In this document: piece by piece, positions 1 to 64,000 of the stretch
Layout: the number at the start of each line of letters is the position of its first letter
Position numbering within the stretch: the first letter of the stretch is position 1
Source: Eledone cirrhosa
Lineage: Eukaryota
DNA: 64,000 nt
Assembly (NCBI GenBank): GCA_964016885.1
Contig: OZ024741.1
Location: forward strand, 58,342,001-58,406,000
Direction of reading: 5' to 3'
Program-made: the position numbers and the translations under genes
The notes under the pieces: generated by a model
What the model saw: only the letters and a program-made list of their open reading frames with translations
Told to the model about the DNA's origin: nothing
The model's database searches: none

Positions 1-22
1 TTTATGTATGTATGTATGTATG

Positions 23-57
<35 letters not shown>

Positions 58-65
58 GTATGTAT
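1..65. repeat. (TA)n/(TATG)n microsatellite abutting the (CAT)n tail of an old RTE copy
   Basis: Direct reading; probably continues upstream of the window. Confidence 0.95.
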
Positions 66-1945
66 ATCATCACCACTTTTGAACATCTATTTTCCATGGT
101 AGCCTGGATTAGATGAGTTGTCCTGTTGTGAGACAACTCAGATCAGGTGACCATGTCTTGCTCATACAGAACTATTTCTTGCTTAGTTTCTGTGACTTGC
201 TGCCCTTCCTAATACCAACCACATTCAGTGTGAACTGGGTGCATTTTCTTGTGGCACCAAAATGACCAACTGACGGGGTGGACTAGGTGCTTTTTACCAT
301 GTCACTAGCTCAACCACCTTACAGCGTGGACTGGCTGCTTATTTGTCATGTCACCAGCACAACCACCTTACAGGGTGGACTGGGTACTCTTTTCTCATGT
401 CACCACCACAACCATCTTATATGGCGGACTAACGGCTTTTGTTGTATCGCCAACATCTGCATTGTGGGAGAGCATGTTTAGCTTTCCATGGTTGTATACA
501 TGGGCTGGAGAGGAGAGGTGCATCAGATGTGGAAGGTATGTGGGAGGGTATGTGTATGCAGGATGGGGATTGGAGAAGTAGGTCTAAGGTGGGGTACTTG
601 GCTGGTGCGAGGGAGGTTAAGATGTGAGAGGTGAATGGACGGGGGAGAGGAGATTTGGTCCACACTAATATCCTCTAGATGTTTACTTCATCCTGTGCAC
701 ATGGGAAGACAGCTCTTCTCCAATAATGCACACCACCAGAGATCTTGATCCTGTGTCATTACCTTTCAGAGGTTTAATTGTGCAATATCAGTTTTTATCA
801 CTTCTTTCCATGCTTTCCTAGGTTTTCCTCTTCCATAGTTTGCTTCGGCTTCAAGCACCTTATTCCTTTTTATACAGCTGTCTTCCTCCATATGCATTGC
901 ATGTCCATACCACCACAATCTCCTTTCCTGCACACTACATCTTACTCCTCTTATGCCCAGTTTCTCTTTCAGTTCATTGATGCTTCACCATTCATGTACT
1001 GCCCTCACAAAGCCACTCATGTATCCCTAGTTTCCTAAGTGCTCACCAGATTACAGAATGGGGGATTTTGTCAAATGCTTTTTCCAGGTCAACAAATGCC
1101 TTTGATGAGGGGCTTACTTTCAGCTAGGTACTTCTCCAGCTGTTGCCTCACAAAGAAGAAAGCATCAGTGGTACTTTTACCTGGCATAATTCAGAACTGC
1201 ATCTCCTCTATCTTAATTTGTTCCCTAATCAGCTATGCAATGACTTTTTCTGTAACTTTCATGACCTTTGATGCCTCAATAGTTTCCTCTCACTAGTGCA
1301 TCTCCTTTGCCTCTGTAGCAGTTGACGATGCTGCTGCTCCACCATTCATTGGGTATGACACCATTTTATATTACTTGCTTTAGGATACAGGTGGTTAAGA
1401 TATGTGCTACTATGACATGCTTTCAGAATTTCAGCATCTATTCTCGATGGCCCAGCTGCTTTACCTATCTTTGCATCTTTAATTGCCTTACTTACTATGC
1501 TGCTGCTGCCTTGTACAGCTGGTCCCTCTGTTGGTCCGATTTTGGTCAAACTATCTTTCTCACATGCATTCTCCTCATTCATCAGCCTCTCATAATAGCC
1601 ATTCCATGCTTTCTTTTCAGTGTCAGTAAGGGCAAGTGTACTATTATCATTTCAGACACACTTCTCCCCAACAACGTCACGATTTACCTTGACACACTAC
1701 CTCACAATCTTGAAAACCTCATGTCTTTGGTCCTCGCATTGCAAAACCTGAATTATTATTTTTTTTCTGCTTCCCTCCTTGCAACATATATTTGTCGCCT
1801 AACCTCTCCTGGTAATGTTCTGTTTCCTCCATTTTGCTATTCTTTCCATGCCTATCTCTTGGCCTTAATTGTTTTATTCACCCTACTATTCCATCACCAA
1901 TTCACTCACCTTTGCCTTGGAACCACAGACCTTGTTTGTGATCCG
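66..1945 (-). mobile_element. Old, degenerate, internally deleted RTE-clade LINE related to the 8.5-kb family
   Basis: (CAT)n tail and 3' motif at ~66-115, ~48-bp tandem modules at ~210-420. Minus-strand peptide EGPAVQGSSSIVSKAIKDAKIGKAAGPS (1346-1582) matches copy 1 (EGPAVLVQGSTISKAIKDMKTGKAAGPS). Homology jumps near 1000 from the 'LRKLG.DEWLVRA' region to the C-terminal 'RRL.WYGH' region, so the YADD core and PHD are deleted. Confidence 0.8.
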
Positions 1946-2414
1946 TTCACCCCATACTAGCATGGAACATGGAAGTAAAATGATGAGAGTGGGGATGATG
2001 ATGTTGATGAAAATGTCAAATCTAGTAGAAATATAGAAACAAAATGGTGAAGTTGAGCTAGTATTCAACCAGTGTGTAATTTATTTTAAACTCCCCACCT
2101 CCTGCAGAAGGATAAGATCTTCCTAGACTACATGATGACAAAGCTGACATAGAAAATTAGTTAAAAGAAATCATTAAAAATATGTAAAAATAATCTTTTG
2201 TCAATAGCTACATAATTCACTGTCTCTTTCATCAAACTAGATTGTTTAGCTCAATCATCTCAACTTACTTAAGAATGTTATCTTAAGATATTAAAAGATG
2301 ATTTTAATGTATAAACATCAGCATCTTAAGATATGAATAATAAAAAAACTCAAGTGAACTGACAATAAAGCATCTCCTTTAAATGTTTTATATTACAACC
2401 TATATTACCATATA

Positions 2415-2632
2415 AAGGCTTAGTGGTGAGGGTGTTTAGCTTCAGTCAACTCTGCTGACAAAAATAAATTTTACTTGTAATTCAAAAGGGCAGCCTTGTC
2501 ATGCACTGTGCCAATTTGAATCTCTCTGAGAATTACATCAATGGTGTGGGATGCTTAGTCACTTGTATGCTAATTTCAGAAGCAGGCTGGACCATTGTTC
2601 AAACAACTAGAACAGTCATTGTCCAATACAGT
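2415..2632 (+). mobile_element. SINE-like repeat (A-box-like head; body shared with 11855-12015 and 63205-63370)
   Basis: GGCTTAGTGG head; shared core 'aattcaaaagg..gccttgtc...gaatctcYctgagaattac...taatttca.gagcagg' at three loci. Confidence 0.65.
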
Positions 2633-3729
2633 GTATTGTGATGTATGTTATCATATTTTGGGTGATATAAGATGTATCAGTTTATAAGATGCATCCTTAT
2701 TTTGAAGAAAATAAAATTGGAAATATTGATTTACACATCAGTCCTTATTTAATTAATCCATTAATCAGTTGGTTAACCAATCAACAAATTATCAAAGCCT
2801 TTCATTATATAGTGTGACCTTTTCGAAAATTAATAATAAAAAGTGAAATGAAACTTAATCAATGTACAAGTTTTAATTGGAAGCATAACTCTCCCTAAGT
2901 ACAACAGTATCAATTTCAACACCCAATATCACATTAAGAATCTTACCAGAAAAATAAAGAAGAAAACCTCCACGCAAATATAGTAGTAAAGATCTACAGG
3001 CAGATTTCGACATTAATTTTTAGGATAAAAAAGTGTCTAATAAAAAGGAGGGGGGAGGGGGATTTACAACTTACACCTATGCAGGTGGACTTCAATTAGG
3101 TGTCTAATAGTCCTATAATGAAGCATCTTGTTCAAGAACATAACACTTAGCCTTGGTATTTCTTTTGGATCAGTGCACTTTTGGGCAGTGGATTGGGAAA
3201 TTTCTAAAGAGTGAGATGGAAGAATGTGTGTTATCCAATCCAGGTCTGTGTATTCTGAGTTCAAATCCCACTTTTTTTGCTGGGTATTGTGAACAGCAGA
3301 TAGTATCAACAGTGAAAGTATTGTTTCCTTAGTCCAATCTGATGGTCAGCTCCTTTCTTCTGCCAGGAGTTGGAATCAGCAAATAGTATTAGCAATGAAA
3401 AACAAAAAAAAAGACAAAAAAAACAAAAAAAAAAAACAATGGAAATATTATTTCCTTGGTCCAAGAAATGATCTTGGATTTGAAACTCTGAGGATACTAC
3501 TCCTATGCATGTTAATGAAAACATGCACATAAATTGATTGATAAATTTAAGTAGCTCTTTTGATGTATTAGATTTAAATTTTTAATGTAAAAATTATGTA
3601 AATTCTTAACTCAATTATTTGAATAGTATCCTAGGTAATACAGACAAGGATAAAATGTATATTCAGTTTATGCTGAAGCATTCCATATGATAATGAAATA
3701 ATCTTGTAAAAAAGCTTTCTGAACATGGC

Positions 3730-4091
3730 TTAACCTTTGCATTACCATATTTTCAATATTAAAAAAAATTTTTTTAAATACACTATGATTTTGAAGTAAT
3801 TTTGAAAATAAAGATTTTGGAGAGATTTAGTAATGTAACTAACTTTCTCATTATTAAGCTGGTGTTTGGAAGATAACTTAACAAAGGTTTTTACATAAAA
3901 TTATGATGGGAGATTTTTAGATAAATATATACAATTTTGAAACACAGAACCAGGGGTGGTTTCTGGCAGTTTGGTATTGTAGAGCCAATGATAGTTTAAG
4001 GTGGTTTGATATTGTGGAACCAGGGATGATTACATGTGGTTTGGTATTGTTGAACCAGCAGTATTTTCATGTTTTGATATGAAAAGAGTTA
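3730..4091. mobile_element. TTAA-flanked MITE-like element (piggyBac-type termini)
   Basis: Starts ttaacctttgcattaccatatt and ends ttttgatatgaaaagagttaa; body similar to 13.3, 15.9, 47.7, 55.0 and 60.4 kb copies. Confidence 0.65.
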
Positions 4092-4131
4092 AAATATGAT
4101 GCATTATTATTATGCAGTAGGAAATTGGTAA

Positions 4132-4200
4132 ATCATCATTGCCGTTTCACGTCAATTCTTCCACGCTAGCATGGGTTAGACAGGTTGTCCTGTTGTGGGC
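4132..4200 (-). mobile_element. RTE-type 3' tail fragment
   Basis: atcatcatt...ttccacgctagcatgggttagacagg matches the reverse-complemented 3' end of the RTE copies. Confidence 0.65.
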
Positions 4201-5869
4201 AGTGTCCGGTCGGCTGACCTTGTCTTGCTAATACGGGAGGAGAATGATTTTGTAGATATTTACATTTCTTTGCAGTCATGTTGGATGGCACATTGTGCTC
4301 TTGAACGAGATCCTTAATTACAGTTTTCATGATAGGACTGGGGTCCTTATTTAAAAAAAAAACACTCAAAAAACCTAAGAGATTCAATTTCATGAGGCCA
4401 GCTAAACATGCATAAGCTGTAAATTTTATTTTTTTGTTGAATTTATATATTGTGTGCCATCATCATATTGCCAATAGTTGGACAGGATATCACTGTCTAA
4501 GATTAGACAGATGGTGATGGTGGTGGAGGGCCTGAGTTCCTCTTAACAAAAACCTTTTTGTGATTTTATGTTAGAACATTTATTCCGAACATCAATTTAA
4601 TAATGAAAATGTTAGTTACATTGCCAAATTCCTTCAAATTCTTATTTTCATATATATAAAATTAGAAGCAGCATCTTTTTTTAGAAATATAGTAATGACT
4701 GTTAAGGTAATAAATTTAACTCCTAAAGTCCTACACCACAGAAACCACATTAGCAAAACATTCAAGAGTATAAAATATCACTATGACTAATACATTCCTT
4801 GATTAATTTAGTAACCAGATGGTTATTTAATTGTCATACTTGACAAGCTGGAGTAAATAGAACAAGATGAAAACAAAGAAGAGAGATAGAGGAGCAAGGG
4901 ACCTTGAGAAGGTCACAAAATGTGTGATGAAAGAGCTTTGATAATTGATTAATTACTTAACTTATAAAACTGAAATGAAACATAACTTCATAACATGAAA
5001 AAATTAAAGATTTTAATATTAGAAATTTTCATACTAATCTGTCCACTAATAAATATACTGTAAACATTTACATGAACAAACCACTTTTTAGATATTTTCT
5101 TCTAAACTATTACAGGATGTTAACAATTAAATTATATTATCCATTTACGTGTAGTATTCTCAACCATCTACACACTTTATTCATTTCTAATGAAAGATCT
5201 TTTATATTTCATTACTTTAGTATTTAAGAAACATCACTGGAATTAATGAGTTTTAAACAAGATTTTTGGATCAATTTTAGATGGTACCAAATACATCAAC
5301 ACACTTTTGACTGAAGAAAGAGAGAAAGGCAGATTTAAATTTTCCAATCTTCAAAGTATCTTATCTTTTTCTTGGTTTTCTGAAAGAACGATAAGGAAGC
5401 AATCCACTTAGGCAAAGGTGTTGAAATGAAATATCAACGTTTCTGAAATAATTGATTTTAGTGGATTCAAATTTTCTATTTTCCATGGATTTGTAATTAT
5501 GTGATTTAGAATTTGTCAATACTTTCATTCTGTTATCCTCCAAGGGGAAAGTAAAGTTGTTTTATCTGAAAAGATTCGTGAATCCAAGATAGTATATCTA
5601 GACCCTAATGCTAGCTGTAAATCAGATTCCATTAGCAACTGTTAGTTAAATTATAGTTAATAGCTCATCTCTTATCCTCAAGCCTATGATTGGATATGCA
5701 GTTGAAACGTTAATGACTTGAAAGCCTTCACTGATGTGTAATTGTTGTTTCCCCAAAAAGCCATCAATGACATTGAAACTTAGATTTCTCAATGAATCAC
5801 TCAAATTCAAAGAAAAATATACAGAATATATTTTTATCATTTCGAGGATGCAATGATTTCCCTTATGGA

Positions 5870-6152
5870 GTGCACTCTGCATGTGGTGGTACTGGTGCCC
5901 CCAGCTCACCCTGTAAAGTGTTAATGCTGGTGCTATAAGATGCACCCAGCCCACTTTGTAAAGTGGTAGTGCTGGTGTTATGATAAAATGTACCTATTAG
6001 TTGCTGCAAAGTGATTGGCATTAAGAGCTACATCCAGCTGTAGAAACCATGCTAAACTAGAAGGTATAAACAGTTCTTATCTAATCTCAGAACATGACAA
6101 CTTTTCCAACCCATGACTGGAAAATGGATGTAAGATGCAGGCGATGATGATC
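5870..6152 (+). mobile_element. Non-autonomous element with ~48-bp tandem modules and RTE-type 3' tail
   Basis: Repeated 'cacccagYYcactYtgtaaagtgg', then 'ttggcattaagagctacatccagctgtagaaacc', ending aacccatg...gaaaatggatg...gatgatgat. Confidence 0.7.
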
Positions 6153-7704
6153 ATTCAGTTTAGATATCCATATTTATCCCACTTAAATAAAATAAGTACG
6201 CCATCTTTCTGCATATGAAGGCATGTCACCTCATATTTAAAGTGTTTCGCTTATAATCAGGAGGTGATGAATTTGATTCCTGGCAATGTCTTGTGTCCTT
6301 AAGCAAGACATTTTGTTTCATATTGCTCTATTTACTTTCATTTCATATTTTGACATATATCTATCTACATATTGTATATGTAGGCCAGCATCTTTATTTT
6401 TATTTTTTTTTTTTTGTAGCTAATTTACTCAAATTTTTAAAACAAACATTTTTGAAAATGAGAATATGATTCCCACATAAATGGCTTTTAAATTGAAAAT
6501 GCCTGAAAACTTCCAAAAGTATATATATATATTTATAAAGAAAAAAGATGAAATCGAAAATGCAACTGGAGTCTTATTTTAAAAAAAATATATATATTTA
6601 TTTGGTTCCTTTACTGGTTTCGCAGTTCTTCTGCTTTTCAAAAGTAGAGTTGAGATGGAGGGTCTGTGGTTTTTCTCATATATTGTATGTGTGTGTGAAC
6701 AGAAATAAGAACACAATCGGTGCAGTGTATGGAAGGAATATATTAGTTTAACACTTGTATATAAGCGTTAAACTTATTCTTTCCATATACTGTACCAATT
6801 GTTATTTCTGTTTACCTTTTAAATACACACGCACACGCATCATATTATCATCATTATCATGATATAGGATTTCAATTTGAAACAAAATTAAATATATAAT
6901 AATAATAAATATAGAATTTATTCATTTTTGTTTTTTTCGATCAATATTTGACCTTCTGAAAAGCGATAAGTTGAGAAGTTAATCCATCTGAAATCTCAGT
7001 AGTGACAAAAGAACATTTCTTTTATAGAAAGTAATAATCTTAAGGATTTGGAATGTTAGAAATGTTAATCAATGAAAATTCAATGAAAGCATATGAAATG
7101 ATAGCAAATAGATTTCCCTGGGGGTAGAACGAAGTTAATGCAATTTTAATAAGGTAACCAGACTGCAAACACATAATTGAACTGGATTATAGAAGAAGCA
7201 AATAAGAAAAAGAGTGGAGGAGAGAAAAATAAAATCTTATTTATTCATTCAACAGGTCAGTATAAAGTTAAAAGAGGAAAATAAATTGAATTCATAAAAT
7301 TGTATAGAAATTCATAACCTCGAATGTAAATAGTCCAACGTTCTGCCAATATTTAAGGAAGTTTTTCCAGTCTTGAAATATCTGGAGATTTTTAGTTTAA
7401 CAATTCGTGTTGGAGATTAGTTCATCCAATCTTCTTCACACTAATAATTTTTATTTTTTTGTACATTTTTTAATGTTATTTTATTTTGTGTATTCAACAA
7501 GGTATCAACTCTTATTGAGTTTGCTGTTAAAATACTACACTACTGCTCAGTGTTGTAAAGAATACAATCTAAAAATCTGATTAAATCTGCAAACATTAAC
7601 TAGGTCTACTTTAACTTTTGTCAATTCCCAATGGTCGACAAGTTTCCCCCTCAATAATTAGTTCTTATTAGAGATCGTAGTTCTTGCCTCAGTCTAGCTA
7701 GTTG

Positions 7705-7918
7705 GTAATAATTTCTAATTCAGGCAGAAGGCTAACAATTTGTGGTGAGGGAAAAGTTAATTACATCAGCCCCAGTACAGGACAGGTACTTTATTTTATG
7801 AACCCCGCAAGTATGTAATGCACAGTTGATCTCAGCTGGATTTGAACCCAGAACATAAAGGACCCTAACTAAATTCTGCAATGCATTTTGTTCTAGCGAT
7901 TCTGCCAACCACCACCTT
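7705..7918 (-). mobile_element. tRNA-derived SINE with a MetaSINE-like core
   Basis: Reverse strand: ggtggtggttggcagaatcgctag head, GGGTTCAAATCC B-box, ataaaataaagtacc core; same family at 44.3, 47.5, 60.5 and 62.5 kb. MetaSINE assignment is from recall. Confidence 0.7.
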
Positions 7919-8007
7919 CAGACTGGTTGATGATAAGTATCACTCTCACTTCCCAGTTAGGTAGTTATGGATAGGTATGATATCTAACTAAAAATACACA
8001 TTGTATG

Positions 8008-8148
8008 TGCACACATGGCTGCATTAAGAAGTTCACTTCATAACTATGGAGATTTGGGTTCAGTCCTGCGGTGTGGAACCTTGGGCAAATATCTTCTATA
8101 ACTTTGGGTTGACCAATGTCTTGTAAGTGAAATTTGGTTGATGGCATT
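8008..8148 (+). mobile_element. tRNA-derived SINE (family A)
   Basis: tggctg..taagaagtt..gggttcagtcc (B-box-like)..ccttgggcaa..ttgtaagtgaaatttggttgatgg; further copies at 11.5, 11.7, 17.1, 21.4, 61.4 and 62.1 kb. Confidence 0.75.
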
Positions 8149-8375
8149 CCTGTTGCTATTGTGAGCACCAAACTTTTTTTCTTAATAAAAAGGAAATTTA
8201 TAGCTCACACATTCATGTTTAGTTGGCCTCTTGGGAGGTTGCATCTTATAGGTTCTTTGGATGTCTTAATGATAGGGACCCTAAGCCTATCATGTACAAC
8301 ATGAAATGAAGTGTTTTGAATTGAATCTATTGCCTCTGTAAATCCAACACCCTCACCACTAGACCATGTCTTCAC

Positions 8376-8478
8376 ATATGTCCTATATAGATATGTATAT
8401 ACATGTATAAAGATATATATAGATATGTATATGTATATAGATATGTATATATAGATATATATAGATATGTATATATAT
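8376..8478. repeat. (TA)/(TAGA)/(TATG) compound microsatellite at the 5' junction of RTE copy 1
   Basis: Direct reading. Confidence 0.9.
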
Positions 8479-10945
8479 GTATAAACGAGACAATCACTTG
8501 ATCACCTATAGATCGGGGGAACACACAAGCCAGGTAGATTATATCCTTACCAGAAGACGTGACAGAGTGTCTGTTGTTAACACTAAATCCCTCCCCCATG
8601 AAGAATTCACCTCCCAACATAGACTGATAATTAGCGACCTCATAGTCAGGACGAGACGTACTAGACAGCGGAAGAGGACTATCCTCAGGAGAAAAATATG
8701 GAAGCTAAAGGGCCCCATAGCCAGAAATAAATTTCAAAGCATATTACTTGACGCTTTCGACAGTAAGGAAGAGCAATTAGAGTCGTATAATATAGAGGAA
8801 CAGTGGGAATTCCTGAGAGCAAACCTGCTGACGGCGGCAGACGAAGTCTGTGGCTGGAGCAGGCCTGTAGGTAGGAGGAGAGTAACATGGTGGTGGAACA
8901 GTAAGGTGGAGGAGTCAATTAAGGCCAAAAAGCAGGCTTGGAAAGCATGGCGGGATGGGGGAAGTATAGAAGACTATCAGGTGGCCAGGAGGGAAGCTAG
9001 GAGACAAGTGTACTTCGCAAGAAGGGAAGCAGAGGAAAGAAAGTTCAAGCTTGTTCTACAACGTGAGGACCAAAAACGTGAGGTGTTCAGGATTGCCAGG
9101 CAATGTGTCAAGGAAAACCGTGATATTGTCGGGGAGAAGTGTGTACTTAACGATGATGGCATACTTGCCATCACCGACGCTGATAAGAAGGTAGCTTGGA
9201 AGTGTCACTACGAAAGGCTTCTAAATGAGAACAAATGGGAGAAAGACAGTCTCCCCCACATCGACTCAATAGAGGGACCAGCAGTGTTAGTCCAGGGTAG
9301 TACAATAAGCAAGGCAATCAAAGATATGAAGACGGGTAAGGCGGCTGGTCCTTCGGAAATAGTTGCTGAGATGCTGAAGGCATCTGGTTCGGTGGGACAC
9401 ACCATGGTCACCCGGACAGTTAACCAAGTCGTACAGAATGGGGTTGTTCCGAAGGACTGGCGTAGCAGCATCATCGTTAACTGCTATAAGGGAAAAGGAG
9501 ATGCCCTAGATAGGAGTAACTATAGAGGCATTAAATTAATCAACCAGGTCATGAAGGTCACGGAAAAAGTAATAGCGCAACTAATCAGAGAGAGAATTGA
9601 TCTAGATGAAATGCAGTTCGGATTTGTGTCAGGCAAAAGTATCACAGACACTCTTTTCATTGTACGACAACTACAGGAGAAGTACCTAGCTAAAAGTAAA
9701 CCCCTATACTTAGCTTTCGTCGACTTGGAGAAAGCCTTCGACAGAGTCCCCCGTTCCATTATCTGGTGGTCTCTTAGAAAACTAGGTGTTGACGAATGGC
9801 TTGTGAGAGCTATACAAGCCATGTATAAAGAAACAGTCAGTAAGGTTAGAATTAACAACGAATATAGTGAAGAGTTTAGCGTAAAAGTTGGTGTCCATCA
9901 GGGCTCTGTTCTTAGCCCCCTACTATTTATTATTGCCCTTCAGGCTATAACAGAGGAGTTCAAGACCGGCTGCCCATGGGAACTCCTATACGCAGATGAT
10001 CTAACGCTCATAGCTGAATCAATGACCGAACTAGAGAAGAAATTCCAAACATGGAAGCACGGCCTAGAATCAAAAGGCCTTAAAATTAACCTGGCTAAGA
10101 CTAAAGTTCTAGTTTGTAGGAAAGAAAATATGGCGGCAGTCCCATCTGGGAAATGGCCATGCTCAGTGTGTAGGAAAGGCGTAGGTAGAAACTCCATTTT
10201 ATGTCCCAAATGCAAAGTATGGGTGCATAAAAGATGTAGTGGGATCACAGGTAAGCTAACTAAGAACATAGATTTTACATGTGGCCGGTGCTCTGGTGCA
10301 ATAAGTAGCAGCAAGTGCCCACAAAATACTAGCTCCTTCAACTGCGCAGAGGGTTCTATAGAAATAGTGGACAGCTTCCGTTACCTGGGTGACAAAATCA
10401 GCAGTGGGGGAGGGTGCTCTGAAAGTACAGTAGCTAGAGTCAGAACTGGATAGAAAAAGTTCAGAGAGCTTATACCACTATTAGCCGCTAGAGGGTTCTC
10501 CCTAAAAATGAAAGGCAGGTTATACGATGCCTGCATACAAACAGCAATGCTGCATGGCAGCGAGACCTGGGCATTGTGTGCAGAGGATATACGCAGACTA
10601 GAGAGGAACGAAGCTTGCATGCTCCGCTGGATGTGCAATAGTAATATACGTGAACGGCAAAGCATAAACGAACTAAGGAAAAAATTAAAAATAAGAGGGA
10701 TCAGATGTTGTTTACTCGAGAGAAGGCTACGTTGGTACGGTCACGTGATGCGCATGAAAGACGACGGCTGTATAACAAAGTGCAGGCCAATAAAGATAGA
10801 CGGTAGCCACGGAGTAGGCAGACCCAGAAAAACATGGGACGAGCTGATAAATTCCGACCTCACACGCTTACACCTCTCCAAGACAATTTCACTGGACCGA
10901 GACCTTTGGCGGTACTCAGTAATAGAGAAGACCCGCCTTACCTAA
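8477..10945 (+). pseudogene. RTE ORF2 (partial APE + RT + PHD finger) broken by one in-frame TAG at 10451-10453
   Basis: ORFs 8477..10453 and 10508..10945 share a frame; copies 2 and 3 have TGG (RTGW) at the TAG position. Confidence 0.92.
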
Positions 10946-11449
10946 ATACAAAGTAAAAACCTACTACAGTCAGTAGGCATCTCTATCAACCCCCCCCCCC
11001 CCCGTCCCACCACCTCCACCCCTACCACACCGCCCCTTTCAATGTACAGTTATGTTGGTCCCACAACATCCAGGCCGAAACAAATGAGATCGTGTAGGTG
11101 TCACGACAAAAAACACACAGTCCACGCTGTAAATGTGGCCGTGTAGGCAACACGGTAAAAACCTCCCAGCCCCACACTGTAAATGTGGTCGGTGTTAGGA
11201 GGGGCATCCAGCTGTAGAAAACCCGCCAGACAGTCCACGCTGTAATGTGGCCGTGTAGGCAACACGGTAAAAACCTCCCAGCCCCACACTGTAAATGTGG
11301 TTGGTGTTAGGAAGGGCATCCAACTGTAGAAAACCCGCCAGACAGTCCTATGCGAGCAAGACAACCACTCTTGCCTCAAGTGGGAAAACCCCCGTCCAAA
11401 CCCATGCAAGCGTGGAACACGGACGCTAAACCTGATGATGATGATGATG
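8479..11449 (+). mobile_element. RTE-clade non-LTR retrotransposon, copy 1 (5'-truncated within the endonuclease)
   Basis: End of APE domain (HLITYRSG..SQVDYIL..SQHRLII); RT motifs [42 protein letters not shown]; RTE C-terminal RRLRWYGHVMRM..GRPRKTW; ~500-bp 3'UTR ending in (GAT)n. Confidence 0.95.
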
Positions 11450-11494
11450 TGTATGTAGATGTATGTAAACAGACCACACTAACACATATATGTA

Positions 11495-11652
11495 TGACAG
11501 GCTTTCATGCAGTTTCAATCTACTAAATTCTATTTCCAAAGCATTGGTCAACTTGAGTCTATAATAGCAGACACCAAAGGTGCTGTGCAATGGAACTGAA
11601 CCCAAGACCATGTAGTTACAAAGAGAACTCCTTAATTGCACAGCTTTGCCAT
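11495..11652 (-). mobile_element. tRNA-derived SINE (family A)
   Basis: Reverse-complement match to 8008-8148 (ggaactgaaccc; caaagcattggtcaac). Confidence 0.7.
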
Positions 11653-11683
11653 TTAGAAGTATATAATAGTCAACATTGTGAAT

Positions 11684-12015
11684 GCAGCCTGAGTGAATGG
11701 TTAAGAAATTTGTTTTGTCCTCATTAGTGCTCTGGTTCAATTCCACTGTGTGGCCTCATGACCATGTACCTTTCACCATAGCCTTGAATTGATCCCCACA
11801 TTGTAAGTGAAACTAGGTAGATGGAAAATGTTTGGAAGCCCATCAGATAGACTGTCTGCAATTCAAAAGGTCTCACTTTGTGGCAGAATCTCCCTGAGAA
11901 TTACATTAAGGATACACGTGTCTGGAATACTCAGCCATTTATATTTAATTTCATGAGCAGGTTTATTCCATTGATCAAATGACTGAAATATTTGTGGTTG
12001 AAACCAACAAAGGTG
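11684..12015 (+). mobile_element. Family A SINE followed by the shared body seen at 2415 and 63205
   Basis: tggttaagaa..ggttcaattcc..ttgtaagtgaaactaggtagatggaaa, then aattcaaaagg..gaatctccctgagaattacattaagg. Confidence 0.7.
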
Positions 12016-12519
12016 CATCGAATAGTTAATATTGTATTTTTAATTAGGGAGTTGGGTGTTATCTTTTTTTCCTGCACTCTTTCCTCTTTTTCCCTAAATA
12101 CTGTGACAATGTGTTCACTCCCAGATGTTATGCTCTTTTGTAATATAATTTGTTTGGAAAGTAGGTTGCAGTTGATCTTAGAAATAAATCTGCAATAAAT
12201 TTCTACAATATGTCATAGAATGCCATAAGAACTGAATAAATCACCATAACAGTAAGAAGAACTGAACTTAACCAATTTATTGGCTCATAGATTATATACT
12301 TTCAGAAAGATTTAAATAAGATTGAAATAATTTATAGATTAGAGTTATAAGTGCGTGTATATATACACACGTGGTTTAAAGCCCTTCTAAAGTAGAGGTG
12401 GACCTTGCAGGGCCCCAGTTACAGACTTTATATTCATCACGGGTCTTTTGGGGGGAAATGTTTTACATAAGTACAATCAATAAAGATGTGTCGTGTAACA
12501 TAGTGGTTCAAGAAAAAAA

Positions 12520-12640
12520 GGGATTGATAAAGTACGTACCAAACTTGAGGAAAAATAGTTTTGTGATTGATATCAACTAGAACCCTTTCAAGCATGGATG
12601 CAGTCTAATGATTGAAACTAGCAAAGGAATGAAAGAATTA
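12520..12640 (+). mobile_element. SINE 3' portion (family also at 17975-18110 on - and 59345-59472 on +)
   Basis: Shared '(g)cagtYtaatgaYtgaa...aaaagaat' terminus. Confidence 0.55.
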
Positions 12641-13277
12641 CCCTTTAGATTTCTAAAGAATAGTAATTTAAATTAAGTGTAAATAAAAATTGATTTCGCT
12701 TCATTATTATGTATTGAATTTAAATTGTTTTCACACTTTCAATTGAAATTTGGATGTGTGATTTGAAAAGTTTTTAAAAAAATGGAAAGGTAAACAAAAG
12801 TTAATTTCCATCAAAAATCCATTATTTAATGATAATGATATTTTTTTCTTACTTTAATTGCCTTGCATTGATATGTCATAATGGTTTTAATTACAATTGA
12901 CATCGTTTAAGGTTTATATGTTTCTATGTAACATATATTGTAAATTGCGTGGTGTTATATTATGGCTGTTATATTATGGCGTGTGTATCCAGCTATAGTA
13001 TATGGAAGATTACAACACCAGATTTAGTGTCTCAAGAACCACAAAAACCAGTTGGGAAATTGTGAAAGATTTATTCCAATGTAGGTCTCTATAATATTTA
13101 CAATTTAAGTCAATTAACCACTTGTTACCGCATTTCAAATGAAAGACATTCCTATGATGTTCAAATAACTTCAAACATAATCAAGAATTGGGGTGGGGTT
13201 AGTAATATATTTAACTTTCTCTTTACAAATTCAGTGTTTGAAACATAACATAAAGTTTCTTATATAATTATGAAATG

Positions 13278-13530
13278 TTATAACTCTTTTATTACCATAT
13301 TTTTTAATGAAAAACACTGCTAATGATTTTCAAATAATTTTGAAAATAATCAAGAATTTGGTAAAATAACTTTCTCATTATTAAGATGTAGGTTGGAGTA
13401 TAACTTAACAATGGTTCTCACATAAAAATATGATGGAAGGGTTTCAGATAAATATAATAATTTTAAAATAAATAACTTAGTATTGTAGAAATAGGGATAG
13501 TATCAAGCAGTTTGGTATCAGAATGGTCAA
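13278..13530. mobile_element. TTAA-type MITE (3730 family); neighbouring partial copies at ~13114 and ~13572
   Basis: taactcttttattaccatatt ... tttggtatcagaatggtcaa; conserved body 'aattttgaaaataatcaagaatttgg..actttctcattattaag'. Confidence 0.6.
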
Positions 13531-13732
13531 ATAAAACTAATTTTGCCTTGAATAGAATATATTTTATGTATTTAACCCTTCTGATACTAACCTGCTTAAG
13601 TTCTAATATATACAGATGCCCTCTTCCTAATATATAAAACTTTTCATTTTAAAATGTCTATATTTAAATTAAAACTGTCCATCATAGTTTTATCTCGGAT
13701 TTTAAGTTATGCTCTAAACACCGACTTATTAA

Positions 13733-14520
13733 TCATCATAATCTCTGTTTAATGTCTATTTTCCATGCTTGCATGGGTTAGATGGACTGTCATCATGGAG
13801 CTTATATAGGTAGGTAAGCACATCTTGCTTGTAAGATTGGATCATGGCACTAGCAGTGAGGGAGAGAAAGCAATGTGTCATGGGGGAAGAGGGCATCTGT
13901 ATATATTTATAAATATATGTATCATCATTACTGTTTAACATCTATTTTCCCTGCTTTCATGCTTTAGGCAAATTGTAACATTTTAATACTAGGCAGGGCA
14001 GATGACAGTATCTCACGTGTCTCATGGAAGAGAGTTGATGTGCTTGGCTAAGGAAAGTGGGATCAGTGATCTGAGGAGTGAGCAGGTGACATCTTGCTAT
14101 GCCCTGCAGAAAGTGCATCTGTCTTTCTCTGCTGGCATGGCTTTGGTGAGGAAGGAGGAATCCGGGATAGGAATTGAAGACTGGTTGTGTTTTCATCCCA
14201 TCCAGAGAGAGTGCATCTTCTTTGGTACAACATAATTGCCAGTCGACTCGATCTTTTGTTATCTCCTTTGTGAAATTTAACTTCATGAGGTCAACCTTGA
14301 CCATACTACCATTTCAAGTTTTACTGGGCCTACATCTTCCACAGTTTCTATTAACTTTGAGTGCCCTTCACTATTTTTATACAGCTGTCATTCTTTATAG
14401 GCATCAGTTGTCCAAATCAGTGCAGTCTTCTCATGTATACTACAACTAATCCTTATGCTCATCTTTTCTCTCAGTTCATTGATACTTCAGTTCTCTTGTA
14501 CACTAATATTTTACATATAC
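13733..14520 (-). mobile_element. Cluster of degenerate RTE 3' ends (tails at ~13735 and ~13921; C-terminal ORF2 remnant ~14200-14520)
   Basis: atcatcat..gtttaatgtctattttccatgcttgcatgggttag tail; minus peptide MVKVDLMKLNFTKEITKDRVDW resembles LINSDLTRLHLSKTISLDRDLW of copy 1. Confidence 0.65.
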
Positions 14521-15878
14521 ATTCTTGTCTCATTTTACTAAATCTCTTCAAAATATTTTATTTTCAAAGTTAATCAAAACACAAAGGTAGTATATTTATT
14601 GAAAATCTGTTCATGTTATGCTCCAAACACCAGCTTATCAACAATAGCGTTAATTTACTAAATCTCTCGCACACATCTCTCTTTAAATGTGTGTGTGTTT
14701 GTGCCTGAATCCATACTTAAGTTTCAATATGTACAATGTGTGTATGTATCATGTAAGGGGTGTCTTTTGTAAGATATTGATCATATGATAATTATAGATT
14801 ATATTCAAGTGATGATAGGTTTCAGATGAACTATCAGAATTTCTTAACTCTGTGTGTGTGTGTATTTATGTATGTATCTATGTATGTTTATATGTATATA
14901 GTTATAGTTATATGTATGTACAGTTATATGTAGTTATGTTTGTATCTTTATAATAAAACTCAAGTATCTGGGACATCCACTTTGTGGTAGATTTGTTTAG
15001 GATATGGTAATTTGGTATCTTCCTCCTTTTTTCTTTCTTTCTCCCTCTCTCTCTTTGTTGATAAGCAGGTCAGTGGTTAGCAGTTGCTATTTATTATCTT
15101 CAGACAATAAAAACATCTATCATCTGTCTATTTATCTAACTGTCTATCTGTCTATCTCTATTTATCTGTCTATTTACTCACTATCTTTCTGTCTGACTGT
15201 CAATCTATAATTTATCTATGTATATTTACCAGTGTATCTATTTTTGGTTGAGAACAAAGCACAAATCCCAATAGCAGTCTGAAGATAGATAGCTTCTAGA
15301 TAAGGTACCTTAATTTACTGCACATGTGTGTGTGTGATAATGAATGAAATAAATATGGAAGAAAATTATTGTAATTGAGTTAAATAAATGTAAAATTAAA
15401 TACAGCGATTGCCAGCGTGATGGGGGAGAAGGTCAATGGAATTAAGGATTTATTAAATTAAATGTTTTTTTTACTATAAATCCTGTCATTTTGGTAGGTA
15501 CTGTGGTAGTATGGTATAAGGATATACATGTGTGTGTATCTATATAAGTGTGTGTGTGTATAAACATACACTTTTAGTTTCTATACTAATTGAAATTTTA
15601 ATCAATAAACAGTTTTTGTTCGTCATTAGTAGATCTTCAATTGAACTAAACAATGATTTCTTAGGCAGCATTTGTCTTCTTTCATAATTACAATATTGGT
15701 TAATACTTAATGAACATTACCTAATGTTCTCTTATATTTTAGATTTTAATTGTTTAGTTTTCATGTGTTAATCTCCCATTGTTTCTAATGCCTACATAAA
15801 TGAGCAAGACAAAATCATTTCACTGCTATTCAACATTTGATAATTCTATTTCATTGAAACTCATCTATTATTCTTAGC

Positions 15879-16076
15879 TTTAACCCATTTCATTACCATA
15901 TTTCTAATGAAAGCCACTGCCTATAATTTTGAAAATAATCAGGAATTTGGTGGATTTAGTGAGAATAACTCATTATTAAGCTGGTATTTGGACCATAAGA
16001 TTTTTAGATAAAATTATGATGGAAGATTTTAGATAGATATGAGCATTAAGGCAGTTTGGTAGTAAAGGAGTTTAAT
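15879..16076. mobile_element. TTAA-type MITE
   Basis: ttaacccatttcattaccatatt ... tttggtagtaaaggagtttaa. Confidence 0.65.
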
Positions 16077-17069
16077 TCAACCTGAAATTATTCCTGTCTA
16101 CATCAAATTAGTTGAAATGTTTCTCCTTTTCTTTGTATGTACTTCAACATTTATTCATTTAGTTTTTTTATTGTCTCATCATTGAGTCAATGTTTAGGGG
16201 TATGGTGCACCTATTTTAAATTGACTAGTTTGGTAGATGAGTTTAGTATTATTTCAGTGAGAGGGAGACAATTGGAATGAGATGGGTGTCATGTGTTGAG
16301 AAAGGATGAAACCGACAAGTGAGAGGAGTGATAAAAACGAATCTGGAGGGAGGTAGAGGAAGACTAGGGTAGTGTAGAAAATGAAAGCGAGGGTGTTAGT
16401 TGGGATCAATGTTGATATTGTATTGTTTCTTATTGTTTAGGAAAATGGACCTAGCAAAATTATTTCACTGCTATTCATTGCTTGAAAATTCTATTTCATT
16501 CAAACTATTTAGAGGTTGCTACCACTTTACAGATTATATATATTCCTGCTCAATATAACAAAGGTAATAGAAATAGTTGAATTACCAATGTTTATTTGGA
16601 AGTCAAATCAAGCAAGCAATTATTGCCACCTATAACTATTTTGTACATTTTGCAGATAAGATCACATAAATTTAAAAAAAATCTAAAATGTTTCAGTTGA
16701 AAGTCTACTCGTAGCCTTTCATTTAAATGCATTTATAATTAAATAAAAAATAAAAAAATAAAACAAATTATCAAGTTGAATATTCTGTGTATGTAAATGA
16801 AAATAAGTTCAATAAATGAGAAATATTCCTGCTAAGTTGTGAAATTATTTCTCGGTGTAGATAGTAATTTATAATTACATTCTTTGAGATATGTAATTTT
16901 TTTTAGTTCACAACTAGCTTAAAATTTAATATGTAAACATAACTTTAGAATGTATTAATTTTTGTAATTTACCAATTTAATTACATATTCCAAGTGATGA
17001 TATCAGATTTGATAGCAAATGTGTTTTTCTTATTTTAATGCCATTAATAATATATACTGTGCCTGAAGT

Positions 17070-17352
17070 GGCCACAGATGTGGCTTTGTGGTTAAGAAGT
17101 TTGCTCCACAATCACATTGATCCAGGTTCAATCTCACTCTGCAACAGCTTACATAAGTGTCTTCTAGCATAAAAATATAGTAACAAAAGGGTTAAATTGA
17201 TTATGTTAGTAAAGCCATCTATCATTATTTGTAATTTTATGTTCAAAACACTAACTTAATATTGAAAACGTTTATATTATTAAATACCTCCAAATTCTTA
17301 ATAACTTTCAAATTTGAAAACCCTAGGCAATGAATGGTAATGAAAGGGTTAA
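17070..17352. mobile_element. Family A SINE head (+, ~17070-17170) adjoining MITE ends (..aaagggttaa at ~17195 and ~17352)
   Basis: tgtggctttgtggttaagaagtttgct..aggttcaatct; atggtaatgaaagggttaa is the reverse of the MITE left terminus. Confidence 0.6.
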
Positions 17353-18159
17353 ACATGCTGTAGAATGTTAGATTATAAATTTGCTGTATTTTAGTTTTAT
17401 ATATTCTGAAATAAGAGATTGTTTACTGAGCTGCTGAGCAGCCATCATTTGATGTTTAATTTTGATGGGTCGAGAAGCATGTAGTAATAATCTCTTAATT
17501 TGTGTACTTGCCAGATTAATAGTATTAGTGCTCTGGTTGTTAGAAATAATCCAGACTTTGAATATATATTTTTTAAATGTTATGCATCTGTATTGATTTA
17601 GTAAATCAATAATTAGTGTGATTAAACTTGTACTTTATATAGCTCCATTAATAATAATATAATGCTCAAAATTTTATAATCTGATTTTCTTTTTTTCGGG
17701 GCGGAGTGAATTGGGTGGGTTAGAGGACAAGGTTTATTTGTCTTCTAATTTGTTGCCAATATGTATATTGGGAAATTCATTGAAGAATTGTGTTAGTGTA
17801 GTTTGTACAATATTTGTCATTAATTCTATACGACAGTTCTTCAATAATTATTACAAAAAATATATAGCTCTTGTTATAGGAATTGAACAGACATTTCAGA
17901 AAGGAAAATAATTTGTCACATATTTTTCTTTTTTATATGGAACTTTATTTTGGTAGAGATGCTTGCTATATATTTGAATTCTTTTACTGGTTTCAGTGAT
18001 TAGACTGTGGCCATGCTGGGGCACTGCATTAAAAGGGTTTAGTAATCATATTGACTAGTACTGCAAGTCTGGTACATATTTTATTAATCCCTTTTTCTAG
18101 AACCAGTATGTTAGAGTACATTAACACCCCCCTCCCTCTCTATGTATATATAAAGATCA

Positions 18160-18790
18160 TTTTTACATGAGCTTCTTTATTCTGGCATGTGTTACAAGGG
18201 GCTTTTACAAAGTTTCTTCTCACCCACTTATTCCTGAGAGGGTTATGGGGACACTCTTCAAGCATGCCTTCCAACAGGTCTTGTCAGAAGCAACCATCTC
18301 CAACTGATTCAGCTGGATACCCAAGTGAGACCAGCCGAGTCCATGGATATAGTTGAGCTATTTTGCTCAGTCTACCTCTGGGTCTCCTGTTGCTGGTTTG
18401 CCTGTAAATCTGTCCAGCAATACTTTTCTTAGACATTCTAACCACATGTCCATAGTATTAGAGCTGTGATCTCTCAATTCAGAGAAGTAGCAGCTCTACC
18501 TGAAGCGACTCTCTGATCTCTGAGCTACACACTCTATTGACTAACAGTGCTCCAATAATCCTTCAGATGATTTACATTGCAGCCGGTAGCATCTAGCCTC
18601 CTCCACTAGTTCCTGCTCCTTAACTGTAAAGGTTGTTAGGTTGCAGTTACCAATTGTCAAGATTTGCTCCTGTCCGGATACTCTTTGGAATCTCAGGATA
18701 CGTAACTTTTGCATGTCCATTCTATGCCTCGCAGAACTGGTCACAGTTCTTGCAGCACTGGATGGAGACTGCAATATACTTTTAGTACAT
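18160..18790 (-). mobile_element. Bipartite (internally deleted) RTE-clade element, Rex3/Expander-like
   Basis: Minus strand gives the APE N-terminus LTIGNCNLTTFTVKEQELVEEARCYRL closely followed by C-terminal NRVCSSEIRESLQVELLLL*IERSQL*YYGHVVRMS..RRPRGR; the RT is absent. Confidence 0.7.
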
Positions 18791-19939
18791 GCCCCTTTAT
18801 AGAGTCTCTGTCTATTAAGTTTTATCAGTTGAGACTATGGCAAACATTGACTCAAGATAGTAGTGTGATTAGACCTGAGTTTATTGATATTGATTGCATG
18901 TTTCTTAATCATGCCGTGTTTGTTTTATTTCCATAAATCCCTTTCTATTAAAGCTGTTGTATATTTCATGTAAAACGTCCTGTCACAAAAATCCAAATCC
19001 TGCCAAAGTAGCTAATTAGCAAATTATGTTTAGAAGGTGCAGTTTTGAAATTCTCCTGATTGGAGAATATATTTATGAAGTGTTAATATTTTAGTATTTA
19101 AAATAATTTAAGTCTTTTAGAGTATAGTTTTTGTTTCACAATTACACTACATAATGATTTTTTACCAATTTCCAACTGTTTTATAAAGTTTCAAGAAGAT
19201 TCTTGAGTTTTTGTTTATCTTCCAGCCACTCACATGCTAGTAGTATTTGAAAGCAAGAGATCGAATATGAGAACATTGTAGCAAGAGGGATTTATAGAGT
19301 AGAAGGAGGGAGAGAGTAAGAGTAATAATAAATATAATACAAGTCAGAAGTAAGATTTCAATCTTACATGTGATTGAAAGAAAAAGTCTAATTACGTCAG
19401 AGAAAATGTAAGCATGTGTGTGTGTTTCATTGTAAAATAACCACCCCAGATATTTTAGCACCTTATTTACGTAGAATTTAAAGATGGTGAAAATCAGCAA
19501 AATATTGACCTCAAATACAAGCCAACAAGCATTTTACCATCGATTTTTATTTTTATTTTTTATTTATTTATTTATTTATTTATTTTTTTTTTTTTTTTAA
19601 ATCTTATTTCTCATCACATTTAAAATGATTTGGGTTGTTGTTTCTAATTAAACCATGGAATTTCCCCAGGGTCAACTAGTTTGTATATATTTCGTTAACC
19701 AAGACAAGCATTTCAGTTCTTTATGTTTATGGTTGTTAGCATATGTTACAGTGCAAAATACTGTTGGATAAGATTTGATTGTATGGTACTTACAACTTTT
19801 CAAAATATGCTAGCATTATCGATTCAGATTATCTTGGGTGTTAGGAAAATAACAAATAAAATGAAATTGGGCTATTTGAAATCTTTTTATTTGCATTAAC
19901 TGGTTCAAAATATGAACTACATATGAACATTTGTGCGTG

Positions 19940-19953
19940 CATATATATATATG

Positions 19954-19998
<45 letters not shown>

Positions 19999-20040
19999 AT
20001 ATATATATATATACACATATACATACACATGTGTGTATGT
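19940..20040. repeat. (TA)n/(CA)n microsatellite
   Basis: Direct reading. Confidence 0.9.
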
Positions 20041-20230
20041 AATCTTTTCTACTTAGTGGAAAACTTTTATATGAAGCCTTGAAAAAACTTTTGAATGCAC
20101 ATATAAATCTTTTACACACACAAAATTAATTTGCCAATAGGTATAAAAACACTAACTTATTCTATTATTCTAAAAACAGAATTTCTTACTTACTGAAGTA
20201 GTTTCTAACTATATATATATATAATATATA

Positions 20231-20237
20231 CACGCGC

Positions 20238-20294
<57 letters not shown>

Positions 20295-20302
20295 CGTGTG
20301 TG
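20231..20302. repeat. (CACG)n microsatellite
   Basis: cacgcgcgcg followed by about 14 cacg units. Confidence 0.95.
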
Positions 20303-20859
20303 TATGAACGAATAAAATACTGTCTAAGTTGGAAAAAGATAGACAAGTGGAAAAAGAAAAGCAAAAAAAAAAGATTTCTGCTGGCGGCAATTATTATTTC
20401 GGAGTTATGGATAGATAAAGTATTACTGACATCACATCTATTGAGAGAAATGTTAGTGCTCTGTAAATTGTGATTTCAAGAAAAACTAAGACAATAACTC
20501 TAAAATGTGTTGGGATAATATAGATTAGATTGTATGTGGAATTACTGGGGATATGGGGGTAAGTGGTTGATCTGGTTTGCTAAGCACATGGCTTATGTCA
20601 TCCTTATTTTTTTTGCTTGAAACATCACAGCATTTCTTTGTTTGTTGTTTTTTAAATATTTTTGTTCTTTTTATATTTTCTGCTATTTCACAACACTATT
20701 TTCTTCCTTAATTGCCCCAAGATACTTGTTTCACTTAAGAAATGTTTGTAATACTGTTTCAATTTCTTTCCATTGTTACTGAATGAAAGTGGAGCCACAT
20801 AATTAAAGTTCATTTCCCCAAAAATATTTTATTTCTTTGAATTTGGTACATAGAAACTG

Positions 20860-21140
20860 TAGGAAGCCTGCCATACTTTGTTGGTGCCACATCAAAAGAA
20901 CAATCAGTCCACTCTGTTAAGTAGTCATGCAGGTGTCATGGCAAAAAAAACACTGTCCATGCTGTAAGGTGGTTGTAGCTCCCAGTATATATTGAAATGT
21001 GGTTGACATTAGCAAGGCATTCAGTCATAGAAAACCATGCCAGAAATTGATCGTATGAGCCAGGCATGAGCACCTAACTTCTCTAGCCTCATAACATGAT
21101 AGCTCATCTAACCCATACAAGCATGGAAAATGGATGTTAT
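20860..21140 (+). mobile_element. Non-autonomous element with RTE-type 3' tail
   Basis: gtggttgacattagcaaggcattcag..agaaaacc..aacccatacaagcatggaaaatggatgtta. Confidence 0.65.
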
Positions 21141-21369
21141 ATTTCAATGTATGTATCCACATATACATATTATATTACTGATCTTGCTACACTAAGTTTC
21201 ACAATTACTTATAAAAACAAGGAGTAATCTAAGTAGTGTATTGAAAATATACAATATGCTCTATTTTGGCATTGAGCATTTTATTGACCCCAGTACTTTA
21301 TTTTTCAAGTCTATGTCCCACAACTTGGCAGTTCAATAAACGTAAACAGGTGCACATAAAAACACTGCT

Positions 21370-21502
21370 GTTTCTATCTTTCAAATTCCACTCACAAGAC
21401 ATTGGTCAACCTGAAGCTATAATAGAGAAGTGTGCCAGGCAGTAGGGTTGAACCCAGAGCATATATTTGCAAAGTGAATTCTTTAACCCCACAGCTATGC
21501 CT
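21370..21502 (-). mobile_element. tRNA-derived SINE (family A)
   Basis: caaattccactcacaagacattggtcaacc..gggttgaaccc..cacagctatgcc. Confidence 0.7.
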
Positions 21503-21941
21503 TCATAAATAATTTGCTCATTAAACTTCCAAATTTAGATTTAAGCTATCTACTTTGATCCAAAAGAAAGTCATATTCACAGCACCAATTCGGCAGAATT
21601 TTATACTCAAATTTTGAAAAATATTTTGAGAATTAATTGATACATTTTTGTTACTACCAATAAAGCTATATAACTTTACTCGCAGTTTGAGGGAAATCTA
21701 ATTAAAACTTATTAGCTTTTTATTTTTACTTATATAATTTCTATGGGATTGCTTAAAGGAATTTTTTGATTGGTGGTTCGTTTGTTCTTCAGATACATCA
21801 AAACTTTACATAAACAATAAAAATATTGTTTAAAATTATTTTCAATATATCTTATTTTCCACTTTTGGAAATGGTAGTAACCAATTATTTTGTGATATTT
21901 GTAGCCAAAAGGTGTTAGCAGGGAAAATAATGTTAAATGGT

Positions 21942-22087
21942 TGTGTGTGTGTGTGTGTGTGTGCATATGTATATATATATATATGTGTGCATATGTGTAT
22001 ATATATATATATATATATATGTGTGCATATGTATATATATGTGTGCATATGTATATATATATATGTGTGCATATGTATATATATATA

Positions 22088-22118
<31 letters not shown>

Positions 22119-22401
22119 GTGCATATGTATATATATATATATATGTGTGCATATGTATATATATATATATATGTGTGCATATATATATATATATGTGCGT
22201 GTATATGTATATATATGTGTGTGTGTATATGTATATATATGTGTGTGTGTATATGTATATATGTGTGTGTATATGTATATGTGTGTATATGTATATGTGT
22301 GTACATGTGTGTGGGTGTGTATATGTACATGTGTGTGTAGATATGTATGTGTGTGTAGATATGTATGTATGTATGTATATATATGTATATATGTATGTAT
22401 G

Positions 22402-22434
<33 letters not shown>

Positions 22435-22495
22435 ATATATAATATGTATGTATATGTATATGTATGTATATGTATGTATATGTATATATATGTAT

Positions 22496-22527
<32 letters not shown>

Positions 22528-22636
22528 GTATGTATATATATGTGTGTATGTATGTGTATGTATATATATGTATGTGTATGTATATATATGTATGTATATG
22601 TATATATATATATGTATGTATATGTATATATATGTA
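21942..22636. repeat. ~0.7-kb compound (TG)/(TA)/(TATG) microsatellite
   Basis: Direct reading; G far exceeds C on the + strand. Confidence 0.97.
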
Positions 22637-24549
22637 TCATCATCATCATCATCATCATCGTTTAATGTCCGTGTTCCACGCTTGCATGGGTTTGGACGGG
22701 GGTAGTCCCACTTGAGGCAAGAGTGATTGTCTTGCTCGCATAGGACTGTCTGGCAGGTTTTCTACAGTTGGATGCCCTTCCTAACACCAACCACATTTAC
22801 AGTGTGGGTCTGGGAGGTTTTTACCGTGTTGCCTACACGGCCACATTACAGCGTGCACTGTGTTTTTTTGTCGTGACACCTACACGATCTCATTTGTTTC
22901 GGCCTGGATGGTGTGGCACCAACATAACTTTACATAGAACGGGGTGGTGTGGATGGGGTGGGGTGGTGGGACGGGGTGTATTTTGTTAGAGATGCCTACT
23001 GGCTGTAGTAGGTTTTACTATGTATTTAGGTAAGGCGGGTCTTCTCTGTTACTGAGTACCGCCAAAGGTCTCGGTCCAGTGACATTGTCTTGGAGAGGTA
23101 TAAGTGTGTGAGGTCGGAGTTTATCAGCTCGTCCCAGGTTTTTCTAGGTCTGCCTATTCCGTGGCTACCGTCTATCCTTATTGCCCTGCACTTTGTTATA
23201 CAGCTATCGACTTTCATGCGCATCACGTGTCCATACCAACGTAGCCTTCTCTCGAGTAAACATCTGATCCCTATTATTTCTAATTTTTTCCTTAGTTCGT
23301 TTATGCTTTGCCGTTCACGTATATTACTGTTACACATCCAGTGGAGCATGCAAACTTCGTTCCTCTCTAGTCTGCGTATATCCTCTGCACACAATGCCCA
23401 GGTCTCACTGCCATGCAACATTGCTGTTCGGATGCAGGCATCGTACAACCTGCCTTTCATTTTTAGGGAGAACCCTTTAGCAGCTAATAGTGGTATAAGC
23501 TCTCTGAACTTTTTCCAACCAGTTCTGACTCTAGCTACTGTACTTTCAGAGCACCCTCCCCCACTGCTGATTTTATCACCCAGGTAACGGAAGCTGTCCA
23601 CTATTTCTATAGAACCCTCTGCGCAATTGAAAGAGCTAGCATTTGTGGGCACTTGCTGCTACTTATTGCACCAGAGCACCGGCCACATGTAAAATCTATG
23701 TTCTTAGTTAGCTTACCTGTGATCCCACTACATCTTTTATGCACCCATACTTTGCATTTAGGACATAAAATGGAGTTTCTACCTACGCCTTTCCTACACA
23801 CCGAGCACGACCATTTCCCAGAAGGGACCGCCGCCTTATTTTCTTTCCTACAAACTAGAACTTTAGTCTTAGCCAGGTTAATTTTAAGTCCTTTTGATTC
23901 TAGACCGTGCTTCCATGTTTGGAATTTCTTCTCTAGCTCGGCCATTGATTCCGCTATGAGTGTCCGGTCATCTGCGTATAGGAGTTCCCATGGGCAGCCG
24001 GTCTTGAACTCCTCTGTTATAGCCTGAAGGGCAATAATAAATAGTAGGGGGCTGAGAACAGAGCCCTGATGGACGCCAACTTTTACGCTAAACTCTTCAC
24101 TATATTCGTTGTTAATTCTAACCTTGCTGACTGTTTCTTTATACATGGCTTGTATAGCCCTCACAAGCCATTCGTCAACGCCTAGTTTTCTAAGAGCCCA
24201 CCAGATAATGGAGCGGGGGACTCTGTCGAAGGCTTTCTCCAAGTCGACAAAAGCTAAGTAGAGGGGTTTACCTTTAGCTAGGTACTTCTCCTGTAGTTGT
24301 CGTACAATGAAAAGAGCGTCTGTGGTACTTTTGCCTGACACAAACCCGAACTGCATTTCATCTAGATCAATTCTCTCTCTGATTAGTTGTGCTATTACTT
24401 TTTCCGTGACCTTCATGACCTGGTCGATTAGTTTAATGTCTCTATAGTTACTCCTATCTAGGGCGTCTCCTTTACCCTTATAACAGTTAACGATGATGCT
24501 GCTATGCCAGTCCTTCGGAACAACCCCATTCTGTACGACTTGGTTAACT
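22637..24549 (-). mobile_element. RTE LINE copy 2 (5'-truncated, one frameshift)
   Basis: ORFs 23607..24416 and 23026..23652 are near-identical to copy 1 protein; 1-nt deletion at CPQN (cacaaaatact vs cacaaatgct); (CAT)n tail at 22637-22659. Confidence 0.95.
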
Positions 24550-33849
<9,300 letters not shown>

Positions 33850-34454
33850 TCAGGTCACCAGTTGGTGCTACTGGTAACATGTATCCCAGTACAACCTGTC
33901 CCATGGTCTGTTCGTTGGTGACTAAACTGGCAACCCCACCAATGTTTCTTGGTGAGGAGGGTGACTTTGGACATCCTGCAGGACTAAAAACAAAACCTGT
34001 CAAAGGGCAAAGGAGCTCTTAAGAGTCAATGGCCATCCAAAATCACCGGGAGAGATGACCCCTTAGCCTTTGTCAAGGCAGAATTCTAGGAGAAGGAAAA
34101 CTCTGATATAACACCTGCAACCCTGATGGTTTCCAATGATGTTGACTTGTTCTTCTTTTTGGTAAATATCATATTGGTTAAGAGAGTGGGACTGGCTTTG
34201 TGCAGTGCCTTTGCTCACTATAAAAGCTTCACAGCGCAGGCATTGCTTTATATCTGGAGATCTCTGCACTTGTCGTCACATGGTACCATGGGCCCAGCAC
34301 TATGTGTCAATAATTGTCACAAGTGTAGTGTCTGTACCAGAGCTTTCAAGTTGCTGGCTGGACTAAAAAGTCACACTCGTTCAGCGCATCGGTAGGGGTT
34401 CTCCTACATGGATATAAAGTAGTGGCTGTACTCGAAAACGAGTTGGCAGCCACC
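33850..34454 (+). mobile_element. Bipartite RTE-derived non-autonomous element (5'UTR-like part joined to a 3' end with C2H2-like finger and terminal hairpin)
   Basis: ctaggagaaggaaaactctgat at ~34085-34107 (recalled as an RTE 5' motif); [25 protein letters not shown] like RTE/BovB-type ORF2 C-termini; hairpin GTGGCTG-t-ACTCG-aaaa-CGAGT-tgg-CAGCCAC at 34422-34453. Confidence 0.6.
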
Positions 34455-34457
34455 ATG

Positions 34458-34492
<35 letters not shown>

Positions 34493-34577
34493 GTATATGT
34501 GTGTATATATGTGTATATATATATATGTATATATGTGTATATATATATATGTATATATGTGTATATATATATATGTA

Positions 34578-34662
<85 letters not shown>

Positions 34663-34712
34663 GTGTGTGTATATATATATGTATATGTATATATATATAT
34701 ATGTGTGTATAT
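34455..34712. repeat. ~260-bp (TA)/(TG) microsatellite between two 3' ends
   Basis: Direct reading. Confidence 0.95.
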
Positions 34713-34810
34713 ATAACTTTGAATAACTTTGAATAACTTTGAAATGTTTTGGCCAGTATTGGCCCAGGCCATGTCTAACTTAATAGCACCACCTGGCGAA
34801 GTCTTTCAAT

Positions 34811-37800
34811 TCAGGATTTGGGCACCATGGCCCATTCGAGAAGAGAATTACTGTTTGCGGAGACATATCCGGGTGTGGGTGGTTTGTCCGGGATTACTTG
34901 GAGGAATTTGTCCAAAGACTTCTTGAATTTTGAGTGGTCAGTTTCTGTTTTGACGTGTCCTGGTGTGATGTTGAAGAGAGCAGGGCCGATTGAGGTGAAA
35001 TAATTGTGCCGTATTGTTGTTATGAGTTGCGATTTAGATTTTTGAATGGGACGGATAGCACGGGGCCCAAGCCTTGGGTGTATCTTGAAGGCGATGCCAA
35101 CATCATTTGGGCAGTGATGATGGAACATTTTCCACATCATGCAGATAATATAACGCTCACGGCGACGTTGGAGTGAGTAAAGTTTCAGCTTTTCTAGTCG
35201 ACCCCAGTAGTCAAGGTCTGACATGCCATCTATCTTTTTCGTGATTGCCCTTTGAGGAGCTTCAAGTTTCATGATACTTTGTTTCGTGTGGGGAGACCAC
35301 AGTGGACAACAGTATTCAAGGTGTGGTCGGGCGAAAGTAGAGAAGAGAAGGATAATGGTGCGGGAATCTCTCGACTGGAAGGTTCTGAGGATCCAGGAAC
35401 ACATTCTGCGGGCCATGTCAACTTTGCTGCTTATATGCATGGTCCAGCTTATGTTGCTGTCCAAGGTTACTCCCAAGTCTCTGATGTTGTTAGATGCCAC
35501 GAGAGTTTCCCCGGAGGGAAGGGAGTACCGGAGTTTCAGAGCATCCTCTTTTCCAAAGTGGATCAGTTCGAATTTGTCCTCGTTCAGTAACATGTTGTTC
35601 TTTTCTGCCCATTGGGTAACAGCCAGTAGGTCTGACTGAAGGCTTATCCGGTCATCCACGCCATTGATGACCTTTTGGAGCTTGGAATCATCAGCGAAAA
35701 TTTTAATGTTGCTGTGTTTGATGATGTCAGTGATGTCATTAATATAGATGATGAAGAGAAGTGGGCCCAACACAGTGCCTTGTGGGACTCCACTACTGAC
35801 TTTGGCTGGGCTTGATTTGACTCCCTCAACTACAACATGTTGGGTTCTGTTTGACAGGAAGCTCTTGATCCACTGCAGCAGCTTTCCAGTGACACCAATA
35901 TTGGACAGCTTTCTCAGTAGAATGTTATGATCAACCCTGTCAAAGGCCTTGCTGAAATCAAGGTAGATAACATCAGTGTTGGAACCCTCTCCCAAGGCTC
36001 TCAAAATGTCATCAAAGTGATGCAGTAGTTGCGTCAGGCAATCCCTTCCATTACGGAATCCATGCTGGTTGCAGTTCAGCATATTGTTACTCTCAAGGAA
36101 GTGGGTCATTCGCGATCTCACCACTCGCTCAAATACCTTAATGATATGAGAGGTGAGTGAGATTGGACGGTAATTCACGGCAAGGGATTTGTTTCCCTTT
36201 TTGAAAACTGGGACAACAGACTGGGATAGAAGGTTTTCTGGCACATATCCAGCATCCAGTGAGTTCCGCCACAGATTGGCAAGAGGAGAAGCAAGTTGGT
36301 GTTGACACGCCTTCAGGACACAAGCAGGGAACCTATCGGGACCTACTGCTGAATTATGCTTGATTTCCTTTATTGCCGCCAAGACATCAGGGGCGCCAAA
36401 CGTTATGTCCGATAAGGTGTAATGGGGAGTAACATCGCCGATACAGCCCAGATCGGCCATATCAGGATTGCTGAAAACAGAGCAGTATTGTTTCTGCAGT
36501 ATCTCACCCATGGTTTTAGCATTGTCTTGAAGAGTGCCATTTTCATCAATTAGAGGGCCAACAGTAGAGCCAGTGATTTTGTGTTTTTTTGCAAATGAAA
36601 AGAACACTTTGGGATTGAGTTTGATCTTCTCAATGGCCCAGGCCTCTTCAGCTCTTCTCTGATTGTTGATGAGGGACATTATGTTGTTTTGGAGGTTATG
36701 TTTTTTAATCTCTAGTGATGAAATGGCAGTCAAGTTGATGTGTTGCTGCTGACAGTATTTCAGCTTGTTGATTTTTTTGTTCGTTCTCTTAATTTTTCTG
36801 ATGAGCGTTTTTCTATTTCTAGGGATTCTGCTCTTAGATTTGTTTATAGTTCTTAATGGGGTGTGTTTAGCACATATGTTTGTAACAGTGTCCACAAATG
36901 TCTGCCAGGACTTTTTGATGTTAGTGGGTGTATGAGTGTGCGTGAAGGACCAGTCGACATGTGCAAGATCATGACTGATCGCTTCCCAGTTTGCATTGTG
37001 GAAATCCATAGCGTCAAACGGATGGACAGGAGAGATGACATTGGGTTTGTATATTGGACGGTGGAATCTCAGATCACAGAGAACCATGTCATGATCAGAG
37101 AGTAGAGTTTTCTCCACTGCAATATTGTGGATATTGTCAGTGTGATTGCTGAAAATTAAGTCTAGGACGTTTTTGTGGCACCTCGTTGGTTCGAGCACTA
37201 GTTGGGATAGGAAGAAATCATCCATGAAGTCAAGAAGTGATTCCACAGCTTCCCTGTCAGAGGTTGAGGCAGAAGAACCTGGTGGCAGGGTGTTTGTGGA
37301 CCAGTCAACTCCGGGGAGGTTGAAGTCCCCCATCATTAAGATGTTGTCAGGGTGACACTCTTGGATGAAACACTTTATGCTGTTGAGGCATTCCTTGAAG
37401 CATGGTACAGGCGTTTGGGGTGGCCTATAGAGCCCAACTACTAATAGGTTGTTGGTTTGACTGAATACAGTGACTGCCTCACAGTATCCATTAGTGAATA
37501 ATGTTCATAGCCTCTGTTGAGAAAGAATTATGGACATAAATGGCAGTTCCGCCCTTTCTTCTGCCAGCGCGATCAGCACGGATGGCTTTGAAATTTTTCA
37601 CTTTCACCTCGGCTTCCAAGTGGAGGTTACTGAGATGGGTTTCAGTGAGGACGAAGAAAGGGATGTGGTTTGGATGGACATCAATCCAGTCCTCCAGGAA
37701 TTTGATCTTCCATTTTTGAGTATTGGTGGAAGGGCTGATGCCTTGGGCGTTAAGCAAAAATGTAGAGGCGAGAGTGGATGGTTTTAATTGTTTTGGTGTG

Positions 37801-37949
37801 TTGTTAATTTGTTTGTTTGTTAATGGCAGCAATGGGAGTTTGTGCAGTGGGGTGATAGTGGAGGGTGGTGCTGGGTGATAGCTCGAATGTTTTTTTCCAG
37901 TTCTTTTGCCAGATTCATTATGGCTAAAAAAGAGGAAGAAGTTTCCTGT
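34811..37949 (-). pseudogene. CR1 ORF2 (APE-RT) with a single frameshift near 37505-37515
   Basis: The frame of 37491..37832 is open from 37949. It shifts into the frame reading TLFTNGYCEAV..VVGLYRPP..NILMMGDFN, which continues as the 841-aa ORF. Confidence 0.9.
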
Positions 37950-38146
37950 TTAGAAGACTGTTGGTGACTGTGGTAGTGGTTATTTTTATGTAGGTTATGG
38001 TTTTTGTTTTTGCTTTTATTTTTAATTTTATTTTCATTTATCCGACGGGTCCCCGGGAGATGGGTAAAGGGACAATCCCGCTCTAAACACAATCTGTCTC
38101 GCAGGGAAAAACGGCAGATTTGTGGATTCCTTGTTTGAGTTATTGG
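37820..38146 (-). pseudogene. C-terminal remnant of CR1 ORF1 with a CCCH zinc finger
   Basis: Extending ORF 37820..38092 upstream gives [29 protein letters not shown] (C-x8-C-x4-C-x3-H), then an N/K/H-rich linker and FLAIMNLAKELEKNIRAI. Confidence 0.75.
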
Positions 38147-38150
38147 TGGT

Positions 38151-38228
38151 TATATATATGTATATGTATATGTATATATATATGTGTATATATATATATA
38201 TATGTATATGTGTGTATATATATATATA

Positions 38229-38289
<61 letters not shown>

Positions 38290-38804
38290 GTATATGTGTG
38301 TATATATATATATATATGTGTGTATATATATATATATATGTATGTGTGTATATATATATATATATATGTATGTGTGTATATATATATATATATGTATGTG
38401 TGTATATATATATATATATGTATGTGTGTATATATATATGTATATGTGTATATATATATATATGTATATGTGTGTATATATATATATATGTATATGTGTG
38501 TATATATATATATGTATATGTGTGTATATATATATATGTATATGTGTGTATATATATATATATGTATGTGTGTATATATATATATATGTATGTGTGTATA
38601 TATATATATATGTATGTGTGTATATATATATATATGTATGTGTGTATATATATATATATGTATGTGTGTATATATATATGTATATGTGTGTATATATATA
38701 TATATATGTATGTGTATATATATATATATGTATATGTGTGTATATATATATATATATGTATATGTGTATATATATATATATGTATATGTGTGTATATATA
38801 TATA

Positions 38805-38869
<65 letters not shown>

Positions 38870-40684
38870 GTATATGTGTGTATATATATATATGTATATG
38901 TGTGTATATATATATATGTATATGTGTGTATATATATATATGTATATGTGTGTATATATATATATATGTATGTGTGTATATATATGTATGTGTGTATATA
39001 TATATATATGTATGTGTGTGTATATATATATATGTATGTGTGTGTATATATATATATATGTATGTGTGTGTATATATATATATGTATGTGTGTGTATATA
39101 TATATATGTATGTGTGTGTATATATATATATATGTATGTGTGTGTATATATATATATATGTATATGTGTATATATATATATATGTATATGTGTATATATA
39201 TATATATGTATATGTGTGTATATATATATATATGTATATGTGTGTATATATATATATATGTATATGTGTGTATATATATATATATGTATATGTGTGTATA
39301 TATATATGTATATGTGTGTATATATATATATATGTATATGTGTGTATATATATATGTATATGTGTGTATATATATATATATGTATATGTGTGTATATATA
39401 TGTATGTGTGTATATATATATATATGTATATGTGTGTATATATATATATGTATATGTGTGTATATATATATGTATATGTGTGTATATATATATGTATATG
39501 TGTGTATATATATATGTATGTGTGTATATATATATATGTATATGTGTGTGTATATATATATGTATGTGTGTATATATATATATGTATGTGTGTATATATA
39601 TATATGTATGTGTGTATATATATATATGTATGTGTGTGTGTATATATATATGTGTATGTGTGTATATATGTATATGTGTGTATATATATATATGTATATG
39701 TGTGTATATATATATATCTATATGTGTGTATATATATATGTATGTGTGTATATATATATATGTATATGTGTGTATATATATATATGTATATGTGTGTATA
39801 TATATATATGTGTGTATATATATATATATGTATGTGTATATATATATATGTATGTGTATATATATATATGTATATGTGTGTGTGTATATATATATGTATA
39901 TGTGTGTATATATATATGTATATGTGTGTATATATATATATGTATATGTGTATATATGTATATGTATATGTGTGTGTGTGTATATATATATGTATGTGTG
40001 TGTGTATATATATATGTATATGTGTGTGTGTATATATATATGTATATGTGTGTGTGTATATATATATGTATATGTGTGTGTGTATATATATATGTATATG
40101 TGTGTGTGTATATATATATATGTATATGTGTGTGTGTATATATATATGTATGTGTGTGTGTATATATATATATGTATGTGTGTGTATATATGTATATGTG
40201 TGTATATATGTATGTGTGTGTATATATGTATATGTGTGTGTGTGTATATATATATATGTGTGTGTATATATGTATGTGTATATATATATGTATATGTGTG
40301 TATATATATATATGTATATGTGTGTATATATATATGTATATGTGTATATATATATATATGTATATGTGTATATATATATATATGTATATGTGTATATATA
40401 TATATATGTATATGTGTGTATATATATATGTATATGTGTGTGTATATATATATGTATGTGTGTATATATATATGTATTTTTGTATATATATATGTATATG
40501 TGTGTATATATATATGTATATGTGTGTATATATATATGTATATGTGTGTATATATATATGTATATGTGTGTATATGTATATGTGTGTATATATATATGTA
40601 TGTGTGTGTATATATATATAGATATATATATGTATATGTGTGTGTGTGTATATATATATATATATGTATATGTGTGTGTATATA

Positions 40685-40715
<31 letters not shown>

Positions 40716-40776
40716 GTATATATGTGTGTATATGTATATGTGTGTGTATATATATATATATATGTATATTTATATA
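38151..40776. repeat. ~2.6-kb compound (TA)n/(TG)n microsatellite
   Basis: Direct reading; richer in TGTG than the 9.3-kb array. Confidence 0.98.
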
Positions 40777-41790
40777 TGGAATCCCCAAGAAGATAGTGAA
40801 CCTGATATCACTCCTCTACACCAAGACCAAAGACCAAGTCATTACACCTGATGGGATGACACTTCTTTGAGATACTGGCTGGAGTGCTCCAGGGAGATAC
40901 ATTGGCTCCCTACCTTTTTATCATTGTAGTGGTCTATTGTATGCGCCTTGCACTGGAGAAACACCAGGACTTTGGCTTTACTGTAGCACCGGCTCAGAGC
41001 AGGAGAGTTCAGGCGAAAAAGATATTGGATGCTGAATTTGCCGACGACATAGTTTTGGTGACAAATACAGTGAAGGAGGCAGAATATTTGATGCAGGAGG
41101 TTGAGATTGTGTCGATGAGTGTGGGGCTGAGAATGAGACTAAAACAAAATATCTGGTAGAGAATGTTGAGAAGCCAGAGGTGATCACTGATGTAGGCGGG
41201 AAGCCGCTAGAATTGGTTGAGGACTTCCTGTATTTGGGAGCAAAGATTGGGAATACGGAAGATGATGTGGTTGAGAGGAAGAGCAAAGCCTGGGCGGCGT
41301 GCCACAGCTTGAGATCGGTGTGGAAGTCGAACCTTTGTGAAGACCTGAAAATCCGCCTCTTCATTGCTGTAATGGAGTCTGTATGGGTCTGAGACTTGGA
41401 CACTGACCAAGAAACTTACACAGATGGTGGATGGGTGCTACACGAGAATGCTGAGGATGGCTCTGAACATTAATCAGTATACACTGAGGATGAAAAGCTC
41501 AGAGATATATGGGAGCTTCCCAAAAGTCAGCCCAAAAGTGACACAGAGGAGACTGAAGTTAGCTGGACATGCTCACCGACATCCAGAGTTGACATTGCAC
41601 TCACTGCTCCTGTGGGAGCCCCTACCTGGACACACTGGGAGAGGAAGACTAAGGTTTACGTAAGTTGATGCCCTAAGGACAGACACTGGTCTATTGGAGA
41701 CGCAGGACATGGCAACGATAATGAGGGCGGGACAGACACCGCTAGAGAGAACTCGTCCATGGATCTTGGGATTTTACCCGCCCTAGAAAA
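40775..41790 (+). mobile_element. Degenerate 5'-truncated LINE of a different RTE-like family
   Basis: [59 protein letters not shown], with frameshifts and stops. Confidence 0.88.
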
Positions 41791-41811
41791 ATGTGTGTGT
41801 GTGTATATATT

Positions 41812-43942
41812 ATCATCATCATTTAACGTCTTTCTTCCACACTAGCATGGGTTTAGATAGGGATTGTCCCACTTGATGCAAGATTGGTTGTCTTGCTCGT
41901 ATAGGACTGTCTGGTAGGTTTTCTACGGCTGGGTGCCCTTCCTAACACAAACCACATTTACAGTGTGGACTGGGAGGTTTTTACCGTGTTACCTACACGG
42001 CCACATTATAGCGTGCACTGTTTTTTTTTTTTTCGTGACACCTACACAACCTCATTTATTTAGGACTGGATGTTGTGGTACCGACATAATTTTACAGAGA
42101 AAGGGTTAGTGTAGATGGGGGTGGAGGTAGGGGTAGTGGAATGGGGGTGTATATTTGGTTAGGAGGTGCGTACTGACTGTAGGTTTCGCTTTGTACTTAG
42201 GCAAGGCGGGTCTTCTGTGTTACTGCATAGCGCCAAAGATCTCGGTCCAGTGACATTGTCTTGGAGAGGTGTAAGGTCGGAATTTATCAAATCGTCCCAG
42301 GTTTTTCTGGGTCTGCATACTCCATAGCTTCCATCAATTTTGATCGCCCTGCACTTTTTTATACAGCTGTCGTCTTTCATGCGCATCACGTGACCATACC
42401 AACGTAGTCTTCTCTCGAGTAAACAGCATCTGATCCCTCTTATTCCTAGTTTCTCACTTAGTTCATTTACGCTTTTCCGTTCACGTATATTACTATTACA
42501 CATCAAACGGAGCATGCAAGCTTCATTCCTCTCCAGTCTGCGCAGATCCTCTGCACACAATTCCCATGTCTCACTGCCATGTAACATTGCTGTTCGTATG
42601 CAGGCATCATACAGTTTGCCTTTCATTTTTAGAGAGAAACCTTTAGCGGCTAATAGTGGTATAAGCTCTCTGAACTTTTACCATCCCGTTCTGACTCTGG
42701 CTACTGTATTTCAGAGCACCCTCCACCACTGCTGATTTTGTCACTCAGGTAACAGGTGTCCACTATTTCTATAGAACCATCTGGGCAATGGAAGGAGCTA
42801 GTATTCTATGGGCACTTGCTACTTATTGCACCTGAGCACTGCCCACATATAAAATATATGTTCTTAGTTAGCTTACCTGTGACCCCCACTACATCTTTTA
42901 TGCACCCATACTTTGCATTTGGGAAATAAAATGGAGTCTCTGCCTACTCTGTTCCTACACACTGAGCATGGCCATTTCCCAGAGGGAACCAGTGTCCTAT
43001 TTTCCTTCCTACATACTAGAACTTAATCTTAGACAAGTTAATTTTAAGGCCTTTTGATTCTAGGTCATGCTTCCATGTTTGGAATTTTTTCTCTAGTTCA
43101 GCCATTGATTCAGCTTTGAGCGTTAGATCATCTGGAAATAGAAGTTCCCATGAGCAGCCGGTCTTGAACTGCTGTTATAGCCTGAAGGGCAATAATAAAT
43201 AGTAGGGGGCTAAGGACAGAGCCCTGATCAACGCCAACTTTTACGCTAAATTCTTCACTATATTCGTTGTTAATTCTAACCTTGCTGACTGTTTCTTTAT
43301 ACATGGCTTGTATAGCTCTCGCAAGCCATTCATCAACACCTAGTTTTCTAAGAGCCCACCAGATAATGGAGCGGGGGACTCTGTCAAAGGCTTTCTCCAA
43401 GTCAACAAAAGCTAAGTATAGGGGTTTACTTTTAGCTAGGTACTTCCTGTAGTTGTCGTACAAGGGAAAGAGCGTCTGTGGTACTTTTACCTGACACAAA
43501 CCCAAACTGCATCTCATCTAGATCAATTCGCTCTCTGATTAGTTGTGCTATAACTCTTTCTGTGACCTTCATGACCTGGTCAATTAATTTAATGCCTCTA
43601 TAGTTCCCCTATCTAGGGCATCTCCTTTACCCTTGTAGCAGTTAATGATGATGCTGCTGCGCCAGTCCTTCGGAACGACCCCATTCTGTATGACTTGGTT
43701 TACTATATGGGTGACCATAGTGTGTCCCTCCGATCCAGTTGCTTTCAGCATTTTAGCAACTATCTCCGAAGGCCCAGCTGCTTTGCCTGTCTTCATATCT
43801 TTGATTGCCTTACTTATTATACTACCTTCAACTTGCACTGCTGGGCCCTCTATTGGATCGATTAGGTGCAGACTATCTTTTTCCCACTTATTCTCCTCAT
43901 TTAGTAGCCTCTCGTAGTGACACTTCCAAACTACCTTCTTAT
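41812..43942 (-). mobile_element. RTE LINE copy 3 (5'-truncated, several frameshifts)
   Basis: ORFs 42159..42626, 43128..43517 and 43584..43838 match copy 1; (CAT)n tail at ~41812. Confidence 0.93.
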
Positions 43943-44060
43943 ATATATGTGTATATGTGTGTATGTGTGTACATATATGTGTGTATGTGTGTACATATAT
44001 GTGTATATGTATGTGAATATTTATAGATGGACCTTACATTCTGATATATATATATATATG
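43940..44060. repeat. Interrupted (TA)/(TG) microsatellite at the 5' junction of copy 3
   Basis: Direct reading. Confidence 0.85.
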
Positions 44061-44279
44061 AATTATTCAAAGATAAGCGTTGCAGCCAACCTAAAGCATA
44101 CTTTAATGGAGTTAATTTTTGTTTCAATTTAACAATAGTTGGTGAATAACCCCAGACTGTCATTTATTCAATCTAGTATTTCATGTATTGCAATGGAGAG
44201 AAGTAAAAAGAATTGTCTAAAGTCCCCTTGACCCCACAGGCTGTAGAAGATCTAGTAATTATATTTACTGTGTAAATCA

Positions 44280-44500
44280 TTAATATTAGTATCCGATTTA
44301 GGCACATGGCCAACAATTTTGAGGTGGGGAAAGTTGTTTAAATCGCCTCCTGTGTGTTACTGGTACTTTATTTTATCGACTCCAGAAGAATGAAATTCAG
44401 TTCCCTTTGGTGGGATATCAACTCAGATAGTAATGGGCTGTAACTGAATATCATATATAGTTTTGTCTGCCGCTCTAGCGACTCTACCAATCCAACTGCC
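44280..44500 (-). mobile_element. MetaSINE-like SINE
   Basis: ctggtactttattttatcgactcc.gaagaatgaaa; same family as 7705-7918. Confidence 0.65.
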
Positions 44501-44912
44501 CAGTGATGGTAATGACAAAGATATTTAAAATGAATTAAGATATGAACTTTTTTTTATTATTTTAATGGAAATATTTAATTAGTACCATTTTTTTTCCTGT
44601 AAAAATTAAATAACAGTAGACTCTATTGTGGGTTTTTTTTTGACATATCCCTTTAGATATTTCTATTTTTTTTCATATCTTGTTTTTACATATCTTGTTT
44701 TTACATTGTGCATATATCTATTTCCATATTGTTTATATCTATTCTTATAAGATGTCTGTATCGCTTTCTATATTGCAATTCTATATCTCTTGCTATCTTA
44801 TATTTCTTTCATTTCTATACTGTTTCTATATCTCTTTCTATACTGTCTCTATATCTCTTTCTATACTGTGCCCATATCTTTTTCTATTGTCTTTATTTGC
44901 CTCTATACTGTC

Positions 44913-45262
44913 TCTACATCTGTTCCCTTACTGTCTACATCTGTTCCCTTACTGTCTACATCTGTTCCCTTACTGTCTACATCTGTTCCCTTACTGTATA
45001 CATCTGTTCCCTTACTGTATACATCTGTTCCCTTGCTGTCTACATCTGTTCTCTTACTGTCTACATCTGTTCCCTTACTGTCTACATCTGTTCCCTTACT
45101 GTCTACATCTGTTCCCTTACTGTCTACATCTGTTCCCCTACTGTCTACATTTGTTCCCTTACTGTCTACATCTGTTCCCTTACTGTCTACATCTGTTCCC
45201 TTACTTTATCTACATCTGTTCCCTTACTTTATCTACATCTGTTCCCTTACTTTGTCTACATC
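44913..45262. repeat. 21-bp minisatellite (CTGTCTACATCTGTTCCCTTA), about 16 copies, in a degenerate CT/TA-rich field (~44680-45510)
   Basis: Direct reading; appears as LHLFPYC repeats in the ORF track. Confidence 0.95.
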
Positions 45263-46909
45263 TGTCTCTATATATGTATCTATACTGTGTCTACATCTGT
45301 CTCTACATCTGTCTCTACATCTGTCTCTATATATGTATCTATACTGTGTCTACATCTGTCTCTATACTGTGTCTACATCTGTCTCTATACTGTGTCTACA
45401 TCTGTCTCTATAGCTGTGCCTATATCTGTATCTATACTGCGTCTATATCCATATCTATACTGTGTCTACATCTCTCTCTCTATAGCTACGTCTACATCTG
45501 TATCTATATCTAGCCTGTTGTCAACTTTTCTATCTTTAAGCTAATTTTTTAAATCCTGATACAAATTACATGAGCTATATTTTTCCATCATCAGTATTTA
45601 CTCTGCAATTATTTTTTCCTAAATATTTCAAATACAATAGGTTCTATATTTAATTAGAGATTTCTTATAATTCCAAATGAAATATTTTTTATAACTCCAG
45701 ATGAAATATTTCTTATGCCAACAATTTCTTTCTATCACTGTTTAAAATTATTTTTCACCATTTATTTTTCTTCACTTTTAACTGATTTAGTAAAATATAA
45801 TTTAATCTCCAAATTCCATATATACTTTTGTATAAGACACAACTCCATTTACAATTTGAGCATTTTTCAGCCATTTCCTTGTTGATGCAGGTGTTAGCTG
45901 CAGGCCCCTTGACATCAATCACATGTCAGAACTATTATCACAGATTGCATGCTTTCCTATCTTTTGGATATTCAAAAAATAACTACACTGTGTGTGTGTG
46001 TGGGGGGGGGGGGGTCCATAGATGAAAGATCAAGGAAAACAGTGCTCAGTCTGTTGCAAGAGAGCTTATAAACAGTTTCATACATTTAACAACCACTGTA
46101 TATTGAAGGAGGCACTTTTAAACTGGCCCATCTTCGGGAACGTGGACAGGTATATGTATGTTTGTGTATAAGCTAAAAATATGGCGAATTGACAAAATGC
46201 TTGGAAAATATACTTTTGATCAGTTTTAATCCTTTCAAGGTTTAAGGGAATGTTCTTTGAAAACCTACTCTTGTTAGCAGAATCTCTCTTATGGCACCAG
46301 TGATGAGTTTTATTTACTTTTGTTTGATTATTATTAGAAAACCATTTCCAATATTTATTGGGCAAACAAAGAAACATTTGCAACATTATAATATAAAGGA
46401 AATTTTATTTATTTAGTTAAAATCTAAAATTCAACATATTGTTGTTTTTTTTATATATTTTCAAATAGGTTTAATTGAAATCTCTAAAAATACATATTAA
46501 GATTTCTGTCATGAATAATTCATTAGTTTTAAATGTGTTTTGTCTAAAGAACAAAACTAAAAAGTAATCAATTTTTGTCTAGCTATTTTAATACTCAAAT
46601 TTGTTTAATGTATATTGCATTCTAATTTTTAAAACTTGAGTTTAAATTCTTGTAGATTTATGAAGATTAATAAACAGGAGCTAGTATCATTTGTGAAAAA
46701 GTTAATTTTCTTGATACTGTTTTCTTACAAATCTACCAAATTTTGCTTAGAATTAATAAATTTCATGGAATTTATTAAAATTTTCAATGAAAATACTCTT
46801 CTATCTGGACAAAAATGTCAAGCTCATCTGAAAGGAAGCAATTCTATTAAATAATTCAGTGGTTAATTGGTTAGGATTCAATGTTTTGCAGTATTGAAAT
46901 TATAATATA

Positions 46910-47270
46910 AGCAAATGCACTCAGCCCACATGTTAAAGTGGAAGTGTTGGTGTCACAGGGAAAAGTACTTAGGTCACATTGTACAGTGGCAGTGTTGATG
47001 CTACAGTGAAAAGCACCCAGTCCACTCTGTAAAGTGGTAATGCTTGTTCCACGATGAAACGCACCTAGTCCACCCTTACAGGTGGTAGTGTTGATGCCGC
47101 AAAAAAAAACAATATGCACCCAATACATGCCGTGATGTGGTTGGCATTAGGAAGGAAATCTGGCAATAGAAACTAAGTCAGTATAGAATGCATGTGTAAG
47201 ACACACTCATCTGACCAGTCTAATCTCAGAATCTGACAACCCACCAAACAGGGAAAATAGACATTAAACA
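46910..47270 (+). mobile_element. Non-autonomous element with about five ~48-bp modules and RTE-type tail
   Basis: Repeated gcacccagtccactctgtaaagtgg; gtggttggcattaggaagg; aacccacc..gggaaaatagacattaaac. Confidence 0.7.
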
Positions 47271-47723
47271 AATAGGAAAGGAAAAGAATGGAAAGAAGCA
47301 CATTTTTCAGTTGAGACCAAGGAAACAAGGTTTCAGTAGTAGGTCTTTCCATTTTTAATACTCTGTTGCTTGCAACTCCTGGCAGAATTGCCATCACGTC
47401 TTTTGTGAGAGGAAGTGGGATTTGAATTTAGAACACCCACAGCTGGAACAGATACTGTAAATTATCTCATCTGACACTGTTCTTGGCTTGATTGATCCTG
47501 TAAAGATGAAAGGCAAAGTTGACATAGTTAGGATTTGAACTCAGGGCACAGAACAAATACCACAAAGCATTCTTTCTACCTTTATTCAAAGTAACGTAAA
47601 TAGATTTATTAATGTAGCACTGGGTGTTAGGTGGTGAATTGGTAGCCATTAGAACATCAGATAGAATACTTTGCAGTATGACTTCCAGCTCTCTGCACTC
47701 CGAACTGTTGGAGTAAGTTTTTG

Positions 47724-48091
47724 ATTAACCCTTTCATTACTGTATTTCTAATGATTTTGAAATAATTTTGAAAATAATCAAGAATTTGGAAAGATTTACC
47801 AATGTAACTAACTTTTTGGTGTTTAGAACATAATTTAAGAAAAAGGTTCTTTCATAGAATTATTATGGAAGAGTTTTAGATAGATATATTGATTTAAATC
47901 AACACGATCCCAGACCTTATTCACTTACCAAGTGAGGTGGAACTTGTTAGATTGGTCCAAGGAAACAATGTTTCCATTAGTCTTTCCAATTGCTGATACT
48001 ATCTGCGACCGGTAGATATAAACACTTTAAAATAATTTTGCATCATAGAAACCAGGAGCATTTTCAGACAGTTTGGTATTGAAAGGATTAA
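47724..48091. mobile_element. TTAA-type MITE with an internal insertion (~47905-48010)
   Basis: ttaaccctttcattactgtattt ... tttggtattgaaaggattaa. Confidence 0.65.
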
Positions 48092-49374
48092 AGTTAGTTA
48101 TTTGACAGTTTAAGTGGAATTTCCAGTCTCAGAGAAATTTAAATTCCTTTCAAAATTCACAATTGTTCTCATTTGGAGTAACTGTTTGTTAAAAAGATAT
48201 GGGAAAATAATATGCACCATCGCTATAATCATTTCTTTCCTCTGTTCTAGTTTCATCGTTTTATATTTGCTTTCCATCCAGCCTTGGGTTGGACAGGTTG
48301 CCATGGTCCGAGATCTCTTCTTCTCCCTATGTTCCATATTTGGCATAGTTTCTATGGATGGATGCTCTTCCAAACACCAACCACTTTGCAGGGTGTACCA
48401 CTTTGCAGGCTCTGTTCTTGACACAACTGAAGAATCTTCTCTACCAGATGTTTGGCATATTTTTATGGCCCGATATTTCTTATTGTGTAATAAATATATA
48501 ATCAGTTCAAGAGTTTTCAATAATGTATTAAGACAATAAGTTGCAGTCAATTTAGTTTGAAAACTTAATAAATTTTATAGCTTTGAATATTAAATTAAAT
48601 GATATTCTAAAATACTGATTTGGTCAAAATATTTTTAGCTTTTTTTTCTTTTTTTAAAATGCTTTATTGCTATGTTATAAACTAATTTTGATTAATGATC
48701 TATGATTTTGTACTTATGTATGAAATCAATATGAAGTTTGTTTTATTGCTACTATTAAGTCTAAAAAAACAGTTTATTCTTGATTTAGATGTATTGACAG
48801 CATTATTTTAATCTAAACCTCTTCAAAATCTTACTCATCCATTTCCATGGTTTTGCCAAGCACATCTGTTTTCTTCTGTTAATTACCATAAACTTGAAAG
48901 TCCAATATTGAGAAACAATTTGAAACTTAGGATCTCATGACTGTATGATAACGTCATCATCATCATCTTCGTTTAACGTCCATCTTCCACGCTAGCATGG
49001 GTTGTGTATTATAAAGGCCTGTTTCAGTAATGAATGACCATGGATTTGCACTTGGAAATTTCCTCTCCAAGGCCTTAGCCTAAGCAAGCTGTTTTGTGGA
49101 AGACCATTCACTCTTTTCTACATGATTGCTTTTGCCCTTGGGAAAGAAAGGCAGATTCAGTTTGGCACCAGTGATGTCACGCTTCATTTTTTTTTTCAAC
49201 TGAGTGGACTGAAGTAATGATGTTAAGTATCTTAGTCAATGACACAATGCATGCCCAGTCTAGGAATCAAACACAATCTTATGATCATGAGCCAAACATC
49301 CTAACTACTAACCCATGCTGACTGTTGTATATACTTGTAAGTCACACTATAATTAAATCATACCTCCTTTTTAC

Positions 49375-49580
49375 ACACAGGTGCATTTTATTATGGTACC
49401 AGTACTAGCACTTTACAGTGTACTTGGTGCATTTTATCATGGAGCCAACACTATCATTTTACAGGATGTACTGGGTGCATTTTATTATTGCACCACTTTA
49501 CAGACTGTCCTGGGTGCAATTTTTCGTGACACCAGCACTACTACCTTGCAGAATGTATTAGATGCAATTTACCATTGTAT
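49375..49580 (-). repeat. Degenerate ~48-bp tandem modules of the RTE-tail family
   Basis: Repeated cactttacag..gtactgggtgcatttta. Confidence 0.65.
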
Positions 49581-51094
49581 TTTCATGACAAAAGATGCAA
49601 CGTCTACCCAAATATATGGGTGTTTTTGTTGAAGATCTTAGTGACATTTAAATACCATGAATCTTGTTTCCCCAATCCTGTTGGACTTGAGTTTTCTTTA
49701 CTGCCATGTGAAACAACATAAGATTTCTTTGTTAGCCATGTTGAATCCCATGACCTTCTTGTGAATTGCCTATTCTCAACACTACTAAAGATTATTATCC
49801 ACTTCACTGATAAAAGGTAAATAATGTACCAATAGAATTTCTTTGTGTTCATGATCACAGAGAAAAGAATGTCTTTAAAGAGAGAAGACTGTATGTGTGT
49901 GCATGTGTGTTTTGTGCATATGTTTTGTGAGCGAGTAGGTTGAAGTAATAGAGAAATGGATTGTGGGAGTGAATGCTGGGATGATGGCTCAGCATAATGT
50001 AGCTACAGAAAAGCAGAGTTGTTGACCAAACTGTACAGAGGGCAGTTAAAGAACATTCTTATTATTAATACTCTCATTGGGTTGTTTCCACATTCTGAGG
50101 GCCACAGTATTCAGACTACAAACAATTATTTTGTTTTTTTTCTGGGTGTATATTTCTAATTTTGGGTGGAAATTAAACTTTTTCTGTCTTTCTTTCCAGT
50201 TGATTCAACATATATAAGGGTTTCCAAGAGAGTCGACAATACTAGGCTCAAAAACCTTTATGGGGTCCTGCTTGATATGTTGGCTTGATGAATAGCTGTT
50301 GACTCTTTGTTAAAATTAATTTCAATAATGCAGACGAACTACTGTAACAAGAGGTTATTAGAAATCATGAAACAGACCTCAATGGAAGATACAGTCAAGC
50401 CAGTATTGATAATATTGTAATTGTGTATTTAAATGAAACTGCATGCTTATTTAACTAAAGAGCTAAATTTATACATGGCTGGCATATAGCATACATATAT
50501 TCTTTTTTATCATCATTATTACTAAACACATTTTGGAAGGACAAGACATAGGCAGATTTTGCTGTTAAAGTTTTGTGTAAAAAGTTGTCTAACTAAGCAC
50601 AAAACATGCTTGAGGGCAGTTTGGAAAGAGAAAGAGAATGAATTAGAGGAGGAGAGAGAGAGAATAGGAATGAAAAGTGAGAAAAGGAGATGGGGTTGGA
50701 ATGAGGAAGGGGGTGGATTAGAGAAAGAAAGAAAACCAAGAATGAGGAAGAGAGGGAGTTAAAAGAGAAAGTGAAGACTAGGAATGAGTTAGAGGAGGAG
50801 AAAGGGAATAAAGTAGAATAATAGACATAGCTAAAAATAACTACAATATAAGTAAAAACATGGTTTTGTTTTCAGACAAGTCTATCATATGTTTAGTTGT
50901 GTGTGTGTGTTTGCTTGAACATTTTGTTTTGTTTTATTTGGTGTCATTAGGTTCAAATATCTCACTGAGATTTCAATAGCAATAATTTCATGTGTACTTC
51001 AATAAAAATAACTTTCCCAAATTAGCTTACTTTATTATCACCATACAAAAATAGTGAAGCTGGGCTCCTTTCTTGTGCCAAGGTAGCAGAGACC

Positions 51095-51470
51095 CTTTTC
51101 TCTCCATCCTTGTTGTCTTCACTTCCTGAATAGATTCTAGGCCTACATCATGTTGTCAATGTGACATGTCGTCCACCACACTTCTCTGTCCATCATTGCC
51201 AGCATCAGTTCCTCAGTCTATCATTACTATCTTCAATTTGTCAATGTATGTGACATGACGTCCACCACACTTTACTTTCGATCATTGCCATCTTGAGTTC
51301 CTGGAGAAATTCCAGGTCAGTGTCCTGCTTCAGGTTGTCATTGTATGACATGACATTTACCAAGGTTTTCCACTTCTTGCCGTAGATCCCCCAGGATCAG
51401 CTTTGATACCTTCTTTTTCTAGATGTTAGGCACAATGTCTTGAAAGAAGGACTCTGTTCTTTGATCTTCT
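51095..51470 (-). mobile_element. Degenerate LINE (RTE-like) C-terminal/3' fragment with an ~85-bp internal duplication
   Basis: Duplicated tgtgacatgWcgtccaccacactt..atcattgcca; a patched minus-strand reading resembles LINE C-termini. Confidence 0.4.
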
Positions 51471-52793
51471 CACTTGCAAATGAAATGTGCTGAGCATTGT
51501 ATCATTAAAAAAACTTTTAGTTTTAAATATTTTCATGCCACTTTGGTAGGTTGTATAATTTCCTGTGTATAATATGAGTAAATTTTCAACTAAACTTAAA
51601 GGCAAGAAAGTGGGGTTGTATTATACATAAATACTTTTCAGGAATGTTTCTGAGCTTAAAAATACCCATTTCAAATGGCAAGATTGCAAATACATGTTAA
51701 TATCAGTTGTTTACAAATGATATTTGGTATTTTGGCAATATTTATTTATTTGGGATTAAACTGTAATTGAATATTATTTGTCTCAAAGACAGAAAATAAA
51801 TATAAAATAAGTTAATAAAAGGATTACATAGACATGGCTGTACTCTAGGGTCATATTATATGCAAGGATATAATTCCCATTTTTTTTCTTTTTTAGCTTC
51901 ACAAATTGTATTTTTCATATCAGGACTAGGATATGTTGTTTGATATCTGGCAAGGATGGGGGTATGTCTTATTTTGATATCCAGGATAAAACTGTTATTT
52001 TGACACCAGGGAAAGGACTATTTTATTTTGATATCAGAGATAGGATATGGTTAATTTTGATATCACTTACAAAGATTTCTGCCAGCGATTCCCAACCTGG
52101 GATCCATGTGCTAACTTCAAAATTTCAAATATGTTTTTAAAAACATAATATATACATGCTATTGAGTATCCATATTTCTCTAAGTAAAAATATTTCTCTT
52201 TTTACATTGTTATTCTAATTGTATAACAATCTGGGAGAAGAGCAATTGTAGCAAGGCTGGAAGGAAATTTATTTAAATAAAAGGGGTACTGGGCAGTGAA
52301 ATGGTTGGGAACCACTGCATCAGAGGGAAATTCCTCTCCAGTTTATATCAGTTATATTTGGGAGGATTCTCTCTCCTAGTTGGACTGCTTTCACTAAATT
52401 TGTAAAGAACTGCAATATTTACTTTATGGAGGCCATTCTGTAAGGATTAACAAATAAGAAAGGAGCTTATAGAAAAAGTGTGTGGTGGAGGAGACGATGT
52501 TGATGGAAATGGTGGTATTGTTGGCAGTTATGGTAGTGGTGATGGAGCACAGCTTAAATTACTTTATCAAGGATATGGTAAGAGTGCATGTATTTTCTGT
52601 GTAGTAGGTAAAGTATTTCAATAATGTATTTCATTTAGCAGAAGTTTGTGCAGAAAGATCTGTATAAACATTGAAGTTTGCTAAGAAAGATTTCTAGAAA
52701 CAGTACCATTGTATGTAAAAAGGGGGACAAAAACAGATGAGAGATTTAATGTAAAGTGATTCTCTTTGGAGTTGACATAACCATCATAAAGAA

Positions 52794-53095
52794 ACTAGTA
52801 GAATACCTGGTGTTGCTCAGGCAGAAAACTACCAGAATTATTCTAAATGAGGGATATTTGACTTCATGTAACTTTCATGTAAGAAATTAAATTTTTTAAA
52901 AATGTTTATTGGTTCAGCACTGTGATGGTAGTATAGAAGCAGATGATAGCTACATAGAAAAGATTGAGGAAGGTGTTGAAATGAGAGTGCGACTGGGAGT
53001 AGAAAAATATGCTTAAAGCATTACGGGAGGAAGAGATGGAACGCACACACGCACAGACAGACAGACAGGCACGTTTAGAAATATGTTATAGATAG
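52794..53095 (+). mobile_element. Helitron-like non-autonomous element; second degenerate copy of the distal part at ~53200-53390
   Basis: 5' actagtagaatacctggtgttgctcagg, internal (GACA)n, 3' ttatagatag: layout of Lep1/HINE-like elements (from recall). Confidence 0.4.
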
Positions 53096-54750
53096 CTAAT
53101 AAAATGATTATAGAAGGCTAGCATTTAATGCACTGTGCTACAGATAGTATGGAATATATAGATAGAGAGAAAATGGCAGCGAGTGGTAGAGTAGTAAAAC
53201 ATTGTGATTCAGTACTGTGGTGGTAGCACAGAAGCAAGCAATAGTTACATACAAAACAGGAGAGAGAGGAAATGATAGTGTGATGAGGTATTGAATGAGA
53301 TGCTTAAAGTATTACAGGTGGAGAAGATGGAACATACATCCAGATAAATAAACATTTAGACACATATAATAGATGGCTAAATATATAGAAGGCAAGAGGT
53401 AGAGGTTTCTTGAAATCTAATGAGCTTTGTTTTACACTCTCCTTATTTTATTATGTAAATGGAACCTTGTTTATGAACAAGTACATTTTTTAATTTAGAT
53501 GTATAGGTTCTTTAAATAGTGCTCTTACTGATTCTACTGAAGAAGCAAATTGTTTCTTGAAGTTAAAACAAATAAATAAAAATAACACAAAACAAAAGAA
53601 ACAAAAGCTGTTCCTAATGATATAAAAATGAATTTAAAGTTTGCTTTTTTTTCTTTTTATATATTGTTTGCATATTGATATATTTATGTTATATTTACTA
53701 CCTTCATTTTGAATGTTTGCTTAATGGTTCCGTCTTAATTTCACCATCTGAATTTCAATTTTTATCAAACAATTAGGAAGAATTTGATACTTAATATAGA
53801 ATTACTTGATGGATATTGATTATTATAAAATACACAATATGGCATAGACAAAGCTCATTAAAAAAATAAAATAATACCAATTTTTACATTGAACTTGCTT
53901 ATCTCCAGCGACCACCACTTCATGAAGATTTACTGGTGTATTTTTGCAGTCACTAAGTTACATATTCTACAAGCTATTACTGAGCCAGATTTGTCAAAGA
54001 TGACTGACTCACTCATATATATTGTTGTTGTTGGATTGTTGGATCTTCATCAGTTTCCAACAGTGTTGCAGTTGTTTGATCAATGAGACAGCACCTGTCA
54101 CTCTTTTTCTGTCACTTTGTGTCTCTTTATCTCTATTCCACTTTCATTATGATGTCAAACTTTTTCTTCCTCCACCTTTTCCTCTCTCTCTCTCTCCCTG
54201 GTCATGAAAACCATATTCTATTATGCATTGTCTTTCTCTATCTCTTGCTCTACTTCTCTCTCTCTTTCTCTCCCGCCATCTCTCAGCACAACAACAAAGA
54301 ATCTATGAGGAATAGGAAGAGGACTTGTTAGTAAAGTTACAAGAGTGAGAAAGAGTGGAAGATAAACAAAGGAAAATACATAAAATGTTATATTCAGAAA
54401 ATAAATATATATACCTAGAGATATACAATGCTTATTACTATACTGGGTTATAATTATGCATCCTACAACTGTACTGTTATTTCTAGCAAATGTTTATTCT
54501 TTACAGGAAATAAATGGTATCCACTACCTCCCTTGCCAAAGTAAAAAAAGTATATGCTGCCATAATTAGAAATTCTGGAATATATAGTTTAGTCATTTGT
54601 TAGACAATAAAAGAAAGAAAAAATTGAATCTTTGGAATCACCCAAATAGTTTGAAAATACACTGTTATTAGTTTTACATAATAGCTAAAGTTATTCAAAT
54701 TTTTTTGTGATAAATATTGATTGAATGATAGTATTTCATTCATCATCTTG

Positions 54751-54947
54751 TAACTCTTAACATCCTGTAAGGATTAGGCGGAAAATATCTAAAGAGGTTA
54801 ATTAATGTTTATAGTATCTTTACTAGTAGACTAATTATGAAAATTTGCAGTAAGTTAAAGTAACGACTTTAATTTCTAATGTGCTATTTTTTGTACTCAT
54901 TAATGTTTTCCTAATGTGGTTTCATGTGGTACATGCTGTTAAGTTAA
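54751..54947. mobile_element. MITE of the CTCTTAAC-TIR family (also 63762-63977 and partial ~5040-5130)
   Basis: taactcttaacatcctg ... catgctgttaagttaa; body is a reverse match to 63762-63977. Confidence 0.55.
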
Positions 54948-55022
54948 TGAGTTTGTGTGGAGGACAAAGAGGTGGGAGAAGTAGACATTTGAATTAGTTT
55001 TGCTTTGAAGCAACTTTTGACT

Positions 55023-55255
55023 TTAACCCCTTTATGAAAGGCACTGCCTCTGATTTTCATTTTGAAAATCCTCAGGATTTTAGAATGATTTAGTAATATA
55101 ATTAACTTTCTCATTATTAAGCTTATGTTCTACATAAATGTTCTTACATAAAATCGTGGTGGAAGGTTTTAAACTAAAAATAATCATTTCAAAATAAACT
55201 ATTTTGTATTGTAGAACCAGAGGTGGTTTTATAGGGGTTACTATCAAAAGGTTTT
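55023..55255. mobile_element. TTAA-type MITE
   Basis: ttaaccccttt ... gtagaaccagaggtggttt..actatcaaaaggtt. Confidence 0.6.
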
Positions 55256-56149
55256 GTGTCTGTAGAGGAGGGAGAAGAAGCAGTTGAATGCTGAATTAGT
55301 TTTGAATTGAAGCAGGTTTTGACATTTAATAGTTTGAAGGAGTGGGTGATTTGTATATTGTGTGTTTGTAGAAGCTGTTCAAAAAGAAATTATATTGTTA
55401 AAGAATTACTATTGCTTTTATTTGTATTTATATTCAAAAACAATAAACTGTTTTTACATTTTCTTATTAGAAATTGCTATCAGTAGAAAATATTTAATAT
55501 TCATTTTAATCGACTTTAAATAAGATCAAGTTTTGTATATACATTGTTACGTGTAGTCTTGTATTTTATATATTCAATTATCTAGAAATACAATATCGGT
55601 TATTGTAACAAAGGAACCTTTTCTAATCAAATGTTTTGATCTTTCGACTTCCTAGAGCTTTTGTGGTTTTTAAAAGATGTTTGTGAATCTAGTTGAAGAT
55701 TACAAAACAAGACGAAATAATAGGAAGAATTCTTCAGTTTTCATAAAATGTTAAATTATTTGAGTTAACAAATAATTTGAGCAGTGTCTTTTGTCTCAAA
55801 TGGCATTTTAATTAAATGGCATCATAATTAAATTTACGAAAGAATCTATAAAATGTTAAATTTTGTTGCAAATTTCACTTATTTTTTTTTTTTCATACTT
55901 AAAACTTGCGATATCGTCTGTTGGGTTCCCAATCATAAGATTGTGGTTTCAATTCTGGACTGATCAGCACATTGTGTTCTTCAGACACTTCATTTCATAT
56001 TGCTTTTTGTGGTAGTACTATCACTAAAGCATTTGAGAAACATCCTATGAGATACATCCTCATAGGAGGCCAGCTAAACCTGCATAAGTGTGACCTGTAA
56101 CAAACATATGTATACAACAACAAACATTTTAAAGTTATCTCTTCTGATG

Positions 56150-56470
56150 CAGGGGCTAGCCTTGCAGGACCCAAGACAAGCCTCTCAATTTTCCCCTATG
56201 ATCTGCATCTTCCCCTCACCAATTTTCTTTCCCATAATTTTCAGTCATATGTTTCTTGGTTCTCTCCTTCCTCTAATTCCTTTCACATTCATTTCCATCA
56301 GTCTTCTCACATTGCCACTTTCCTCCTTCAACCAAATCATCTCATTCCATATCTCTGCACAGCATTGGCACTTTTCCTCACATCTACTCATTTCATCTTT
56401 CCTCAACACATAACCCAACATCTTATTCCATTCCTCTTCATAGCATTCATCACTGGCTCTTTTCACATTA
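56150..56470 (-). mobile_element. Degenerate RTE C-terminal fragment
   Basis: Minus peptide ..EESGNVRRLMEMNVKGIRGRREPRNI. Confidence 0.55.
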
Positions 56471-56926
56471 TCCCCTGTAATTCATTTTGTCTTCCAAAGG
56501 CAGTTTCAAGTCGTTAGATATCAAGAGTTAACAGTACTGAAGGTCATAAGCTAAACTTGTTTGTGACTGAGTTATATCCAGCACTGTGCTTATTAATCAT
56601 TCATTCATTATTATTATTATTATTACTACTAAATGATTGATGTGTTGGTCTTTTCACAAGCTATTTACAGTATATCCATTTGTTGAACAGTGAAGTAATG
56701 TAACATGTTATGAATTATTAAAAAGTATCCTTGTGGTGGTCATAAGTCATATTTAATACATTATGATGCTAAATAAAGGTTAAATGTATTTGAAAAGATA
56801 ATGGAATGAAACTATCCTCTTGTTTTACAAATATAAATTGAACACACATTGACATATCGAAATATAAAAAATTAATTTTCTAGCAATCCATATATATCAT
56901 AAATTGTGGTTCACAAGTCAACTTTT

Positions 56927-57179
56927 TAACCCATTTGATACCAAACCACCTGACACTGCCCATGTTCTATGATACAAAACTGTTTACTTTAAGGTGTTTA
57001 TATTTATCTAAAAACATTCCATCATAATTTTATGTAAAGAACCTTTGTTCCAAACATCAGCTTATTAATAATTTATTTATTTCTTTACCTTTTTATTATC
57101 ATTTATTTTGAAAAAGTTGGTTATATTAAATTATTTGAAAATCAGAAGCACTCTGGAAATATAGCAACGAAAAAGTTAA
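56927..57179. mobile_element. TTAA-type MITE in reverse orientation; partial copy at ~57553-57690
   Basis: ttaacccatttgataccaaaccacctga ... atagcaacgaaaaagttaa. Confidence 0.6.
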
Positions 57180-58307
57180 GACTGAAAATATTCCAAAACT
57201 AACTGTTGACTTGACCTTAGGTAATCTCAGGTTCAAGTCATTCTATACCCTAGTATATGTGTTCAAATAAAAGGTGCTAAGTCAAAACAATTCAATATGT
57301 GAGTTAGACTCTACTGTGGGTGCATACTGTCTCCTCTCCTGTTCATAATTTTCATCAACAGGATAGACATGTGCAGTTGGCTTGTACATGGTATCAACAC
57401 TGGCTGCTTGCCAATGACATGGAAAGTGATTTTTGACATGCACTGGATAGGTTTGCAGCTGGGTGCCACATGGCAAAAATGAAAATGAGTGCTGTGAAAA
57501 CTGAGACTCTTCCTCTCAAGGAAGCCATAAATTATAACATACAAGTCAACTTCTTAACTCATTTGATGTCAAACCACCTGACTTTGCCCATGTTCTATGA
57601 TACAAAACTGTTTGTTTTTAAGTGTTTAAAAACATTCCATAATTTTATGTAAAAACCTTGGAGCTCCAAGAGTAGCTTAATGATTTCTTTATTTATGAAT
57701 AGGAGTGGTGTAGTAACCAGAGTAAATGATTTAGATATTTTAAAAGTGTAATTTATATTGATTTCTAGTTTCATTAATGTTTTCGTTTGTATTTGAAAAA
57801 ATTGTAATTTTGTTACAACTACAATTATTAACCTTTCAGAATATCAACAGCCACCATAGATCCCAAGATGTTTCTGTTATTAATATTAGTGTGTTCACAA
57901 TATTTCTGTTAAATAGTGAAGATATTACATTTAAGTCAACTGAAGATTACACTGATATTTGTAATGTATTATTATACCAAGTTGTATCATGCAATTGTAA
58001 TGAAATATATTATAATGATGAATGGTTTAATTTCTCGGGTTGATATACAACTTTTAAAAGTCTGATTTTCAAAAAACAAAACTAAAACAAAACAAAACAA
58101 AAAAAAAAAGACATTAAATCATCATCATATGCCTGCACAAAGCAGACAGTCAAAGCTTGACTTGATTTTCAAAATGAGGCTGTGAGTATTTTGTTTGGAG
58201 AGATGATAGTTTGAATAACTGGTCTGATCACAAACATAAGAAGCCATACTGAACATAATTAGGTAAACAAAACAAAAAACAGCATGTTTATAGAGCTGAC
58301 ATGTCAT

Positions 58308-58700
58308 TCATCATCATCATTGTCATCATCATCATCGTCATCATCATCCTGCTCATCATTATCCTGCTCATTATCATCATTTAATGTCAGATTTTCTATG
58401 CTAGCATTGGTTAAATGGATTGTCACAGACTACTTCAGTACTGAATCGGAGTCACTGTTCTTACAGACATGCCAGGAGGCTGTGACTCATTTAATTTCTT
58501 GTATTTTACAGTGTGTACTGTGTGTTTCATCATGGCACCAACAATAGGGACATTGTTGTACCCTTAACACAACTGAAAGTTTTCTCAAAACTAGGTTTTC
58601 TATGGCTTGATGCCCTTTCCAACACCAACCACTTTACAGAGTACTGGGTACATTTTATCATAGTACCAACACTGGAGAGGTTGTCATGTGCTCTGCCAGA
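58308..58700 (-). mobile_element. Non-autonomous element with RTE-type tail and extended (CAT)n
   Basis: (TCA)n 58308-58380, tttaatgtc..ttttctatgctagcattgg, gatgccctttccaacaccaaccactttacag. Confidence 0.7.
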
Positions 58701-58789
58701 CTGAGGAGTCCTCTCTAGCCTACATTGTATGATGCCAACTGCATTACAGAAGCCTGGTATATATACATATACATATGCACGCACGCCGC

Positions 58790-59300
58790 CACCACTGTTT
58801 AATGTCCATTTTCTATATTAGCATGGGTTAGATGAGCTGACCCATTGTGAGACAAGGCTGGTCCAATGACGTGTCTTGCTCACAGAGAACTGATTTTGGC
58901 TTGGTTTCTCCATCTAGATGCCCTGCTTAATGCCAACAACATTTAAAGTGTATACTGGGTGCTTCTTGTCATGACACCAACACGACCACTTTACAGTGTG
59001 GACTTGGTGCTTTTTGTCGTGGCACCACAATGACCACTTTACAGTGTGGACTTGGTGCTTTTTGTCGTGGCACCACAATGACCACTTTACAGTGTGGACT
59101 TGGTGCTTTTTGTCGTGGCACCACAATGACCACTTTACAGTGTGGACTGGGATGGGGGAGGTAGATCCAGGGGCATGGGTGAGGAGGTGGTGTATTAGGA
59201 TGTAAGGTGTTGGGGTGGGGTATGGAAGGGGTGATGGAGGAGAAGGTGGCACATAGATGTATGTCTCAACCCATGCACATGAGAAGGCAATTCTTATATA
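58790..59300 (-). mobile_element. Non-autonomous RTE-tail element containing a near-perfect 48-bp tandem array (58984-59148)
   Basis: Unit GACCACTTTACAGTGTGGACTTGGTGCTTTTTGTCGTGGCACCACAAT, about 3.4 copies; colinear with 66-720. Confidence 0.8.
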
Positions 59301-59889
59301 AAAGTGTATCTGTATCTACGTTTACATTTGTGTTTGTCTGTTAACTAGGCAGTTTAGCAAAAAAAATATTGATTAAATAAGTACTTGGATCTATATGATC
59401 AATTAAATTCCTTTAAAGTGGTGCCCCAGCGTAGCCATAGTTTAATGACTGAAGCCTGTAAAAGAATAAGAATGTTGTGTGAATAGAAAACTATTCTGTC
59501 TGAATGAAATGCAATGTTTTGTTGTTGTTTGTTACAAATCCTGTTGGTGATATTCTGAAATGTCAAAGTTAACAACTAGTGTCGCAATAGACTTTTTAAA
59601 ACAGAAAATAATGGTCAAATTACTAGAATGTAAATAATAGTATTTTTATGTCTCATTAAGATGGGTGACACCACACACCAGGGTTTTTTGTTTTTTTTTC
59701 TTTAGTCAGAGTTGGAAGTGTGGGGGCATCATCCATCAGATTTTTTAGTGGCTCCAAGACTGGTGACAGAGAGCTAGGAATTCCGAATTGGAAGTGTTGG
59801 GGGGCAGCAGCATCTATCAGACATTTTAGGGCCTCTGAGACTGTTGACAGGGAGTGAAGAATCTGTTCACAGATCAGAGACATGACTCA

Positions 59890-60150
59890 AATACTTCCAA
59901 CTGAATATCATCATCATATGTCTAGACGTGTCTTCTCCGGTACAGCCTGCCTCCACTTGTATTCTTTTGTCATTTCCACTGTGAAGTTCAGTATTTTGAG
60001 ATCAAATCTAATTGCCTCTGTCCAGATTTTCTTCAATTTTCCTCTACTGCAACTTCTTTCCACTGGTATCATTTAGCACTTCTTCACTCAATGATCATCA
60101 ACAGTACGTATCTTGTGTACATATCAGTGCAATCTTCTCTCTTGCACACT
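59890..60150 (-). mobile_element. Degenerate RTE C-terminal/3' fragment
   Basis: Similar to 14200-14520 and the copy-2 C-terminus (cagtgcaatcttctctcttgcacact). Confidence 0.55.
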
Positions 60151-60422
60151 AGACTTGGCTAAATGTATAAATGTACCAGCAGGTGCTGATGGTGGTGGTG
60201 TTAGTCAAAATGTTGGATTTAGTCTACCACTCCAAAACAGGGGTGTTTCCTCTGAGAGAATCTGTTTCCATTGTAACAATTTGACTTTGCATTTGTTTTC
60301 AAGAAAATAGTCTAGAATTTAGCTATATATCTAAATTTCTCAATATAAAATTGCTCTTTGATACATAACACAAAAGGCTCTTACATTGAATTGTGATAGG
60401 TTTTTAGACAAATATAAATACT

Positions 60423-60750
60423 TTAACCCTTTCATTACCATATTTTTAATGAGACCCTGCCTATAATTTAACTGACGCATAGAGTTACGGCCCTTGCCAT
60501 TCTGGGTTCAAATCCCGCTGAGGTTAACTTTGCCTTTCATCCTTACGGGGTCGATAAAATAAAGTACCAGTAATGCGCTGGGTAATTGCTGGCCTTGTGC
60601 CAAAAAGTAGAAACAATTATTTATCTAATGTTTGCAACATAATTTACATAGAATTATGTTAGGTTTTTAGATATAAATATTTTCGAAACAAACAATTTTG
60701 AATCATACAACCAGGGCTGGTTTTGAGTGGTTTGATATTTAACAAGATTA
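60423..60750. mobile_element. TTAA-type MITE interrupted by a well-preserved MetaSINE-like SINE (+, ~60497-60620)
   Basis: ttaaccctttcattaccatatt; insert gggttcaaatcccgctgaggttaactttgcctttcatccttacggggtcgataaaataaagtaccag. Confidence 0.75.
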
Positions 60751-61119
60751 AAAACTTTCCATCATAATTTTAGTCACAAACAGTGCCAATGGTGGTATTT
60801 GAACCACTTACCTCTAGACAGATTGTATAGTGCCATCTTACTCAGTTATCTACATTCGCATAAAAGAGTAGTAAACAGCCATAAGCTGCGCCTCCTTCTC
60901 AACATCACCTCCCCTAAAGTAAATAATCTCGGATTACTAAGATTTATATATTTCTCTTTACTCCATTTATGTTTCACTTGTGGTTCATGTGTGTAATATC
61001 TAAAGTTGATACATCTCTCTCTATCTTTCTCACTCTTCCTCTCTCATCATGTAATATCTAATGTTAATACAAATGGTATTATTATTATTGTTTTCTCTCT
61101 TTATTTCTCTTTCTCTCTT

Positions 61120-61131
61120 CCTTTTTCTTTT

Positions 61132-61170
<39 letters not shown>

Positions 61171-61200
61171 CTTTCTTTTTCTTTCTCTCTCATCATCATC
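61120..61200. repeat. (CT)n microsatellite / polypyrimidine tract
   Basis: Direct reading. Confidence 0.9.
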
Positions 61201-61780
61201 ATCAGTCTATTTTCTTTCTTTTTTGTTGTTGTTGAGTCTCTATTTCCACTGCTATAAAAATGTTTCTTAATAAACAAGTCAAGTTATTAAAATCTATTTC
61301 AATCAATAAAGACAAAAGAAATATGTTTTATATCTTTTTTCTCTCTATGTAATATCCAAAAGTCTTTGTGTGGTGTACAACAATTTTCTCTGGTTTCATT
61401 ATTTCATTTCATTTCTTATGAATTGACACAGGCATAGGTTCTGTGGTTAAAACATTCAATTCAGAATTATGCAGTTCTGGTTCTCAGGTATCTTCTATGA
61501 TGCCTTTGTCAATGAATTTTTTAGATGGAAATTGTGTGGAAGCCCATTATATAATGTAACCAATAGCAAAGAAGAAATTAAATCATTTTATTCCTGGCAT
61601 ATTTCTGCTAAAACAAAGAGGCAAAACTTGTTCCAGATGTATTGAAAATGTATATAAAATTACATGAGGACTGATTCTTTACGAAATTTACAAAGATTCC
61701 TCTAACTTGCTGAGTGTGGACTTACATTAAGCTTAGAATATTATCAGCATAACTAATTTCCTTGAGCATTTACTTTTGTG

Positions 61781-61812
<32 letters not shown>

Positions 61813-62479
61813 GTATGCATACATCTTCCCTGCATCATTTAAAAGCAAGTGGTACCGTTTGTTTATGCCTGCATAACTGTCTTGCAGCTTATTGGACTGA
61901 TGATCTGTAAAATATGTACCAAACTTAAAAAGAATGTTCAGGTTTGCACCAGGAAAAGCATGTGCCCATAGAACACAGACCTCAAAAATGTTTCCTCTAG
62001 CCTCTGCCTACTAGTATGGAAAAGCAAATGGAAAAGAAATGATAATGATGATTGGACCTTACAATCAGAAATAAATAACATGTTTGAATTTCAACTATTT
62101 GCTGTTTCCTCTGTCACTACACAATCATGTTTGTGTGACTTAGAAGGTGGTTTTGTGTTCAGCACCTTGGACACGTCTTCTGATATAGCCTCAAGCTGAC
62201 CAATGTTTTGTGAGTGAATTTGGTTGATGGGAACTCTATAAAAGTCTTTCATTTGTACGTAGTATGTGTAAGTTTGTGTACATCACCTCCAGAAACTGTT
62301 AAATCTCTACCATAGTGAAAAGTATGGGTTGGGGTCAAATTTGCTATGGATTAAAAAAAAAAAAAGAAGACTGGTGTGTGATATTTTTCATCAGCAAGGA
62401 AAATAACTTTAATCTACAGTTGTGTCAACTTATTTTAATGTTTTATGCTTCATAGATTTGTTGTGCGTTTAGAATAGGT

Positions 62480-62625
62480 ATCAAAATAGCAGAGTTGTTA
62501 GAATGTCAGAATGTGTAGCTGCATTTGTTCTGGCTTTCTGTGCCCAAAATATAAATCCAACTAAAGCTATCTTTACCTTTCACTCTTTCAAGGTCAATAA
62601 AGTATCAGTCTAGTACTGGGGCCAA
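62480..62625 (+). mobile_element. MetaSINE-like SINE, degenerate; family A SINE remnants at ~61430-61550 and ~62140-62250
   Basis: gcagagttgttagaatg..ctttacctttcactctttcaaggtcaataaagtatcag..tactgggg. Confidence 0.55.
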
Positions 62626-62738
62626 TTCTTCCTCTCTCTTACTTCCTCATATTCTCTCTTCTCACTTCCTACTACTCCTCTCTTTCTTTGAAAGAATTTG
62701 ACTGTTCTTACCTGGAGAGGTATGGCTTCTGCCAGGTT

Positions 62739-62947
62739 TAAACCCTTAGCATTTAAACCGGCTGTATCCGGCCAGGATTCTCTCACCTCTTTCTGTTCAA
62801 ACCGGCCATAACTGGCTACTCATACTAATGTTAAGATATTGTTCTCAAAATAAATAACATTAAAATCTCATAGATTCGATATTATGTGAGATAAAGCCTT
62901 TACCATGAAAATACAATCGTATAGAAATGTAAATTCTAAAGGGTCAA
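62739..62947. mobile_element. TTAA-type MITE of a second subfamily
   Basis: ttaaacccttagcattt ... aaattctaaagggtcaa form imperfect inverted termini. Confidence 0.6.
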
Positions 62948-63055
62948 ATACCCAATATATGCTGCATTGTTGTGTTGTGTTGTATTCAAATTTTCTTAAC
63001 ATTCACATAATTTAATATTGTTTTAAATTTTCATATTTGAATTGTGTTGACAAGT

Positions 63056-63091
63056 TTGACAAAATTGTATTTCTTTATTTTGTAGGTAAGT
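63056..63091 (+). other. Candidate recursive splice site (branch-like TTGAC, pyrimidine tract, TAG|GTAAGT)
   Basis: ttgac aaaattgtatttctttattttgtag|gtaagt; AG at 63084-63085. Confidence 0.4.
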
Positions 63092-63420
63092 AAACTGATT
63101 ATCATTGAAGACTCAGGGTTTGTAACCATTCTTTTTCTTCTCATTTATTTCTTCTCTTCAGCTCTTACAGTTTTAACTCTTGATACAAACATCCCTACAA
63201 CTGTAGCTGTAGTTCAAAAGGCTAGTTTTGTCACATTCTGTGTCACAGTGAATTTCCTTGAGAATTGTCTGTGAAATACTCTGCCAACATACATGTTAAT
63301 TTCATGAGTCAGCCATTCCATTAATAGATCATCTGAAACACTCATCATCTAAGCCAACAAAAGGGCAATTACTTTATTTCAAACACTAAAACTCCACATA
63401 ACTTGGTTAAAGTATTTCTA

Positions 63421-63668
63421 TTAACCCTTTTTATGAGAAACCACCCTTGGTTTTATAATACAAAACTGTTTTGTTTTTTTTAAAGTGTTTATTTAACTAA
63501 AAGTCTTATATAATGATTTTATCTAAAAACCTTCCATCATGATTTTATCTAAAAACCTCTAATGTATATTCCATGCACCAGATTAATAATGAGAAAGTTA
63601 TTTTCGAATTGATTTGAAAATAGTAGGTTCTGCCTTCCATTAGAAAGGGATTGTAATGACTGTGTTAA
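63421..63668. mobile_element. TTAA-type MITE (reverse orientation)
   Basis: ttaaccctttt ... gtaatgactgtgttaa; body matches the 3730 family. Confidence 0.6.
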
Positions 63669-63761
63669 TGATGCCATCGCATAATGCATAATAGAAATAA
63701 GAGAAGGGAGAGACATATGAGCTATCACACTCTTTCCTCATTGTATAGGTTAATAACATTT

Positions 63762-63977
63762 ACTCTTAACGTCCTGTACCACATGGAACTACATTAGCAT
63801 GATATTCTTTAAAAAGTAAAAAAACAGCACTATGACTGCATCACATAAAGAATTAGTCTTTAGTTTTCTATAAATTTCCACAACAATCTGGTTTCTAGTA
63901 AAGATACTGTAAACATTTGAATTAACAAATCTGTTTTTAGATATTTTCTTTTAAATCATTGCAGGGTGTTAAGAGTT
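63762..63977. mobile_element. MITE with 15-bp TIRs
   Basis: actcttaacgtcctg / cagggtgttaagagt (13 of 15 positions complementary). Confidence 0.65.
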
Positions 63978-64000
63978 AGACAGAATTAGCAAACTACTAT

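What the first reader, a model, noticed from the sequence alone, without database searches (positions are those of the whole stretch)
37820..37952. CR1 ORF2 has no AUG start and overlaps ORF1 in the -1 frame across two slippery heptamers: candidate programmed ribosomal frameshift in a LINE
Seen on the minus strand: ORF1 reads ..TCT TTT TTA GCC.. (U UUU UUA at 37931-37925) and ..GAA AAA AAC.. (A AAA AAC at 37895-37889), both correctly phased X XXY YYZ. The -1 frame opens after a TAA at 37952-37950, 18 nt before the first site, and runs without a stop into the endonuclease. It has no ATG before the LNAQG and TETHL motifs. ORF1 continues 34 codons past the first site to its own stop. Established: these heptamers drive -1 frameshifting in HIV-1 gag-pol and MMTV gag-pro, whereas studied LINEs (L1, SART1) make ORF2 by termination-coupled reinitiation. 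Inference: this CR1 lineage may make an ORF1-ORF2 fusion as retroviruses do. Alternatives: CTTCTTCCTCTTTTTTAG is also a good splice acceptor; non-AUG reinitiation; or a homopolymer indel in this copy. Only a weak GCCA/TGGC hairpin follows the site.
Basis: partly seen in the sequence, partly recalled or inferred. Interest (0 to 1): 0.75.

Follow-up and report, generated by a model that had tools for sequence, protein, structure and literature searches.

The report
HIV-type frameshift site in CR1-like LINEs
This jumping gene, two distant families in the same genome and eight relatives from other samples all keep the HIV-type slippery sequence UUUUUUA where their first gene overlaps the copying-enzyme gene, so ribosomes likely slip back one base there to make the enzyme as a fusion protein; the copy in this window is itself broken.

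Summary
The window carries a 5'-truncated, broken copy of a young CR1-like LINE (family A, 590 junction matches genome-wide). Its junction is family-wide, not a copy error: 93 of the first 100 listed matches keep T6A.

The in-frame U UUU UUA is kept in 11 of 11 lineages: A, two distant families in this genome, and 8 from metagenome contigs found by their zinc finger alone. ORF2 identity runs from 29 to 75%, and synonymous sites look saturated. In the 10 lineages with ORF2 in the -1 frame, that frame has 0 stops in 664 overlap codons, against 34 in 390 just upstream. In 8 of 10 the first AUG lies inside the endonuclease. No spliced genomic copy was found.

Best reading: -1 ribosomal frameshifting makes an ORF1-ORF2 fusion (about 0.8), untested. 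Against: family A has no convincing RNA stimulator, one contig is fused in frame, and the second heptamer is confined to A and its close kin.

The scan proposed -1 frameshifting before for other CR1 families (a U UUA AAC site in vertebrates) and for Penelope elements; look-ups found no note on this family. A review states a -1 frameshift for Dictyostelium TRE5-A/TRE3-A.

The parts
34714..38151 (-). 5'-truncated, inactive copy of a young CR1-like LINE (family A); 99% identical to a full-length copy
   Evidence: 3424 of 3449 aligned bases match L032; blastn match begins at 38151
37820..38149 (-). 3' remnant of ORF1 (last 109 of about 389 codons), stop TAA at 37822-37820
38060..38116 (-). Second C-x8-C-x4-C-x3-H zinc-finger motif of ORF1, shared with the outside homologs
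   Evidence: motif read from the alignment; Pfam gives only weak CCCH hits, and only for relatives
37950..37952 (-). TAA that closes the -1 (ORF2) frame 6 codons before the first slippery site
37925..37931 (-). U UUU UUA heptamer in the ORF1 frame (S-F-L); conserved in 11 of 11 lineages; predicted -1 frameshift site
37908..37924 (-). Weak 4-bp hairpin directly after the heptamer (0-nt spacer); not supported as a stimulator
   Evidence: (z 0.33)
37889..37895 (-). Second heptamer A AAA AAC, 12 codons downstream; only in family A and its close subfamily; possible secondary slip site
37820..37931 (-). Dual-coding overlap: ORF1 tail in the 0 frame and ORF2 linker in the -1 frame, both stop-free
37491..37949 (-). 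AUG-less 5' part of the ORF2 frame: linker, then endonuclease motifs LNAQG (37754) and TETHL (37646); first ATG at 37508
   Evidence: endonuclease domain by Pfam on the intact family protein
37500..37501 (-). Private 1-nt insertion that breaks ORF2 in this copy only
34811..37504 (-). Rest of ORF2: endonuclease remainder and reverse transcriptase
   Evidence: PF14529 4.4e-14, PF00078 1.4e-30
34714..34741 (-). 3' tail of short tandem 10-nt repeats running straight into a TA microsatellite

Best explanation
This CR1-like LINE lineage keeps an in-frame U UUU UUA at the start of its ORF1/ORF2 overlap, and likely makes its endonuclease-reverse transcriptase by programmed -1 ribosomal frameshifting there, as a minor ORF1-ORF2 fusion protein. 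Shown: the heptamer, its phase, the -1 frame closed just before it and open after it, the lack of an upstream AUG, and conservation beyond what the protein needs. Inferred: most ribosomes read ORF1 to its stop and make the zinc-finger protein. A small share would slip back one base on the Phe-Leu codons, read a low-complexity linker of about 60 codons and enter the endonuclease; the product would be about 355 ORF1 residues plus about 1040 ORF2 residues. Inferred, weaker: several outside lineages would use a stem starting 5-9 nt downstream as a stimulator, whereas family A has none and may rely on the bare U6A run plus its second heptamer. The window copy itself makes neither protein.
For: (1) Not a copy artefact: 590 genome-wide matches, 93 of the first 100 listed with T6A; the others are 3 T5A, 2 T7A, 1 T7C, 1 T8A. 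The same ORF2 frame start and first Met at codon 148 occur in 10 of 10 long copies, and 7 of 10 are open for 1045 codons. (2) Two other families in this genome, about 29-31% identical over the endonuclease query, have the same site: B in 24 of 24 loci, C in 25 of 28 loci, a few fetched twice. (3) 13 of 13 metagenome loci, found by the zinc-finger pattern alone, have T TTT TTA at the conserved FL, and 12 of 13 have ORF2 in the -1 frame. They collapse to 8 lineages. (4) Codon control: between lineages a shared amino acid uses the same codon only 16-47% of the time. Only 2 of 149 invariant-residue ORF2 columns keep one codon across 8 lineages (Phe 0 of 9, Leu 0 of 19). The heptamer's three free positions never vary in 11 lineages, and 1 of 38 other FL dipeptides is a heptamer. 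(5) The -1 frame has 0 stops in 664 overlap codons against 34 in 390 upstream; the +1 frame has 28 in the same 664. It opens only 2 codons before the site in B and L189. (6) The first Met lies after the conserved endonuclease Asn in 8 of 10 lineages, and the ORF1 stop falls on that L-N itself in 8 of 10, so restart after the stop would cut the domain. (7) A downstream helix beats 38-40 of 40 codon shuffles in 5 of 8 outside lineages. (8) U UUU UUA is the HIV-1 site (PMC5009743 and PMC4373837, passages).
Against: No protein, ribosome or RNA data. Families A, B and C, and outside lineages L185, L193 and L195, show no helix at stimulator distance better than shuffles. The shared outside stem has only 1 of 6 pairs with a two-sided change, and 120 of 500 shuffles reach its covariation score. 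In 10 of 11 lineages the heptamer is followed by G, which also reads as a splice acceptor. One contig (L193) has ORF1 and ORF2 fused in frame downstream of a retained heptamer. Two lineages have an in-frame AUG before the endonuclease Asn (L194 in the linker, L197 three codons before). Per-lineage openness of the -1 frame is often unremarkable (P 0.02-0.69; family A 0.22), and only the sum is strong. One ORF1 homolog cluster reads D-P-L instead of F-L, and its DNA could not be found. Seven outside lineages are mutually closer (54-75% identity), so there are about 5 deep lineages.
Confidence: 0.82

Rival explanations
1. The U-run plus AG is a conserved 3' splice acceptor: a spliced RNA joins the start of ORF1 in frame to ORF2.
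For: An AG follows the U-run directly in 10 of 11 lineages. Family A has 10 pyrimidines in the 14 nt upstream and one fair in-phase donor in ORF1, matching 7 of 9 consensus positions. It would also explain the -1 frame opening at this point.
Against: No spliced genomic copy: only 3 places genome-wide lack T at -3 or -4 of the AG, and all 3 are unspliced variants. alone covers 4 of the 6 in-phase GT sites. L197 has C, not G, after the heptamer, and its next AG is in another phase. Upstream pyrimidines range from 3 to 10 of 14, so no tract is conserved. An acceptor would tolerate C, yet none occurs in the run. No strong in-phase donor in the other 7 ORF1s scanned (best 5-6 of 9). Caveat (recalled): LINEs that recognise their 3' tail can act in trans, so a rare spliced RNA could leave few copies.
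Confidence: 0.07
2. ORF2 is made by termination-coupled reinitiation near the ORF1 stop at a non-AUG codon, as described for L1 and SART1; the heptamer is kept for another reason.
For: This is the studied route in L1 and SART1 (PMC2881922 passage), and L1 ORF2 initiation is described as independent of its AUG (PMC5009743 passage). Family A has TTG and CTG codons in the ORF2 frame just before the ORF1 stop, with 24 codons of room before the endonuclease. L197 has an AUG a few bases before its ORF1 stop.
Against: It does not explain the codon-level fixation of T TTT TTA or the stop-free -1 frame across 34-86 overlap codons. In 8 of 10 lineages the ORF1 stop sits on the endonuclease L-N motif. 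The only TAATG in the window junction puts its ATG in the ORF1 frame.
Confidence: 0.07
3. RNA polymerase slips on the T-run and adds one U, so a minority of transcripts carry a fused frame.
For: The run is a homopolymer, and length variants exist among copies (7 of 100).
Against: Frame-fusing +1 copies (3 of 100) are no commoner than -1 copies (3 of 100), although slipped RNAs should be copied into the genome. The run is always exactly six T plus A in codon phase, never longer, in 11 lineage representatives.
Confidence: 0.03
4. Chance or assembly artefact: the layout is a homopolymer error or a by-product of a conserved F-L dipeptide.
For: F-L is conserved at protein level in 13 of 16 aligned ORF1s and begins a helix-like stretch.
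Against: The junction is family-wide, and the codon and stop-codon controls reject a protein-only cause.
Confidence: 0.01

Closest known systems
HIV-1 gag-pol -1 frameshift site (U UUU UUA plus 3' stem-loop; PMC4373837 and PMC5009743, passages)
   Same: Same heptamer, same phase, usually a G-starting codon next; structural ORF upstream and polymerase in the -1 frame without its own start.
   Different: Non-LTR element with no protease, so the fusion would stay whole. The overlap is 34-86 codons of dual coding. No stem-loop was found in families A, B or C. Not tested experimentally.
Dictyostelium TRE5-A and TRE3-A (non-LTR elements, listed as L1 clade; PMC5911963 figure legend and table, passages)
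   Same: APE plus RT ORF2 stated to need a -1 frameshift from ORF1.
   Different: Different clade and host. The primary paper was not held, so I could not see whether a slippery site was named or tested.
Human L1 and silkworm SART1 ORF2 translation (PMC2881922, passage)
   Same: Bicistronic LINE RNA in which ORF2 depends on ORF1 translation.
   Different: Those are described as reinitiation after ORF1. Here the frames overlap widely, there is no AUG at the stop, and a phased heptamer is fixed.
CR1-lineage LINEs with PHD or unclassified ORF1 (Metcalfe and Casane 2014, PMC4120745, passages)
   Same: APE plus RT ORF2, tandem-repeat tail, variable ORF1; family B has a weak PHD hit.
   Different: The paper has no occurrence of CCCH or frameshift. 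Family A has a weak Myb/SANT-like N-terminus rather than PHD. Clade membership was not tested against labelled references.
Vertebrate esterase-ORF1 CR1 with U UUA AAC at the ORF1 stop
   Same: Proposed -1 frameshift into an AUG-less ORF2 in CR1-type LINEs.
   Different: Different heptamer, stop directly after the site rather than 34-86 codons later, different ORF1. Those claims were not checked here.

Membership tests
Programmed -1 ribosomal frameshift site (retroviral type) | X XXY YYZ heptamer phased to the upstream ORF | tested here: met
   U UUU UUA in 11 of 11 lineages
Programmed -1 ribosomal frameshift site (retroviral type) | -1 frame open from the site into a conserved domain, with no start of its own | tested here: met
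   0 stops in 664 codons; first Met inside the endonuclease in 8 of 10 lineages, family A included
Programmed -1 ribosomal frameshift site (retroviral type) | Nucleotide conservation beyond protein need | tested here: met
   three free positions fixed, against 2 of 149 control columns
Programmed -1 ribosomal frameshift site (retroviral type) | 3' RNA stimulator about 5-9 nt downstream | tested here: inconclusive
   not found in A, B, C; helix in 5 of 8 outside lineages; covariation not significant
Programmed -1 ribosomal frameshift site (retroviral type) | Transframe protein or measured slip rate | not testable with these tools
   needs reporter, ribosome profiling or mass spectrometry
CR1-group LINE | ORF2 with APE endonuclease then RT | tested here: met
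CR1-group LINE | No LTR; short tandem-repeat 3' tail; frequent 5' truncation | tested here: met
CR1-group LINE | RT groups with reference CR1 clade rather than L2, Jockey or Zenon | not tested
no labelled references on hand; the tree has none.
Canonical vertebrate CR1 (esterase ORF1, type IVB) | Esterase domain in ORF1 | tested here: not met
   no esterase hit in 7 ORF1 proteins
Stop-start reinitiation (SART1 UAAUG type) | ORF2-frame AUG overlapping or next to the ORF1 stop | tested here: not met
   nearest ORF2-frame ATG in family A is over 100 codons past the stop
3' splice acceptor | Conserved pyrimidine tract and AG in one phase, with spliced products | tested here: not met
   tract not conserved, AG absent in L197, no spliced genomic copy; transcripts not examined

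The most novel reading that the evidence does not exclude
An old, widespread lineage of CR1-like LINEs with CCCH-finger ORF1 expresses its endonuclease-RT only as a Gag-Pol-like fusion through an HIV-type U UUU UUA frameshift, kept while the ORF1 N-terminus was swapped (PHD, Myb-like, Tudor-like). Family A does so with no RNA stimulator, using tandem slippery sites. With the other CR1 cases noted by the scan, -1 frameshifting rather than reinitiation would be a main route to ORF2 in this group.
Probability: 0.6. Interest if true: 0.85.

Novelty: new variant of a known kind. Interest (0 to 1): 0.72.

Why it matters
How LINEs make ORF2 is an open question, described as unconventional and studied mainly in L1 and SART1 (PMC2881922, PMC5009743, passages). 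A fixed HIV-type slippery site makes it directly testable with a short reporter cassette. It predicts a fused ORF1-EN-RT protein at a set low ratio, which would change how these particles assemble and how such elements are annotated, since an AUG-based ORF2 call loses part of the endonuclease. It would also add a large natural series of U6A sites, with and without stimulators, for studying frameshifting in animals.

Tried and rejected
Homopolymer error in this copy: rejected. Second heptamer as the main site: rejected, since it is absent between the zinc finger and the ORF1 stop in 13 of 13 outside loci and in B and C, and variable in the 73-75% sister copies. The GCCA/TGGC hairpin as stimulator: 0-nt spacer, z 0.33.

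Expression: no RNA holder listed, so no evidence either way. Contigs of 4 runs of unknown kind showed no joint ending at the AG among 15 listed joints, with 9 not shown; this is uninformative, and splicing at transcript level remains untested.

Word-based protein searches: none for ORF1, 3 hits for the endonuclease, none for longer fused forms (weak evidence). Viral contigs gave no relatives. Prokaryote contigs gave none and one weak hit (E 9e-5) that I did not open.

Rows dropped before counts: P0016 (unrelated repeat protein) from the ORF1 alignment; L193 (fused) from the stop-codon counts; L190 (broken ORF2) from the tree; L190, L194, L195 from the 149-column control; near-duplicate outside loci L186, L187, L188, L191, L196 from lineage counts; decayed subfamily copies from all lineage counts.

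Literature: 10 searches showed no paper describing -1 frameshifting in CR1. The library lacks most subscription journals and Repbase reports, and the SART1, L1 and DRE primary papers were not held. No supplements were read.

Full report
THE ELEMENT. The minus strand from 38151 to 34714 holds a LINE between two TA-rich microsatellites. ORF2 has endonuclease and RT domains. The copy is cut inside ORF1 and has a 1-nt insertion near 37500 that 29 of 29 close copies lack, so it is inactive. The family is young and abundant: 39 other copies are near-identical over 551 bases among 1216 candidates, of which 40 were scored. Full-length copies have an AUG-started ORF1 of about 390 residues (7 of 10 long loci) and an ORF2 frame of 1045 codons (7 of 10), with the first Met at codon 148 in all 10.

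IS THE JUNCTION A COPY ERROR? No. A pattern leaving the T-run free matched 590 places. Of the first 100 listed, 93 have T6A, 3 are one base short, 3 are one base long and 1 is two bases long. An 83-86% subfamily keeps the exact heptamer in 5 of 9 matches, three of which may be one duplicated segment; the other four carry scattered changes. A 73-75% decayed sister keeps it in 1 of 3, with single different mismatches in the other two, and has the same overlap and ORF1 end.

DISTANT FAMILIES. Searching the genome with outside ORF2 proteins gave two more families, B and C, 38-43% identical to A and to each other over ORF2. Both have ORF2 in the -1 frame, a first Met inside the endonuclease, and T TTT TTA coding F-L at the same place after the zinc finger: 24 of 24 B loci and 25 of 28 C loci. 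An exhaustive protein search gave 14 hits, 13 of them related; 10 of those 13 have F-L there. A scan of metagenome contigs with the zinc-finger pattern alone gave 13 loci. All 13 have T TTT TTA at the FL, and in the 12 unfused loci it is the only heptamer between the finger and the ORF1 stop. L193 is fused in frame, but its -1 frame after the heptamer still resembles the linker of its relatives for 57 codons, which suggests a later single-base change in that contig (inference).

CONTROLS. F-L could be kept for the protein's sake, so I tested codons. Between the 11 lineage representatives, shared residues use the same codon 16-47% of the time, mostly 31-43%, which I read as saturation. Among 149 ORF2 columns with an invariant residue in 8 lineages, 2 keep one codon. 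The three free positions of the heptamer are fixed in all 11. Per-lineage chance is 0.002-0.057. The product over 11 is about 1e-19, an overstatement to the extent that the lineages are not independent; the tree suggests about five deep branches. The -1 frame has 0 stops in 664 overlap codons, 34 in 390 upstream, and the +1 frame has 28 in the overlap. The entry point is therefore at or near the heptamer, within 2 codons in B and L189.

STIMULATOR. Family A has no structure better than shuffles, and neither do B or C. Five of 8 outside lineages have a helix starting 5-9 nt after the site that beats at least 38 of 40 shuffles. A shared 6-bp stem is 88% paired, but its covariation is not significant. 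The usual spacer is 5-9 nt (PMC5009743 passage). That U6A alone gives low-level slippage, and that LINEs need little ORF2, are recalled points. A AAA AAC is listed among the most shift-prone heptamers in that review, so family A's second site may add to the first; this is speculation.

RIVALS. Splicing: the AG after the run is real in 10 of 11 lineages, but L197 lacks it, no pyrimidine tract is conserved, and the only 3 genomic places departing from the run at -3 or -4 are unspliced. Transcripts could not be examined. Reinitiation: in 8 of 10 lineages the ORF1 stop lies on the endonuclease L-N motif and the first Met follows it; that this Asn is catalytic is recalled from L1 work. Family A itself leaves room for a near-cognate start, and two lineages have an upstream AUG, so this rival is weakened, not excluded. 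Polymerase slippage: frame-fusing copies are not enriched.

MECHANISM. Most ribosomes make the zinc-finger ORF1 protein. A minority likely slip back one base on UUU UUA and continue through a low-complexity linker into the endonuclease and RT. The fusion would keep the zinc fingers and lose the ORF1 C-terminal tail. The anatomy and conservation are shown; the slip, its rate and the product are inferred.

WHAT IS KNOWN. It works like HIV-1 gag-pol at the level of the site (PMC4373837, PMC5009743; passages). For LINEs, reviews describe reinitiation in L1 and SART1 (PMC2881922, passage), state a -1 frameshift for TRE5-A and TRE3-A (PMC5911963, passages), and suggest +1 frameshifting or reinitiation in Paramecium elements (PMC5405496, passages). 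CR1 surveys contain no occurrence of 'frameshift' in the main text (PMC13343379, PMC4120745, PMC11203168, PMC10294476; term look-ups and passages). PMC5006619 (passages) added nothing on TRE frameshifting. Ten searches found no paper on -1 frameshifting in CR1. CR1 membership is likely from anatomy and recalled motifs but was not tested against references.

EARLIER SCAN NOTES. I reached this reading before opening them. They propose -1 frameshifting for vertebrate esterase CR1, and for Penelope elements and one other CR1-type family in this genome, which they call octopus-like. None was checked here and none counts as support. Look-ups by sequence and by CCCH words found no note on this family.

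VERDICT. A real, deeply conserved recoding signal; -1 frameshifting about 0.82; a new variant of a known mechanism; interest 0.72.

Noticed in passing
window 34440-34741 and 38152-40770; 3' ends of L031-L040: Family A appears to target TA microsatellites: the 3' tail runs directly into (TA)n in 10 of 10 long copies and in the window, and many truncated 5' ends also abut TA repeats. TA-type repeats make up about 20% of the window. No genome-wide background was computed.
   Followed up: partly
upstream of the ORF1 start in L031, L032, L033, L036, L038, L040: The 5' UTR of full-length family A copies is built from tandem units of roughly 240 nt with internal TA and A runs and a donor-like motif; I saw no ATG in the printed unit.
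   Followed up: no
ORF1 of families A, B, C and P0010, P0015: ORF1 N-termini differ (weak Myb/SANT-like in A, weak PHD in B, weak Tudor/MBT-like in P0015; all below Pfam cut-offs) while the zinc finger, FL and heptamer are kept.
   Followed up: partly
L193:567-4850: A single 1427-codon ORF1-ORF2 fusion with an intact RT and a retained heptamer; one contig, so it may be a copy-level change or an assembly effect.
   Followed up: partly
P0015, P0020, P0021: This ORF1 cluster has D-P-L-E where others have x-F-L-E; it could be coded as C CCU UUA, another valid heptamer. DNA not found.
   Followed up: partly
L185-L197 and family C, ORF1 stop: In 8 of 10 lineages the ORF1 stop is formed by the L-N codons of the endonuclease's first motif, so ORF1 stays open across the whole linker.
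   Followed up: partly
window 8465-10945 (+), 23026-24460 (-), 40860-41663 (+), 42159-44033 (-): Several decayed RT-bearing elements of another type, RTE-like by recalled motifs; RVT_1 hit tested only for 40860-41156.
   Followed up: no
window 24460-33850: A TA/CA microsatellite array of about 9 kb that interrupts one of these RT-bearing elements.
   Followed up: no
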